The notes below the pieces were generated by a model. The model did no database searches and was not told the origin of the DNA. It worked only from the letters and a program-made list of their open reading frames with translations. DNA of 64,000 nucleotides, taken from positions 186,001 through 250,000 of the IMG/VR virus record IMGVR_UViG_3300042545_001134, one strand, 5' to 3'. Position numbers and translations under genes: made by a program. This document shows positions 1-64,000 of the stretch, one piece after another. Position 1 is the stretch's first letter, and each line of letters starts with the position of its first letter.

Positions 1-328
1 CAAGAACATCATAACACGACTTGAGAATCAATGTGTTATACCTTAAAAGGGTACCAACTGTGTAAATGTTATTTGATTGTAATAGTGGCTCTTCAATCAC
101 CACCTTGGTAATACCAACATCTCTGTAGTTCTCCAATTGTTTTTTAAACGCATCGGCCTTCAATAAAAGTTCTTCAATTTTATCTTCGGGTTGAGGTTTA
201 ATTTTTGGTGAAAAATGTGTCAGTTCTAATAATTTAGAAGAACCGATATCAAATAGCGCCCATCCGATGGTCTTAGTTGAAATGTCTAAACCCAAAATTT
301 TGGGTGCATTCTTTAGTTTTATACTCAT
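1..328 (-). CDS. RuvC-like Holliday junction resolvase (runs off the window start)
   Basis: Not in the ORF track. Manual translation from ATG 328 gives MSIKLKNAPKILGLDISTKTIGWALFD...KVVIEEPL, the ILGLD..T.GWA and VVIEE motifs of the RNase H-fold RuvC/YqgF family. Confidence 0.75.
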   Translation of the reverse strand, partial: MSIKLKNAPKILGLDISTKTIGWALFDIGSSKLLELTHFSPKIKPQPEDKIEELLLKADAFKKQLENYRDVGITKVVIEEPLLQSNNIYTVGTLLRYNTLILKSCYDVL

Positions 329-367
329 ATAACAATATATAAGAAATATTATGCAATTAGTAAAGTC

Positions 368-2533
368 TTAGAAGTCTAATCTTACTCCAAACACTTGTGT
401 GCCAATTCTTTTAATTGGTTTTGCGGTTTTAGCAATCACCATAACTTCCTTATTACTGTTCAATAAGGCAACTTCAGTAATTCTTTTATCCGCACCTGAT
501 GGGTAAGTAGGATTTTGTGTTGTTGTGAACTGAGATGATGGTAAGTTTACCATAAATGTCATTCTTTCTATGTCAGTTGCTCTAACCAATCTAATACTTC
601 CCGGAAATGGTTGTTCATCACCAAATTGTGGTAATCCAGGTTCGGTTAATGAATCAGATTCATTGGGAACTAAACCTAAATAACTTTCAATATCATATAA
701 TGTACCACTTGTATACATTGCGTTTGTAACTTTCATTGAAACATTAGTGATATCTAATGGGTCAATTAATTGTCCAACCGTATGTCCCGAAATGTGTGAT
801 GTGTAATTGATTCTTGTCCAGTTATCATGAATCGGTAGTTCACCTGTATCAGTAACTTGTACCAAAATTTGGAATTGGTTTGCGATGAATCCTGATGACG
901 CTCCTGAACACACGTTTGTGTTATTCATGAATGGGAAACTATCTTCTCCAAATTTAACAAATAATTGAGATGGGTTTTTTAAACATTCGTCACCATCAAA
1001 TACTTCAATTTTAGAATAATAATTACATGGTAATCCATTTAATTGTGTGTCACCTGTGTAATTGAACATGTATGTTACCCAAATAGTTTGTCCTGTTGTT
1101 GAACCTGTGAAGAATGATTCTCCTGTAGATGTGTCACTCGGAATTAAACTAATTTTAGGTGCTGGTAATGTGTATTTTCTATTTGATTTATAGTCAAGTA
1201 CCGCAATAAGTTCTTGGTCGTCAAAAACAATTGTTTTGTTGTTAACGTAAATCTTACCAACTTTATAACCTTGTTCATCTAACAAATATCTGAACAATAA
1301 TAATTGAGTTGGGTTAATACTTGATTTCATATAGTAATCGGTAGTATCCATTGTAAATAACGCACCAACTGTGGTTCCAGTATTTCTGTGATATTGAACA
1401 AACGGAATATAAACCTCAAAATATTCTAAATCGGTAATTGTGTTCTCATCGGCATCTTCCAATAACGCATCACCTTCAACATTATTTGTTGAGATGTAAT
1501 CATCGTACTTATAAAATCTTTCAGGGTCATTAACTAAATCTCCCAATTCTGAATAATGAATAATCGCAATTGTTCTTTGTTCTTCGGGAGAAACAATAAT
1601 TTTCTCGTCAAATGAATTGTAATAAGATGTAACACCCGTAATTGTTCCACCTGTACTGTTTACCCATGTTTGACCACTTGTTGTGGTATAACCTAAAAAT
1701 TGTTTTGTTGATACGTGTTTGTTACTTGTGAAACCAGTTAGATTTTCATCTAAACCATTAACATCAAATCCGGTTGGTTTTTTATCCCATACAATATTCA
1801 TTGTCCACGAATTTAATTGTTGTGATGGGTCGATATCATTTGGACTACAATACGGACTAATTCCCGCATCTATAGGATATTCATTTTCACACGAATTACA
1901 AATAACCTGAACATTACCCGAACATCCTGAGAAGTTAGGTAAATTTCTATCCACCGTGATTGTGTTTCCACTTACACTGATTACTTGATAAATTAAACTT
2001 GACGCTTGTCCTGTGATAACAGGATAGTTAGGGTCGGTACCTCCGAACTGATTGAAAACCACCGTAATATATTCACAGTCACTAAAACTTGAACCTGTTG
2101 GTACAATTATACTTGTTGTTCCTGTAATTCCCGATAATGGGATTGATTGTGTTGTACATTGGATTGTTGTTCCTGTACATGCAACACTATCATATTCTTC
2201 GTAATTACTAACGAATCCCGCAGGTCCCATTACATTTCTTAAAATGTCAGTTACTGACATATCAATAGGAATACCATACGTTGTTGAGGTATCAGATGAA
2301 TCTATTTTATATGGGTATTTTACCCCACCTTCTTTATCAAATGGTGAGAATACTGATTGGTGTTGAACACCACCTAAACCCGTTAATCCTGTGAATGGAT
2401 TTGTGTAATCAAACTCAGAATCCCCAATTTGGAAATATGATATTACAAAATTTCCTTTGGCAATAGAATTTCTTCCCTTTTGGGTTATTCTTGCTGATAG
2501 GAACTCCGAATTATTTTTACTTAGAAAACTCAT
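368..2533 (-). CDS. baseplate / tail-fibre attachment structural protein (tail-collar-like N- and C-terminal motifs around a large insertion)
   Basis: 721 aa. N-term ITQKGRNSIAKG..ISYFQIGD and C-term ITEVALLN...VIAK resemble the two halves of the P2 gpH-type tail-collar (DUF3751-like) domain. Late motif at 2538-2545. Confidence 0.5.
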   Translation of the reverse strand: MSFLSKNNSEFLSARITQKGRNSIAKGNFVISYFQIGDSEFDYTNPFTGLTGLGGVQHQSVFSPFDKEGGVKYPYKIDSSDTSTTYGIPIDMSVTDILRNVMGPAGFVSNYEEYDSVACTGTTIQCTTQSIPLSGITGTTSIIVPTGSSFSDCEYITVVFNQFGGTDPNYPVITGQASSLIYQVISVSGNTITVDRNLPNFSGCSGNVQVICNSCENEYPIDAGISPYCSPNDIDPSQQLNSWTMNIVWDKKPTGFDVNGLDENLTGFTSNKHVSTKQFLGYTTTSGQTWVNSTGGTITGVTSYYNSFDEKIIVSPEEQRTIAIIHYSELGDLVNDPERFYKYDDYISTNNVEGDALLEDADENTITDLEYFEVYIPFVQYHRNTGTTVGALFTMDTTDYYMKSSINPTQLLLFRYLLDEQGYKVGKIYVNNKTIVFDDQELIAVLDYKSNRKYTLPAPKISLIPSDTSTGESFFTGSTTGQTIWVTYMFNYTGDTQLNGLPCNYYSKIEVFDGDECLKNPSQLFVKFGEDSFPFMNNTNVCSGASSGFIANQFQILVQVTDTGELPIHDNWTRINYTSHISGHTVGQLIDPLDITNVSMKVTNAMYTSGTLYDIESYLGLVPNESDSLTEPGLPQFGDEQPFPGSIRLVRATDIERMTFMVNLPSSQFTTTQNPTYPSGADKRITEVALLNSNKEVMVIAKTAKPIKRIGTQVFGVRLDF

Positions 2534-2561
2534 ATGATATAAATACTTTTAATTAATTTTA

Positions 2562-3461
2562 TTAACATCCACTACCTTTTAAACAATCTATATATAACAC
2601 CCCACTAAGTACATAATATAAATTCGGATATGAAGCGCCGGGATTAATTGCGTTGGTATCTGGGAAATATGTTGTCAGTCCCGCATCCGAGAAAACGATT
2701 GTTGAATCAACAAACGAATCACTTAAACCCATGTAAATTGTTGAGTTACCAATATTACCATTTAATTGGCAGGTCCCACCATTACATAGAGTATCACCTG
2801 TTTGAACTGTAAATTGTATATTAGATGATGTTGGTGTTGGGGTTGGGGTTATAGTTGAGGTGGTTGTAATAAATCCACCTTCAAGTGTACATCCAGTAGT
2901 AACTAAACTTATTGTTACTAAAGTACAATCTGTTGTTGGTAAAGAGCAAGAACATAAATCTAACACCGTTCCCATAGTGAATTGGGGGGTAGGTAATCCA
3001 AAATAATCACCCCGTTCGGACATCGGTGTGTTTGTGTTACAATCAGTCCAATTTATAAATTCTCCACAATAAGAAATATATGTAATTCTATACGTGTTAC
3101 ATTCACATACGGAAGATGTTGGTGTCGAGGTGGATGTTACCGTAGGAGTACTAGTTCCCGTAGGAGTTACTGTTGGGGTGGGCGTTGGTGTCGATACTAT
3201 ATCTCCACAACATTCATCTAAATTAACTCTAAATGTATTTGAACAACACCCTTCACAGTCAATTTTAACAAAAACTTCCATTAATGTTGCAGACAAACCT
3301 GTTAAGGTACATGTTGTCCCAGTTATATTTACACAATTAGTTGTCCCCGTAACCGTAGAGTCCGTTAGACCCGTATAAACAGTACAATTTGTGTAATCTG
3401 AACCCGAATTTAAATTAATTGTAACACCTTTTGGGGTTACTGTATCTGGAGTACATGCCAT
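2562..3461 (-). CDS. PT-linker, Cys-rich putative virion appendage/adhesin protein
   Basis: 299 aa. N-terminal beta domain, TPTPT linkers and Cys-rich modules; structural gene cluster; upstream TATTTATC. Confidence 0.55.
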   Translation of the reverse strand: MACTPDTVTPKGVTINLNSGSDYTNCTVYTGLTDSTVTGTTNCVNITGTTCTLTGLSATLMEVFVKIDCEGCCSNTFRVNLDECCGDIVSTPTPTPTVTPTGTSTPTVTSTSTPTSSVCECNTYRITYISYCGEFINWTDCNTNTPMSERGDYFGLPTPQFTMGTVLDLCSCSLPTTDCTLVTISLVTTGCTLEGGFITTTSTITPTPTPTSSNIQFTVQTGDTLCNGGTCQLNGNIGNSTIYMGLSDSFVDSTIVFSDAGLTTYFPDTNAINPGASYPNLYYVLSGVLYIDCLKGSGC

Positions 3462-3511
3462 TTAGTATCTAATATATCAGATAAATATTAGAAAGTAAAT
3501 TTTAAATGGTA

Positions 3512-4951
3512 TTAACTCATACAATCATTATCCACTGTACAGTTACTACCAGGTATTATCGTTGCAGTACTATACGACGGAGCACTTTGGATTCCTAATT
3601 TTAAAATGTAAATACTATTAATTACTTGTACACACGCAACATATGTTGCAGGAGAATTGTATTGGGTTATAATTTCCGTTCCGTCACATTTAATCATACT
3701 AACATAAACAATACCGTCATCTGATGCAATTAAATCTCTTTCATCGATGTAAATGTTCGCGCATTGACACTCAGTTAAACACGAGTATATTTCACCGTCA
3801 AATACACATGCGTTTCCTGTATTTGTAATTATTAAATTAGGTTGGTCTAAATTGACTATATTACCACAAAGATTTATGGTTGTTGAGCCCGAAATTGAGT
3901 CTACAAATAACACACCGTTACAATCTTCATATGTTACCGAACATCCTTCCGGATTCGAACATTCAACAGTGTAACAATTACATGGTCTTGATTCTGTAGG
4001 TGTAGGTGTTGATTGTTCCGTTGTCGTCGCCGTTGGAGTACTAGTTCCCGTAGGAGTTGCTGTAGGTGTATTAGTTCCTGTAGGAGTTAAAGTAGGTGTA
4101 CTAGTTCCTGTTGGAGTTAAAGTAGGGGTCGGTGTTATTGTTGGTGTCGCCGTAGGGGTTAATGTAGGTGTTGGTGTTGGTTCACCCGTTACAATACAAT
4201 CACCATCTATAGTACATGGGTTTAATGTATTAGTATATGTTGAAAACTCAATCGGAACGATATCAGACTCTTCCGGTCCATTATATCTATACCAATCTGT
4301 TATTGAGGATATGCAATATCCTGAAAATCCCCCAACACCACTAAATCCTATACTTTGAGGTGTTAAACTACAATCTAAATATTGAAGTATTGGCCCTCCG
4401 TATTCTCCAAATTCACGTTCATCAATATTGAATTCATAACAATAACATCCTTCTGCCGGTGTTGGTGTTATGGTACTGGTTCCTGTTGGAGTTCCTGTAG
4501 GGGTTGCCGTAGGTGTACTAGTTCCTGTGGGGGTCACAGTGGGAGTTGGGGTTATTGTTGGTGTTGGTGTAACATCAGTACTAGTTGTTGTGGGTGTTGG
4601 TGTTACCGTTGGTGTGTTAGTCCCCGTGGGGGTTGGTGTTGGGATTATTTGTGAAATACAATCGTCACATCTTAAATCAACAAAAACCAATTGATAACCA
4701 CCTTGTAATTTAGGTGTTGACGTTGGCACCGAGTTAATGTGTCCATCACAATGTTCAATAAATAAATAAACATTATCATATGAACTATCAACATTCAAAC
4801 TTAAAGTGTATCCCGAAACGGGTACGTTAACGTCTTCCACATAATCAGCGTCATCAATGTCGTGAGTTATTCCAGTATAAACTGAATAACTTTCACATGG
4901 TGTTGTACCATTAAAATTGGAAACTGTTATTTCATAACTTGAAGTTGGCAT
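3512..4951 (-). CDS. PT-linker, Cys-rich putative virion appendage/adhesin protein (three Cys modules)
   Basis: 479 aa. Two PT tracts of about 65-70 aa separate CYCY..YLDC, CNCY..YEDC and CQCA..MIKC modules. Confidence 0.55.
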   Translation of the reverse strand: MPTSSYEITVSNFNGTTPCESYSVYTGITHDIDDADYVEDVNVPVSGYTLSLNVDSSYDNVYLFIEHCDGHINSVPTSTPKLQGGYQLVFVDLRCDDCISQIIPTPTPTGTNTPTVTPTPTTTSTDVTPTPTITPTPTVTPTGTSTPTATPTGTPTGTSTITPTPAEGCYCYEFNIDEREFGEYGGPILQYLDCSLTPQSIGFSGVGGFSGYCISSITDWYRYNGPEESDIVPIEFSTYTNTLNPCTIDGDCIVTGEPTPTPTLTPTATPTITPTPTLTPTGTSTPTLTPTGTNTPTATPTGTSTPTATTTEQSTPTPTESRPCNCYTVECSNPEGCSVTYEDCNGVLFVDSISGSTTINLCGNIVNLDQPNLIITNTGNACVFDGEIYSCLTECQCANIYIDERDLIASDDGIVYVSMIKCDGTEIITQYNSPATYVACVQVINSIYILKLGIQSAPSYSTATIIPGSNCTVDNDCMS

Positions 4952-4986
4952 CTATATTAAATATGAATCTATTTTTTATTATTTTT

Positions 4987-6678
4987 TTAACAACAGCAAC
5001 CCACAGGTATACTTGTTCCACAACTTCCGCTTATTATGTCGTCCTCGGGACCGACGGTTTCACTTATTATTTTCCAAGCACAATTAGGATTTGGTAAACT
5101 ACTCATATTTACAAATGTCCCTATTGATAACGAAACAAGGGACTTCGCTATGTACGTTGGGCCGCTCGCTGCGCCCGTATCACAGTTACTTACTGCCCTA
5201 ATAAAATAGTAAAATTCCATAGGTGTTGAAGTTGGAGTTATTGTTGGTGTTGAAGTTGGGGTTGTTGTTATAGTTCCCGTTGATGTTGGAGTTATTGTTG
5301 GGGTTGTCGTTGATGTAGGTGTTACCGTTGGGGTTGGTGTTGCTCCAATTGAACCACATATCTCAACAATTTTAAATGTTGTTGTTTTGGGGTCGGACAC
5401 ATAAATTGTGTTTGTTGGTGGATAAAATACCACATCAAATGGTGTTGAATCCGGTATTGTTATTGTATCTGATAGTGTACCCGTTGATACATCAATAACT
5501 TTAACAACTCCACCATCAAAAATTGGGATGTATAATTTATTGTTTACACTGTTATATACAGAGTTATAAATCGTCAACCCAAGTGAAATACTATATGAAT
5601 TTGTAACACTATTTGTTGAACAATCGATTACATCATAACCCCCTGTATGGATTACAAATAATTGATTAGTTGATGATTTATATGATAATGAACGAACCGT
5701 TCCACTGACCGCAATACTCCCAACTATTGTATATGATATCGTAGAAAATCTTTGAACAGTTGTACCCGTACCCGGAAGATAAAGAGTATCGTTAATTGAG
5801 TTATAACTTAATGTATAACTCGTACTATTAATTGGTAAACCAGTAACTTGTGTAATAAATGTTTCAGAAGAACCATCTATTACCGATATTTCACCTGAAC
5901 TCGTTCCAGTATATGAGGAAAGATACATTACATTATCTCCCGAATTAAATTCAAACGCCTTTGGATTTGTTGGTCCATTTCCTAAATATGTTTCGGTTTG
6001 TGGAATTGTTGTATTTTGCATACGTATAGTGCCACCTACGTCAACCCCATAAACTTTATTTGTTACGGTATTCATACCTATAATAGATGTGTTTACACTG
6101 GTCGTAAATGTCCCAAATATGGATTGTGTTGATGAGTTTGGTATAACTCTACTAATGTAATATGCCGCACCAACGTTAAGTGCATAAATTTCATTATTAT
6201 TTGGGTTATACACCATACCGGAAGGTCTGTTATACACTGATGGACTGTTCAATGTTCTTACAATATCGTCACTACAAGTAGTTGATGTCGGGGTAGTTGT
6301 TATAGTTCCCGTTGATGTTGATGTTGGGGTTGTCGTTATGGTTGGAGTTGGAGTTATCGTTGGTGTAGGTGTTGATTGGTTTTCACATGTCACATCGATA
6401 CTAAAACAGATTGTGTCATAACATGGGAACGCCTTACTATCGTGAGTAAAGATATTTTGAACAATATATCTACCCGTTGCATTGTCCGTCATTTTAATCC
6501 AATACTGAGTATCGAATGTTAAACCTGAAATTGTTATTTCAGTTGTTGACGGAGTATATGAACCCAATAACGTAAAAGTTGAATTAGTTTCAACGGGGTA
6601 TGGATTATTACCCGACTTATAACGAATCGTGTAATTACCATTTGAGATTATATTATATATTCTTACGTTTAGTCCCAT
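4987..6678 (-). CDS. FN3-like N-domain + PT linker + YVTN/YncE-like beta-propeller + PT linker + Cys-rich C-domain
   Basis: 563 aa. TISGLTFDTQYWIKM is FN3-like. Repeats of about 42 aa (YNPNNNEIY, FNSGDNVMY, YNSINDTLY, YNSVNNKLY, with VIDG/VIDC/VIDV) are typical of YVTN propeller blades. Confidence 0.65.
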   Translation of the reverse strand: MGLNVRIYNIISNGNYTIRYKSGNNPYPVETNSTFTLLGSYTPSTTEITISGLTFDTQYWIKMTDNATGRYIVQNIFTHDSKAFPCYDTICFSIDVTCENQSTPTPTITPTPTITTTPTSTSTGTITTTPTSTTCSDDIVRTLNSPSVYNRPSGMVYNPNNNEIYALNVGAAYYISRVIPNSSTQSIFGTFTTSVNTSIIGMNTVTNKVYGVDVGGTIRMQNTTIPQTETYLGNGPTNPKAFEFNSGDNVMYLSSYTGTSSGEISVIDGSSETFITQVTGLPINSTSYTLSYNSINDTLYLPGTGTTVQRFSTISYTIVGSIAVSGTVRSLSYKSSTNQLFVIHTGGYDVIDCSTNSVTNSYSISLGLTIYNSVYNSVNNKLYIPIFDGGVVKVIDVSTGTLSDTITIPDSTPFDVVFYPPTNTIYVSDPKTTTFKIVEICGSIGATPTPTVTPTSTTTPTITPTSTGTITTTPTSTPTITPTSTPMEFYYFIRAVSNCDTGAASGPTYIAKSLVSLSIGTFVNMSSLPNPNCAWKIISETVGPEDDIISGSCGTSIPVGCCC

Positions 6679-6682
6679 TTAA

Positions 6683-7708
6683 TTATAATTGACAATTTTC
6701 TTGACATGCATTCGTACACACGCCATGACCTGTTGTTCCGTAAAGTATTAAGTTAGGTCCACCACTTATAGTGTTACCTGTAATTTTAAAAATACTTCCA
6801 GTACACGCCCCAACATTTTCAATGTAGAATCTACCAAATACAGGAGACGTTGATGTTGGCATCTCAACAATTACGTTATCATTTATCATTGTACATCCTG
6901 TTGCTACTCCTCCTGAATCGTATTCACATGACCATTCTTCCGCCTCATATGCGGATGTTCCTATTGGTTCAGGTGTGAATGTAGGTGTAACAGTTATTGT
7001 TGGTGTTGATGTTGGTGTATTAGTACCCGTTGGTGTTGATGTTGGTGTATTAGTACCTGTCGGTGTTGGAGTTTCCATTGGTGTAATCGTTTCACATTCC
7101 CCTAGTTGTGTTATGTTACCCTCACCTCCGGTTTGAAATACTGAACCATTTTGAGCACAAACAACTATTGCACTTGTTACTGTTGCAGAATTTGGTGTTC
7201 CATCACACTCTAACCATTCAACATCAATAGATGCGGCACCTTCGATGTTATAACCATAACAAAATAGGATTGGTGTTTCTGTTGGTGTTACCACTGTTGG
7301 TGTGTTAGTACTTGTTGGTGTCGTAGTAGGTGTTGTTGTCGGCGTTTCAGTTGGGGTATTAGTTCCTGTTGGTGTGGGGGTAATGGTTTCCGTTGGTGTT
7401 CCCGTAGGAGTACTAGTTCCCGTTGGTGTTACTGTAGGAGTACTAGTTCCCGTTGGTGTTACAGTAGGTGTTGGTGTGGTAGAACTAATAACATAATTAA
7501 CTTCATTTGTACATAATCCAACACTAGCAACTGTTCCACTTACAATTGTGTATGGTGTGGTGTCAACAGTATAACCCGTTAATAATTGAGATTTTGTGAT
7601 ACCTGTTGCTAAAAGAACAACATCAAACGTATCGGTTAATCCCGAAATATTAAATGGTCCCGCATCTGTTGCGGTATATCCTGATGGTATTGTAAATGTT
7701 ATAAACAT
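6683..7708 (-). CDS. PT-linker, Cys-rich putative virion appendage protein
   Basis: 341 aa with the same architecture as its neighbours; TATTTATA at 7728-7735. Confidence 0.55.
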   Translation of the reverse strand: MFITFTIPSGYTATDAGPFNISGLTDTFDVVLLATGITKSQLLTGYTVDTTPYTIVSGTVASVGLCTNEVNYVISSTTPTPTVTPTGTSTPTVTPTGTSTPTGTPTETITPTPTGTNTPTETPTTTPTTTPTSTNTPTVVTPTETPILFCYGYNIEGAASIDVEWLECDGTPNSATVTSAIVVCAQNGSVFQTGGEGNITQLGECETITPMETPTPTGTNTPTSTPTGTNTPTSTPTITVTPTFTPEPIGTSAYEAEEWSCEYDSGGVATGCTMINDNVIVEMPTSTSPVFGRFYIENVGACTGSIFKITGNTISGGPNLILYGTTGHGVCTNACQENCQL

Positions 7709-7750
7709 ATGTCTTTTCTTGTTATTTTATAAATACTTTTATTCTTTATT

Positions 7751-10700
7751 TTATCTATCACAATCCTCGGGTTTATTACATGGTACTAAACTGTTTACAT
7801 AACTAGAAGTTGGAGCTGTCAGTTGAACGTCACCTTGGAAGTAAACCAATGCAGGTGAGTAACGAGTATCTGCACTCCAAATACATATGTTATATATTCC
7901 TGCAACACCAAACATCGTTAACCTTGGTTCATTACCATAACCGCACTCAAAATATTTAAAGAATACTTTTCCATTTGCACTTGGGTAGTATGCCCCATTT
8001 ATGGTAACAGGGTTGTTGTTACCTGTCGCATTATCTATATCCTCTTGACTAATTGTTATTTCATGACACGTACAAATTAATGGTGCCGGGTTATATGGTG
8101 GACAAGGGGTGCAGTCATAACACTGTACACCTGTTGGTACCGCAATGTTATTAGTGTCAGTAAGTAATTCGTCAATACATAATGTGCCCGTTTCTCCCGG
8201 GTTGAAATACTGTTCTTGCGTTCCACCTGTACAGTTAATATAATAAATCCAACCACCCGTATATGATGGTCCTATGTTGTAACATTCAACCGCCAAGGTT
8301 GCTGTAGGGGTTGCTGTTGGTGTTACAGTAGGAGTTGGTGTTCCTGTAGGGGTTGCAGTACTAGTTGGTGTTGCAGTACTGGTTGGTGTTACTGTCGGTG
8401 TTGGTGTTCCTGTAGGGGTTGCCGTACTAGTTGGTGTTACTGTCGGTGTAGGTGTTATGCATGGTCCACAATCTGAACATGTGTTATAATATTGATATAT
8501 TGGTGCACATCCTTCATTTGTTGACCCTACGCTTGTTATTGTGTAACAATATCCATAGTAATTAATAATCTGACCAACGATTGGTAAAGTATATTCTGTT
8601 GAGCATCCCACCCCAATATCAAGTTTATTAACTGTAGGATTTTCAGGACAACAAGAGTCTAAATTAACATTCACATATAACCCCGGATTCTCAATCAAAC
8701 AATCTTCACATGTGGTAAAATCAAATAAAGTGGTTCCAGGATAATATCCATCTGAACCATTACCACCAATGTCGGTTAAATGGTAACAACATCCAAAAAT
8801 ACTTGTTGTTAAATTAGTATCTATTGCATATGCACCAGCATCTACCGTTACATACTTAAATTGACTTACATCACAACATGATGTAAGAATAAGATTAATA
8901 GGTGGTGTTGATGTTGGCGTTTCCGTAGGTGTCTCTGTTGGAGTTGCTGTTGGCGTCTCTGTTGGTGTTGCAGTTCCTGTTGGAGTTGCTGTTCCTGTTG
9001 GAGTTGCTGTTCCTGTTGGAGTTGCTGTTGGCGTCTCTGTTGGTGTTGCAGTTCCTGTTGGAGTTGCTGTTCCTGTTGGAGTTGCTGTTCCTGTTGGAGT
9101 TGCTGTTCCTGTTGGAGTTGCGGTTGGTGTTTCCGTAGGAGTTGCAGTTGGCGTCGCTGTCGGCGTTTCCGTAGGTGTCTCTGTTGGAGTTGCTGTTGGC
9201 GTCTCTGTTGGTGTTGCAGTTCCTGTTGGAGTTGCTGTTCCTGTTGGAGTTGCGGTTGGTGTTTCCGTAGGAGTTGCAGTTGGCGTCGCTGTCGGCGTTT
9301 CCGTAGGTGTTGGGGTTATAGTTGGTGTCGCAGTTGGTGTTTCCGTAGGAGTTGCTGTCGGAGTTGCAGTTCCCGTAGGAGTTGCGGTTGGCGTTTCCGT
9401 AGGAGTTGCGGTAGGTGTTGCAGTTCCTGTAGGGGTTATAGTTGGTGTTTCCGTAGGAGTTGCAGTAGGTGTACTAGTTCCTGTCGGTGTCGATGTCGGC
9501 GTTTCTGTATTAGTTGGTGTAATGGTTCCTGTTGGGGTTGCTGTTCCTGTCGGAGTTGCAGTAGGTGTGCTAGTTGGTGTTTCCGTAGGAGTTGCAGTTC
9601 CCGTAGGGGTTGCTGTTGGCGTCTCAGTAGGAGTTGCTGTTCCCGTAGGAGTTGCTGTTCCTGTAGGAGTTGCTGTTGGCGTTTCCGTTGGTGTCTCTGT
9701 TGGCGTTTCCGTAGGAGTTGCAGTAGGTGTACTAGTTCCTGTCGGTGTCGCGGTTGGCGTTTCCGTAGGTGTACTAGTTCCTGTCGGAGTTGCCGTAGGA
9801 GTTTCAGTCGGAGTTGCTGTTGGTGTACTAGTTCCCGTAGGAGTTGCCGTAGGTGTACTAGTTGGTGTTTCTGTATTAGTTGGTGTAATGGTTCCTGTTG
9901 GGGTTGCTGTTGGTGTTTCCGTAGGAGTACTAGTTCCGGTAGGAGTTGCCGTTCCTGTAGGAGTTGATGTTGGCGTTTCCGTATTAGTTGGGGTCGCTGT
10001 TGGCGTTTCCGTTGGAGTTGGTGTACTAGTTCCTGTTGGAGTTGCCGTTGGTGTCTCTGTTGGAGTATTGGTTCCTGTTGGTGTTACTGTCGGCGTCTCA
10101 GTAGGTGTATTAGTTGCGGTTCCCGTAGGTGTTTCCGTAGGAGTATTAGTTCCTGTAGGAGTTGCTGTCGGCGTCTCTGTGCTAGTTCCAGTGGGTGTTA
10201 TTGTAGGTGTTGCGGTACTAGTTGGTGTTGGTGTTGTTTGAACATAAATTACCTCAACACATGAACATACAGGTTGGACAGAATTAACGGTAAAACTACT
10301 AACACATTCTCCCTGTTGTAAAACAGGATTCAAATTGAACGAATGTGTATGGTCGTTGTATGCGATTGTTTCTGTTCCATTATATACCGTACCTAAATCC
10401 CCATATGCGGTTCCTGATACCACATAATCACAAATGGCATTTGCGTTACCCGTTAAATTAGGATTATCAAATAATTTCAAACTAAAATTAGTACATCCAA
10501 GTAATTTTACCTCCAAGTATTGAGTTGTAACCAAAGTACATGTTGTAGTTGGTGTTACAGTTGGGGTATCAGTTGGTGACTGTGTAATCGTAGGAGTCAC
10601 TGTTGGTGTTTCCGTAGGAGTTGCCGTTCCTGTAGGTGTAATAGTTGGTGTATCAGTAATAGTCGGCGTACTGGTTCCTGTCGGAGTTGCCGTTGGCGTT

Positions 10701-13700
10701 TCCGTAGGAGTTTCAGTTGGTGTTTCAGTCGGAGTTGCCGTTGGCGTACTAGTCGGCGTTGCCGTTGGTGTCTCAGTAGGGGTTTCAGTCGGAGTTGCCG
10801 TTTGTGTTGGCGTTTCCGTTGGTGTAATAGTCGGCGTTCCTGTTGGTGTTTCCGTAGGAGTTGCTGTTGATGTCTCTGTCGGAGTATTAGTTCCTGTTGG
10901 TGTTTCCGTAGGAGTACTAGTTGGCGTTTCCGTAGGAGTTGCTGTTGGAGTACTAGTTGGAGTTGCTGTTCCTGTTGGGGTAATTGTTGGCGTTTCCGTA
11001 TTAGTCGGTGTACTAGTTGGCGTCTCTGTAGGAGTACTGGTTCCTGTTGGAGTACTAGTTGGCGTTTCTGTGGGTGTCGCAGTGCCTGTAGGAGTTGATG
11101 TTCCCGTTGGTGTTGTAGTTGGTGTATCCGTAGGAGTTGCCGTTGGCGTTTCCGTAGGAGTTGCTGTTGGAGTTGCGGTTGGCGTTTCCGTAGGAGTCTC
11201 TGTTGGTGTACTAGTTCCCGTAGGTGTTATTGTTGGTGTATCAGTAATAGTTGGTGTACTGGTTCCTGTCGGCGTTTCAGTCGGAGTTGTGGTTGGTGTC
11301 TCAGTAGGAGTTGCAGTAGGTGTTGCTGTTCCTGTAGGAGTTACTGTCGGCGTAATTGTTGGCGTTTCCGTTGCAGTAGGAGTACTAGTTGGTGTCTCTG
11401 TCGGAGTTGCTGTTGGTGTTACAGTGCTAGTTGGGGTTACCGTACTAGTTGGTGTATTTGTTACCGTTCCTGTGGGAGTTTCCGTTGGTGTTACAGTAGG
11501 TGTACTAGTTGATGTTGGCGTTGGTGTTGTCTCGTTAAATATAACATCAACATCGATATCAAAATTACAATCTAATATGTTCACATCGATATCAAAATCA
11601 CAATCTATACACTCACCAAAAACCGAAATCTCTAATTCTTCATTTGTTGGTTCAGTTGGACAATGTTCAGGGTCAATATAATATTGACCTAATTTAAAGT
11701 CAAGACCCGGATGAACACTATATGTGTGTTTCATTAGTAATTGTTCATTTGAGTTACCATTGAATACTACTAAGAAACTATCATCACCTAATGGTGTGCC
11801 GTCCTTCTCAACATTTAAATTAAAATATAGGTTTGATTCACAGTAATTTAAATCGACAGCAATCACTTCGATTGGGTACCCATATTGATTAATTAAATAA
11901 TCTCCATGATTATATAACTCTTTTGGGTGGTCACAGCATGGTTCAATGAAATCTATTGGTTTACTTTGTAATTCTTCAGGAAATCTATCATCAAAGTGAT
12001 AGTTACCATTTGTTACATTTCCAAAATTCTCAATAAACTTATTTGTATAAACTCTAAGTTGGGTTGTTGGTAAAACTTCAAATACTTCATAAATTCCATT
12101 ATTGGTTAAACCCGTAATGACACTCTTCTTAACAGAAGCAAGACAATCTTTATCGGTAACTTTTAATTTAACATATTCATATGTGAACGAATAACCATTT
12201 TCAGGTGCGTCTTGGAATTGTTGATTTGATAATTGGTTACAATCTTTGTATTCAGCAGATAAAATGTAATCATCAACAAGAAGGTCACAAACACTTTTTT
12301 TAATTATATCTCCGTTTGAAATAAAAGTTTCAACATCAATACTTGTGGTACCGCTGTTAATTGTTATTCCCGTTGTGACAACTAAAACATCCGTATCACA
12401 TTTTAAACCATAATTGAAATTACTTCTATATTCAACTTTAGGGTGAATTGTATGTCCCGTATAATTGTCACAGAATGTGGCACCTGATATGGATGATATA
12501 CTATTTCCTGAAGTTCCTTGGAAACCTATTAGTTCGAACAATTCAACGTGACTTTTACCACTTGGTAATGGACATGGGTCATGTTCAACTTTGGCCTGTA
12601 AACCTTCTATTCTAAATTTAACTTCTTTATTTGCACCGTCAATAATGTCAAAATCGATAATTTCATTTTGAGTTATTCCAGTTAATTTAAAGACACAGTC
12701 TTCACCCGGTACTCTCTCAATGTATATGTCCGCATTTTGGTTATAACCAGACACACAGTTTGCGTAAATGTAAAATGGCCATTCTCCACTAGGATTTTGA
12801 ACGCCTGATTTGTGTCCAATAACCTCAATGTATAAATCGGAAACTAATAAACAATCCACCGGTTCATTACAATAGTATTGACCATCTCCTCTTACCTCGA
12901 CACTCATTTCAACAACATTCTTTGTTGTCTCATAATCCGCCTCAAATCGATAATCAAAATAATCTTTTACCGAACAATCTCCAATACCGTACTTAATTGA
13001 AGAGAATCTAATCATCTCTTCACCATTTACATCAGTAAACAGTTCATAACTAACCATTGGTACTTCTTCAGTTGTATATGTTTGACCTGTTGCACCTAAG
13101 AATGGGTCATAGTCTTCATATCCCGCAGTATATCTTGTTATAGTGATAACACTAATAAGTTCAGATAATGCACTTAACCATAATTGTTTAATCTTAACAA
13201 TATCAGGTTCTAAATAATCTTTATAATCACAAATAAGAGCCAAATTAACGGCATCATTACTTGTTAAATCCGTACAGTCATCCATTGGGAATGGATTGTA
13301 CAATTGTGCACTATTTGTTGTGTTAGTTGTCCCACTAACAACCACTGTCATTGCTGATGTTAAATCACTAAATGACGGACCACCGTAAACAATACCATCA
13401 ATTTCAATTGTGGGGTAATATGTTACACCAGTTAAATTGATTAACCCCCTGAAGTTACTTTCTTCACCAAGTAAGGTTTCTAAATCTTCCTCAATTGCGG
13501 TTTCGAAATCGGGATATAAATTTTCAACAAACTCCATTGGTTGGCAATCGAATATGTAAGGGTATTTTGGTCTTCCAAATAGATTATTTTCTATTAGATT
13601 ACCACCCGTCCACAATGTTGTTGCCGGAACTAATTGTTCAATTAGTTGGACCCAATATGGTGTGATTTTATCAACAAATTCATTTACATCGATGAAACCA

Positions 13701-15862
13701 TAAGGACTAAATCCAACTTGGGAAATATAATCTCTATAAATGTCTTCGAGAACAATATAATTTTTCTTATATCTAATCGTATTAGAATTTTTTATTGTAC
13801 CATGTATAAATTTATCTACGAATTCGGCAAATGTTACACCTGTTTGTGGTACCAAATTATTATTAGTACCAAAAGATAGATTTAAGTTTCTACCTCTTCT
13901 ATATATGTCATAATCAATACCTTTTGATGGGGAGATATGAACATTAATGTTTTTTCTGTTTAAAATTAATAATGAATCATCTTCAACAGAATGTGTTTTC
14001 TTGTTATCGATTTCTGTTTTAAGACCATAACCCGTATCTAACCCCGGTAACGTTCTAAAAACATCAAAATAATTTTCACCATAAGTGTATGGTTTGTTTT
14101 TTGTTTTGATTGTTTTTGTTAATCCAGTTAGAATTGAGTTTTCAGTATCCAATATCGTTGGTGTACGGTGGTCTAACGTAATGTCGTACCAACCTGAACC
14201 CTTTTCAAAGAATATTTCGTCCGTTTGGTTGAATGCCCTTCTTGGTAATAAGGTATCGGGGTCAACAGGGTAACCATCTCTATCGAAATTTGTTGTTCCC
14301 GTTACTGTTGATGTTTCGTATGTGTAACCTGTAAGGTTAAATGTCGCAGTTGTGTATGTTTTTTCACCTTGGATGACATCGTAGATGTCTTGTTCCAAAT
14401 CAAAACTTCCCGGAATAGATTCAACTCGGTAAATGTACTCGTCAAGTTTTATTAATGGTTCAGGTGCACCTAAGAATTTTAAGAAAAACTCAATACCCGC
14501 TCTTGTACCTTTTGATTTAAAGATAAACGCCAAGTTTACTAAAAGTCTTCTATAGAATTCATATTCGGCATCAATAAGGTTGAATCCTTTGGAAACACCC
14601 CCATAACTTGAGTCTTGTCTTGAATATAAAACATCCTCTAATGATTTTTCATCAAATAAATTAATTGACGATAAACCTAAATTTTGTGATAAGTTTTTTA
14701 ATAATACGTCGGGTAAATTGTTGATACCATCATAACTTACATTTCTCATGTAAGCAATGTTGTCAATGTATTTTTTTACCTTATCGAAACTTTGTCCATA
14801 TAATTGGAAAACACTTTCCGCCTTTTGGTCTTCAGTGTCAAATTCAAATAATTGTGGAGACGCTAAGAATCTAACCATTAAGTTAGATTTGTAGTCATCT
14901 ATTTGGTCTGAGATATCACTCAGATTTTCAACATATGATTCGTAGTCAAGTCCTGCAATTCTGATGTTCCAATTATCTGACGATAACGGCCAAGTATATT
15001 CAACGTTTTGTAATGTGGTTCTTGAACCATCACTGTTATCCATTGGTATTTGGAAACTTGCAGTGTAAATAGGATTTGTTTCTCTATTTAATAACGCCTC
15101 TTCCAAATCATCCAAACCATTGAAGAACTCTTCAACGATACCGTCATTTGGTCTAAGTAAAAAATTAGATGAATATGTTGTAGACCCACTAAGTGGATTA
15201 CCTAAGACAACAAACTTAATTTCGTTTGCCGAATTCGGTTGTGTGTATTCAATGACAGGGTATGTGTTACCACTAAAAACCGCAACGTACTTACTATATG
15301 ATGAGTATAAGTTTCTTATCTCGTTTTCAGTTGTAGGTTTAATTGCACTGTTTGGTTCAATAAGTGAAACATCAAATGGGTTAAAGAGTTTTGCTCTTTC
15401 AACATAGAATGTTGTTCTATTAAGATTAATATCATAAGACGCATTGAATGCGGTATATGAATTACTTCCAATGGGTCCACCACCCTCAACACTTAAACCA
15501 CCGGGAAACTTATTGATAATACGAGTAACCGATACTAAAATTCTGTCTTTTAATGAACCGAATAAAGATTTGTCGGCGTTTTTCTTATTACTTTTAAAAC
15601 GAATTGAGGATTTCTTTTCCTGTGCTGTTTTATTTTGGGTAACAACAGCAGATGTTTCTTCTTTTAAATTATCTAAAGTTAAAAAATCTGAAAATGGGTT
15701 GTTTTTGAAATTTTTTGCATCCTTTGAAGGTATCGTTTTATCAATATCAAAACTGGTATTAGTCAGCGCGGAACTTCCGTTGGTGATTTGTCTACCAACT
15801 AAGTTATCGCTAAATGTTTGCCCACCGTTCGCTGCCTGACTCGGTACCTTTGTTGTTGCCAT
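7751..15862 (-). CDS. giant baseplate wedge protein (gp7 / P2 gpI-like N-terminal part) fused to about 830 aa of Pro-Thr repeats and Cys-rich distal domains
   Basis: 2703 aa. [30 protein letters not shown] matches the KGT..A/GIE motif of gpI/gp7-type wedge proteins; lies downstream of gp25- and gp6-like genes. Confidence 0.6.
8298..8456 (-). repeat. coding Pro-Thr repeat tract 3 (about 53 aa)
   Basis: [17 protein letters not shown] repeats in the 2703-aa ORF. Confidence 0.9.
8900..10237 (-). repeat. coding Pro-Thr repeat tract 2 (about 446 aa; 12- and 18-nt units encoding [14 protein letters not shown])
   Basis: Seen directly; includes near-exact tandem 18-mers gttcctgttggagttgct at about 9051-9122. 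Confidence 0.95.
10541..11530 (-). repeat. coding Pro-Thr repeat tract 1 (about 330 aa)
   Basis: Seen directly in the 2703-aa ORF. Confidence 0.95.
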
Positions 15863-16779
15863 TATACAGTAATCGTATCAAAATTTAAGGTTTCATCAAT
15901 ATCTGTTCTCTCTTCACGAACTTCGTATAATGTTTCATTAAACTCGTCCTTAACTTCGTAAAGATTGTATTGTCTATAGATGTTATTGTTATTATCGTAT
16001 ATCGTGTAGATACCTTGAGAAATCGCCTTACTTTGATTACCGTATAATGCGTGTGCTAACGTAGTTGCGTCATGTTCAACCATTTCAATCTCAACAGTTG
16101 TTGGGTTGAAGTAGGTGTTAGATAAAATAATTTTTTGTGATGGAGTACCAATGAATGGAACCGTGTTTGGTTTATTCGAAGGTGCCGAAGATGGTGTTAC
16201 CGTTAAGAACATCAAGTTCGTAGCCTGTTCACTGTATTGATATCTAATAGACTTTTGTGAAGTACTAGTTAAGTTTGATACAATTGGTGTACAATAGAAA
16301 GACGACGTAACGATTCTATAAAAGTTAGACACCTTCTTATTGTCTGATGAGTTAATATACTCAACTCTATAACCAACCAACCCTTGTGGGGTAAATTTAT
16401 TTCTATCAGCCGATGGTACATTACTTAAATCGATAACCAATCCTCTAACGGATGGTAACGACGCTAAAATACCACAATCAGTAATTGTTGTGCGAATTTG
16501 TTTAGGTCTGATGTGTAAAGTATAGATACCTAAATCAGAAAAATCTGCAGCGGTTAATTTTAAATTGTACAAACCACCCAAAATTTCCACATCGGGAGCA
16601 CTCGTATCGTCTGTTGTATCCGTATTATGGAATACAGGTGTTAGTACATCATTAGTACTAAGTCTTTTTAAAGTCGCAGTTGCATCACTCGTTCTTCCCG
16701 ATACATAGTGGAAGTAAATTTCCACATCTTCTGGAGAAACGTCCGCGGGTCTTATAATTCCGTAACTTCCTACTGCCAT
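15862..16779 (-). CDS. putative baseplate-associated structural protein
   Basis: 305 aa. TAATG-coupled to the downstream gene; late motif at 16791-16798. Confidence 0.5.
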   Translation of the reverse strand: MAVGSYGIIRPADVSPEDVEIYFHYVSGRTSDATATLKRLSTNDVLTPVFHNTDTTDDTSAPDVEILGGLYNLKLTAADFSDLGIYTLHIRPKQIRTTITDCGILASLPSVRGLVIDLSNVPSADRNKFTPQGLVGYRVEYINSSDNKKVSNFYRIVTSSFYCTPIVSNLTSTSQKSIRYQYSEQATNLMFLTVTPSSAPSNKPNTVPFIGTPSQKIILSNTYFNPTTVEIEMVEHDATTLAHALYGNQSKAISQGIYTIYDNNNNIYRQYNLYEVKDEFNETLYEVREERTDIDETLNFDTITV

Positions 16780-16804
16780 GTTTTTTTATTAATAAATATA
16801 ATTT

Positions 16805-17911
16805 TTATTGTTTTCTTATGTTAAAATATCCATTTCCGTAGATTTCTATTTCTCCGGTGTTATCAATTTCAGATAATCGTAAAGTTTTTTCTAAAACTCC
16901 TTGTTTTCCTCTTTCAACGAATATGTCAGAATAAATGGTTGGTTCATCAATAAAACCCAAGAAATGTTCGTTTCTAGTGAGTACTAAATTGAAAACTTCT
17001 TCTTTTGTGAACCCTGAGGTTGCACCCGTAATTGTTGTTACTCCGTCCGCAAAATCTTGATAATATAAATTATCGATAGTGTAGGCACTGTAAACAATTC
17101 CCGATGTTGTTCCTGTTGTTATTCCTAAGTATGTGTTTGAACCATAGAGTTTTTTCTCATCAATTCTACTTCTACCCATTGCAGCATAGTTAAAAATAGT
17201 ATTACCTGTGTTATTAGTGTAATCTAAATCATTCAAATAATCAAGGGTTTGACCCGTAATTGTTGTGTATGGTATAGTAAAACCACTAAATGTACCCATT
17301 GGGTCTGCAACTGTTATATTTGAAGGTACTGTTACTTTCTTTTGTGTTTTAAAGTTCATCCACGGGGTATCAATTGAGATTGCGATGGTTTTCACACCTG
17401 TGGTTGAGAAAGTCTTAGAAATCGAATTTAAAGTGGTTCCAGTGTGTGTTGTTAAGGTACCTGTTGTACCATCACCCCAATCCACCGTAAAATTAATTAC
17501 GTGAATTTCAGACACTTTAGTTGAATCTACGGTATTGTAAACCTGTACGGTATTTCCTGTTTGGGTATATGAAAAATTACAGATTTGTTCAACCTGTTCC
17601 ATTTTACCATCAAAACCAACCATAACCCCCATTTCATCGACCGAACTTTCTAAAAATAATGGAACATCATAACTACCGACAGCAACGGATTCACTAATCG
17701 AAGTCCAAACCGAACCTGACCATTTATAATAACCAACGGAAACATCTCCCGATACGTTATAAACCACATATCCAATCGATGGGGGTAAAGTCGTATCTCC
17801 CGACCATGGAACCCAATTACCAAAATAATCATACCAAAACTGACCCGATAATGAGTGTAATCTCACATTAGGTATGTTTTTTCTTAATATTTTATATGTG
17901 TTCTTTTCCAT
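16805..17911 (-). CDS. PKD-domain putative structural protein
   Basis: 368 aa. FTVDWGDGT is the PKD (WDFGDG-like) motif; located in the baseplate operon. Confidence 0.55.
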   Translation of the reverse strand: MEKNTYKILRKNIPNVRLHSLSGQFWYDYFGNWVPWSGDTTLPPSIGYVVYNVSGDVSVGYYKWSGSVWTSISESVAVGSYDVPLFLESSVDEMGVMVGFDGKMEQVEQICNFSYTQTGNTVQVYNTVDSTKVSEIHVINFTVDWGDGTTGTLTTHTGTTLNSISKTFSTTGVKTIAISIDTPWMNFKTQKKVTVPSNITVADPMGTFSGFTIPYTTITGQTLDYLNDLDYTNNTGNTIFNYAAMGRSRIDEKKLYGSNTYLGITTGTTSGIVYSAYTIDNLYYQDFADGVTTITGATSGFTKEEVFNLVLTRNEHFLGFIDEPTIYSDIFVERGKQGVLEKTLRLSEIDNTGEIEIYGNGYFNIRKQ

Positions 17912-18771
17912 TATCTAATTTTTTCGTAAAAATCTATTGGGTCTCCTGTTTGACCTATTCTTGGTCCGATACTTCCATTAAATTCAAATATTTGATAAGA
18001 AAAATTAGTCCTATCAATAATCACTTTATAGTACATATCGTCTTCCTCCACAATCCCATTGGTGAATGGTACGTTTTTGTTTGTAAAATCAATCACTGAC
18101 CCATCTTTTGCATTATAAAATTTTGCGGTCATATAAAAAGTATTACCAGTAATGGTTGTCTCACTAAAAGGTGAATCATCGGTAAACCAAAAGAAATACA
18201 TATTTTCTTTATTTCTATAATTCGAACCCGTAAATACAGGAAAGTATATATAATCATTAAGTGGAACCGTAGAACCCGATGTAGTTCCTGTATAGAAAAT
18301 TTTTTCACCCAATGGTAGTGCCAAATTTTTAGCAAAGACCATTCTTCGATTTGCGTTATTCGGAGCCTCGTCATTCGGTGTTTTATAAAATTCTAACCTA
18401 AAAAAACTTTCAGTGGATTGTTTTAACATTAACGCATTTTCCTGTAATGTGAAATCAACCAATTGATAATCTTGTTCCCTTGTAACTCCCGTCAATATCG
18501 GATTCAATGGGTTGGACATGTTATATGAATATCGATTAAAATAGAAATAGAACCATATGTCTGTTTGTTGAAACGTCGTACCACTTTTTGTTACACCATA
18601 AGGTTGATGAATGTATCTTACAGTCTCATAATTTTCCGTTGGATTGATTATCTCATAAAGAATTTCTTTTTCAAATACTTCCGCATTCTCCGTCCATCCT
18701 AAATCAGTTTTAAATGTTTGTTCGGTGTTTAATATAATGTTTTGATTTGTGGTCTTTCTTAATATTTCCAT
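17911..18771 (-). CDS. putative baseplate-associated structural protein
   Basis: 286 aa, translationally coupled within the structural operon. Confidence 0.5.
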   Translation of the reverse strand: MEILRKTTNQNIILNTEQTFKTDLGWTENAEVFEKEILYEIINPTENYETVRYIHQPYGVTKSGTTFQQTDIWFYFYFNRYSYNMSNPLNPILTGVTREQDYQLVDFTLQENALMLKQSTESFFRLEFYKTPNDEAPNNANRRMVFAKNLALPLGEKIFYTGTTSGSTVPLNDYIYFPVFTGSNYRNKENMYFFWFTDDSPFSETTITGNTFYMTAKFYNAKDGSVIDFTNKNVPFTNGIVEEDDMYYKVIIDRTNFSYQIFEFNGSIGPRIGQTGDPIDFYEKIR

Positions 18772-18772
18772 T

Positions 18773-20515
18773 TTAACAAATTATTTTAATCACCTTTTTA
18801 ATCGCATCAGTTTTATTGGTGTATTGTTGTTCATTACGTAAATAGAAATTAATATCATTTTTTACATAGTGAATATTATTAATGAATGAATAATTTGTCC
18901 CAAATCCTTCGGGGTCAATAAATCCATGGTCATATACGTCATGCCATTTCCATAATAGTTCATCTTCAAAATATTTTGCATTCTGAGGTAAACCATAAAC
19001 TTGACTTGTGTTTGATGTCTCAATATATGGGGAGAGTTGTCTAAGTTTAACTCGATGATGTGGTTGGTAATATAAACCGACTTTATTGTTCACCGATGCT
19101 CCCGAATAATAATCCATATCGTCTTGTTGGTGGTCAAAAATGGCTGACGGTGATGTTAATTTATTAAACGCCTCACTGACAACTCTTTCTTTTAACTCTG
19201 AACGATTATATTCAATAAATGCACCCGTTAATACCGTGTCCACAGGTATTGTTGCTCCGGTAATAAATGTATACCCCGAATTTGTAAATGTTCCATGAGG
19301 TAATGTTGATTCAACGGATGTTGTACCACTAAAATGTTGGTCAATCCATGTGTCATGAAAATTAAATTTATAACCCACTTTGTGTGGATAATCAAAATAA
19401 CCGTTACCGTTTCTAAAAATTATAGAAACATAAACATCAGTTGGAAGGTATCCTAAATTATTTGTTAATCCCGTCAAAACAAATGGTTCTTTAAAGTCAT
19501 AAACCAATGTTTCCATTTTATTTCTGACAACCAATACATCATTTTCTTGAGCACTGTTTTCAAATACAAGTTTCTTTTCGGTTTCCCAAATAGATGACTC
19601 GAATCCCATTTTATCTAAAATGTATCCGTCACCCGATGTTAAGACTTTGTGTTTGTGGACGTAGTAAGTTGAAATGGTCTCAGATAATCTATTTCTATCA
19701 ACGCATCTTTTACCGAACACAACCGTTGATAATGTTGTACCCGATGGCAACTCAGATTTTGAGATTTCCAAAACATAATTTTCAGAATTAAAATATGAAT
19801 CTCCAACAGAAATAACAGAAAAGGTTCTCCCCGTTTCAGGTACGGTATTGTTTAATGTTCCACCCGATATTACAATGTATTCACCCTTTTTAATTCCGTG
19901 TTCAACAGGACTTGTTAATTTATAGGTTGAACCATTATTTGTAACTCTAAATGGAATTCCATCTTCGGCTTTGAAACTATAAACAGTATTACCCGTTAAA
20001 GTATATTTCATTGGGTGTTTTGTATCACCCGAATAAACATATGATAAAGAAATATTCCAATTATGATATGGTGCAGTTATGGTTGAGATATCAATATGGT
20101 TTGTTAATCCCGTAACAACAATGTTTGGTGTAAACGCACTCAATATTGTTGTTGAGTATGGGTCATTTTTTTCCCTTATAACATCTTCTCTTAAAAATGC
20201 AAACTCATTGTACGGTAAAAATCCATCGAAGTTGGTACCCGTATCGTCCACAACATAAATAGATGTAGATAATGGGTCATATGTTGTCGAACCACTATAC
20301 ATGTTTCTAAAAACCATTCTTAGTTTTCCATGTATCTTATAGTTTGGACTTTCGTTTCTTTCTTTGGCGAATAATACCGACATATCAAGAATAACAGTCC
20401 TATCTCCTTCTCTGAGCAAGTTTTTAGATTCATCTAAATTTATTTTTAGACTTAAATCTTCATCAATCGCTCCGAAGAATTTCTTTTTGGGTAATATGAT
20501 TCTTTTCTTATCCAT
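18773..20515 (-). CDS. putative baseplate-associated structural protein
   Basis: 580 aa, beta-rich, coupled within the structural operon. Confidence 0.5.
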   Translation of the reverse strand: MDKKRIILPKKKFFGAIDEDLSLKINLDESKNLLREGDRTVILDMSVLFAKERNESPNYKIHGKLRMVFRNMYSGSTTYDPLSTSIYVVDDTGTNFDGFLPYNEFAFLREDVIREKNDPYSTTILSAFTPNIVVTGLTNHIDISTITAPYHNWNISLSYVYSGDTKHPMKYTLTGNTVYSFKAEDGIPFRVTNNGSTYKLTSPVEHGIKKGEYIVISGGTLNNTVPETGRTFSVISVGDSYFNSENYVLEISKSELPSGTTLSTVVFGKRCVDRNRLSETISTYYVHKHKVLTSGDGYILDKMGFESSIWETEKKLVFENSAQENDVLVVRNKMETLVYDFKEPFVLTGLTNNLGYLPTDVYVSIIFRNGNGYFDYPHKVGYKFNFHDTWIDQHFSGTTSVESTLPHGTFTNSGYTFITGATIPVDTVLTGAFIEYNRSELKERVVSEAFNKLTSPSAIFDHQQDDMDYYSGASVNNKVGLYYQPHHRVKLRQLSPYIETSNTSQVYGLPQNAKYFEDELLWKWHDVYDHGFIDPEGFGTNYSFINNIHYVKNDINFYLRNEQQYTNKTDAIKKVIKIIC

Positions 20516-23500
20516 TATTCTGCCGATGGGAACGCACCTAATGGTCCGAACCTTTTAATAAATTTATCCACTCCAGTGTTACCCGGTCTTAAACCAAAAT
20601 AGAATTGGAATGGTGTTGATAGTATTTGTTTTTGACTCGAGTAATAATCTTGTGTTTTTCTTATTATGAAATCCATTGTATTATTCCACGATAATGTGTG
20701 CCAAGTTCCTGCGGTTCCGTATCTCGTATAAAGTGTTCCTGAAATTGGTGAGGCAATCGTTCCTGATGTTACATGTAAATAAGTAAATCCGGGATATTGG
20801 TCATCATAAATTCCCGGTATTGTCAATGGTGTGGTTGAAACCACATCAAATTCAACAAAATCAGTTGTATCCCCTGTTATTGTTAAACCACTAAAAGTGT
20901 ATGTCATCGGTAACAAAAGATATTTGTCGGATGGGTCATTAGTTCCACCTGTTAACGTATAACCATAAGTCATACCTTGTAGTGGTTGAGATTCAATGTA
21001 TCTATACTCCCAAGATTGGTTGTCTTTGGTTGCATCATTATATGGTCCAAATCCCGTCCCTTTTTTATCCCATAAGAAGAATGGAATATTTTGTGATGAT
21101 TCTGTTAATCTACCCGGTTCATTTAAACATACTCGAACTCGTTGTCCGTCTAAATCAAGTTCCAAAGTGATTGGTGTTGGTCCCCAAACTGATGTTCCGT
21201 TTTTAAACACCGCAGGGTAAGTTTCAGGGTCTAGTTTTTGGTATGAATATCCAAGGTACTTTGGACTTTGTAAATTAAACTCCTCAATTCCCACCTCATT
21301 GTTGATTGATATTAATTGTAAAATGTCACCATCTAGAACTTTCTTTCCGTAACCAGATTTATTGAATCCATCGTTATCGAAAAACTCATTTAAACTAAAT
21401 TCATCATTTGCTTCGGTATCTAATCTATAATTAATAACTAAACCAAGTAGTTCACCAAAACTTTGGAATGATGTTGGCCCTATTGACCTAACAACAGAAC
21501 AATTTGGGTCAAGTGTTGGGTCAGTACAAATTTCTTTTATGAATTCATCTCTTGGACCTAAATCAACCATGGTCGTAGGGTGACCCAATCGTATTTGTTC
21601 GTCTCCATCAATCGGCACCGGTAATCTTTGAACTGATGGGGTATATCTTTGCCCCGTAAAAACCCCAAGTCCCGATGATTTTGTTGAACGATAATAAAAT
21701 CTTTTAACCGCAGTTCCACTAACTGACTCACTAACTTTAAAGTAAACTAAATCTTCACAATAATTTGTACGTGCGACATTTAAATCTAATTCCTCTTCGT
21801 TGTCCCATCTAACTTTTGCTTTGAATAGGAAGAAATATAATGAACCACTTAACCAGTTATCAATGAAACTATAATTTACAATACCACCACAAAACATGGT
21901 ACCCACTCTCTTTCTTCTTCTATATTCTTTTAATATATCAAAAATTCTTGTTGCAGTTTGGGTTCCGGGTGTGTAATAAAAAACACCATTACTAAATTCC
22001 GTTGCCCCACCTAACGTATTTGGTGTGTATGTGTCACCTTCATATCCCGTTGGTAAATAATAATTTCCTTGGTCCGATAATTTAGTTGCACTAACGTCCG
22101 AACCGGGAGGTAATGTACTATAGGTATATCCAACTCGACCGGAACCGGTACCCACATAGTACGTGTCCACAATGTTTTCGTTATATGGTACGTCGTATAA
22201 ATCACACCCCCCTTCAATTGCGGTTGTTGATGATGAACTCGATACCGGTTCATTTTTATCTTTAATTAAACAACTAAATGGGATTCCCCCATTGGTATCA
22301 CTGAAGATACCCAAATTGTCGGTAAATGTTAATGAATATCCGGTTAGAATTAGGTTAAGTGGGTCGGTTGCATCATATTCATTGGTAATTGTAAAATATT
22401 CAGAACCAGATGGATTCAATTCAATAACATTGACCGTACCTCCAGTTGTTGTATAAACTAAAACATAGTTTGTTTGGGTGCTTATAAAATTATTTGCACT
22501 AATGTTTTGGTCTGTGTCCCATATGAGTGTTGACCCCGTACAAGTTGGTGGGGTGTATGGGTTTGTTGGATAATATATATCATTCGAAACTACCAATACC
22601 CTATTTAATTCATCACTAGTACCCGTAATATCAACTTCACCTACACTGCAATAATCGACAACACCACCCCCTAATGAGGTACCAAATTCACTTTCACCGT
22701 TACATTCTTCGCATTCGGGGTAATTGATTAAATATAATTTTCTCTGTGTTGCATTTTGAAAACTATATGCCCCCCTTCTAATTCTTACTGATAACCTCCT
22801 AATCGGCCAAAAATTAACACCGTCCGCTAATCCGTGTAAAAAATATGCAACGACATTTGTTAAGAAAAACGTAAATAGATTTATTAAGTGTTCAAACAAT
22901 AAAAGAACATCCGCAATCAACAATTGAAATGTATAATTTTTAAAACCAAAATTAACAGGTGGAGTAACCGCACTTCCAGAACAATCCTCCTCTTCCGATG
23001 GTACTAATTCTTTTAGACCTAAAAATCTGTCTCTAGTGAATGTACTACCTTTAAAATATGACCCTTGAAATGATGATACGGTATAAACTTTATTAAAGGT
23101 TACTCGATAAAAATAATCTTCAGGATAATAAAATCCATCAGTATTATTTAAAATATAATTATTAACCGCATGTGTTGGGTAATCATCATAGTTAGTTGAA
23201 AATGCGTATGATTTATCCGTGTTTAAATTACTATCGGAGTATTCTCTAATATTTGGTACCAAATAATCGGCATTTCTCCTAACTCTTTCCATTCCGTCAT
23301 CTGAAAGACTAAATCTAAAACGATAACATGCGGATGTTGGGATACCCTTATTTGGGTCATTGGTATATTCATTTTCACCAAACTCATTGGTAAATTGATA
23401 ATCCATATTCATCACAACTGGAAGAATGAATGAACCATCCTCATCAATATCTTCATTGATATCGACATTTTCCAATATTGGTCTGAATTTATTGTCTTTT

Positions 23501-24396
23501 TTACTACTGAATCGAATCGCCTCAATCTTACCTTTTCTTGATTCGAGGTCACATTTTCTACCCATTTTTTTTCTTGGGGTACAGTTCTTGTTCACCGAAC
23601 TCTTACCTGTATCGGCAAACGTACCTCCAAGGATATACGCCTTAGGTTCAATACGAACACCTTTATCTGATAAATCAAAGTCGGTTCTTGTGATTCCTAT
23701 TTCACATAAATCTTCATTTCCCCAAAACGGGTAAACTTCAATTGTTTGATTAAACGATACAATTTGAGGTAATGAATCAATATCTTGAGACCCTTTGTAA
23801 GTGTATTCATTTTTAAATGAATCAACACCCATACCTTGACGGATAAAATCATCAGGTCTTAATGAAAAACAACTGATATCGGATAAATCTACATCAACAT
23901 GGATTGTTTGTGTACCAAGTGGTACCCCCCAAATCATGAAGTCACCCGCATCGTTTGTCTTAGTAGTGTATTTGTAATATTTTTCGTAAACTTCAAGAAT
24001 CTCTTCTCGATTTAAAACATCTTTTTGGTCAGGAAATGTTCCCGTAGGGGCATGTCCTCCGTGTTGTTGTCTACTCGGTAAAAGATTGTATCTATAACCG
24101 TCTTCATTCTTGTCTGTAACGGTTGTGAATGGATATAGTGCAGATATTACAGGGTCGTTTGAATCTTCCTCTGTGATGGGTATGAATATTGAAATCCTTG
24201 CGTTCGGGACACCAAATCCATTATTTACAGAAATTCTACCCACAACAACACCATAGTCGGAGCACATTGAAGAATATGCATCAACTTGAGTAAATTTTAA
24301 GGATAAAATCTCTAAAAGGTCATAGTCTTGTTTTAACTCGACAGTAACCTTTTGGTCTCTACCTATATTCGTGGAAATTCTATGTTTCTGTATCAT
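20515..24396 (-). CDS. large structural protein with N-terminal carboxypeptidase-regulatory-like beta-sandwich and an internal hydrophobic segment
   Basis: 1293 aa. VVVGRISVNNGFGVPNARISI...TTKTNDAGDFMIWGVPLG resembles that domain; late motif at 24402-24409. Confidence 0.5.
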   Translation of the reverse strand: MIQKHRISTNIGRDQKVTVELKQDYDLLEILSLKFTQVDAYSSMCSDYGVVVGRISVNNGFGVPNARISIFIPITEEDSNDPVISALYPFTTVTDKNEDGYRYNLLPSRQQHGGHAPTGTFPDQKDVLNREEILEVYEKYYKYTTKTNDAGDFMIWGVPLGTQTIHVDVDLSDISCFSLRPDDFIRQGMGVDSFKNEYTYKGSQDIDSLPQIVSFNQTIEVYPFWGNEDLCEIGITRTDFDLSDKGVRIEPKAYILGGTFADTGKSSVNKNCTPRKKMGRKCDLESRKGKIEAIRFSSKKDNKFRPILENVDINEDIDEDGSFILPVVMNMDYQFTNEFGENEYTNDPNKGIPTSACYRFRFSLSDDGMERVRRNADYLVPNIREYSDSNLNTDKSYAFSTNYDDYPTHAVNNYILNNTDGFYYPEDYFYRVTFNKVYTVSSFQGSYFKGSTFTRDRFLGLKELVPSEEEDCSGSAVTPPVNFGFKNYTFQLLIADVLLLFEHLINLFTFFLTNVVAYFLHGLADGVNFWPIRRLSVRIRRGAYSFQNATQRKLYLINYPECEECNGESEFGTSLGGGVVDYCSVGEVDITGTSDELNRVLVVSNDIYYPTNPYTPPTCTGSTLIWDTDQNISANNFISTQTNYVLVYTTTGGTVNVIELNPSGSEYFTITNEYDATDPLNLILTGYSLTFTDNLGIFSDTNGGIPFSCLIKDKNEPVSSSSSTTAIEGGCDLYDVPYNENIVDTYYVGTGSGRVGYTYSTLPPGSDVSATKLSDQGNYYLPTGYEGDTYTPNTLGGATEFSNGVFYYTPGTQTATRIFDILKEYRRRKRVGTMFCGGIVNYSFIDNWLSGSLYFFLFKAKVRWDNEEELDLNVARTNYCEDLVYFKVSESVSGTAVKRFYYRSTKSSGLGVFTGQRYTPSVQRLPVPIDGDEQIRLGHPTTMVDLGPRDEFIKEICTDPTLDPNCSVVRSIGPTSFQSFGELLGLVINYRLDTEANDEFSLNEFFDNDGFNKSGYGKKVLDGDILQLISINNEVGIEEFNLQSPKYLGYSYQKLDPETYPAVFKNGTSVWGPTPITLELDLDGQRVRVCLNEPGRLTESSQNIPFFLWDKKGTGFGPYNDATKDNQSWEYRYIESQPLQGMTYGYTLTGGTNDPSDKYLLLPMTYTFSGLTITGDTTDFVEFDVVSTTPLTIPGIYDDQYPGFTYLHVTSGTIASPISGTLYTRYGTAGTWHTLSWNNTMDFIIRKTQDYYSSQKQILSTPFQFYFGLRPGNTGVDKFIKRFGPLGAFPSAE

Positions 24397-24449
24397 TCTA
24401 CTATAAATAGAAATTTATCTATTTTCCAGAAAAATAAGGAAAAATAAAA

Positions 24450-26282
24450 TTAGAAGGTAGTCGAACCTAAAGTTTTAACCCTGATTTTAATATCTTTATT
24501 AGGGAATCTAATTTGGAAAATCTGGTTTGACTTCATATATACAGTCATATCAGACTGTTGTATTTCTTTTGTTGATGTGTCAACATATGATTGTGCAACC
24601 TCCGCAGATGAATATTCACCACCTGTTAAGTTGTAGGCGCGTACATCAACTACGTTAATCACTCCCGTTACTTGTCCTATTAATCTATTTAAATCACCAA
24701 CAAATAGTGGGTCACCCATTTTTCGTTTCTCGATGGCAAAATAATCAACAATATCTTCAATTGTTGTCTTAATAATTTCTGTTTGATTACCGTTTTTATC
24801 TATTACCAAATCAATCTCAAGTCCCATGTCAATTACCTGTCCACTTTCAATATCAACAAAGTCATTAATCATTCTGTATTCAGATAGATAATTTAAGATG
24901 TTATCTTTTAAAGTCGTTGAAATGGTGTTTGAAAGATTACCATTTTCATCATATGACAATAACTTGATTTTAACCTTGTTGTCTTCTTCCATGACGTTTA
25001 CCTTCGCAGGTGCTCCGTAAGTCGAAGGCATGGTCTCTATTAACGATTTATAGTCATTTAAGGTAACCGCTCTGTTCTGTGCCGCAAAATTGTACGCAAT
25101 CATATTTCTAACTTCTTCAATTCCCGGTAAATCAGAACCACCGATTGCTGGTGTTATATTCGTTACAATAAGTGATTGGGTTACTTGTGTATTGGTTGCT
25201 CCGTTTGGACCTGTTATAACAAAATCAACATCATCAATACTTGTAATAACATTAACTCCAAGGTTTGTGTCTTTACCTCCACCAATTCTATATTTGATGA
25301 ATAATGTGGTACCAATTTTTGGTAACGCACCTAAAGACATGTTATTAAGATAGGTTCCCAAGTTAACTTTAAGATTACCATCGATGTAATTGTCTAAGTT
25401 ATCCATTGGGTCGACATTACCCGAACCAAAAGTTACCGAGAAATACCCCTCAGGAGTGTATTCAGTAATGAATTTATTGGCAACACTAATATAATTTCCA
25501 GCCTTAAAGTTATCTCTATCTGATGCCGTGGTCGGGTCTTCTACGAAAACCTTATCTTGTACTAATGATTTAACTTCGTACCACTTATTAGTTGCCTCTA
25601 AGAATTCTGAGTTAGTTGGATTACCAGCAAATGAGGTACCATCTTTATGAATTATTGATGTTATACCCAAAACGTTTTGTTCAGGTAGGTAAAGTTTAAA
25701 GAAAGGTTTTTGGTCAAGTTCCGTGATTACTTTTCTGAAAATTCTTGTTACACCGTTAACTACCGCTTCTCTTTTTAAGATTGTATATGAAATCAATCTA
25801 TTATTACCATCAAAATTTGGTATTTTTAACCTATTTGGTTCACCTTTACTATTGAAAGGGTTGGAAAAATCAATATCTTCAATTGTTTCGAATACTTGTC
25901 CACCGCCCGATATTTGGGCTCCACCTTTGATTGTACCTAAATAACGTTCATCCTCTTTGTCACCCCTAATGGGTACATTGATTGAGAAATCACACAATGC
26001 AACCGATGGTCTATTACCCGGTAGTCTAACACCATATGTTTTCGCAATATGATAAAGAGATTGTCTTTGTTGTGCAAAGTCCAACATAGTTTCTTGCCAC
26101 ACTCTATCGATGTGGAAGTGAAGGTTATCTGTAACCGCAGCATTTAAGTCCAATAGAACTGAATATATTGATGCGTCGTTGGTATTCTTTACTAAGTCTG
26201 GATAGTATTCTTTCGTTAAGTTAACTAACTCCTGTCTTAATCCCGCAAAGTCTCTTGTTGCGTATGATATCTTTTTAGCCAT
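24450..26282 (-). CDS. baseplate wedge subunit (T4 gp6 / baseplate J-like)
   Basis: 610 aa. YATRDFAGLRQEL, ETMLDFAQQRQSLYHIAKTYG and AQNRAVTLNDYKS motifs; follows the gp25-like gene. Confidence 0.85.
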   Translation of the reverse strand: MAKKISYATRDFAGLRQELVNLTKEYYPDLVKNTNDASIYSVLLDLNAAVTDNLHFHIDRVWQETMLDFAQQRQSLYHIAKTYGVRLPGNRPSVALCDFSINVPIRGDKEDERYLGTIKGGAQISGGGQVFETIEDIDFSNPFNSKGEPNRLKIPNFDGNNRLISYTILKREAVVNGVTRIFRKVITELDQKPFFKLYLPEQNVLGITSIIHKDGTSFAGNPTNSEFLEATNKWYEVKSLVQDKVFVEDPTTASDRDNFKAGNYISVANKFITEYTPEGYFSVTFGSGNVDPMDNLDNYIDGNLKVNLGTYLNNMSLGALPKIGTTLFIKYRIGGGKDTNLGVNVITSIDDVDFVITGPNGATNTQVTQSLIVTNITPAIGGSDLPGIEEVRNMIAYNFAAQNRAVTLNDYKSLIETMPSTYGAPAKVNVMEEDNKVKIKLLSYDENGNLSNTISTTLKDNILNYLSEYRMINDFVDIESGQVIDMGLEIDLVIDKNGNQTEIIKTTIEDIVDYFAIEKRKMGDPLFVGDLNRLIGQVTGVINVVDVRAYNLTGGEYSSAEVAQSYVDTSTKEIQQSDMTVYMKSNQIFQIRFPNKDIKIRVKTLGSTTF

Positions 26283-26283
26283 A

Positions 26284-26733
26284 TTATATGTTAATAATTA
26301 TAAAGTCTGACGAACTAAATGGTTCATTATTAATGTCGTAATCGATTCTAACCTTGGCAGTGTATGGTTTTGTTGAATTATCTGATACTCTAAATAATCT
26401 TTCATCATCTTGTTCACTCACACTTGAAGGTTGCTCGGGGTCCATATCCGCAGGGGTTATTCTAATTGATTTAATATCCAAATTAGGTATGTACTTCTTT
26501 ACTGTGGTTCTTATCTCATCTTCAATAAGTTGAAACGTAACTGCATCATTTGGTTCAAAGATGAACTCATATAATCTTGTCCCAAAATCGGGCATATAAT
26601 ATCTAGTACCCCTTCTGGTTAAAATTAAATGAATCAAATTTGCTCTAATTTCCCTTTCAGGTATTTCCGTCATGTTCAGGAAACTACCTTTTGAACTTTG
26701 TCTAAATGGGAAGTCTATACCATATGTCGCCAT
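26284..26733 (-). CDS. baseplate wedge / sheath initiator (T4 gp25 / GPW-like)
   Basis: IRANLIHLILTRRGTRYYMPDFGTRLYEFIFEP signature. Start moved to MATYGID (26733) because the late motif sits at 26737-26744. Confidence 0.88.
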   Translation of the reverse strand: MATYGIDFPFRQSSKGSFLNMTEIPEREIRANLIHLILTRRGTRYYMPDFGTRLYEFIFEPNDAVTFQLIEDEIRTTVKKYIPNLDIKSIRITPADMDPEQPSSVSEQDDERLFRVSDNSTKPYTAKVRIDYDINNEPFSSSDFIIINI

Positions 26734-26766
26734 ACAAATAAATATAAACAATATAAGAATACTAGT

Positions 26767-26800
26767 AAATAAAAAATCCCAACCTTTTCAGATTGGGATT
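26767..26800 (-). terminator. intrinsic terminator ending the replication block
   Basis: AAUCCCAAUC-UGAAAA-GGUUGGGAUU followed by UUUUAUUU. Confidence 0.8.
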
Positions 26801-26809
26801 GAGTATATG

Positions 26810-26895
26810 TTGTTTAGTTTTTCGCCCCCTGTATAACTAAACAAAATAGATGCTTGCGGTCGGCCGCGAACCATTAAGGGAGCCACCCACTTTTT
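26810..26895 (-). ncRNA. putative structured RNA with pseudoknot downstream of nrdA (family not recognised)
   Basis: GC-rich island. P1 AAAGUGGGUG/CAUCUAUUUU, P2 GCGG-CCGA-CCGC, P3 UUGUUUAGUU/AACUAAACAA; P3 loop AGGGGGC is complementary to GCUCCCU in J1/2. Confidence 0.5.
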
Positions 26896-29325
26896 TTAGG
26901 AACCACATCCCTCACATTCAAACGGTGAATCAGTTGGTCTTGAACTCATAACCATTTCCATTAATTTCATTTCTTCTGAATTATCTTGGATAAGGTTATT
27001 TGTACTTGGAACCTCTTGGGTTTCACTATTTGGTTTTGTTGTGGACATGTCGATACCTAACCCTTTAAGTGGGTCAACCGCGGATTTGGTTCTTAGATAG
27101 TACATACCGGTTTTAAGACCGAGTTTCCATCCGTAAAGGTGTGCCGCTAATACTTTCTGTTTACTTGCATTTGCGATGAATAAATTCAACGACTGAGATT
27201 GGTCGATGTAAATAGAACGATTCGCCGCCATAGATAAAATTCTCTTTTGAGACATTTCCCATACGGTTTTGTAAACTTCTTTTACCTCAGTTGGTATTTC
27301 AGGGATATTTTGAACCGAACCATTCTCCATGATAAGTTTCTTTTTAATTTCGTCTGACCAAATACCCTTTTCAAGTAATGTTTTAACAAGGTGTTTATTA
27401 ACTACCACGAATTCACCACCTAATGTTCTTCTTGAAAATAGATTAGATGTAAATGGTTCAAACGCTTCGTTATTTCCTAAAATTTGTGCTGTCGATGCTG
27501 TCGGCATAGGTGCTACTAACAATGAGTTTCTTACACCGTACTTAACAACTTCTTTTCTTAAAGACTTCCAATCCCATTTCTTACTTGTGTCTTTATCTGT
27601 TTTACCCCACATTTCATATTGGAAGATACCTTCAGATAAAGGTGACCCTTGGAATGTTTCATACGCTCCGTTTTCTTTTGCCAAATCTTTTGAAGAAGTC
27701 AATGCCGCAAAATAAATGGTTTCAAAAATCTCCGTTTGTAGAACATCTGCCGCGTCACTTTCGAAAGGTAGATTTAACATACAAAATACATCGGCTAAAC
27801 CTTGAACTCCTAAACCAACCGGTCTGTGTCTCATATTTGAACGTTTTGTTTCCTCAGTAGGATAGAAGTTCAAATCGATAACGTTGTTTAAGTTCTTTAC
27901 AACTTGGTATGTGTAATCATATAATAAATCATGATTGAATTCATTATCCAAGATGTATTTTGGTAATGCAATTGACGCTAAGTTACAAACCGCCTGTTCT
28001 TCGGGACTTGAGTATTCGATAATCTCCGTACATAAGTTTGAAGATTTAATCGTACCTAAGTTCTTTTGATTTGATTTGTAGTTTGCTGGGTCTTTATATA
28101 ACATGTAAGGCGTTCCTGTTTCAATTTGTGCAGTTAGAATTGCATCCATTAATTTTCTTGCCTTAACAGTTTTACGAGCCCTACCTTCTTGTTCGTATTG
28201 TTCATATAAACGAGTAAAAGATTTATCTTCAGGTGTATCGTATATATCAGATAAACCCGGCGCCTCATCAGGTGAGAACAAAGACCAATCCAAATCTTTC
28301 TCAACTCTCTCCATGAATAAATCAGGAGTCCACATTGCCAAGAATAAATCTCTTGCTCTCATTTCTTCTTTACCATGATTCTTTCTCAAATCAATAAATT
28401 CAAAAACGTCAGCATGCCATGGTTCAAGATAAACGGCAAAAGAACCTTTTCTTTTACCACCTTGATTAATCCAACGAGCAACTTCATTATATGTTTTCAT
28501 CATAGGAAGAAGACCATCAGATTCTCCACCTGTTCCTCTAATGTAAGAACCCTTTGCTCTCACATCATGAACGTGTAATCCGATACCTCCGGCCCATTTA
28601 GAAATTTTAGCAACATCTTTAATTGTGTCAAATAAACCATCAATATCATCACCTTTGTTACCGATTAAGAAACAAGATGACATTTGTGCTCTACGAGTAC
28701 CGGCATTAAATAATGTAGGAGTTGCGTGAGTGTAGAAATGTAATGAAAGGTCGTCATATATTCTTAACGCCATTTCTAAATCACCATTACAAATACCAAC
28801 GGCAACTCTCATGTACATATATTGTGGTCTTTCAACAATACGATTATTGATTTTCAATAGATAAGAACGTTCCAATGTTTTAAATCCAAAATAATCGAAA
28901 TCAAAATCTCTTTCTTGGGTAATAGCACCATCTAAAACTTCTTTGTTTTGTTGAACAAATTTAGCAACATTATCATCAATCAAAGAGGATTCCTTATTTG
29001 TTTTAGGTTCAATGAAATGATGCAACTCCTTAATACACTGAGAGAATTTTTTAGGTGTTGTTTTATGTAAATTAGAAACCGCAAGTCTTCCGGCCAATTT
29101 CGCATAATCGGGATGTGAGGTTACTAATGATGCGGCTGTCTCTGCCGCCAATGTATCCAACTCCACAGTTGAAATACCGTCATATATACCCTGTGTTACT
29201 TTTAATGTAACTAATGTTGGGTCAATAAATTCAATATTCAAATCATCACAAAAATGTTGTATTCTCCTTGTTATTTTGTCATATCTCATCTCCTCTAAGG
29301 AGCCATCTCTCTTTTTTACTTTCAT
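26896..29325 (-). CDS. nrdA: ribonucleoside-diphosphate reductase class Ia alpha subunit with ATP cone
   Basis: VKKRDG ATP cone, ATPTLFNAGT, QMSSCF, SSNLCTEI, APMPTAST, KTGMYYLR and C-terminal CEGCGS. Confidence 0.97.
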   Translation of the reverse strand: MKVKKRDGSLEEMRYDKITRRIQHFCDDLNIEFIDPTLVTLKVTQGIYDGISTVELDTLAAETAASLVTSHPDYAKLAGRLAVSNLHKTTPKKFSQCIKELHHFIEPKTNKESSLIDDNVAKFVQQNKEVLDGAITQERDFDFDYFGFKTLERSYLLKINNRIVERPQYMYMRVAVGICNGDLEMALRIYDDLSLHFYTHATPTLFNAGTRRAQMSSCFLIGNKGDDIDGLFDTIKDVAKISKWAGGIGLHVHDVRAKGSYIRGTGGESDGLLPMMKTYNEVARWINQGGKRKGSFAVYLEPWHADVFEFIDLRKNHGKEEMRARDLFLAMWTPDLFMERVEKDLDWSLFSPDEAPGLSDIYDTPEDKSFTRLYEQYEQEGRARKTVKARKLMDAILTAQIETGTPYMLYKDPANYKSNQKNLGTIKSSNLCTEIIEYSSPEEQAVCNLASIALPKYILDNEFNHDLLYDYTYQVVKNLNNVIDLNFYPTEETKRSNMRHRPVGLGVQGLADVFCMLNLPFESDAADVLQTEIFETIYFAALTSSKDLAKENGAYETFQGSPLSEGIFQYEMWGKTDKDTSKKWDWKSLRKEVVKYGVRNSLLVAPMPTASTAQILGNNEAFEPFTSNLFSRRTLGGEFVVVNKHLVKTLLEKGIWSDEIKKKLIMENGSVQNIPEIPTEVKEVYKTVWEMSQKRILSMAANRSIYIDQSQSLNLFIANASKQKVLAAHLYGWKLGLKTGMYYLRTKSAVDPLKGLGIDMSTTKPNSETQEVPSTNNLIQDNSEEMKLMEMVMSSRPTDSPFECEGCGS

Positions 29326-29340
29326 CGTTTATTTTATTTT

Positions 29341-30318
29341 TTAGAAATCTATCTCGTCAAAATTCGTATTTAGGTCCTCTATAGACGAATTATTATTTAC
29401 CCCTGCCTTTTGGTATTCTGCAACTCTTTTTTCAAAGAAATTGGTTTTACCTTGGATGGCAATGTTCTCCATAAAATCAAATGGGTTTGTAGAGTTATAA
29501 ACTTTATTAACTCCCAATGACATTAATAATCTATCGGCAACAAACTCAAGGTATTGTTTCATCAAATCAGAGTTCATACCAATTAATCTTACAGGTAATG
29601 CCTCTAAAATGAATTCTTTTTCAATTTCCAATGCCCCACAGATTATCTCTTTAATTTTTTTATCTGATAATTTCTTTTCAATGTGGTGATTATATAAATG
29701 ACACGCAAAGTCACAATGCATTCCTTCATCACGAGAAATAAGTTCATTTGAAAAGGTTAAACCTGGCATTAAACCACGTTTCTTTAACCAAAATATAGAA
29801 CAGAACGAACCACTAAAGAAGATACCTTCAACCGCAGCAAACGCAATTAATCTCTCAACAAAAGAATCAGAGTTAATCCACTTGATTGCCCATTCTGCCT
29901 TCCTCTTGATGGCAGGTACCGTATCAATTGCATTGAACAAATGATTTTGTTCGTTCTTATCTTTAATGTATGTATCAATTAATAATGAATATGTTTCACT
30001 ATGAATGTTTTCCATCATAATTTGGAAACCATAGAACATTTTTGCCTCGGTATATTGAACTTCATTTAAAAAGTTAATACCCAAGTTTTCATTTACGATA
30101 CCGTCAGACGCAGCAAAAAATGCCAAAACATTCTTAACAAAATGTTGTTCATCTGAATTTAGTTTATTGTCCCAATCATTAATGTCTTGGGCTAGGTCAA
30201 TTTCTTCTGCTGTCCAAAAACATGTTTCTTGTTGTTTATAAAGTTTCCAAATATCGTGATGTTCGATTGGAAAGATGACAAAACGGCCTGGATTCTCTTT
30301 AAGAATTTTTTCACTCAT
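29341..30318 (-). CDS. nrdB: ribonucleoside-diphosphate reductase class Ia beta subunit
   Basis: [40 protein letters not shown] and ISRDEGMH. Confidence 0.97.
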
Positions 30319-30338
30319 AGTATAAATTTTTTAATTGA

Positions 30339-31712
30339 TTAACGATTTAATGTTTCTTGTCTTTTCTTGAACATTTCTGCTGCTCTATTGACATTGGTTT
30401 TCACTGTTTGTTCTTGGTGACCAAGTAGAGTTGTCTGAGTCTCGGTGTCGATAATTAAGAATTTGTTATCGAACTTACAGTTGTTCCATATTACACCGTC
30501 TTGACCAATACGTGATTTCAGTAAGGTCATCGTTGCTAAATTGTGTTCTTTCTGTTCAAGTGTTTTACCTACTGATAAAACTACGTGACCAATTTGTGCC
30601 TTCTTAATAGAGCCACCCATTTGGTCTGTTGTTACCACCTCTGATGAAATAGATTCTCTGTTACCCTGAGTTGCCGTCCAAATTGCGATGTTGAATTCAG
30701 TCGTCATCGATTCAAGACTTCTCATAACAGAACCCTCACCTTTCCATTCTTCACCAAAATTAGACCTATCAGGGCTGATACAATCAACATAATCAATAAG
30801 TAACATGTCAATTTGTTTTCCTTCTGAAACTTGTTTTCTAATTCTTGATTTAATTTCAGATATTGTTACAGAATCACTTGGTAATTTAATAATACTAAGT
30901 GAACCCTTACATCTACCCTGAAGTTCCTCAACCATTTCTTTAACCTCTTCTTTTCTTTCTGGTTGTTCATCGGGTTCAATACCCGTCCAAATAGTGAAGT
31001 GTTTTCTTTTAATGTTTGCCGGATTATCTTCAAAAAATATTTGAAGTACGTGGAAATCGTGAACATATGCAGAGTTGGCGAACTTGGTTAACAAAGTGGT
31101 TTTACCGGTACCTGTTGGTGCCAATACAACTCCTAATTCACCTCTTCCTAAACCACCTTTCAACATATTGTCCAATCCGTTGATTCCGGTCGGTATTGCT
31201 TGTCGGTTGTCTTTTTCCAATGCGGCATCAATATCATGAAACACATCCATCGACTCTTCAGGTGGAATACCCACTTGTAATGCCTTTTGGATAATACTTT
31301 CAATTGTTTGATACTCATGGAATGCACCATTGTCAATAATGGTGTTTACCTTTTTTAGTTCTTTTCTAAGGTTTTGTTGTTTACAAAAGTTCAACGCCTC
31401 ATCTTTAACCAATTGTTCGGTATCTTCTTTTTCTTTAATCGATTCGATAGTATCGAGGTGGATTCTGGCACTCTCTTGTGAGCCCATTTCAAGTACTATC
31501 TTTTGACTTAAACTATCATAATTGGGAATTTTACCGTATTTCGTGTAAAGTTCCTTAATGTGTTGAGTGATGAATCTAAAAGAATTATTATCAAAGTACT
31601 TGCTCTCGATTACATCAATAATTGTTTCCCCATATTTCTTATCCTCAATTATCGCCTTAATTAGTGCCTGTTGGAATGATGTTCCGAGAAGACCAAAGTT
31701 CTTTTCTGTCAT
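30339..31712 (-). CDS. replicative DNA helicase (DnaB / T4 gp41-like)
   Basis: IPTGINGLD..LKGGL, Walker A APTGTGKT, LLIDYVD, WTATQGNR and LKSRIG. Confidence 0.92.
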   Translation of the reverse strand: MTEKNFGLLGTSFQQALIKAIIEDKKYGETIIDVIESKYFDNNSFRFITQHIKELYTKYGKIPNYDSLSQKIVLEMGSQESARIHLDTIESIKEKEDTEQLVKDEALNFCKQQNLRKELKKVNTIIDNGAFHEYQTIESIIQKALQVGIPPEESMDVFHDIDAALEKDNRQAIPTGINGLDNMLKGGLGRGELGVVLAPTGTGKTTLLTKFANSAYVHDFHVLQIFFEDNPANIKRKHFTIWTGIEPDEQPERKEEVKEMVEELQGRCKGSLSIIKLPSDSVTISEIKSRIRKQVSEGKQIDMLLIDYVDCISPDRSNFGEEWKGEGSVMRSLESMTTEFNIAIWTATQGNRESISSEVVTTDQMGGSIKKAQIGHVVLSVGKTLEQKEHNLATMTLLKSRIGQDGVIWNNCKFDNKFLIIDTETQTTLLGHQEQTVKTNVNRAAEMFKKRQETLNR

Positions 31713-31735
31713 GTTACAAAGTTATATTTTTATTT

Positions 31736-32179
31736 TTAAAGTTGGTAATTTAAATAAGTTGTTTCTAATACATCGGTAGATAGTATGTCAGTTAACACTG
31801 CCAAGTATCTCTTTAGATTAGGACGAATATCCACCGTATATCTCACCTTTGGATGGAAGAAATATGCGGGAATGATTCTTGAAATAAATACATCGTCACC
31901 CATCTTAATTTCAAGAAGGAAATGTTCTTTTTCGTCATTATCACTGGTCTCTACATTGGTCAAACCATAAAAATATTCACGATTCTCATAGAGATAGTCG
32001 GAAGTTTTTATTCTCAAACCATCAAAAATTTCGTCTGAAATTTCTTTTACGTACTCATGTATATCCATCGAACGTCTAGATTGTGGGTTATGCTCTCTTA
32101 CGTTGAAAAAACGTTGGCAGATAATGTTTCCTTCAAGAGTTAAAAGGAATTCGAATTTGGTTACATCTTGATTATTCAT
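31736..32179 (-). CDS. hypothetical protein in the replication operon
   Basis: 147-aa ORF overlapping the upstream exonuclease gene by 8 nt; no motif recognised. Confidence 0.7.
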   Translation of the reverse strand: MNNQDVTKFEFLLTLEGNIICQRFFNVREHNPQSRRSMDIHEYVKEISDEIFDGLRIKTSDYLYENREYFYGLTNVETSDNDEKEHFLLEIKMGDDVFISRIIPAYFFHPKVRYTVDIRPNLKRYLAVLTDILSTDVLETTYLNYQL

Positions 32180-33194
32180 TGTTTTTAATTTTTATTATTT
32201 TTTTATTTTTTTCTTTTCTTGTTAATCGGAGGAATGGATTTAAAAAATTAATCCACGCATCGTCTGATTTGGGTAAGAGAAGGAAGATACCATCTTCCAT
32301 CATCATCTTCATCGTGTTTTTATAAGAACGACCTTCGGGGTCCATTTTATCATGGATTAGTGATTCAACCGACTCCTTTGCCTCATCTGTTAGAAATGGG
32401 TTATCTAAACTTACTATTCGACTGTTAACATCAAAAAATTCTTCACCCAGTACCCCATATTTGGTCACTCCCGTGAGCAAATTGGTGATTAGACGATTAT
32501 CCCTATCCTGTTCGAATAAGTCGTTAAAACGGTTCCTAATGAATTCTAATGTAAGTTCTTCAGTTTTTAGTTCAGGGACAACTGATAAGAGTCTTCTAAC
32601 GCCGAGGTTTTTAATTCCTGCAATGTTATCTGACGGGTCACCACACAACATCTTTACTAATTTGATGTTCTCGATTCTAATCTCTTCGTGGTCATAAACA
32701 AACATATCTTTTGGTTGATATAGTTTACTATGTGAAGGATTAAACAGTTTTGTGTTTTCTGAAACTAATTGTGTTAAATCTCCATCTGATGAGAATATGA
32801 TAATATTCTCCTTTGGTGAGTTTTGTGAATAGTATGCAACAGAATCGTCAGTTTCACAGTATTCGTATTCACCTTGACGGACAAAAAGTTCTTCCAAATA
32901 TTGTTTTACTCGGTTTCTTTGTTGTCCGTATGCGGTTACTTCTTCTTCTGTTCTAATCCGACTTTTTCTATTCTCTTTGTATTGGTGATAGTATCTCTTG
33001 CGAGATGCAGAACCCTCTTCACCATCCCAAAAAACGACTATTTTGTCTAAATGGTGGATTTCAACCATTCTACGAAGGGTATTAATAAAGTGATATAAAC
33101 CACCAATATGATTCCCTTTGTAGAAATGATTTTTAAGTCCAAAAAACCCAATGGTCAATAAATTATCTCCATCAACCAATAAAACATTTGACAT
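32172..33194 (-). CDS. 5'-3' exonuclease / flap endonuclease (T4 RNase H, Pol I N-terminal-like)
   Basis: LLVDGDNL, VFWDG, YKENR, ETDD, SSDGDLTQL and H3TH motif GDPSDNIAGIKNLG. Confidence 0.93.
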   Translation of the reverse strand: MSNVLLVDGDNLLTIGFFGLKNHFYKGNHIGGLYHFINTLRRMVEIHHLDKIVVFWDGEEGSASRKRYYHQYKENRKSRIRTEEEVTAYGQQRNRVKQYLEELFVRQGEYEYCETDDSVAYYSQNSPKENIIIFSSDGDLTQLVSENTKLFNPSHSKLYQPKDMFVYDHEEIRIENIKLVKMLCGDPSDNIAGIKNLGVRRLLSVVPELKTEELTLEFIRNRFNDLFEQDRDNRLITNLLTGVTKYGVLGEEFFDVNSRIVSLDNPFLTDEAKESVESLIHDKMDPEGRSYKNTMKMMMEDGIFLLLPKSDDAWINFLNPFLRLTRKEKNKKIIKIKNNE

Positions 33195-33233
33195 TTAGTC
33201 TTTTCGTATTAAACGTTAAACAATAAAATAAAA

Positions 33234-34256
33234 TTAATCCTCGTCTTCGTATCCGACTTCAAATTCGATACCTGCAATGTCAGTGATTTTTTCACCGAAA
33301 AGTCTTGTTCCAATGTACTCTAAGTTGTTCTTCAAGTAATCTTCTCTTGACTTCTTTTCTTCAACAGCGTCTCTCATTTTCATGAAACCGTGTGATGTGA
33401 CCATGATTTTTCCATCGGCGAATGAGATACCATTTACGTGGTTCTTCATTACTGAAATTTTACTTCTACTTCCGATGTTTGCCTTTCTACCTTTTCTTGT
33501 AATATCAATTTTAGTAGTACCGGCATTTTTTTGGTTACCAAATAAGAAAACTAATGTTGAGTTTAACCAAATTGATTCTCCTCCTTTTGCTTTAATTTTT
33601 GGTTGACCGTATGGATTATCAGGTAACTCAACCCATGGTTGGTTTACGATGATAAGTGTGTTTGTGTGTTTTTTATCCGCTCTTCTTGAACCTGAAATAC
33701 GTTGGTTAATACCCATACCGATTTTATCGGCCAATGTTGACGCATTATGTTGTTTACCACCTTTACCTTCAAATGTCATTTTACATGGAACAGAACCAAC
33801 AGAATCCCAAAGGAATAACAAATCATAAGGAATTGTACCTTTTTCTTGTGCATCCAATAATTCATTAATGAAATCAGTAATTTGTTCAATGTATTCAAAA
33901 TCATTTCTGAAAATGAATTGACCCGAATAAGTAATTTCACCCGTAGATTTGTCTAAATCCTCAGTTACGGGAATACCCATAATATCTGCGTGTTCAAATG
34001 CAAATTTTTGTTCGGTGATAATAAAGACAGGAAGAATTTCTTTCTTGATTGCATCTGCGGCGGCAGATAAAAGTGCCGTAGTTTTACCTGTATCTGAATG
34101 TCCTAAGAACATATTGATGTGTCCAAGTGCGGGACCGGGAATACCGGTTGCATCCAAGAACGCATCTCCAAGGTCTAAGAACCTATCAGGTTTGTAGGTC
34201 ATTTTACTCGAATACTTCGAGATAACACTCGAAAAGTCTTGTTTCTTTATTGCCAT
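33234..34256 (-). CDS. RecA/UvsX-like recombinase
   Basis: Walker A GHSDTGKTT, WDSVGS, IIVNQ, KGGE and KNH motifs. Confidence 0.88.
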   Translation of the reverse strand: MAIKKQDFSSVISKYSSKMTYKPDRFLDLGDAFLDATGIPGPALGHINMFLGHSDTGKTTALLSAAADAIKKEILPVFIITEQKFAFEHADIMGIPVTEDLDKSTGEITYSGQFIFRNDFEYIEQITDFINELLDAQEKGTIPYDLLFLWDSVGSVPCKMTFEGKGGKQHNASTLADKIGMGINQRISGSRRADKKHTNTLIIVNQPWVELPDNPYGQPKIKAKGGESIWLNSTLVFLFGNQKNAGTTKIDITRKGRKANIGSRSKISVMKNHVNGISFADGKIMVTSHGFMKMRDAVEEKKSREDYLKNNLEYIGTRLFGEKITDIAGIEFEVGYEDED

Positions 34257-34279
34257 ATTAATAATATAAGTTTTTTTTT

Positions 34280-34325
34280 AAAAAAAGGACACCCTCAAAG
34301 ACAAAAAGTCCGTGAGAATGTCCTT
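34280..34325 (-). terminator. intrinsic terminator after SSB
   Basis: AAGGACAUUCUCA...UGAGGGUGUCCUU stem followed by a U-run. Confidence 0.75.
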
Positions 34326-34336
34326 GGGGGGTTAGA

Positions 34337-35182
34337 TTAGAATGGTAAATCGTCGTCAGATTCAGCTTCAGATTGTGCATCGTATACTGGTTCTGATGGT
34401 GTGGATGTTGATGGTGCCATTATTTGAGTTTCTTCTTGAGAATTTGAAACAAATTTCTTAGTTTCTGAATCCCATCTAGGAACTTCACCTTTAGCAATCA
34501 TCTCCAAATAGTCTTCAGGTTTTTTAGAGTAAACATCGTTCCATGTTAATTCGTCATTAACCCACGATTGTGAAACCGTTTCATCATTGTTTAATGGACT
34601 TGCATCCTCATACATGATTGAACTAATGGTTGTGTATTCTCTACCGTTACCTGCCTTACTCAAACCAAGAGTAACAATTAAGTCACGTCCTGAATTGATA
34701 TCGGTAATATCTCCTTTGTTTTTAAATAGTGGGAAAATTTTGTCAAGAATTCCTTCTTGCTTACTGTTGTGTTTAAAACGCCAGAACTTTGGTCCGTCCT
34801 GTTCGTTTTCACGGTCAATCACTTTAACGATGTAAAATTTACGTGCTCTGTACTGACGAGCAAGAACCTTGTCAGATTCTAAACCTGTCATCATTAACGC
34901 ATCATAAACTTCGTTTAATGGAGAGCGTTTGCCCTCTTGTTTTGGGTCATAAAGTTTAAGCCAATTTCCATCAACTTGAACTTCGTGGAAGTACGCTTCT
35001 TTAAATGGAGAACTTCCGTCAGTCGTAGGAATGATACGGATTCTTTTTTCCCCACTTCTAGCACCTTTTGGTAAAAGGGTAGTGAAGTACTTTTTTAATC
35101 GGTCTTCTTGAGACACTCTGTTTTGGTTGCCACTTGTGGCATTCTTGTTGTACTGTGCTAGTACTGAATCAAATGTTGACAT
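34337..35182 (-). CDS. single-stranded DNA-binding protein (T4 gp32-like)
   Basis: RIRIIP...SPFKEAYFH, FYIVKVIDR, DITD..SGRDL and acidic tail ESDDDLPF; next to the recombinase. Confidence 0.82.
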   Translation of the reverse strand: MSTFDSVLAQYNKNATSGNQNRVSQEDRLKKYFTTLLPKGARSGEKRIRIIPTTDGSSPFKEAYFHEVQVDGNWLKLYDPKQEGKRSPLNEVYDALMMTGLESDKVLARQYRARKFYIVKVIDRENEQDGPKFWRFKHNSKQEGILDKIFPLFKNKGDITDINSGRDLIVTLGLSKAGNGREYTTISSIMYEDASPLNNDETVSQSWVNDELTWNDVYSKKPEDYLEMIAKGEVPRWDSETKKFVSNSQEETQIMAPSTSTPSEPVYDAQSEAESDDDLPF

Positions 35183-35221
35183 AAATCTTGGTTTTTAAAT
35201 TGTTTATAGTAAAATATAGAT

Positions 35222-35250
35222 AAAAAAAGTCGAATTACAAAATCCGACTT
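35222..35250 (-). terminator. intrinsic terminator separating late genes from the SSB promoter
   Basis: AAGUCGGAU-UUUGUA-AUUCGACUU followed by UUUUU. Confidence 0.75.
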
Positions 35251-35313
35251 CAAATATTTTCAAAAAAGTTGTTTTCCCTTATAAATCCCAATCTATGGGA
35301 GTTGGGACTGTTG

Positions 35314-35550
35314 TTATCTCCATTTGATAACATAATCATTGTTGGTACCCATAAATGAATTTGACTTTGCATAAACTTTATATCCGTATACGTTAGTCAA
35401 ATCGCTAATCATGTTCTCATTTAAAAAATGTTGTGGTATACTCAACTCATATAAACCTTGTGAAGTTGCTCCCGTAATTAAAGTATTAATGTACGATAAC
35501 GAACCTGTTGTTGTGTTAGACGCTATAACCGCTGCTGAACCTGATATCAT
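35314..35550 (-). CDS. small hypothetical protein
   Basis: 78-aa ORF tightly packed between neighbours on the coding strand. Confidence 0.65.
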   Translation of the reverse strand: MISGSAAVIASNTTTGSLSYINTLITGATSQGLYELSIPQHFLNENMISDLTNVYGYKVYAKSNSFMGTNNDYVIKWR

Positions 35551-35551
35551 T

Positions 35552-35923
35552 TTATTCTAGTGTTAATAAGTATTTTAATTTATTGATTGCTCCCAACATT
35601 TCGTCTCTCACATTTAAGAGATTAGTATCAGACTCTTCTAATTGTTCTGAAAATTGATTCAACGCAGAAATTATAACATCTAACATCGCCTCAGGTTTAA
35701 GTTCCTTCAAATTCGCTAATTGAATTGTGTTGGTTTCGTCATCTAATGTGAATCTACCGTACTTACCCATTGCTTCTTCAACAAAGGTATCAATTAAATC
35801 TTCTAAAGTATCATATGTCACACCAAATGCGTTATGTCTTGCATAACCTTTTGTCTGCCAATGAAATATTCTTAACTGTGCTTGTAACCCTAAAAAAAGG
35901 TTGACATTAGAATTTAAAATCAT
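35552..35923 (-). CDS. ferritin/Dps-like four-helix-bundle protein
   Basis: LRIFHWQTKGYARHNAFG..YD.LEDLIDTFVE resembles the Dps HW...H....D..E pattern. Confidence 0.65.
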   Translation of the reverse strand: MILNSNVNLFLGLQAQLRIFHWQTKGYARHNAFGVTYDTLEDLIDTFVEEAMGKYGRFTLDDETNTIQLANLKELKPEAMLDVIISALNQFSEQLEESDTNLLNVRDEMLGAINKLKYLLTLE

Positions 35924-36563
35924 CTTCCTGTTGTTCTGGATTAAATGTGTTTTTTATTGTTTGGGGCGAATAAGTGTCAATGTCTTGTTTAGTTAAAACA
36001 TATTCATTTTTACCACTTTGTCTCATTTCACCTTGTTTTTGTGCAAAGAATTGTTGTGGGTTCTGATTAAATGGATACGAATCAAATGAACGCATTTCAA
36101 GTTTCTCTTCAGGAGTTTTTTCTCTCATCGTTTCAACCTTGTTGCCAAGTTCATCAATTTTACTCATAACCGCATCCATCTGTGCTAATTTTTGTTCTAA
36201 ATCTGATAACTTACTGAATACGTCATCCATTTTACTAACAACACCTTCGTTTTCCGATTTACTATCGTCAAGGTCTTGTTTAATAGACTTAGTCATATTA
36301 ACCAAATCAGTAATATCGATTTCTTCAGTATCGCCACCTTCCGCCGGTACATCTGTTGGTATCGGTTCGTCTGTTGGCATTTCAGCATCAGGTGCTCCCA
36401 TATCTGCTGGAGGTGGAGGTAATTCACCACCTTCTACCGGTGGTTCAATTGCCGCAGGGTCTTCAACAGGTACTCCCTGTTCGTTCATAAGTTTAGTTGT
36501 GTACTTATTAATAGCATTAAATCTTGCTACCTCTTCTATTAATTGTTTTTCTAAGTTATTCAT
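35907..36563 (-). CDS. hypothetical acidic Pro-rich coiled-coil protein (possible head/scaffold-associated)
   Basis: 218 aa. Pro/Glu-rich linker followed by heptad coiled coil LSDLEQKLAQMDAVMSKIDELGNKVE. Confidence 0.55.
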   Translation of the reverse strand: MNNLEKQLIEEVARFNAINKYTTKLMNEQGVPVEDPAAIEPPVEGGELPPPPADMGAPDAEMPTDEPIPTDVPAEGGDTEEIDITDLVNMTKSIKQDLDDSKSENEGVVSKMDDVFSKLSDLEQKLAQMDAVMSKIDELGNKVETMREKTPEEKLEMRSFDSYPFNQNPQQFFAQKQGEMRQSGKNEYVLTKQDIDTYSPQTIKNTFNPEQQEDDFKF

Positions 36564-36567
36564 GATA

Positions 36568-36771
36568 TTAATCTTGTAAAAGTTGTCTACCGTCTTCGGT
36601 AATGAATTTTTTATTTATTCTTTCAACAATACCATCTTTAGACCTGATAACATAACATTCACCAGTTCTTAGGTCACACTCTTCTCTTTCCATTCCGTCC
36701 TGAGAAACACTACTTACCATCTTAGGGGAAATGTAGTTGTTAAGCGCATCGTTTAATTTATCGTTATTCAT
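36568..36771 (-). CDS. small hypothetical late protein
   Basis: 67 aa; TATTTATA at 36784-36791. Confidence 0.65.
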   Translation of the reverse strand: MNNDKLNDALNNYISPKMVSSVSQDGMEREECDLRTGECYVIRSKDGIVERINKKFITEDGRQLLQD

Positions 36772-36835
36772 AGTATTTTTTTATATAAATATCATAGAAA
36801 TGAGAAAACTCGTTGTTTAAACCACTAATAAAAAG

Positions 36836-39800
36836 TTATGATAGTTTAAAATACACCACATCTCCATCATATAATCCAAGTTCGGACATTAATGACGGTG
36901 ACATACCCATTCCATAACCTGAAACATTTGGTCCATTACCTACTGGTCCATTGGTTACAATAGTTCCTATTGATTCCGCTAATTGATAACTTGGGTTCAA
37001 TGTATATGTTTTACCGTTTTTAGGATTCTTAAATTCTGTTTTTGCCGTTCTAATTTTTTCCGAACTCGCAATGTTTGATAAAAAGGTAGTATTGTAAAAC
37101 TTATAATTGGCTCCACTGATTTTTGACCATTTAATACCGTCAGCAACTCCCATTGTGGTATCGGGGTCAATTGGGTACTTTTCTCCACCCATTTTTACCA
37201 CCACCGCTCTTAACCATGTTCCATTGTTATCAACTTTTTGAATGTCTTTTTGGTTTTTATAACCATTATATGGTATTCCAAATTCAGTAACCCCCACTTT
37301 TGGTTCAGACTTAGTTATTTCTTCACCTTGTATTGTTTTACCTGCTCTATCTGTTGAGTATGCTATACCTTCATAAGTAACAACCTCTTCTTTTGATTCA
37401 CTAGGTTTTTCGTTTTGTTTAAGTATCGATTGAGCCTTTGATGCCATTCTATCAAATAAAACACGGTAACTTGAAATAAATGAGTCTTTAGGGTCAGGTA
37501 AAGATGTATACGGAATTCTTGCACCAGAAAACGTTGTTGTAATTGTATTACCCTTAATTGAGTGACTTACTTCCGTAATCCAATATGAACCTTTAAACAT
37601 TGGTATGTTTTTTAAATAAAAGTACATTGTTGGTTGAATCATTACATTACCCATACATGTGACTTCACATTTATATGACGCTTGTTTGTAATAGTCAAAT
37701 AAACTAACATCCACATTATATGCACCCGCACCTGATTCTGACCTAGCCAAATTTTCTAAAACCACAAATGATTCAGATGTGTTCTTTAAGGTTGATTGGT
37801 CTAATTGTACCCCCTTGAAAATACCTTGGTTTTGGTCACCAAAACTTACCTCGAATGCAACTACTTTATTTGATTTACTCAAATCAGTTGCCGCAAAACT
37901 TTCTAATGATGTAATCACTAATGGATTGTTATTTACGCTACCAATGTAAAAACTATCATCCGCAAACTTATATTCTTTACTATTTGATAAGTCAGGTCTT
38001 TTTGATGACGCTCCGACTAACTGAATAATAATCTTTGGTGACGATTCCTGATAATCAACTTCTAAAAAGGTACCGAATAAATTTTTGGCAACATTTTTAG
38101 ATGGTGTAATCTTTGTTTTACTTTTTAAGTTCGTACCATAGAAATTAACATATGCGGGGAGTGCCCTCATATCGAGACCCGTTCCCTGTATCAATATTGA
38201 TATTGACCCATATAAACTTTGCTTCATGTTATTTGGGTGTAATAAATTTGTAATCCTATCTATATTCATATAGAATTTATCCCCAATGTCTCTATTCGCT
38301 TTATCTAAAAATAAAAATTCTTCAAGTAATAATCTTTGACCGATTGAGTTACCGGCGGTCCATTTGTCATTAAATGATTTGAAGGTATTATACAATTCTA
38401 ACTTCGTATCGTTCGTGTTATATCCTTGGTATCTTCTAATATCGGTGGATGAGTCTTTTCTTTCGATATTACCCTTTTTACTAATTTCCCCTAACACTAT
38501 AGTTAAGAAATATTTTAATCTAACGTCAGAACCACTCGCATAAATCTTATTTCCTTGCCCCTGAAACACGGATAGTCTAAGATACTCCCTAAATGCCGCC
38601 TTTGTGTTGGTTCCACCTGACTTTCTATATCCCGCATAGATTTGTACTAATGGTCTAAATCTGATAATATTTTCTTCAGTAAGTTTTATGTCATTAACAC
38701 CAAAGAAATCTTGATAGTAACCGTCGATATCCTCTCCAATGTATAATTTAATAAAATTTTGATTTGTTGGGGTTAGGTCACTGTTATTATACGTGGCAAC
38801 ACTAAAAACATTGTAATTATCAAAAGATGTCATACCGTAAAACGTATATGGGTCAATTTCTTTTGGATTTGCCAATGTGAATTTTATAATATTATTAACA
38901 CTTAACAAACGGTTACTCACCGATTTTGATTTTTCAAGTTGTCTATCTTTTACAATGTTGAACATTGTATTAGACGTACTATCAGTGGTTTCTTTAGGTA
39001 CGGTCACCAATTCTTTAAGTAAGTCTTGGAATTTACCGTAGTTTAAGTTGTCAAATGTTTGGAATGGTATCTCATCATTAGTTTTTTCAGACGCAAAATC
39101 TAAGAACATTCCTTCAAACGATTCTAATATTTGTGGACTGAAAGTTCCAATTAAATCAATTACCTTTCTGTAGTTTGCGTCAATCGTAAATGTGTTATCC
39201 GTGGTTGAACCCGAAACGTAGTTTCTTGGGTATTCGGAATATGATGCAAATGTTTTACCTGAAAATTCATCAGTTACACTCTCATCTATCCACCAACCTC
39301 TAAATGTATATTGTTCAGCAAAATCAAATGTCTCTAAATTCTTATTACCTAAATCCGATTGGTTTAAACCATGGGACGGTAATAATGTATAAAATTGTTC
39401 CGTTGATTTATATTTTGAGTTATCAACCAACACACTCCAATAAGTGTTATTATTATTTCCTTTAAGTGGTTTGTGTATAATATTATTGGTGTTTGTTTTA
39501 CCCGTATAGTCAGTATTACCCGAATAAACATTATAATGTGAATACCCATTAACAATTTGATGAAATATTGACTGATAATATGGATTTAAACCTACGTTAT
39601 TTGACAACGAATGGTTAATAGTATTTGCACCTACGGTAAATGTCTCAAAAGTTGTACCTGTGAATCCACCATCAAAAAATGAACTACCGGTTATTGGTTG
39701 AGTAACGTTACTTGAATTTACAAATCCACTTAAAATATCAACACCGTCGATAATTTGTTTTTTATATCTATGATACATCGCACCCCACTTTAACATTAAG

Positions 39801-42679
39801 TGATATGGTACAAAATGAGTTGATGATACTTCTCTGAATAAAGAAGACATTAATATTGATTTACTGTTGTTAGTTTGACCAAACATTACACCTAATGTGT
39901 CAGTAAATGTGATGGTATCTTCTAAATCTAAAAACGGTAACGAATTTAATAATAGATATGATGACCCAACATACTTTCCAAATTTGGTTGTTTTACCAAA
40001 ATCAGATTTTAACTGTTTATGAAAATATGGTGTGTTTAATATATTAACGGATGTGTTACCATTTTTAAGTTTTTGTGTAAACATGTTTTCATCGTACCCA
40101 GGTTTAACCCATGAAGTCACATTAAACGGTGAACACACAAATGCTTGTGATGGGTTAACTTGTAAAATTCCATTAAATTTAAAATTATCATCAGTAAATT
40201 CGGTCTTATTCAAATAATCTAAATAAATGTCTGAATTGAATGGATATATTTTAGTTCTATATGGTTCAGGAACGTATTTCACTAACTCAGCGTTTATTTC
40301 TTTTCCTTTAAACGATTTTCTTTGTCTATTAACAGTTCCGTATTTTTCAAACTTAAATGGAGAATCAATAATATCTTTTAAGTATGGTACTGTTGGTAAA
40401 TGGTCTCTAAAATATGGAAACCTTTCATATGGTGATGAACTTGGGAGGTATCCATCAAAAAGAGTCACGGTTTTTGGTTTACCTTCTGAATCTAATTGTG
40501 GTGTTCCGTTATCATTTAGTAAGGGTGATGCTGATTTATATCTAATTAGTGCATCAATATTTGTTAATTTTTGACATAGGTCAACTAAATCAACATCTTC
40601 ACTAATTGATTCTTTAATATTTTCCACCTCTTCTTTTGCCAATAAATCCAATAAGTTGTTATTGTACGAATCGAATAGGGTTGTGTATTTTATTCTTTCA
40701 TAAAGTTCATAAACAAATGATGAAAATACCCTATCAACATAAGGTACCCCTTCATTCATGGCATCCATACCACTTATATCGTCTAAATTATTTTCAGTAG
40801 AATCAGTTTCAAAAATATAATTAACATCACTAACCGTTGGTTCGTTTGTGACACCCGTATCTAATTTGTTAGTTACAATTTTAATGTATTCTTCAACAAA
40901 GTCAACTTCAGGCCAAATGGTGTTATTGTTTGATTTTAATTTATTTATTAATTCAGGTTCACCCGGATATGCAATAACATTTTGTTTACCACCTGAAATG
41001 GGTTTTTTAACTTCAGGCCATGGATATATTGCACTACCCTTTCCTTTTTGTTCATCAGTTAAACCCGATAATAACTTAGCACGGGTTTTCGCAGAATCAA
41101 ACGCTCTGTTGTGTGTGTCTTTCATTAAACGGATGTAAACTTCCGCGTTTGCTAAAAGTACTGCAAATATATTTCTGATTGTTGGTTCAAATCCAAATCC
41201 TTGAGAAGGGTCTTTGATGACCTCGTTCATTTTTTTCTCAACGTCGTCTTCGAGTTTTTTTCTTTGTTCATCAAATGACTTCTTTATTTCAAAAATATCT
41301 TTGAACAATGTGTCAATACCAATCAAAACAAAACCATCACTCTTTACATCATAATAGTTTTTAATGTTTTTAATTGTGTTTAATGAAATTTTCTTAAAAT
41401 CCGCAGAAGTTTTATTCATCAATTTATTTGTAAAATCAATTGATTTATTTAACGCATCAGGGTAAATTGTAATAAGTCTTTCTAAAGTTCCTTCGGTTTG
41501 TCCTGTTATCTTTTCTAAAGTTTTCTTATCTTTTACTAAGTAATACCAATTATAATCTGTACTTTCAACTAACGGATTTACAACGGTAGGTGTTTTGGTT
41601 TCATACTCTTTTGAAGATAAATTTTGTTTTGACCACGCCTTAATGGAATTTTCAAAGTTATTTAAGTTATCCTCAAGTTCTTTAATTCCTTGGAATACTT
41701 TCATATCAACAACCTCGTTAAAGATTTTTCTCTCTAAGATTTTGTCAAGTGATTCGGCAATATAACCTAAGTCTTTTAATGTCTTTACAGGTTTACCGTC
41801 GTTTTTAATAAATGTACCTTTTGGTACTAAACCTTTTTGTTCGTATTGTTGATATATCGACCTTAATACTTGGTATCCTCTTGAGCCTCTTGATATTTTC
41901 TTTTCGTACCTACCTTCTTTTTCGTTAAACTTTTTGTTCTCAACATTCTCAGTTAAAAACATATATGGGCAGTTGATAATTGCAGATAAAGGTATGTCAT
42001 TCATATATGCATACGTTGACCCAACAAATGTTGTGGTTACTTCAAAATTACCATTACTATCATTAAATTTAGATGAAAACTTGGTCATATGTAAACGATA
42101 TCTTATCGCCTTACCATAATAACCCTTTACCGTCAAATAGAATATTGGCCATGGAATATGAAAAAATGCACGGTATGGTGAATTTTCAGATGATTCAAAT
42201 AGTGTCTTACCTCTAACGTCAATAAAGTTAATTGTGACTTGGGGTGTGAAATTTGCACCTTTAACTGTTATGTTAATACTATCCATACCGAAACTCTGAC
42301 CACTAGAATCAGATAGGTAATAATCATCCGTTACTTTGGTTTTTGCATCGTTAGCTGTGTTTAATTCGGGTTTACCCAAATAAGACTCCGTCCACGATGT
42401 ATCAAAGTTACCATCACCTGTTTGATTTTTAAGAAAATTAAGATTACCTTTAGCAATACTAATTAAGGTACTTCCTTGGTCTTTGGCAACAAGAGATGTT
42501 CTCGGAATAATATCTGCTTCCAAGTTAACATACATAACCAAATTCTCTTGTTTTACACCCCTTGGTTGAATATTACCGTCATTATCGACAATACTATTCG
42601 GGTCGATGTAAATAAGATTGTTTTGGTCTACTTTTACAAGTATGTTTTCACTATTTGATAAATCGTTATTACTCGCCAT
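36836..42679 (-). CDS. large baseplate hub protein (gp27/gpD-like) with additional domains
   Basis: 1947 aa. YKCEVTCMGNVMIQPTMYFYL...GSYWITEVSHSI...TTTFSG is a hub-type C-terminal motif; follows the LysM/gp53-like gene. Confidence 0.65.
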   Translation of the reverse strand: MASNNDLSNSENILVKVDQNNLIYIDPNSIVDNDGNIQPRGVKQENLVMYVNLEADIIPRTSLVAKDQGSTLISIAKGNLNFLKNQTGDGNFDTSWTESYLGKPELNTANDAKTKVTDDYYLSDSSGQSFGMDSINITVKGANFTPQVTINFIDVRGKTLFESSENSPYRAFFHIPWPIFYLTVKGYYGKAIRYRLHMTKFSSKFNDSNGNFEVTTTFVGSTYAYMNDIPLSAIINCPYMFLTENVENKKFNEKEGRYEKKISRGSRGYQVLRSIYQQYEQKGLVPKGTFIKNDGKPVKTLKDLGYIAESLDKILERKIFNEVVDMKVFQGIKELEDNLNNFENSIKAWSKQNLSSKEYETKTPTVVNPLVESTDYNWYYLVKDKKTLEKITGQTEGTLERLITIYPDALNKSIDFTNKLMNKTSADFKKISLNTIKNIKNYYDVKSDGFVLIGIDTLFKDIFEIKKSFDEQRKKLEDDVEKKMNEVIKDPSQGFGFEPTIRNIFAVLLANAEVYIRLMKDTHNRAFDSAKTRAKLLSGLTDEQKGKGSAIYPWPEVKKPISGGKQNVIAYPGEPELINKLKSNNNTIWPEVDFVEEYIKIVTNKLDTGVTNEPTVSDVNYIFETDSTENNLDDISGMDAMNEGVPYVDRVFSSFVYELYERIKYTTLFDSYNNNLLDLLAKEEVENIKESISEDVDLVDLCQKLTNIDALIRYKSASPLLNDNGTPQLDSEGKPKTVTLFDGYLPSSSPYERFPYFRDHLPTVPYLKDIIDSPFKFEKYGTVNRQRKSFKGKEINAELVKYVPEPYRTKIYPFNSDIYLDYLNKTEFTDDNFKFNGILQVNPSQAFVCSPFNVTSWVKPGYDENMFTQKLKNGNTSVNILNTPYFHKQLKSDFGKTTKFGKYVGSSYLLLNSLPFLDLEDTITFTDTLGVMFGQTNNSKSILMSSLFREVSSTHFVPYHLMLKWGAMYHRYKKQIIDGVDILSGFVNSSNVTQPITGSSFFDGGFTGTTFETFTVGANTINHSLSNNVGLNPYYQSIFHQIVNGYSHYNVYSGNTDYTGKTNTNNIIHKPLKGNNNNTYWSVLVDNSKYKSTEQFYTLLPSHGLNQSDLGNKNLETFDFAEQYTFRGWWIDESVTDEFSGKTFASYSEYPRNYVSGSTTDNTFTIDANYRKVIDLIGTFSPQILESFEGMFLDFASEKTNDEIPFQTFDNLNYGKFQDLLKELVTVPKETTDSTSNTMFNIVKDRQLEKSKSVSNRLLSVNNIIKFTLANPKEIDPYTFYGMTSFDNYNVFSVATYNNSDLTPTNQNFIKLYIGEDIDGYYQDFFGVNDIKLTEENIIRFRPLVQIYAGYRKSGGTNTKAAFREYLRLSVFQGQGNKIYASGSDVRLKYFLTIVLGEISKKGNIERKDSSTDIRRYQGYNTNDTKLELYNTFKSFNDKWTAGNSIGQRLLLEEFLFLDKANRDIGDKFYMNIDRITNLLHPNNMKQSLYGSISILIQGTGLDMRALPAYVNFYGTNLKSKTKITPSKNVAKNLFGTFLEVDYQESSPKIIIQLVGASSKRPDLSNSKEYKFADDSFYIGSVNNNPLVITSLESFAATDLSKSNKVVAFEVSFGDQNQGIFKGVQLDQSTLKNTSESFVVLENLARSESGAGAYNVDVSLFDYYKQASYKCEVTCMGNVMIQPTMYFYLKNIPMFKGSYWITEVSHSIKGNTITTTFSGARIPYTSLPDPKDSFISSYRVLFDRMASKAQSILKQNEKPSESKEEVVTYEGIAYSTDRAGKTIQGEEITKSEPKVGVTEFGIPYNGYKNQKDIQKVDNNGTWLRAVVVKMGGEKYPIDPDTTMGVADGIKWSKISGANYKFYNTTFLSNIASSEKIRTAKTEFKNPKNGKTYTLNPSYQLAESIGTIVTNGPVGNGPNVSGYGMGMSPSLMSELGLYDGDVVYFKLS

Positions 42680-42992
42680 AATATAAATTATACAATTCTA
42701 CACTTCTTTTGTAATCTTGTAAAGTCGTAGTTAAAGGAAATGGTACTCTAATTAACGAATTGTTCGGAATTTCAAACTCTAAACTACCGGCCAATGGATT
42801 TGCCATTAAAATAACCCAACCAAAAACGGGTGAATTATAATATTCTTGAGAGATTTTATCCAATCTATCTTTTCCTTTCTTATAGAATGTATACTTGTCG
42901 GTTCCTTTAATCGGAATCTCAATACCCGGAACAATTTTAAATTCACTGTCCTCAATGAAAAACTGATATCTGTTAAAATAATCCCTTGCCAT
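42669..42992 (-). CDS. LysM-like baseplate protein (T4 gp53 / P2 gpX-like)
   Basis: DRLDKISQEYYNSPVFGWVILMANP...IRVP. Confidence 0.8.
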   Translation of the reverse strand: MARDYFNRYQFFIEDSEFKIVPGIEIPIKGTDKYTFYKKGKDRLDKISQEYYNSPVFGWVILMANPLAGSLEFEIPNNSLIRVPFPLTTTLQDYKRSVELYNLYYGE

Positions 42993-45900
42993 TACTTTTT
43001 ATCTTTATTACTTTTGTAGTAGTTTAGTTTGTCTGTCACTTCAACATTATCTGAATGTACTTTTTTAGATTCTTCATTGAATGTCGCATCTGTAGATAAG
43101 TTAGTGGTCGTGAAAGAAAATGTAATTTTTTTACTGTTCTTCCTATCTTTAAATTTTGAAAATTTAAAATCCTTATCTTTAAGTTCCTCAACAAAATCTT
43201 CAATCTTATTTCTAATTTTCTTTCTAATGTTCTCAGGAAATATTGTTTGGTCATTTTCATAAACCTTAACAATCTCATTAACCTTTTCTTGAAGAAATAC
43301 GGTCATAATTCTTTCAAATTCAATTGAACCAATTGTTGGTGTATTAAAATTAATTGTTGATGTTAAATCAATAAACATTTTTGGTGTGTTCTTTTCAATG
43401 TAGTCAATACAACTACTATACTCATTATATAGTAAATCATATGTATAACCCGATAAAACAGCCTCAGTAACATCTTCATCTTTTACCATTGTATCCTTAC
43501 CAAATTTAACAAGGAAGTTAACGTAGTCTAAACTCTTAATCAACGAATCTCTCACAGATTCAAATTCACTGAATGGATTTGTATCGATTAGTTCGTTTAA
43601 TTTATCTTCAACTATTTTAGTAATCAAAGGTTTAAGATATTCGTTTGACTTGGCTAATTTAGGTGGTGTTAAAACTTTATCTAATCCAAACATGAGTGAT
43701 AGGTCGGTATTATCTAATTGTGCAATCATCGCACTTTTAACACCCCTCATTAAGATTGGTAATTCATTGTTTTTCTTATAAAGACCAACTAATGATAGTG
43801 TTTTTCCCGGTGATGTACTAGTGGTTGTGTAAACATCATATTGTTTAATTGTTCTATACGTGTCAGTAAACAATAATGTACCAATGTCTTGACCATATCT
43901 TTTAATCATTTTGTTATAGGTAGTTTCGTACTTTTTAAAATAATTGTCAGTATTATCAAATACTGGTTTAAGTAATGGGGTGAAGTCCATCGTTGATGAT
44001 GGGGTAATAAATGTACCAATCCATTTTCCTTCACTAATTTCATTAGTGTTTTGAGTTTCAGGGGTTTCTTTTTGTTTTGGTAAATCACTTAATAATTTCT
44101 CCAAGAAATCTTTTGTAAATTCTTTTGCGTCCACACCACCGATTGTCTCATTTGTTGGTATTGACCTTTCATCGTACATTTCAGTATTAGCAAAGAAATT
44201 TGATGAAAGAGCGTTTTGTAATCTCTCAACAGGTCTTGACAATCCCTGTCCTCCAATAAATGCAATTTGACATGTAATATTGGCAATCATTGGTTGTACA
44301 CCAATACCTTCAGGGTTTAAATCCCATGGTGAATCATCATACGTGATGTTAACATCACGAATAATAATTTTAGAATGGTAAAAATCACCAATTCTAAGAA
44401 CACAAACAGGTGGTGGACCAAATGAAGTATTTCTTGCATTTAAATCTGCATCATCCGCAATTCCCTTAATAGGTATTGTGTCACCCGGTCTTATACATTG
44501 TAACATAAAGGTCAAACGAGAGTTCAATCCTTCAGGAGTTGTTGAGTGGAAACCTGGATGGAAATATTTTAATTTTTCTTTTAATGATTTGAACGCCACT
44601 GGAGAATCCTCTTCAAGTTTTTTGAAATAGAAACACTCTGAAAGAGTTTTCATGATGATTCTCTTCATTGGGTCTATCGCAGGTTTCTTAGTTGGTGGAT
44701 ATAAAGTAGTTTCACCATCCGGTTCAATTCTCGTAACGATTGTTGGGGGAGGTGTTGGTTTTGGTTTTTCAGGTTCAATATGGTATTTAACCTCCGCTGT
44801 TGATTGTCTACAGAAAAATGCAACTGGTGCGTGGATTTTTAAACTCTTAACAGTAATAAATTCCTTTCCTCTACATTGACTATCGGGTGACGGTCCTGTA
44901 AAATTTTCACCGTAGTTTGCCGAGTCAATAACAACTGAACCCGTATTATCCGTCCATCCAAAATCACTTAATTTATATTCTTTTTTAATAACTATTGGTT
45001 TACCTTTCGAAATGATAACTTTATCATTTTCAGATAAGTTTTTATTCTCAGCAATACCAATACTTTTAACCCATTTAAATTCTTTAGGAACAGTTCCATC
45101 TTTTGAAATATTTTTAAAGAATTCTTTTATAATACTTGAACTTCTTCTAAGTGCCAAGTTTTCATTATATAGTTCAGATGCAACTGATGAACAAGACGAT
45201 TCAACTGTTAAGTAAATTCTTTGTACAGTACCCCCACTAATCATTTCTTTAAGTGTTGCAGTTCCACCAGTAAACTTCTCATATTCTTTTTTTGCCGTTT
45301 CAAAATAACCATCAAGTAAATTTGTTTGATAAAGAACGGCTGCATTATCAATTGTAGTTCCCGTTTTACCAAAAACATATTCTCTCTCTTTTAAAACTTG
45401 TGCGGTTTGTGTTATACCAGTAATACTTCTTAATGCGGTATCAAGTGCCGCGGTATGTCCTGTTTTTTGTATGTAGAACGGTTCAAACAATTGACCGTAT
45501 GGTGTGTCAACTTCTACGGATTGAAAACGTGGACCCGGAATGTCGTTATCATATTTAAGAACACATTTAAAACCTTCATTTTTACCATTGTTAGCGTTTG
45601 CCGAACCACCACTTTGGTCCGTATTAACAACGGGTTCTATAATGGTTTTGTATTTCTTAATTACTTCAGGGTCTTTACCTTTTTCTAAGAACATCTTTAT
45701 TAAAGTGATGTCATCAGAATCCAAATAAGTGTATCTTCTAATAAGTGAATAGAAATCCAATTCCTCACATCCCGCAAAAAATGCGTTGATGTAATTTTCG
45801 GACTCTTCGTCACTCATATTTTTAAAGTGTTCTCTAACTAATAGGTTTAAGATACTAGGGTGGTCGACAACCACTTTGAATGATAATGTTCCCGTTCTTG

Positions 45901-47800
45901 ATGTATCTTGGTACGTATATATTGGTTCAGGTCGACCTAAGAATGTGTTATCACTCCATCTTGCTGAGTTCTGCTCACTGATTTTTAAGTCATATGGTGG
46001 AAACCACATAACTCTACCTCCGTTGTTACCTCTTTCACAGTAAGGTAAATCATTATATGTGAATCCAGGGGTGTTTGATGTTTTCCATGCCAAGTTCTCA
46101 ATTGAGAACATATATTTTTTTGCATAAAATCCATCTCCGGGAGGTCCTTTTTTAATGTTTGTTGAAACCCCTTCAAAATTTCTATCACCATCTGACATAG
46201 GTGCAATGTTCAAGTTCCATGGGGTTGACATCACACTATCATCGAATTTACGGATATTACCCGTTCTCTTCATGGTATCTGAATAGTTAAAGTAAGACCT
46301 ATCTTTTGTCCACACTCTACAATATTCTATACCGGTGTTTTCTTTTGTGTATTTGTCAACATATTGAATTGCGGAACCTCTTGATAACATTGTTTCACCT
46401 TCTCTGAACACTCTACTTGTTTGGTCAATAACATTACCAACGTGAGTACGAGACGCCATGCCGTCATTCGGCATAGAATCAAGGAGTTCCTGTGTTTTAC
46501 CTAAAATCGAATCTTCTCTAAAACCATATTTTGTTGATAGAGAATCAACATGTGATGTTTGTTCTCTTGAATATGTTGTTTCCGACCTTTCACCAAAGAA
46601 ACCGGTACGTGGAATTTTTGTTTCATTTGGTGATAAATTATATTCTTTTGAATTACGACTAATCCATGTTAGTTTAGTACTTAGTGTACCTCCTTCACTT
46701 ATATTTCTTTGTCTTTCAAATAAAGATGTCTGAACAGGGTCAAACATCATACCCATATAGTAACTACCTTTTACCATATTGTTATTTGCGTCAGACATTG
46801 TCATCTTAACATCTTCACTTCTATCATCACCAATATATGCAACACCTTTTGGTGCCTCTAACCCTAAAAGAGATTTAACTCCTTGAGCAAATTGACTAAT
46901 GTTGTTAAAAAGTTTTGAAGACTGTTGTGACCTTGCAGTAGTCGTGTAGTTTGGTGCGTATTTCGAATATGATAAGTTGTCAAACAAAGTTTGTTTTTGA
47001 CCATCACCCATATATTCAATCATCAAATCAGAAGGTTTTCTTGAAACCTTTGGTCTTCTTTGAATTCCAATTAATGAACCTAACGCACCTGTAATATCTT
47101 GTAGAATTGCCCCACCTTCAGTTCTTGGTGTTGGTCTATTTTCAATTGGGTTTTGTGGGTTAGATAAATAATCACCCGGTATTTCACTAAACGGGAATTC
47201 GACACCCGCAACGGTTTGTAGAAAATCTATCCCCTTACCTAATAATGTCTTGGCGACCGTAATTTTATAATTCTTTTCAATTAACGGTTCTCTACCTGTA
47301 ACGATATTGATTGCCGTTGCTGTGTTTCCATTTATTGCATCCGCAATTCTAACTCTACCTAATGTGGCCGCAGTTAAATTTTGTGTAATCCTCGCAAAAA
47401 CGGGACCGTCTCTATTTTCACGTATGTTTAATGCCGCGAATTTCATTAACTGCGATTCATTATCGTAGTTACTGTTAGACATAATACCAAATAAACTACT
47501 TATATCTCCTCTTGTAAAATAGGGGTATAAATTTAAATTGGCACTTCTTGGTATTGTATTAATATTTTCAGTTACAAAGTAACTTACAGGTTTAAAAATG
47601 TTTGTATTTTTAATCTGTAATAAATCATTTGCACGGTTTGTGTCGACCGCACCTGGGTCAACATTGGCTAAATTACTTAGAGTCTGAACACTATAGTTTG
47701 CCGCAGTAAATGTTTGGGGACCAAATGGACGTTGTAACGTCTTTGATATTAAGAAGTCCCTGAATGTCGATGTACTACTAAAATCTAAATAACTTGGCAT
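42992..47800 (-). CDS. large tail-tube initiator/baseplate protein (gp48/gp54-like) with OmpA-like insertion
   Basis: 1602 aa. WSDNTFLGRPEPIYTYQDTSRTGTLSF and PPVCVLRIGDFY...ITYD..PWD tube-initiator motifs; YNENLALRR OmpA-like motif; sits between the tape measure and LysM genes. Confidence 0.6.
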   Translation of the reverse strand: MPSYLDFSSTSTFRDFLISKTLQRPFGPQTFTAANYSVQTLSNLANVDPGAVDTNRANDLLQIKNTNIFKPVSYFVTENINTIPRSANLNLYPYFTRGDISSLFGIMSNSNYDNESQLMKFAALNIRENRDGPVFARITQNLTAATLGRVRIADAINGNTATAINIVTGREPLIEKNYKITVAKTLLGKGIDFLQTVAGVEFPFSEIPGDYLSNPQNPIENRPTPRTEGGAILQDITGALGSLIGIQRRPKVSRKPSDLMIEYMGDGQKQTLFDNLSYSKYAPNYTTTARSQQSSKLFNNISQFAQGVKSLLGLEAPKGVAYIGDDRSEDVKMTMSDANNNMVKGSYYMGMMFDPVQTSLFERQRNISEGGTLSTKLTWISRNSKEYNLSPNETKIPRTGFFGERSETTYSREQTSHVDSLSTKYGFREDSILGKTQELLDSMPNDGMASRTHVGNVIDQTSRVFREGETMLSRGSAIQYVDKYTKENTGIEYCRVWTKDRSYFNYSDTMKRTGNIRKFDDSVMSTPWNLNIAPMSDGDRNFEGVSTNIKKGPPGDGFYAKKYMFSIENLAWKTSNTPGFTYNDLPYCERGNNGGRVMWFPPYDLKISEQNSARWSDNTFLGRPEPIYTYQDTSRTGTLSFKVVVDHPSILNLLVREHFKNMSDEESENYINAFFAGCEELDFYSLIRRYTYLDSDDITLIKMFLEKGKDPEVIKKYKTIIEPVVNTDQSGGSANANNGKNEGFKCVLKYDNDIPGPRFQSVEVDTPYGQLFEPFYIQKTGHTAALDTALRSITGITQTAQVLKEREYVFGKTGTTIDNAAVLYQTNLLDGYFETAKKEYEKFTGGTATLKEMISGGTVQRIYLTVESSCSSVASELYNENLALRRSSSIIKEFFKNISKDGTVPKEFKWVKSIGIAENKNLSENDKVIISKGKPIVIKKEYKLSDFGWTDNTGSVVIDSANYGENFTGPSPDSQCRGKEFITVKSLKIHAPVAFFCRQSTAEVKYHIEPEKPKPTPPPTIVTRIEPDGETTLYPPTKKPAIDPMKRIIMKTLSECFYFKKLEEDSPVAFKSLKEKLKYFHPGFHSTTPEGLNSRLTFMLQCIRPGDTIPIKGIADDADLNARNTSFGPPPVCVLRIGDFYHSKIIIRDVNITYDDSPWDLNPEGIGVQPMIANITCQIAFIGGQGLSRPVERLQNALSSNFFANTEMYDERSIPTNETIGGVDAKEFTKDFLEKLLSDLPKQKETPETQNTNEISEGKWIGTFITPSSTMDFTPLLKPVFDNTDNYFKKYETTYNKMIKRYGQDIGTLLFTDTYRTIKQYDVYTTTSTSPGKTLSLVGLYKKNNELPILMRGVKSAMIAQLDNTDLSLMFGLDKVLTPPKLAKSNEYLKPLITKIVEDKLNELIDTNPFSEFESVRDSLIKSLDYVNFLVKFGKDTMVKDEDVTEAVLSGYTYDLLYNEYSSCIDYIEKNTPKMFIDLTSTINFNTPTIGSIEFERIMTVFLQEKVNEIVKVYENDQTIFPENIRKKIRNKIEDFVEELKDKDFKFSKFKDRKNSKKITFSFTTTNLSTDATFNEESKKVHSDNVEVTDKLNYYKSNKDKK

Positions 47801-47840
47801 TTATTGTTTTACTATAAATAGAGATTTACTTATTTTATGT

Positions 47841-49757
47841 TTATGATTGACTAGTATAATCTCTTGGACTAGTTCCATTTAAAAATTCGTCAATTGCTTC
47901 GGGTCTTCTAACAAGATATCTTGACCATTCATCCATAATCGTATCACTCTTAATATTAAGTGTAACTTCTGTTTTATTGGATTGTGGTTCAGTTGTTGTT
48001 GCCGGTGTATTTGTTGTCGGTGTTGAATTGTTAACAGGTACTGATTGTTGTGGTGTTGATTTAGAACCATACATTCCAACGTCAGTTGCCATTTTAATTG
48101 TTTTGTCCACCACGTCAATATTTGCGTTTTTTGCACCAGTTTTTGAACTCTCGTTCATTTCTTTCGCAGTTTTTGAAAGGTAATCTGAGACACCTTTTGT
48201 TTCCGCATCAATGGCAGCACCTGCAATTCTCGCTTCACGAGCAAATCTAACTCTCAAAATACCTAAAATTTCAGCGACATTCAACGCCATATTTTGAGTT
48301 TGAGTAAATTGTTCTTTTGCGATTTGTTCAGTTGACATTTCTTCAAATGCCTTTTGATTTGCCAATAATGCATCCGCTTCAACTTTGGTTAGAGTATCTA
48401 AAGCAATTCTCTGAGCTCCACCAAATTCTTTTGATATAGAGGAAACGTCAATAACCATTTTACCACCTTCCATTCTTGAGATGTTGGTTAAGAATTCTTT
48501 CTCTTTTTCATCTAACGCAAATCCTTTTGACATAAGAGCAGTTGATGCGGACTGTCTTTCGGATGCCTTAATAGAAGTTTTACTTAATTCTTCCATTGTC
48601 ATTCCGAATTGCTCAGCCATCGCTTTTGCCTTTCTTAAATTAACTCCTGTTATTTCAAAACGACCTTGTTCTTGGTTGTAAGTTGCTAATGAACCTGCAG
48701 CGCCTATTATTGCATCCTGTATTCCTCCAACATCATTTGTTGCGTTATACATCATTTTAAGTGGGTCGTTAAAATCACCAATTGCACCACCTATTGCTTG
48801 TAAATTTGCCGTTAAATCAATTGCTTGGTCTGGGTCAAATAATTTTTCAGCCAAATCAAAGGTATTCTGCATGTTAAATTTGAATTGAACTGATTGTTGA
48901 ACCATTTTGGTTAAACCTTGAACCCCATTTTGAAAACCGTATTGGTTTATTTTAGATAAATTCGTATTTACCTCAGATACAACCTTTCTAGAGTTTAAAC
49001 CTAAAACCATAGATGATTTACCCGCCTCGTTAATTTGTTCTAACGCATCTCCCGCTCCTATACCAATTTCATTGAAGTTGTTTAGATATTGTGGAAGGTC
49101 CTGTAAGTTACCAATGAACGCTCTTGATGTAACCGCCCCCTTTTCAAAAACATCAGCACCAACCATCGCCATATTACCCATGTCTTGTGACACTTGCATG
49201 GTAGTTGACGCTAATTCATCGAAACTATATCCCATACCTGCAACCGCGGGCATGGCTTCAAAAATATTATCCCTATAATCTCTCGATAGTTGGCCCGCCA
49301 TTCCTAATTTGGCGTTTACTTCGTTTCTTAATTTAACTTCGTTAGTAAGAACGTCCGTTATTTGTTTACCGGCAAATTCTAAGGATTTAAAAATTGAGTC
49401 ACCGAGTAATGAGGTTATACCTCCACCCAGACCACCTCTAATTGTTTTTACAATATCAGTAACCTCAAGTTTTTCATTATCAGCCAATGACGCTGAAGCG
49501 GGTAGACTTTGAGAACCAGCTAATCTTTCAACAAAATCGCCACCTGTTTTTGATGCGGCTTTACCAAAACTATATTTATCGCCACCACTATTAGAACCAG
49601 TACCCCGACCAATAAAACCTTGGGCAAATTGAGACTGCTCGCTACTTGACAATGGATTACCTCCATTTAATTTTTTAGCATATGCCTCCGATTGAGTATC
49701 AGAATGATTTAACTTTCTTGAGTCTTCACCTACTTTTTTCCAATCAATTGTTGCCAT
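47841..49757 (-). CDS. tape measure protein
   Basis: 638 aa, helical and Ala/Gly/Gln-rich; canonical position after tube and chaperone, before tube initiator. Confidence 0.7.
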   Translation of the reverse strand: MATIDWKKVGEDSRKLNHSDTQSEAYAKKLNGGNPLSSSEQSQFAQGFIGRGTGSNSGGDKYSFGKAASKTGGDFVERLAGSQSLPASASLADNEKLEVTDIVKTIRGGLGGGITSLLGDSIFKSLEFAGKQITDVLTNEVKLRNEVNAKLGMAGQLSRDYRDNIFEAMPAVAGMGYSFDELASTTMQVSQDMGNMAMVGADVFEKGAVTSRAFIGNLQDLPQYLNNFNEIGIGAGDALEQINEAGKSSMVLGLNSRKVVSEVNTNLSKINQYGFQNGVQGLTKMVQQSVQFKFNMQNTFDLAEKLFDPDQAIDLTANLQAIGGAIGDFNDPLKMMYNATNDVGGIQDAIIGAAGSLATYNQEQGRFEITGVNLRKAKAMAEQFGMTMEELSKTSIKASERQSASTALMSKGFALDEKEKEFLTNISRMEGGKMVIDVSSISKEFGGAQRIALDTLTKVEADALLANQKAFEEMSTEQIAKEQFTQTQNMALNVAEILGILRVRFAREARIAGAAIDAETKGVSDYLSKTAKEMNESSKTGAKNANIDVVDKTIKMATDVGMYGSKSTPQQSVPVNNSTPTTNTPATTTEPQSNKTEVTLNIKSDTIMDEWSRYLVRRPEAIDEFLNGTSPRDYTSQS

Positions 49758-49770
49758 ACCTATAAATAGA

Positions 49771-49923
49771 TTAATTTGTATTTTCTATATCCATAAGATA
49801 CTTTATATAGTATCTTCGAACATAGATAGGCATACCCATAATATCCCCATAAGAGAACCCTCTTTTGACTAAAAATAAAATTTCGTCTAACTGACCTTTC
49901 TTATAATCCGTAGAAAGGGCGAA
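49771..49923 (-). CDS. frameshift-accessed C-terminal extension of the tail assembly chaperone (gp51 / gpT-like)
   Basis: +1 frame after GGG TTT TTT C reads FALSTDYKKGQLDEILFLVKRGFSYGDIMGMPIYVRRYYIKYLMDIENTN*; fills the gap up to the tape-measure promoter. Confidence 0.7.
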   Translation of the reverse strand, partial: FALSTDYKKGQLDEILFLVKRGFSYGDIMGMPIYVRRYYIKYLMDIENTN

Positions 49924-50650
49924 AAAACCCAACCCCGAACCCAATTTCAATTTGGGTAATATCTCCAGACGGGGTATTAATTGTTTGGGTTAAATTCACA
50001 CCCGGTTTATTTTCTTCTACAAACTTTCTAAAATCTTGAGAGTCTTTGATTGGTAATCTATCAACAAAATTGTGAGTATTCATTAAATCCTTATTTCCCT
50101 CAACGGATTTAATCATCATCTCAAGTTTTTTTGTGATGATAGGTGCAACCCCATTACCATTCCAACTTGTTTCAATATCTTTTAATTCTTTTTCTTGTTT
50201 TGAGGTCAAAAATTTAAAAGTAATATTAACCTTACTTTTTTCCATATGATATGGATATTCACCATTTGAATCCGCAACTAACGTAAAGTCTTTATATTTT
50301 AATTCACTTAAATCGATATCAACAGTAAACTCTTTTTCTGTTTTTGGGTCGATTGTTGTGTATTTGTATATTGAACCGAACGCGGTATTTCGTAAGAAAA
50401 TTAATATCGCCTGTTTATCTTCTTCACATAATTCATCAGTATTGAAGTCTTTATCTAAAACTTTTCTTTTGAGTAGTTCTTCGAGCATTTTATTACTTGC
50501 CAGTAAATTTGCCGATGATAGGATATTTTCATCAGATGCGGTTAAATACGCGATTCTTAATGATTTCTTACCACTTGGGTAATGAATACCTCTTGAAGGT
50601 AATTCTACAACATCATATGATATTGTTGGGTCGATTCTAAATTCTTCCAT
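49901..50650 (-). CDS. tail assembly chaperone / T4 gp26-like baseplate hub assembly protein
   Basis: VELPSRG..Y, LTASDENIL and DKQAILIFLRNTAFG; lies between tube and tape measure genes. Confidence 0.75.
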   Translation of the reverse strand: MEEFRIDPTISYDVVELPSRGIHYPSGKKSLRIAYLTASDENILSSANLLASNKMLEELLKRKVLDKDFNTDELCEEDKQAILIFLRNTAFGSIYKYTTIDPKTEKEFTVDIDLSELKYKDFTLVADSNGEYPYHMEKSKVNITFKFLTSKQEKELKDIETSWNGNGVAPIITKKLEMMIKSVEGNKDLMNTHNFVDRLPIKDSQDFRKFVEENKPGVNLTQTINTPSGDITQIEIGFGVGFFRPFYGL

Positions 50651-50693
50651 AAATGTGTTTTATTATAACTATACTATTATACAAAACTTATTA

Positions 50694-50727
50694 TAAAAAG
50701 TAAAGGTCTCCCTTGTGAGGAGACCTT
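50694..50727 (-). terminator. intrinsic terminator after the tail tube gene
   Basis: 9-bp stem AAGGUCUCC/GGAGACCUU followed by UACUUUUU. Confidence 0.7.
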
Positions 50728-50759
50728 CATATTGACAGATTCTATATTTTTTATTTCTA

Positions 50760-51248
50760 TTAGTAAACTTGGATACATCTATCCATACGTAAAGACGCAG
50801 TGATAGTTGCGATATCGTCTCTTGAGTAATCAAGTTCATTGAAGTTCAAGTCAGTCAAGAATGTACCTTGAAGAATCCATTTTTCAACCACAACACCCGT
50901 TGGGTCTAACATCTCCAATTCGATGTCTTTCTTATAACCCGCAGCGTAACCCATACGACCCGTAACAGACTCAGCGTGAAGACGGAACCATTCCATCAAT
51001 GCCTGTGACGCAGAAGGACCAATAGGGTCTTTAAACGTTACTCTTAATTCGTTCCACTCAAAACGTCCCGCAACATAAGTTGAGGTATTGATGAACGGAA
51101 TCGCAACTGAATTGATTTTTGCACTTGGTCTAGCCGCTGATGACACATACCATTCGTTGATACCCAATGAAGAAGGGAATCTAAGTATGAATCGGTTAAC
51201 TCTTTTCGGTTCGTAAGGAACCGGCATTTTCATTAATAAATCTGCCAT
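50760..51248 (-). CDS. tail tube protein (T4 gp19-like)
   Basis: EPKRVNRF, YVAGRFEWNEL.VTF.DP, LMEW and GYKKDIELEMLDPTG.VVEKW; follows the sheath gene. Confidence 0.9.
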   Translation of the reverse strand: MADLLMKMPVPYEPKRVNRFILRFPSSLGINEWYVSSAARPSAKINSVAIPFINTSTYVAGRFEWNELRVTFKDPIGPSASQALMEWFRLHAESVTGRMGYAAGYKKDIELEMLDPTGVVVEKWILQGTFLTDLNFNELDYSRDDIATITASLRMDRCIQVY

Positions 51249-51372
51249 GTCTATATTTTTGTTTTAGTTTTTTTTTGGTTATTCTTCTTACTTATAAATA
51301 TGCCTATCTTGAAAAAATAAAAAATTTCAACGTAGGCCTTTTTTATTTGGTTTTTTTTTCGTATTTTTTCCC

Positions 51373-51465
51373 TATACTAGTATAAATACTGGAACTGGAT
51401 TTAAAGATTTAATAAATAAATCTAGAAATATAATACTAGTTCTAGTATACTAGATATAATACTGG
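51373..51465. repeat. cluster of CTAG-containing palindromes and direct repeats (candidate origin or protein-binding array)
   Basis: TATACTAGTATA (51373-84), AGATTTA-N5-TAAATCT (51405-23), ATACTAG-TT-CTAGTAT (51433-48), TCTAGTATACTAGA (51441-54), ATATAATACT twice (51428, 51454). Confidence 0.6.
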
Positions 51466-51498
51466 GTAAAATATACAAATATTTTTTTTATACTTTTT

Positions 51499-51514
51499 GG
51501 TTCCTCGTGGAACA
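51499..51514. promoter_or_regulatory. parS-like site
   Basis: Minus strand TGTTCCACGAGGAACC is 14/16 identical to the palindromic parS form TGTTCCACGTGGAACA; intergenic. Confidence 0.5.
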
Positions 51515-51516
51515 TA

Positions 51517-51543
51517 TAAATGGGAGAGGTTACCCCCTCCCAT
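51517..51543 (-). terminator. hairpin after the sheath gene (weak terminator or mRNA stabiliser)
   Basis: AUGGGAGGGG-GUAA-CCUCUCCCAU with only a short U tail. Confidence 0.45.
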
Positions 51544-51554
51544 CTTTATTTTCA

Positions 51555-54392
51555 TTAGATATTATCAAATGATGCTCCTGTTGGGGTAATTATGAACTCA
51601 ACATCGATAAATTCAAGTGAACGAGTTGGTTTTACATAGATTTTACCTCTAAGTGTGTTTGCATCAATGTCCTCAGGGTCATTAGATACAGTTACACGGA
51701 ACTCATATAAACCTCTTTCTCTCTTAATTGCTTCAAGAATTGGGTTTACTAATCTCAAGAATTCATTACGAACTTGTTCGTCATTTTGTTCGAACAACAA
51801 TCTTACAGCAACTGCTGAAATAAGTTTTCTTGCTCTTAACAATAATCTTCTTACGTTAATTCTATCCAATGCAGATTCTCTTACTTGAAGGGTTTTGTTA
51901 CCCCAAATAATGGTACCTGTATCAGAGAAAGTAGCGATTGGGTTGATTCTTGCCTTATATAAATCATCTCTTTCGTCAAGAGTTAATTTTTTAACCGCTT
52001 TGATTGCCTTAACCAAACCTCTTGAATAACCCGCTACTGCGAACCAAGGGAATGATACGTTATCTGTTAACGCAATGTTTCTTACAACCTCACCTGTAGG
52101 TGGAATGTATAATTGAGTTGCGTTGTCTTGGTCTCTAACTTGAATCCAAGGCCAGTAGGTTGCTGAATAGTTAGTATCCAATGCCACACCGTCCAATGCG
52201 TCAATTACTTCGTCCGCAGTTGATACGTTTGGAGATGCAATAACATAAAGTGAATCCGCTCTATCGTTTTCCATAATATCGATTGCCTGTGTAGTTAATG
52301 AACTATGGTCGTAGAAGTTAATACCCGGAGTTGCGAAGATGTTGATATCTACCGCTTCAGGGTTTGCGAATGTGTTAATACCTTGTAGGTATGCATAATA
52401 ATCAGAGTTTCCAACAGTTGTACTGAATACACCACCGTTAGTTGTGTGACCACTTACATATGTTGATTTACCAAAGATATATCCGTCTCCGTAAGTTTTA
52501 GTTTGACGATAAATGTCAAAACCATCGAAACCACCACCAACTGCAAATGTGAATTTACGGTAAGTTGTTGCTGTTAATGGATTATCAACACCTGTTTGTC
52601 CTTCTAAATCGTAAGGAGTTGTTGTAAATGTTGTACCTGTAATAGTAGATGCGTTTACTGATAAGTGGAAACCACTTGTTGAACCCGCAGCCGCCGCTCC
52701 TTTATATTTGAATAAGTCTTTGTCAAGTCCAACTTGTGAAGATAGACCTAAAGTTACTTTTCTAATTTTATCACCGGCAGATGTAACTGGAGAACCATCA
52801 ACATTGTAACTGATAACATCACCTGCGGTGTAGTATTCCGTTTTATATAATACTGAACCCAAAACAGAACCTGAGAAGTTTGTGTTTGCTACAAATCCTT
52901 TAAATCCTGCTGGAAACGCATCAGTTGGGTGGTTTTCAGCCATATTCAACATGATGTATTTTGAACGTAATTCGTATTCACCGTCAGAAGTACCAACTTT
53001 CTTAGCCACATAACCTGGTAGGTCTGGATTCATTGAACATCTTGTAAATTTCTCAAGTGCAACTAAATTATCGTCAGTATCGTTAAAGTCACGAACAATT
53101 AAATCAAATTCACCTGTTTCGATATCGATATTGATGATAGACATTTTGATTTGTGCGTTCGCTGCGTCACCATCTGAAATTGTAATAGTCTCAAATAGGT
53201 CAGAAACCTCACCACCACGTACTTCAGATACTACCATTGGAGAAATTGGGGTATCCCACTCTCTAACGAAGTTTGTACCTTCAGAAACATAAAGTTCAGT
53301 TAAACTAATACCTCTTACTAAACCTTGTTCGTATGCGGTCTTTAAATAATTTGGATATGTTTCGTAAACATACACCGGAATGTCCGATTTAGGTTTGTCA
53401 TATACATCAGTACCTAACACTTTAGTTACATACTTAGATGATGATAAATCCATTGAACAAGTGAATGATTTTACACCACTTGTAGAACCCGTTACATTAA
53501 CTGTAAACTCGGCGAAAGGATTTGTTGACAAATCAGAACCTGAAATGTTGAAACTTGTGTTACCTGTAACTTCAAGTAACAATGTTTGTCCTGAATAAGA
53601 ACCTCTTGAACGGAACGCCGCAACAACTTCACCGTCATTGGTTAATGTTGCATCGTACTCATATCTTGTTACTGAGAATAGGTTAGTTGAACCATTCCAT
53701 ACGAATAAATAAGAATAAACCTCATTTGTACCGTTATTGAATGTGTTGTACCAATTTTTATTCCAAGATGAATTTACATTTAGGTCACCTGTAAGTGGTG
53801 AAATCATTTCTTTAGTTGGGTCTTGAGCTGCAACATCTGTTGCATCCGCCGCACCAATAACGAACCATGTACCTGTACCACCTGTGAAACCACTAAATTC
53901 TGTGTAGATGTAATCTGTAATAGATGTACCATCATATGCAGTTTTACCCGAAAGTTCAGCGTATACTGTACTTCCTGTGTAAGTTGCTAATGGTGTTGGG
54001 TCCATTGTGATACCTGTTGTGGTACCTGTTGTCATACTCCCCAAAACAAAACCACCAAGGGTTTGAATTGCGAAAGTTTTCACTGGTTTATATCCTGTTA
54101 ACCCTAGGATTCTTGTTACGAATAATTGATTCGATTCTTCAAGGTATGCTTTAGCAACATAAGGTAACTCATATTTTGGGTTACCCGCCCCGTCTTTTGC
54201 TGGTGATGAACCTCCAAAGTACAATTTAAACTCATCATAATCTTTAACTAAGATTGGTTCGAAGGCTGGACCCTTTAAGGTTTCACCTACCAAACCTAAT
54301 GTAGTAACACCTACACTTTGTGCGACGAATGTTAAATCTTTTTCTGATGTATAAACACCTGGAGATACAAATACTCTATTTGAATTTGCCAT
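51555..54392 (-). CDS. contractile tail sheath protein (T4 gp18-like)
   Basis: VSPGVYTSEKD, GETLKGPAFEP, YSATYWPW, PWFAVAGYSRG, INPIATF, IIWGNKTLQ..SALDRINVRRL and KPTRSLEFI. Confidence 0.96.
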   Translation of the reverse strand: MANSNRVFVSPGVYTSEKDLTFVAQSVGVTTLGLVGETLKGPAFEPILVKDYDEFKLYFGGSSPAKDGAGNPKYELPYVAKAYLEESNQLFVTRILGLTGYKPVKTFAIQTLGGFVLGSMTTGTTTGITMDPTPLATYTGSTVYAELSGKTAYDGTSITDYIYTEFSGFTGGTGTWFVIGAADATDVAAQDPTKEMISPLTGDLNVNSSWNKNWYNTFNNGTNEVYSYLFVWNGSTNLFSVTRYEYDATLTNDGEVVAAFRSRGSYSGQTLLLEVTGNTSFNISGSDLSTNPFAEFTVNVTGSTSGVKSFTCSMDLSSSKYVTKVLGTDVYDKPKSDIPVYVYETYPNYLKTAYEQGLVRGISLTELYVSEGTNFVREWDTPISPMVVSEVRGGEVSDLFETITISDGDAANAQIKMSIINIDIETGEFDLIVRDFNDTDDNLVALEKFTRCSMNPDLPGYVAKKVGTSDGEYELRSKYIMLNMAENHPTDAFPAGFKGFVANTNFSGSVLGSVLYKTEYYTAGDVISYNVDGSPVTSAGDKIRKVTLGLSSQVGLDKDLFKYKGAAAAGSTSGFHLSVNASTITGTTFTTTPYDLEGQTGVDNPLTATTYRKFTFAVGGGFDGFDIYRQTKTYGDGYIFGKSTYVSGHTTNGGVFSTTVGNSDYYAYLQGINTFANPEAVDINIFATPGINFYDHSSLTTQAIDIMENDRADSLYVIASPNVSTADEVIDALDGVALDTNYSATYWPWIQVRDQDNATQLYIPPTGEVVRNIALTDNVSFPWFAVAGYSRGLVKAIKAVKKLTLDERDDLYKARINPIATFSDTGTIIWGNKTLQVRESALDRINVRRLLLRARKLISAVAVRLLFEQNDEQVRNEFLRLVNPILEAIKRERGLYEFRVTVSNDPEDIDANTLRGKIYVKPTRSLEFIDVEFIITPTGASFDNI

Positions 54393-54429
54393 TTTTAATT
54401 GTTTGGTTTATTTATTTTATTTGTTATTC

Positions 54430-54437
54430 TATAAATA
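54430..54437 (-). promoter_or_regulatory. putative late promoter TATTTATA (sheath); the same motif precedes most structural genes
   Basis: Copies at 2538, 3480, 7728, 16791, 24402, 26737, 36784, 47813, 49761, 51293, 54430 and 56444 (minus) and 54505 and 59446 (plus), each oriented with its gene. Confidence 0.7.
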
Positions 54438-54515
54438 TCTTTGATTCTAGCAAAGATTTCGTAAGTTTTTTAAAAAAAGATATTTAAAAATCCTTTTTTA
54501 TCATTATTTATCTTT

Positions 54516-54674
54516 ATGACAAAAGAAAACTTAAAAAACATCAAAGTCAGTGAGAAACACCATGAGATGTTAAAAGATTATTGCGATAAAAACGGATTGA
54601 AGATTTATAAGGTTGTCCAAAAATGGATTGAGGAGACCTGTAAACCAAAAAAGAAAGATTTATATGGAGATTAA
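54516..54674 (+). CDS. ribbon-helix-helix (CopG/Arc/MetJ-like) DNA-binding protein
   Basis: Below the ORF-track cutoff. MTKENLKNIKVSEKHHEMLKDYCDKNGLKIYKVVQKWIEETCKPKKKDLYGD has the beta strand KNIKVS, helix, G-turn, helix pattern; own TATTTATC motif 3 nt upstream. Confidence 0.75.
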   Translation: MTKENLKNIKVSEKHHEMLKDYCDKNGLKIYKVVQKWIEETCKPKKKDLYGD

Positions 54675-55924
54675 CTTAGGTAAACCACGCCAATTTTTGA
54701 ACCGATAACAGGGGCTCCGAGTAGTTTAACTTTATAGTTACCTGATACTTCAAATCCCGACCCTTCATCTTCAACAAGACCGTTGATGTCTAAACTGACA
54801 ATACTATCTATTGGTGATGAGGTTGTGAATTCCAATGTGGAACCATCATATACAAAAGTTTCATTTGTAACTTGTAATGGTTTACCGAAGGTATCAATAA
54901 ATGTATCGTTTCTACCTTTAAAGTATGTGATGGTAATAACATCATTCTCATCAGGTGGAGATGCAAAGGTTATTTTAGACGTTCCGGGGATGTGGTAATA
55001 ATCATCATCTCTAACTTGTACAAGACCATTAATCGCAACGGTAAAGAGGACATTAATACTTTCACCAACACTAAAAACGGTTTGTAAACCATCGGCGGTG
55101 AACGTTGCCACCGTAATTTCAATGGTTTTATTAATATATTTTTTCGCAAAGTTATTACTTGCGATAAACTCATTCAAAAGAAACATTCTACTGATTGCTG
55201 GTTTAACTTCAAACTCCTCGTCGTCAATTAAAAACCCTAACATTGTAAATGTGTAGTTTTGGATATAGAACCTTCTACCGTCCAATGAGTCCATTGGTGT
55301 GTTATCTTCGATTCTATCCAATATAATCGGAATGTAGTGTCCTTTTACACTTGTGTACGATTGACGTGAAGAGAACTTCTGTAAAACGATTTTATTAAAT
55401 CTATTTACGTCTCTAACCTTTGTACAAACAATGGTCACATCAAAAGTAATGTCAATTGCCACGGGTTGAGGTATCTTGTATATGTCCGCACCCATTTGAG
55501 TTCCGTTCCATGTTGGAACCGATGCATAGAAAAAGTCTCTCCTATCGGGAATTGTTCTTTGAACAACAGGGTTTGTACCGGGTTGAACGTCGGGTCTTCT
55601 AATAACCGCCATAAATGGTAGTTTCATATTACCATCCTCATCGGCAAATGTCCAATTGTTTGACATCTCACCCCATCTTTGAATTGTTAATATTCTCGGG
55701 ATAATCGGAATTTGGTCTCCGTCAGATATAATCTTAAAATGTTCTTTAACAAAATCGAGCATACCTAAGTCAAGGTCCTCGTGTAAAATCGAATCAGGTA
55801 AAAAAGTGTCTGACTTGGTTATTCTCTCAAGTAACTCTTTTCTTCTGCCGACAATATCGGGTCCGTTCATATCGGATTTAACTCCGTAGACTTGGATGTT
55901 ATTTTTTCTTTTAGGTATTCCCAT
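54671..55924 (-). CDS. tail terminator / sheath stabiliser (T4 gp15-like) with two C-terminal beta-sandwich repeats
   Basis: LPFMAVIR and PQPVAIDITFDVTI motifs, between neck and sheath genes. C-terminal repeats TFTADG..VF...INGL. Likely start MGIPKRK at 55924. Confidence 0.65.
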   Translation of the reverse strand: MGIPKRKNNIQVYGVKSDMNGPDIVGRRKELLERITKSDTFLPDSILHEDLDLGMLDFVKEHFKIISDGDQIPIIPRILTIQRWGEMSNNWTFADEDGNMKLPFMAVIRRPDVQPGTNPVVQRTIPDRRDFFYASVPTWNGTQMGADIYKIPQPVAIDITFDVTIVCTKVRDVNRFNKIVLQKFSSRQSYTSVKGHYIPIILDRIEDNTPMDSLDGRRFYIQNYTFTMLGFLIDDEEFEVKPAISRMFLLNEFIASNNFAKKYINKTIEITVATFTADGLQTVFSVGESINVLFTVAINGLVQVRDDDYYHIPGTSKITFASPPDENDVITITYFKGRNDTFIDTFGKPLQVTNETFVYDGSTLEFTTSSPIDSIVSLDINGLVEDEGSGFEVSGNYKVKLLGAPVIGSKIGVVYLS

Positions 55925-55926
55925 GT

Positions 55927-56439
55927 TTAAATTCCACGAAATTCTGATTCCTGTGTTGGAACACAAAGAATGGTTCTATAATATGGTTTGAATCCAAACA
56001 TACTATGTTTATTGTCTGAGGTTACTTTACCATCATTTGTAACGGTATAATATCTAATTCTTTCTTCAGATTCAGGATACCCAATGTAATCTCCGTATCT
56101 TATATCTATTTCGAGTTCCTCTAAATGTCTCATATAAACAGAAACAGTCATATTACCAGGTTCCAAATATCTACCTAAACCACCTTTATATGTGGTATTT
56201 TTTGGTTCCTCAATTTTTACCAATGCATTAAACTCAACAGGAGGTAAAAATTTGATTTGGTCTTTACCAACTTCAGCGTATACTTCATCGGTATCTGTCT
56301 TTTGTCTATCGACACGAAAAACAACCAATTTCATATTCAAATCACCATGCAAATATTCCTGACCCATTTGAACATTTAAATCAAAATCGGTTTCAGAGAA
56401 AAATTTACTAAGTCTTGTTATTGGTAACTTATGTTTCAT
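55927..56439 (-). CDS. neck / head-closure protein (T4 gp14-like)
   Basis: Position before the gp15-like gene; DEVYAE...LEELEIDIRYGDYI; late motif at 56444-56451 supports start MKHKLP. Confidence 0.6.
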   Translation of the reverse strand: MKHKLPITRLSKFFSETDFDLNVQMGQEYLHGDLNMKLVVFRVDRQKTDTDEVYAEVGKDQIKFLPPVEFNALVKIEEPKNTTYKGGLGRYLEPGNMTVSVYMRHLEELEIDIRYGDYIGYPESEERIRYYTVTNDGKVTSDNKHSMFGFKPYYRTILCVPTQESEFRGI

Positions 56440-56489
56440 ACCCAATAAATAGTTCCATTATTCATTCTAATTTCTTATATTTAGAATAT

Positions 56490-58241
56490 ATGCAGAATAA
56501 AATACCCGAGATAGAGGCGAGGGATATCTTATTAAGTTACGAAGGATTCAACAATCAGTTGTTGGATTGGAAAGAAAAGTTTTCTAAAGTTAAAAACTTT
56601 CAATTGACTCGACCTCAGGCAGAATACGTCTTGAAATATCATGAGACGGTACCTCGTGTTGCTAAAAAATATCTAAACATTTCTAAAAACTTTGCGAGTA
56701 CAATTATGGAAAGTAAACATCTCACTTATGTCCCTGAAAAGATATGGTGTGAGAAATTGTTGTGTGAAAGTGATAAGGCATACCACATTTGGGGTAAAGT
56801 AGTTGAGACTGAGAAGAACTATTCATTATGGTTACCAAAGTCGTCAATTATTCAAGAAGAAAAGAAACTAAACAGAGAAGTGGATTATAGTCCATACTCA
56901 CATAGAGCACCAATGGAACACCAAAAGGTGGCAATTGAAAAATTATTGGCAAATAACAAATACATACTTGCCGATGATATGGGATTAGGTAAAACAACAT
57001 CAGCAATTATTGCATCACTTGAGAGTGGGGCAAAGAAAGTATTAATTATCTGTCCCGCATCTTTGAAGATTAACTGGCAACGTGAAATCGATAACTACAC
57101 CGATAAAAAGGTGTTAATTGTTGAAGGTCGTAAATGGGGGTCCACATTTGATTTTTATATTATCAACTATGACATCATTAAGAACTACCACACGACCGAA
57201 AACTCTGAAGATAGTGAATCATACCAATTAATAGTTAAAGAAGGGTTTGACCTCGTTATAATCGACGAGGCACACTATGTTTCGAACCCAACCGCACAAA
57301 GAACAAAATTAATCAACGATATCGCCAAACAAATACCTAAAGTGTGGTTGTTAACTGGTACTCCGATGACATCGAGACCAATTAATTATTATAATTTATT
57401 AAAATTAGTTAATTCACCAATCGCGTTAAATTGGCAAAGTTTTGTTAGGAGATATTGTGCCGGATATCAATTTAATGTCGGAGGTAAAAAGATTTGGAAC
57501 ACAAGTGGTGCAAGTAATCTCGATGAATTAAGAGATATGACTAAAAACATTGTTCTTAGAAGAATGAAAACGGATATCCTCGATTTACCTGAAAAAATTA
57601 TCACACCTGTTTTCTTAGATTTAAAGAGTACGTTCTATGATGAAGAGTTGGAGGATTTCATGAGAATTTCTAAAGACAATCAAAAGAAAGAATCAATTAC
57701 GGTAACACTTAATCGTCTGATGAAAATTAGACAGGTTATTGCATATGAAAAAGTACCATATACATGTGAATTAATTGAAAAGTTTATTGAACAAGGTAAG
57801 AAAGTAATTGTGTTTACAAACTTCACAATGAGTCTCGATATGATACATGAGAAGTATAAGAAGAACTCTGTTACTCTTGATGGTAGAATGTCAAAAGATA
57901 GAAGACAGGAAAGTGTTGACCGTTTTCAAAACGATGATAAGATTAAAATCTTCATATCTAACATTAAGGCCGGTGGTGTGGGTATTACCTTAACTGCGGC
58001 GGAGACTGTTATTATGAATGACTTATCGTTTGTTCCTTCTGACCATTCACAGGCGGAAGATAGGGCATATAGATACGGGCAAAAAAATAGTGTCCTCGTT
58101 TACTATCCTGTATTTGAGAACACTATTGAAAGAATCGTTTATAATATCTTACAAAAGAAGAAAGGTATTATTGACCAAGTTATGGGTGATGGTGAATACT
58201 CTGAGAGTTTTGCACAATCATTACTTATGGAACTTCTCTAA
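56490..58241 (+). CDS. SNF2-family (HARP/SMARCAL1-like) helicase
   Basis: LADDMGLGKT, IICPASLKINW, DEAH, LLTGTP, LRRMK and QAEDRAYRYGQ. Start moved to MQNKIP (56490), after TATATTTA. Confidence 0.92.
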   Translation: MQNKIPEIEARDILLSYEGFNNQLLDWKEKFSKVKNFQLTRPQAEYVLKYHETVPRVAKKYLNISKNFASTIMESKHLTYVPEKIWCEKLLCESDKAYHIWGKVVETEKNYSLWLPKSSIIQEEKKLNREVDYSPYSHRAPMEHQKVAIEKLLANNKYILADDMGLGKTTSAIIASLESGAKKVLIICPASLKINWQREIDNYTDKKVLIVEGRKWGSTFDFYIINYDIIKNYHTTENSEDSESYQLIVKEGFDLVIIDEAHYVSNPTAQRTKLINDIAKQIPKVWLLTGTPMTSRPINYYNLLKLVNSPIALNWQSFVRRYCAGYQFNVGGKKIWNTSGASNLDELRDMTKNIVLRRMKTDILDLPEKIITPVFLDLKSTFYDEELEDFMRISKDNQKKESITVTLNRLMKIRQVIAYEKVPYTCELIEKFIEQGKKVIVFTNFTMSLDMIHEKYKKNSVTLDGRMSKDRRQESVDRFQNDDKIKIFISNIKAGGVGITLTAAETVIMNDLSFVPSDHSQAEDRAYRYGQKNSVLVYYPVFENTIERIVYNILQKKKGIIDQVMGDGEYSESFAQSLLMELL

Positions 58242-59414
58242 ATCTTTTAGAGAATTTTCCATATTTGTACCCGTTTCTATTTTGTTAATGATTTCCTTCC
58301 ACACATCGATGATAGGTTGGTCGACATATTTTTTGTCGTCAGTAGGTAATTTTATACTTACGGATTTCATATTTTCATCGTATGTTGCCGACGTAGTGTC
58401 ATCAACATCCATTATGAATTGTAATCCATGTTTGGTACAGTACATGAAGAATTCGTAAAAAATCTTCGATTTAAAAATTTGGCTAATTGGTTCTTCCATC
58501 ATGATTGATTTTGGGTCGAATGTATATGTGTCTCCACTGTTTAAATGTTTTTGTTCAGTAAATAAATTTGGGTCCATTCTAAAAAACAACATCCTTGTTG
58601 GGTTTATTGTAATTTCATTTGGGGTATACTTAATATTCATTTCTGTTATTACTAAGTAATCAACACCCATTTGGTTGTAGAACTTCGTATTGATTGGACT
58701 GTAGATTGTATTACCGTCATAAATTTTAGCGGACTTTACTTGGTATTTTTTTACAATACTCTCATCTGATTTTTCGGTGGTGTATAAATCGACCCCATTG
58801 AAATCGTCTTTATTACCTTTAATGGTGGAACTTCGGTATACGTTGTATTTTATTAGTTTAGACCTAAACAAATACTCAACACACAACTCCGCTAATGTCC
58901 CTACACCCATTGTACTTATTGATTTGTCAATTAATATCGATAAGAAATCATTGTCAGTTAAAGTACTTTGGTCTTTGAATATTTTATCTCCGTAATGATT
59001 TAACCAAAAGAAATACTTTTCCAATTCACTGAATGCGTATTCAATCGTTGTGTTTGTTTTGTCGAATTGTATTAACTCAACCTTTCTCCCTTCAAACTCA
59101 TCAATACCTCTAGCAATGAAGTCATTTGATAACTGTTGGTTCAGATATTGTGAAATATATTCATTACAAGTAGGGTGAGTGTTGAATTGATTAATTCTCG
59201 ACCAACCTCCGAAAGGTGTCAAAACACCGGTCATTTCATTGTGAACACAAGTACCGTATTGATTATATTTTGTATAATATTTTACATAAATGGCGTCCCA
59301 ACTAACCTTCAAATACCTCTTAACTTCCTTATATTGACCATTTCCGGAACATATTTTCTTTAAAAGGTAAACAAACTTACCGTCTTTATATTTAATATTA
59401 CTTCTTAGTTTCAA
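58221..59414 (-). CDS. putative PD-(D/E)xK-family nuclease-domain protein
   Basis: GTLAE...DDFNGVDLY...YQVKS fits the E...D...(Q/E)xK pattern; TATATTTG promoter at 59434-59441; start codon uncertain (TTG). Confidence 0.5.
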   Translation of the reverse strand: MKLRSNIKYKDGKFVYLLKKICSGNGQYKEVKRYLKVSWDAIYVKYYTKYNQYGTCVHNEMTGVLTPFGGWSRINQFNTHPTCNEYISQYLNQQLSNDFIARGIDEFEGRKVELIQFDKTNTTIEYAFSELEKYFFWLNHYGDKIFKDQSTLTDNDFLSILIDKSISTMGVGTLAELCVEYLFRSKLIKYNVYRSSTIKGNKDDFNGVDLYTTEKSDESIVKKYQVKSAKIYDGNTIYSPINTKFYNQMGVDYLVITEMNIKYTPNEITINPTRMLFFRMDPNLFTEQKHLNSGDTYTFDPKSIMMEEPISQIFKSKIFYEFFMYCTKHGLQFIMDVDDTTSATYDENMKSVSIKLPTDDKKYVDQPIIDVWKEIINKIETGTNMENSLKDLEKFHK

Positions 59415-59433
59415 AACATTTCAATTAATAACT

Positions 59434-59441
59434 CAAATATA
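59434..59441 (-). promoter_or_regulatory. Bacteroidota-type -7 promoter element TATATTTG
   Basis: Exact TAnnTTTG match about 20 nt upstream of the 58221..59414 gene. Confidence 0.55.
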
Positions 59442-59466
59442 CGAATATTTATAGATAAAACAAAAT

Positions 59467-60585
59467 ATGTCTGCTACGATTATTACAAATCCTGAAAAAC
59501 AGAAGTTATACACTCAAGTATTCCACTTATTAGGATTACCTGTTAGAGGTATTGAACTTACTGAGGAACAAATGGATACGTTTTTAGAATTGTCACTTTC
59601 TGAATACGAACAATACGTGAACGATTGGTTAATCGAGTCACAATGGTCATCATTAATCGGTATAGATGTTGATACCCAATCTTTAACTCGTGCATTCACA
59701 ACCAGAAGTTTGGATTATGAAACACAATTTTCACATGCATATTCTAAAATCGTAGGTTTACAAACAGGTGGAAACTCTGAACTTAAAAAAGACTATTTTG
59801 AATTATCAGCAAACACACAAACCTATATTGTTCCCGCAGGAAGAGAAATAAATGAATTATTATGGTTCTCAAGAGCGGAATTAACCGATTCTATCGTTGA
59901 CCCGTTTTTAGGGGGATTTGGTGGTCTTGGTGGTGTTGGTTTTGGTGGTGTGGGTGGTTTTGCACAACAAGGTACATCGGGTTCTTACTTTATGTTACCC
60001 GCATTTGACCTTTTATTAAGAATGGGTGATAGAAATCTTAAAAACCGATTAATCGGTGGTGATTTAACCTATAGAATAACGGCGGGACCTAATAGTACCA
60101 AAGTAGTTCACTTATATAATGTACCGGGTGGTAGATTCGATTTTGGTTCTATTCAAAACAACCGTAGTAAGGTTTGGTATTGGTATTATGACACCATGGA
60201 TAGAGATACGTGTTTAGATAAAAACAAAGATATCATCAAATTACCTTCAGATGTTGACGTTGAACAATTGACGTGGGATATGTTAAATAAACCAGCACAA
60301 AACTGGGTTAGAAAATATCTTATTGCATATTCTAAAGAAGGGTTAGGAAGAATTTGGGGTAAGTACTCGGGTGATATACAAGTACCTGATAGTCAAATTA
60401 AATTGGATTACACTTCATTGTTAACTGAAGGTAAAGATGAAAAGTTAAAACTAATCGAAGAGTTAATGCAGAGATTGGAAAGACTTCGTCCTGACAAAAT
60501 TCTTGAGAGAAAAGGGAATGAAGCAGAAAACCTTAATAAGGCATTAAAGTATAGACCCTTCCAATCTCCGTATAACGTAATCTAA
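59467..60585 (+). CDS. neck protein / head-tail adaptor (T4 gp13-like)
   Basis: LLGLPVRGIELTEEQMD and WVRKYLIAYSKEGLGRIWGKY...LLTEGKDEK; late motif at 59446-59453. Confidence 0.8.
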   Translation: MSATIITNPEKQKLYTQVFHLLGLPVRGIELTEEQMDTFLELSLSEYEQYVNDWLIESQWSSLIGIDVDTQSLTRAFTTRSLDYETQFSHAYSKIVGLQTGGNSELKKDYFELSANTQTYIVPAGREINELLWFSRAELTDSIVDPFLGGFGGLGGVGFGGVGGFAQQGTSGSYFMLPAFDLLLRMGDRNLKNRLIGGDLTYRITAGPNSTKVVHLYNVPGGRFDFGSIQNNRSKVWYWYYDTMDRDTCLDKNKDIIKLPSDVDVEQLTWDMLNKPAQNWVRKYLIAYSKEGLGRIWGKYSGDIQVPDSQIKLDYTSLLTEGKDEKLKLIEELMQRLERLRPDKILERKGNEAENLNKALKYRPFQSPYNVI

Positions 60586-63483
60586 TTAACTTTCAATTAC
60601 ATGAAATGCATAATCGATTCCATTGGTTTCGATTATTTCATCTTCATTACTCTTGATACTCGCCTCTTGTAGTTTTACAACTTTTCTGTTGTGGTCAACC
60701 CAATATTGGTCGACCAATTCAAGACTGTTATCTACATACATAAAGAATGGGTCTCGTTGTACTCTATTCCAAAATATAACCTCACCATCAGATAAAGTCA
60801 TTACTTCATCAAACTTATCTTGACCCTCTTCTTTTAATGGGAAACCACTCACAAGTTCACATTGTGTTTTAGTAAAGTATTGTCTGTCCTTCGGGTCCTC
60901 AATTAAAATATCCTCACGAATAGATGGATTAAATGCAACCAATAGTGGTTCCACTCGTTTGTTAAAATTGGTAAGATATCGAGCAATATTATATTCACCC
61001 GTTAAATTGGGGTTATCCATAATCTCCTTTTCAGGAATCATATAACAATTGATTTGAATATAATTGTCGGGGATTGTTGTTCCGTGTTTCGCTAAAAAAT
61101 CCTCTTGTTGTTTTTTAGTTGCCTTAGTAACCTTTTGAACATCTCCATCTGATTTTTTAAAACCATTGTTTACATAGTATATGGTTTCACCAAGACCAGC
61201 GGGATAATCATTTTGAAGAATTAATTCCATGTGGGCCTGTCTTGACATTAACGAACCTGACTTAGTTGTTTTCTGAATATGTTTTCTATATTCATTTACG
61301 GATTGTTTAACACGAGATTTATTGGCAATTTTTGCCAAAGGAATTTCTTGATTATAAATCATCCCCACATATTTGTAGTAAAGTTCTACAAAAGACAAAC
61401 CATCACCATCTAAAAGGTATTTTAATCCCTCATCTAAGAAGTCAACAACATATTGTGATAATTTTTTAGATTTAATGGTGTTACCTGTTAATTTAATAAC
61501 CTCTTTACCTTTTTTATTTAATTTAATTATGTAATTTTTTCTCGATACATTAAGACATGAAGGTGCCACATAATCAATATCTAAACCCATTTCATTTCTC
61601 ATAAAGATATCGTTAAACTCCGCGGTGTCCGCCTCAATCCCACGATATTCCTTACCTTCGATAACTAATTCATTTAAACCCTTACCTATATAAACCGTAT
61701 CATTAATATTGTCGGGGGTCTCAAAGTTTACACCGTCCGTATCCATTACGAGTGGTTTATACCCTTTCTTCATGTAGAACATAATCATCATACGTAAACA
61801 TTGACGACCTGTACATGTAATCGTTTCACCCATATTCATGTCACCCCATGGGAATACGTGTGGTGCAGATAACGAACCAAAGTATGCGTTGATAAAAATC
61901 TTAATCGGTAACTGTTTACGGTCATACATCTCAGATGCAACGGGGTCACTTGATTTTAATTCACCAGCAAGATGTTTGTATTTGATACGAATGTTACGGA
62001 AGTATTTTAACATTGATTTCTGTACACCCATAACATCACAATCGGGGAACACATCGTATACTAATTGAATAGATGGATATAGTGACGAGTAGTCAAACTT
62101 AACAATGTTCTTTGCATAACCCACATTCAATAAACGAGATAAACCTCCTGTAATTGAACGTCTTTCGTCCTTTGCCGGTATTGCTAAATTGTTTTCGTAT
62201 GACCACGCCAACATAATAATCTTCCACAATGTTGCGGTACCCATCGTTGCGATTCTCTCATATGTGGTGGGTACGACTTTCGAAAGTAGAAACGTAGATT
62301 GACTGAATGAATCATCAACAATCATAGTTTCATACAAGTCATCGTCAAGATATTGTTCGACGATTTTACGACCTGTCCATATTTCAAACTTACCGGGATA
62401 TTTCTCTAATAAACCTTCAGTTCCAACATCACCGATTTTTTTATACTTTCCTGTTTTTGGATTTAAATAATAACTTTCGTTATCTAAATAAATCTTTGAA
62501 ATCCACGCACCATCAACGTAAACACGATTCTCTTTTTCTTTTTCCAAATACTTCGTAATGTACTTCAATCCCCACGATTTAATTTCTGAGTTGATTGCCT
62601 GTGCTCTACGAACTGAGTGTGCAATGTCAATAATGTTAAATCCCCAAATTACGTGTTGAGTGTAATCTTCTTGCTCATTCGCAAGTTTTAACATTCCCTT
62701 TTTCTCTTTGATTCCTTGTGATGTAAGGATTTGAGTAAGAGAACTCACATCAACATCTAATATTTCGGCACGTTTTAATATAAACGGCCAGTCAAAGAAT
62801 GCTGAGTTATATCCACCAATAATAGTTGGTTTTAATTCTCTAATAACATTAAAGAATCTCTCAATACATTTCTTTTCTCCATCTTCACCAAAGGCAGAGA
62901 TGGTCTCAGTTACACCACGGTTGTCCTTAACTCCAATCAAAATGATATTACAAGTTTCGGGGTCTAAACCTGTGGTCTCGATATCGAATACGAATCGATG
63001 AACACCACTATACTCCTCAATACCCTTAAACAATCTTTTTTTCTTTTGAATCAAATATTGTTCTGCGGGGTTCAAAATGGTAAACAACTGTTTTGTTTTT
63101 TCACCCCATGGGTCGATACCACCTTGTTTAAAAAAGTTAATTAACTCGGTGTACCCTTTCATGCACTTAACTAAGTAGGTCATACCAAGTTCAAGACGTT
63201 CATTACCATGGGTTTCCAATTTTTCAATCAGAATACCGTATTCCCCCATTTTTTTCTTTTGGAGTGCCTTGTTGTTTTGATAGAAATTAAATCCCGTTAG
63301 GTCTCCAACCCAAAGAAAGGGGACAATTGTGTCCTGTTTAACGATTTTACCCTTTTCGGGGTCTTGGATAATTTTGTAGATTTTGTTGGTTCTGTAGTCA
63401 TACTCAACCCCTACTATGAATTCTTCGGGGTCCCAACCATTTAAGAAACCCTCGATGGTTTCTTGAGAAATTACTTCTGCCAT
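60586..63483 (-). CDS. family B DNA polymerase with 3'-5' exonuclease
   Basis: ExoI FDIETTG, ExoII GYNSAFFDWPF, motif A DYSSLYPS, motif B KIFINAYFG, motif C MDTDG. Confidence 0.96.
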   Translation of the reverse strand: MAEVISQETIEGFLNGWDPEEFIVGVEYDYRTNKIYKIIQDPEKGKIVKQDTIVPFLWVGDLTGFNFYQNNKALQKKKMGEYGILIEKLETHGNERLELGMTYLVKCMKGYTELINFFKQGGIDPWGEKTKQLFTILNPAEQYLIQKKKRLFKGIEEYSGVHRFVFDIETTGLDPETCNIILIGVKDNRGVTETISAFGEDGEKKCIERFFNVIRELKPTIIGGYNSAFFDWPFILKRAEILDVDVSSLTQILTSQGIKEKKGMLKLANEQEDYTQHVIWGFNIIDIAHSVRRAQAINSEIKSWGLKYITKYLEKEKENRVYVDGAWISKIYLDNESYYLNPKTGKYKKIGDVGTEGLLEKYPGKFEIWTGRKIVEQYLDDDLYETMIVDDSFSQSTFLLSKVVPTTYERIATMGTATLWKIIMLAWSYENNLAIPAKDERRSITGGLSRLLNVGYAKNIVKFDYSSLYPSIQLVYDVFPDCDVMGVQKSMLKYFRNIRIKYKHLAGELKSSDPVASEMYDRKQLPIKIFINAYFGSLSAPHVFPWGDMNMGETITCTGRQCLRMMIMFYMKKGYKPLVMDTDGVNFETPDNINDTVYIGKGLNELVIEGKEYRGIEADTAEFNDIFMRNEMGLDIDYVAPSCLNVSRKNYIIKLNKKGKEVIKLTGNTIKSKKLSQYVVDFLDEGLKYLLDGDGLSFVELYYKYVGMIYNQEIPLAKIANKSRVKQSVNEYRKHIQKTTKSGSLMSRQAHMELILQNDYPAGLGETIYYVNNGFKKSDGDVQKVTKATKKQQEDFLAKHGTTIPDNYIQINCYMIPEKEIMDNPNLTGEYNIARYLTNFNKRVEPLLVAFNPSIREDILIEDPKDRQYFTKTQCELVSGFPLKEEGQDKFDEVMTLSDGEVIFWNRVQRDPFFMYVDNSLELVDQYWVDHNRKVVKLQEASIKSNEDEIIETNGIDYAFHVIES

Positions 63484-63546
63484 ATTTGTATATTTTTTAG
63501 TTGACCCATTATCTTATGACGGAATTGTCATAGTTTGTCTTAGGGC

Positions 63547-63554
63547 CAAATATA
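63547..63554 (-). promoter_or_regulatory. Bacteroidota-type -7 promoter element TATATTTG for the DNA polymerase
   Basis: Exact TAnnTTTG match in the intergenic region upstream of pol. Confidence 0.6.
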
Positions 63555-63572
63555 CAAAAATATATTGATAAA

Positions 63573-63941
63573 TTAAAAAATGGTAATAAATAATTTTTCC
63601 TTTACGGGTAAAATTAACTTTGTCGTTGGACTTAGACTGGTGTTTAAGAATTGAATTGTAACTTTACCTTCGTACTTACCGGGTTTAATTGTTTGAGATT
63701 CAGTAAATCTATGAACAATATAGTACTCGTCAGTTGTTTGGTTGTATTTTTTGTCTCTCGTTGTGATTTGACAATCGGAATTTAAAATCTCAGGTTCACC
63801 AGTAACCACATCATACATATCAAATGTGATGTCACATAATTCCAATGAGTCATTGAATGATGATTTATCATTTTTACCATCATCAATTAGTTTCATTTTC
63901 AATATGGGTTCAGATGCCCCTTGTCTGATAAAAAATTCCAT
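63573..63941 (-). CDS. BppU-N-like / Ig-like small structural protein
   Basis: FFIRQG..EPILKMKL...GKYEGKVTIQF...LILP pattern. Confidence 0.5.
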   Translation of the reverse strand: MEFFIRQGASEPILKMKLIDDGKNDKSSFNDSLELCDITFDMYDVVTGEPEILNSDCQITTRDKKYNQTTDEYYIVHRFTESQTIKPGKYEGKVTIQFLNTSLSPTTKLILPVKEKLFITIF

Positions 63942-64000
63942 TACTTAATTGTTAAAATAAATTCGTTACCTGATTTAAATGGTGCGTTATCTTCATTTTT
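63941..64000 (-). CDS. C-terminal end of an upstream gene (partial)
   Basis: Open frame ...KNEDNAPFKSGNEFILTIK* ending in a TAATG overlap with the 63941 start. Confidence 0.6.
   Translation of the reverse strand, partial: KNEDNAPFKSGNEFILTIK

What the first reader, a model, noticed from the sequence alone, without database searches (positions are those of the whole stretch)
51499..51514. Host-type parS-like site in a phage, about 35 bp from the palindrome cluster
The site is a 14/16 match to TGTTCCACGTGGAACA and stands out as GC-rich in AT-rich intergenic DNA. Chromosomal parS sites are established as origin-proximal ParB/SMC loading sites. Inference: the phage may recruit host ParB to position or segregate its genome, or titrate ParB away from the host; with the neighbouring cluster it resembles a mini ori-parS module.
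Basis: partly seen in the sequence, partly recalled or inferred. Interest (0 to 1): 0.6.

Follow-up and report, generated by a model that had tools for sequence, protein, structure and literature searches.

The report
Host centromere copy in jumbo phage
A giant freshwater phage carries, between its tail sheath and tail tube genes, one conserved 16-base site that matches the chromosome-segregation site (parS) of its likely Flavobacteriales hosts, so the phage probably draws a ParB protein onto its own DNA.

Summary
The site is real. GGTTCCTCGTGGAACA lies at 51499-51514 and is the only such site in the 310,691-bp jumbo myovirus. It sits in the gap between the tail-sheath terminator and the tail-tube promoters.

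Alone it is borderline: about 0.05 matches with two or fewer mismatches are expected per genome. Comparison settles it.
- Of 84 distinct sheath/tube junctions in related phages, 41 carry the site at the same place. Seven are perfect TGTTCCACGTGGAACA.
- The site forms a sharp island of conservation, and each near-complete genome searched has one copy.
- The phage shows Bacteroidota signals: almost no Shine-Dalgarno sequences and TAnnTTTG promoters.
- In Flavobacteriales chromosomes this palindrome flanks mnmG, the expected chromosomal parS position.
- The window's exact 16-mer is the mnmG-adjacent site of one 1.5-Mb Flavobacteriales genome, which has no site closer to the consensus.
- Host and phage sites vary at the same positions.

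Best reading: a phage-borne mimic of the host parS that nucleates ParB. No binding was tested.

The "ori module" idea is not supported, because the neighbouring palindrome cluster holds a phage promoter motif.

Main rival: the phage encodes its own very divergent ParB-fold protein, which could be the binder.

The parts
51499..51514 (.). parS-type 16-bp site. It reads TGTTCCACGAGGAACC on the gene (-) strand. The left half TGTTCCAC is perfect; the right half differs at positions 10 and 16.
   Evidence: Searches show a unique site. Searches show conservation in relatives. Searches show an identical 16-mer at the 3' end of mnmG in Flavobacteriales genome G123.
51522..51541 (-). Intrinsic-terminator-like stem-loop of the sheath gene (GGGAGGGG-GTAA-CCTCTCCC, then TTTATAT). 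It lies 7 nt upstream of the site on the gene strand.
   Evidence: terminator scan.: -19.8 kcal/mol, z -4.6.
51555..54392 (-). Tail sheath gene (945 aa), upstream neighbour.
   Evidence: phrog_23, E 1.7e-59.
50760..51248 (-). Tail tube gene (162 aa), downstream neighbour.
   Evidence: phrog_4542, E 1.5e-23; 597 relatives in IMG/VR.
51373..51465 (.). The only such cluster in the genome.
51381..51388 (-). Distal copy of the phage promoter motif TATTTATA, 140 nt upstream of the tube ATG and inside the palindrome cluster.
51293..51300 (-). Proximal copy of the phage promoter motif TATTTATA, 52 nt upstream of the tube ATG.
51309..51330 (.). Inverted repeat TTGAAA...TTTCAA just upstream of the proximal promoter. 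Its counterpart in relatives is TTGACA...TCAAG.

Best explanation
The site is a DNA element, not primarily an RNA element. It is a phage-borne copy or mimic of the chromosomal centromere-like site parS of the phage's Bacteroidota host, probably Flavobacteriales. It is kept as a single copy in the gap between the sheath-gene terminator and the tube-gene promoters, a position that seems likely to see little transcription. Inferred mechanism: during infection a ParB-family dimer, most likely the host's chromosomal ParB, recognises the intact half-site TGTTCCAC and the partly matching second half, and nucleates on phage DNA. This would link phage genomes to the host ParB/ParA/SMC machinery for positioning or compaction. 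Because the host has only one to three such sites while phage DNA is multicopy, it would also draw ParB away from the host origin. Shown here: the sequence, its uniqueness, its conservation and constraint pattern, its identity to natural host parS variants, and the Bacteroidota signals of the phage. Inferred: ParB binding and every downstream effect.
For: (1) Conservation. 41 of 84 distinct junctions carry the site at the same position, and 7 are perfect TGTTCCACGTGGAACA. Information content rises sharply over positions 0-16 and is flat in the flanks. Near-complete relatives G001, G002 and G003 each have exactly one perfect site, at this junction. (2) Host match. 53 of 61 genomes of the family of G005 (a MAG titled Flavobacteriaceae) have 1-3 perfect TGTTYCACGTGRAACA sites, against 0 for the reversed control. 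They typically form a pair about 1.9 kb apart. In MAG G005 the pair flanks mnmG, and 31 of 34 Flavobacteriales mnmG loci have a site just downstream. (3) The 'degenerate' variants are natural host variants. TGTTCCACNNGGAACC occurs in 14 of 201 Flavobacteriales genomes, against 1 for the control. The three I examined all lie at the mnmG 3' end. G123 carries the window's exact 16-mer and has no site closer to the consensus. G146 and G234 carry variants also seen in phages L041/L046/L072 and L066. (4) Same constraint pattern. In hosts and phages positions 2-4, 6, 11 and 13-15 are (nearly) invariant, and variation falls at 1, 16, 5/12 and one side of the centre. (5) Positions 5/12 do not behave as a base pair: CG 22, TG 3, CA 3, TA 2. 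(6) Extra half-sites GTTYCAC lie beside the site in 6 of 40 junctions, against 0.34 expected. (7) Host phylum. A Shine-Dalgarno core precedes 1.7% of 362 genes. TAnnTTTG occurs 61 times in sense, 25 in antisense and 13.5 in shuffles. A relative is binned in a Flavobacteriaceae MAG. (8) The composition-matched reversed palindrome is found in 3 IMG/VR contigs, against at least 120 (capped) for parS. (9) Literature. P. aeruginosa ParB, whose parS is the same, still binds 2-mismatch sites that keep one intact arm, and binds half-sites in vivo (PMC5961200). SGI1 uses 'stolen' parS copies to hijack a helper plasmid's ParB (PMC10954446).
Against: No binding data exist. The window's site has a mismatch at position 10, the partner of the A that the P. 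aeruginosa half-site logo shows as strictly conserved, so one half may not be recognised and clamp loading may be poor. The centre varies more often in phages than in hosts: 11 of 30 at position 10, against about 11 of 54 host sites with any central change. The site has been lost or gained at least 9 times on the family tree, so it is dispensable. The host assignment rests on indirect signals. The phage has its own ParB-fold protein. The right arm GGAAC stays intact even where the centre has changed, which also fits a hairpin constraint.
Confidence: 0.55

Rival explanations
1. The site is the cognate target of the phage's own ParB-family protein (248 aa, genome 52010-52756, outside the window). 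This early protein would load at the site and act like KorB or Noc, as a sliding regulator or organiser of the adjacent late-gene region, with host ParB playing no part or competing.
For: PHROG 12305 'ParB-like partition protein', E 2e-27 over the full length. The AF2 model has pLDDT 87. The N-domain matches M. xanthus ParB at Z 10.4, rmsd 2.4 over 87 residues. Two-domain matches are KorB 8qa9_B (Z 8.8, rmsd 4.0, 167 residues) and Noc 7nfu_B (Z 8.5). A host-type TAnnTTTG promoter lies upstream of the gene. The gene is present in every site-bearing genome long enough to test: G000, G001, G002, G081 and the 333-kb contig of L067/L294. It was not found in the site-less 248-kb contig G005:C1.
Against: Pfam HTH_ParB finds nothing and ParB_N is below its cut-off. 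The motif is DGQHR rather than GERRxRA. The match of the second domain alone to the Spo0J-parS structure is weak (Z 3.5). The gene lies 185 kb from the site and has no similar site beside it. A protein this divergent is unlikely to have kept the exact 16-bp specificity, whereas the phage site variants match natural host parS variants. The co-occurrence rests on about four lineages against one.
Confidence: 0.2
2. The element works as an RNA (or single-stranded DNA) hairpin, GUUCC-ACGA-GGAAC. It would be a second stem-loop after the sheath terminator that stabilises the 3' end or is a processing site. Its likeness to parS would be incidental.
For: The predicted hairpin has -5.5 kcal/mol, z -2.9, and sits directly after the terminator. 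The five stem pairs are kept in almost all variants while loop positions 9-10 vary. Metatranscriptome contigs cover the site.
Against: Loop positions 7-8 and outer positions 0-1 are conserved as strongly as the stem. Pair 5/12 breaks in 3 cells on each strand, and only one double change is seen. No U-tract follows. Related junctions keep the terminator without the site. Seven distinct junctions are 16 of 16 parS. The equally foldable reversed palindrome is at least 40 times rarer in viral contigs. Extra half-sites are enriched. The same variants sit at the chromosomal parS position of hosts. Contigs cannot show strand or ends.
Confidence: 0.1
3. In this particular genome the site is a decaying remnant of an ancestral perfect parS and no longer does anything.
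For: It has two mismatches, one in the core. The site is dispensable in the family, with at least 9 changes on the tree.
Against: Mismatches in the 2-3-mismatch sites fall almost only at positions 1, 9, 10 and 16, while nine other positions stay invariant or nearly so, which is not neutral decay. The same 16-mer is the best parS-like site of a host-order genome. L001 and L056 keep the identical 16-mer.
Confidence: 0.1
4. The site is part of a promoter or operator for the tail tube gene.
For: It lies upstream of the tube gene, and in many relatives a TATAAT-like stretch follows 6 nt later.
Against: The tube gene has the genome-wide phage motif TATTTATA at -52 and -140. That motif precedes about 45 genes and has no conserved upstream element. 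The palindrome occurs once per genome. Intergenic half-sites are not enriched.
Confidence: 0.05

Closest known systems
Chromosomal parS of the ParABS system (consensus TGTTNCACGTGNAACA), here the pair flanking mnmG/gidA in Flavobacteriales
   Same: The phage family consensus is the same 16-bp palindrome. The same positions are free to vary (1, 5, 12, 16 and one side of the centre). The window's variant is identical to one chromosomal site.
   Different: It lies on a phage, as one copy. It is not next to parAB, mnmG or a replication origin. No canonical ParA or ParB is encoded by the element.
parS mimics of the integrative element SGI1 that hijack the IncC helper plasmid's ParB (PMC10954446)
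   Same: An orphan parS on a mobile element, with the ParB supplied by another replicon. Multicopy titration is proposed as part of the effect.
   Different: There the victim is a plasmid's partition system and the function was shown by genetics. Here the model is the host chromosome's parS, the carrier is a jumbo phage with no detected integrase, and nothing has been tested.
Phage-plasmid partition cassettes (P1 parABS, N15 sopABC; a candidate in cyanophage Mic1, PMC7156551)
   Same: A phage genome carrying a centromere-like site.
   Different: Those phages encode their own ParA and ParB beside a phage-specific site. This phage has no ParA, no canonical ParB, no integrase, and a site of host sequence.
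Weak and half parS sites of Pseudomonas aeruginosa (PMC5961200)
   Same: The same parS sequence. Sites with one intact GTTCCAC arm and a defective second arm are still bound in vivo.
   Different: Those are chromosomal and numerous, and they do not support spreading. Whether Flavobacteriales ParB behaves alike is unknown.
KorB-OB and Noc-NBS (ParB-family regulators with their own sites)
   Same: The phage's 248-aa protein gives its best two-domain structural matches to KorB and Noc. The site lies next to promoters.
   Different: OB and NBS sequences differ from parS. No HTH_ParB signal is found in the phage protein.

Membership tests
Chromosomal-type parS (ParB nucleation site) | 16-bp inverted repeat matching TGTTNCACGTGNAACA | tested here: met
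   The window's site matches 14 of 16, with one half perfect. Relatives at the same position include 7 distinct perfect junctions. The window's exact variant exists at the chromosomal parS position of G123.
Chromosomal-type parS (ParB nucleation site) | A ParB with matching specificity is present in the same cell | tested here: inconclusive
   The Flavobacteriaceae MAG G005 encodes ParA and ParB and has perfect sites. That such bacteria are the host is inferred from SD-less genes, TAnnTTTG promoters and MAG binning, not shown.
Chromosomal-type parS (ParB nucleation site) | Specific binding by ParB and CTP-dependent clamp loading or spreading | not testable with these tools
   This needs EMSA or BLI, or ChIP-seq. 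The complex predictor offered here takes no DNA.
Chromosomal-type parS (ParB nucleation site) | Origin-proximal position, usually several sites | tested here: not met
   There is one site per phage genome. It is not near a skew extreme and no DnaA box lies nearby. This feature describes chromosomes and need not hold for a mimic on a phage.
Phage-plasmid ParABS partition cassette (P1/N15 type) | Own ParA ATPase and ParB encoded next to the site | tested here: not met
   There is no AAA_31 ParA, no ParB_N above the cut-off and no HTH_ParB. tblastn with the Flavobacteriaceae ParA and ParB found nothing. The only ParB-fold gene lies 185 kb away.
Intrinsic terminator | GC-rich stem-loop followed by a U-tract | tested here: not met
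   The scan reports the neighbouring stem-loop at 51522-51541 but not the site. On the gene strand the site's 5-bp stem is followed by CAAAAAG.
Structured RNA element | Covariation that preserves pairing; a match to a curated family | tested here: not met
   One double change is seen against 6 single-sided breaks at pair 5/12. Rfam gives only a sub-threshold Termite-leu match, 29 bits against a gathering score of 51.
ParB/Srx-fold protein family (the phage's 248-aa protein, candidate alternative binder) | ParB N-terminal fold plus a helical DNA-binding domain | tested here: inconclusive
   The N-domain fold is clear (Z about 10). The second domain aligns with KorB and Noc in two-domain matches, but alone only at Z 3.5. 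Pfam HTH_ParB finds nothing.

The most novel reading that the evidence does not exclude
Jumbo phages of Flavobacteriales in which no integrase was found, and possibly several unrelated phage lineages, carry an orphan copy of their host's chromosomal centromere. It follows the host's own parS variant and lets the phage recruit or titrate host ParB, and through it ParA and SMC. This would be a phage-host interface not described in the papers I could search.
Probability: 0.4. Interest if true: 0.8.

Novelty: new variant of a known kind. Interest (0 to 1): 0.7.

Why it matters
ParABS is the main chromosome-segregation system of bacteria, and parS is one of the most conserved DNA sites known. If a phage keeps a copy of the host centromere, then phage DNA can plug into the host's segregation and condensin-loading machinery, or disable it by titration. 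That bears on how 300-kb phage genomes are organised in the cell, on carrier states, and on how phages stop the host cell cycle. Because the phage variants match host variants, the site could also serve as a sequence-based clue to the hosts of uncultured phages. The claim is directly testable with a purified ParB and a 16-bp oligonucleotide.

Tried and rejected
1. GenBank phages: blastn of the junction found nothing, and the sheath protein has only distant relatives at 37% identity or less, so annotated records gave no help.

2. General promoter element: rejected. The palindrome is unique, and 63 of 69 GTTCCAC and all TGTTTCAC half-sites are in coding DNA. The real recurrent upstream motif is TATTTATA.

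3. Replication origin: no DnaA box, and the site is not at a skew extreme. Skew in phages mostly follows transcription, so this is weak evidence.

4. Micro-ORF starting at the conserved A of ATG-TTC-CAC: rejected. Third codon positions 8, 11 and 14 are (nearly) invariant while first and second positions (9, 10) vary, and the ORF length is not conserved.

5. RNA reads: metatranscriptome contigs cover the junction, including the site. They are contigs, so they show neither strand, ends nor level. Inconclusive.

6. Rfam: only a sub-threshold Termite-leu match, explained by two adjacent hairpins.

7. Acquisition of a host fragment: the flanks of host and phage sites share nothing.

8. Co-occurrence of the site with the phage ParB-like gene: the site-less contigs are fragments that do not reach the gene's position, so only G005:C1 is informative. 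Inconclusive.

9. IMG/VR enrichment of the exact 16-mer as proof of a general phenomenon: only 28 of 120 sites are clearly outside any 80-aa open frame, so part of the excess may be coding. Left as a lead.

10. No complex prediction was run, because the tool takes no DNA and I do not claim a protein-protein contact.

Full report
**What is there**

The window is bases 186001-250000 of a single 310,691-bp IMG/VR virus record with 34.7% GC. The site GGTTCCTCGTGGAACA lies at 51499-51514 and matches TGTTCCACGTGGAACA at 14 of 16 positions.

The surrounding genes run on the minus strand, so on the gene strand the site reads TGTTCCACGAGGAACC. Its left half, TGTTCCAC, is perfect. The right half differs at positions 10 and 16.

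The site sits in the 306-bp gap between the tail sheath gene (51555-54392) and the tail tube gene (50760-51248). The order on the gene strand is:
- the sheath stop codon;
- a strong terminator-like stem-loop at 51522-51541 (-19.8 kcal/mol);
- seven bases;
- the site;
- an A/T-rich stretch;
- an inverted repeat;
- the tube start codon.

The site is the only match with three or fewer mismatches in the whole genome. Its 56% GC stands out against about 20% around it.

**Chance**

On its own the site is borderline. The expected number of matches with two or fewer mismatches is 0.0098 per window and 0.048 per genome. At three or fewer mismatches, 28 of 100 shuffled windows hold a match. The case therefore rests on comparison with relatives.

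**Relatives**

The tube protein has at least 597 relatives in IMG/VR. From two scans I recovered 84 distinct sheath/tube junctions. Their best match to the parS pattern is bimodal:

| Mismatches | Distinct junctions |
|---|---|
| 0 | 7 |
| 1 | 7 |
| 2 | 16 |
| 3 | 11 |
| 4 | 3 |
| 5 | 0 |
| 6-8 | 40 |

The matches lie at one place, just after the sheath terminator and typically about 251 nt before the tube ATG.

In an anchored alignment of 30 distinct site-bearing junctions, information content jumps over positions 0-16 and is flat in the flanks. Positions 2-4, 6-8, 11 and 13-15 are invariant or nearly so. Position 10 is free, position 9 is G or A, and position 16 is A or C.

Near-complete relatives G001, G002 (100% complete, with terminal repeats) and G003 each have exactly one perfect site, at this junction.

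On a tree of the flanking genes the site is patchy. Well-supported branches force at least 9 changes of state, and perfect sites occur in at least four separate clades. The site is therefore old or repeatedly selected, but dispensable. The junction is also a place where relatives carry inserted genes, such as a YkuD-domain protein.

**Host type**

The phage carries Bacteroidota signals:
- a Shine-Dalgarno core precedes only 1.7% of 362 predicted genes;
- the Bacteroidota -7 promoter element TAnnTTTG (identification from established knowledge) occurs 61 times in sense upstream regions, against 25 in antisense and 13.5 in shuffles;
- a relative with 89% tube identity is a 248-kb contig in a MAG labelled Flavobacteriaceae.

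In that MAG two perfect TGTTCCACGTGGAACA sites flank mnmG/gidA, and ParA and ParB are encoded elsewhere. In 53 of 61 genomes of that family there are one to three perfect TGTTYCACGTGRAACA sites, usually a pair about 1.9 kb apart. The reversed control pattern gives none.

**The key test for the window's imperfect variant**

The pattern TGTTCCACNNGGAACC occurs in 14 of 201 Flavobacteriales genomes, against one for the control. The three I examined all lie directly at the 3' end of mnmG.
- Genome G123 (1.5 Mb) carries TGTTCCACGAGGAACC, the window's exact 16-mer, and has no perfect or one-mismatch site anywhere.
- G146 and G234 carry variants also seen in phages L041/L046/L072 and L066.

Across 34 mnmG loci, 54 host sites vary at positions 1, 16, 5/12 and occasionally on one side of the centre. 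Positions 2-4, 6, 11, 13 and 14 never vary. The phage sites show the same pattern, although central changes are more frequent in phages.

**DNA site or RNA hairpin**

The hairpin GUUCC-ACGA-GGAAC is weak, at -5.5 kcal/mol. Several observations favour a DNA site read by a protein that also reads host parS:
- Pair 5/12 is CG 22, TG 3, CA 3, TA 2, which is the behaviour of the free N position of parS rather than of a base pair.
- Loop positions 7-8 and outer positions 0-1 are as conserved as the stem.
- Some relatives keep the terminator without the site.
- Extra half-sites GTTYCAC lie beside the site in 6 of 40 junctions, against 0.34 expected.
- The composition-matched reversed palindrome is found in 3 IMG/VR contigs, against at least 120 (capped) for parS.

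The persistence of the right arm GGAAC where the centre has changed is the one feature a hairpin explains more simply. Metatranscriptome contigs cover the region but cannot show strand or ends.

**Not an origin module, not a promoter element**

TATTTATA is the recurrent phage upstream motif: 42 in sense, 9 in antisense and 6 in shuffles, with no conserved upstream element. It stands at -45 of the sheath gene and at -52 and -140 of the tube gene. The -140 copy lies inside the palindrome cluster, as CCAG-TATTTATA-CTAG. The cluster therefore looks like a regulated promoter region.

No DnaA-box-like sequence lies nearby. The site is inside a 54-gene structural block, away from the skew extremes.

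The phage has no canonical ParB, ParA or integrase by Pfam. It does encode a 248-aa protein at genome 52010-52756 that matches PHROG 12305, 'ParB-like partition protein' (E 2e-27).

Its model (pLDDT 87) has a clear ParB/Srx N-domain (Z 10.4 to M. xanthus ParB). In two-domain alignments it resembles KorB (Z 8.8, rmsd 4.0, 167 residues) and Noc. It has more than 700 homologues and a host-type promoter.

It is present in every site-bearing genome long enough to test, and was not found in one site-less 248-kb contig. That amounts to about four lineages against one, and the other site-less contigs are too short to decide.

This protein could be the binder. I rank that second, for three reasons: its DNA-binding region is unrecognisable to HTH_ParB, its gene is 185 kb away with no similar site beside it, and the phage site variants follow natural host parS variants.

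**Literature**

In the searchable library I found no report of a phage carrying a host chromosomal parS without its own partition genes. That is an absence in one library, not proof of novelty.

Two papers bear on the reading.
- SGI1 uses 'stolen' parS copies to hijack a helper plasmid's ParB (PMC10954446). This is the nearest precedent.
- P. aeruginosa ParB has the same parS. It binds two-mismatch sites that keep one intact arm, and binds half-sites in vivo, but without spreading (PMC5961200).

**Verdict**

The host-type parS reading is supported by comparative evidence, including for the window's imperfect variant. Binding and biological effect are inferred, and the origin-module idea is not supported.

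I place 0.55 on a host-ParB-binding parS mimic and 0.2 on the phage's own ParB-like protein as the binder. The remainder is split between a hairpin, a relic and a promoter element.

The reads tool was given 2,001 bases.

Noticed in passing
Genome G000:C1:52010-52756 (+), outside the window; locus L288:1011-1757: A 248-aa ParB/Srx-fold protein (PHROG 12305) with motif DGQHR. Its two-domain model resembles KorB, Noc and ParB. It has more than 700 homologues in metagenomes and a host-type TAnnTTTG promoter upstream.
   Followed up: partly
Whole genome; in the window e.g. 51293-51300 and 51381-51388 (- strand): TATTTATA is a strongly oriented upstream motif: 42 in sense, 9 in antisense and 6 in shuffles, at a median of about 24 nt before start codons. 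It is probably the phage's own (late-type) promoter and has no conserved upstream element.
   Followed up: partly
Window 51373-51465; also genome about 32.2-32.3 kb: The palindrome cluster is the only dense CYAGTA cluster in the genome and is conserved in relatives. A similar CCCAG-TATTTATA-CTAG arrangement with CTAG repeats precedes the gene at genome 32342.
   Followed up: partly
Loci L032, L037, L054, L055, L057, L094, L269 (sheath/tube junction of relatives): The junction holds insertions of 0.9-2.1 kb in some relatives. L055 has two opposite-strand ORFs, one with a YkuD L,D-transpeptidase domain. L032 has a 507-aa ORF of unknown function. The junction appears to be a hotspot for accessory DNA.
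   Followed up: partly
IMG/VR loci L081-L200: The exact TGTTCCACGTGGAACA occurs in at least 120 viral contigs (capped), against 3 for the reversed palindrome. In unrelated phages it sits right after a terminator downstream of the major head protein gene (L120, L132) or a virion structural gene (L114). Only 1 of 15 such records, and 1 of 5 complete ones, has a Pfam ParB_N match. Only 28 of 120 sites are clearly non-coding.
   Followed up: partly
Loci L093, L110, L148, L152, L153, L154, L160, L166, L188: A group of viral contigs with about 34-39% GC, up to about 105 kb and two with terminal repeats, shares a perfect parS in one conserved context, just upstream of a gene with a Shine-Dalgarno-like AGGAG. 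This looks like a second phage family with a conserved orphan parS.
   Followed up: no
Flavobacteriales loci L204, L384-L416: mnmG/gidA is flanked by parS-like sites in most genomes: downstream in 31 of 34 and upstream in 23 of 34. Outer positions 1 and 16 and one side of the centre vary naturally. Small genomes such as G123 have only imperfect sites.
   Followed up: partly
Window 51481-51548 (- strand): A sub-threshold Rfam match to Termite-leu RNA (29.3 bits against a gathering score of 51; E 9e-5 to 2.5e-4, depending on the stretch searched). It covers the terminator plus the site as two hairpins. I take it as a structural coincidence.
   Followed up: partly
Window 7751-15862 (- strand ORF of 2703 aa), especially 8001-12000: A segment with 43-46% GC and strong GC and AT skew lies inside a giant ORF, in a genome of about 35% GC. 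This may be a repeat-rich or acquired domain.
   Followed up: no
Genome ends (G000:C1:1-30 and 309870-309899): The first 30 bases recur 822 bases before the end, but the two 822-bp stretches are not identical. This may be an imperfect terminal redundancy or an assembly overlap.
   Followed up: no
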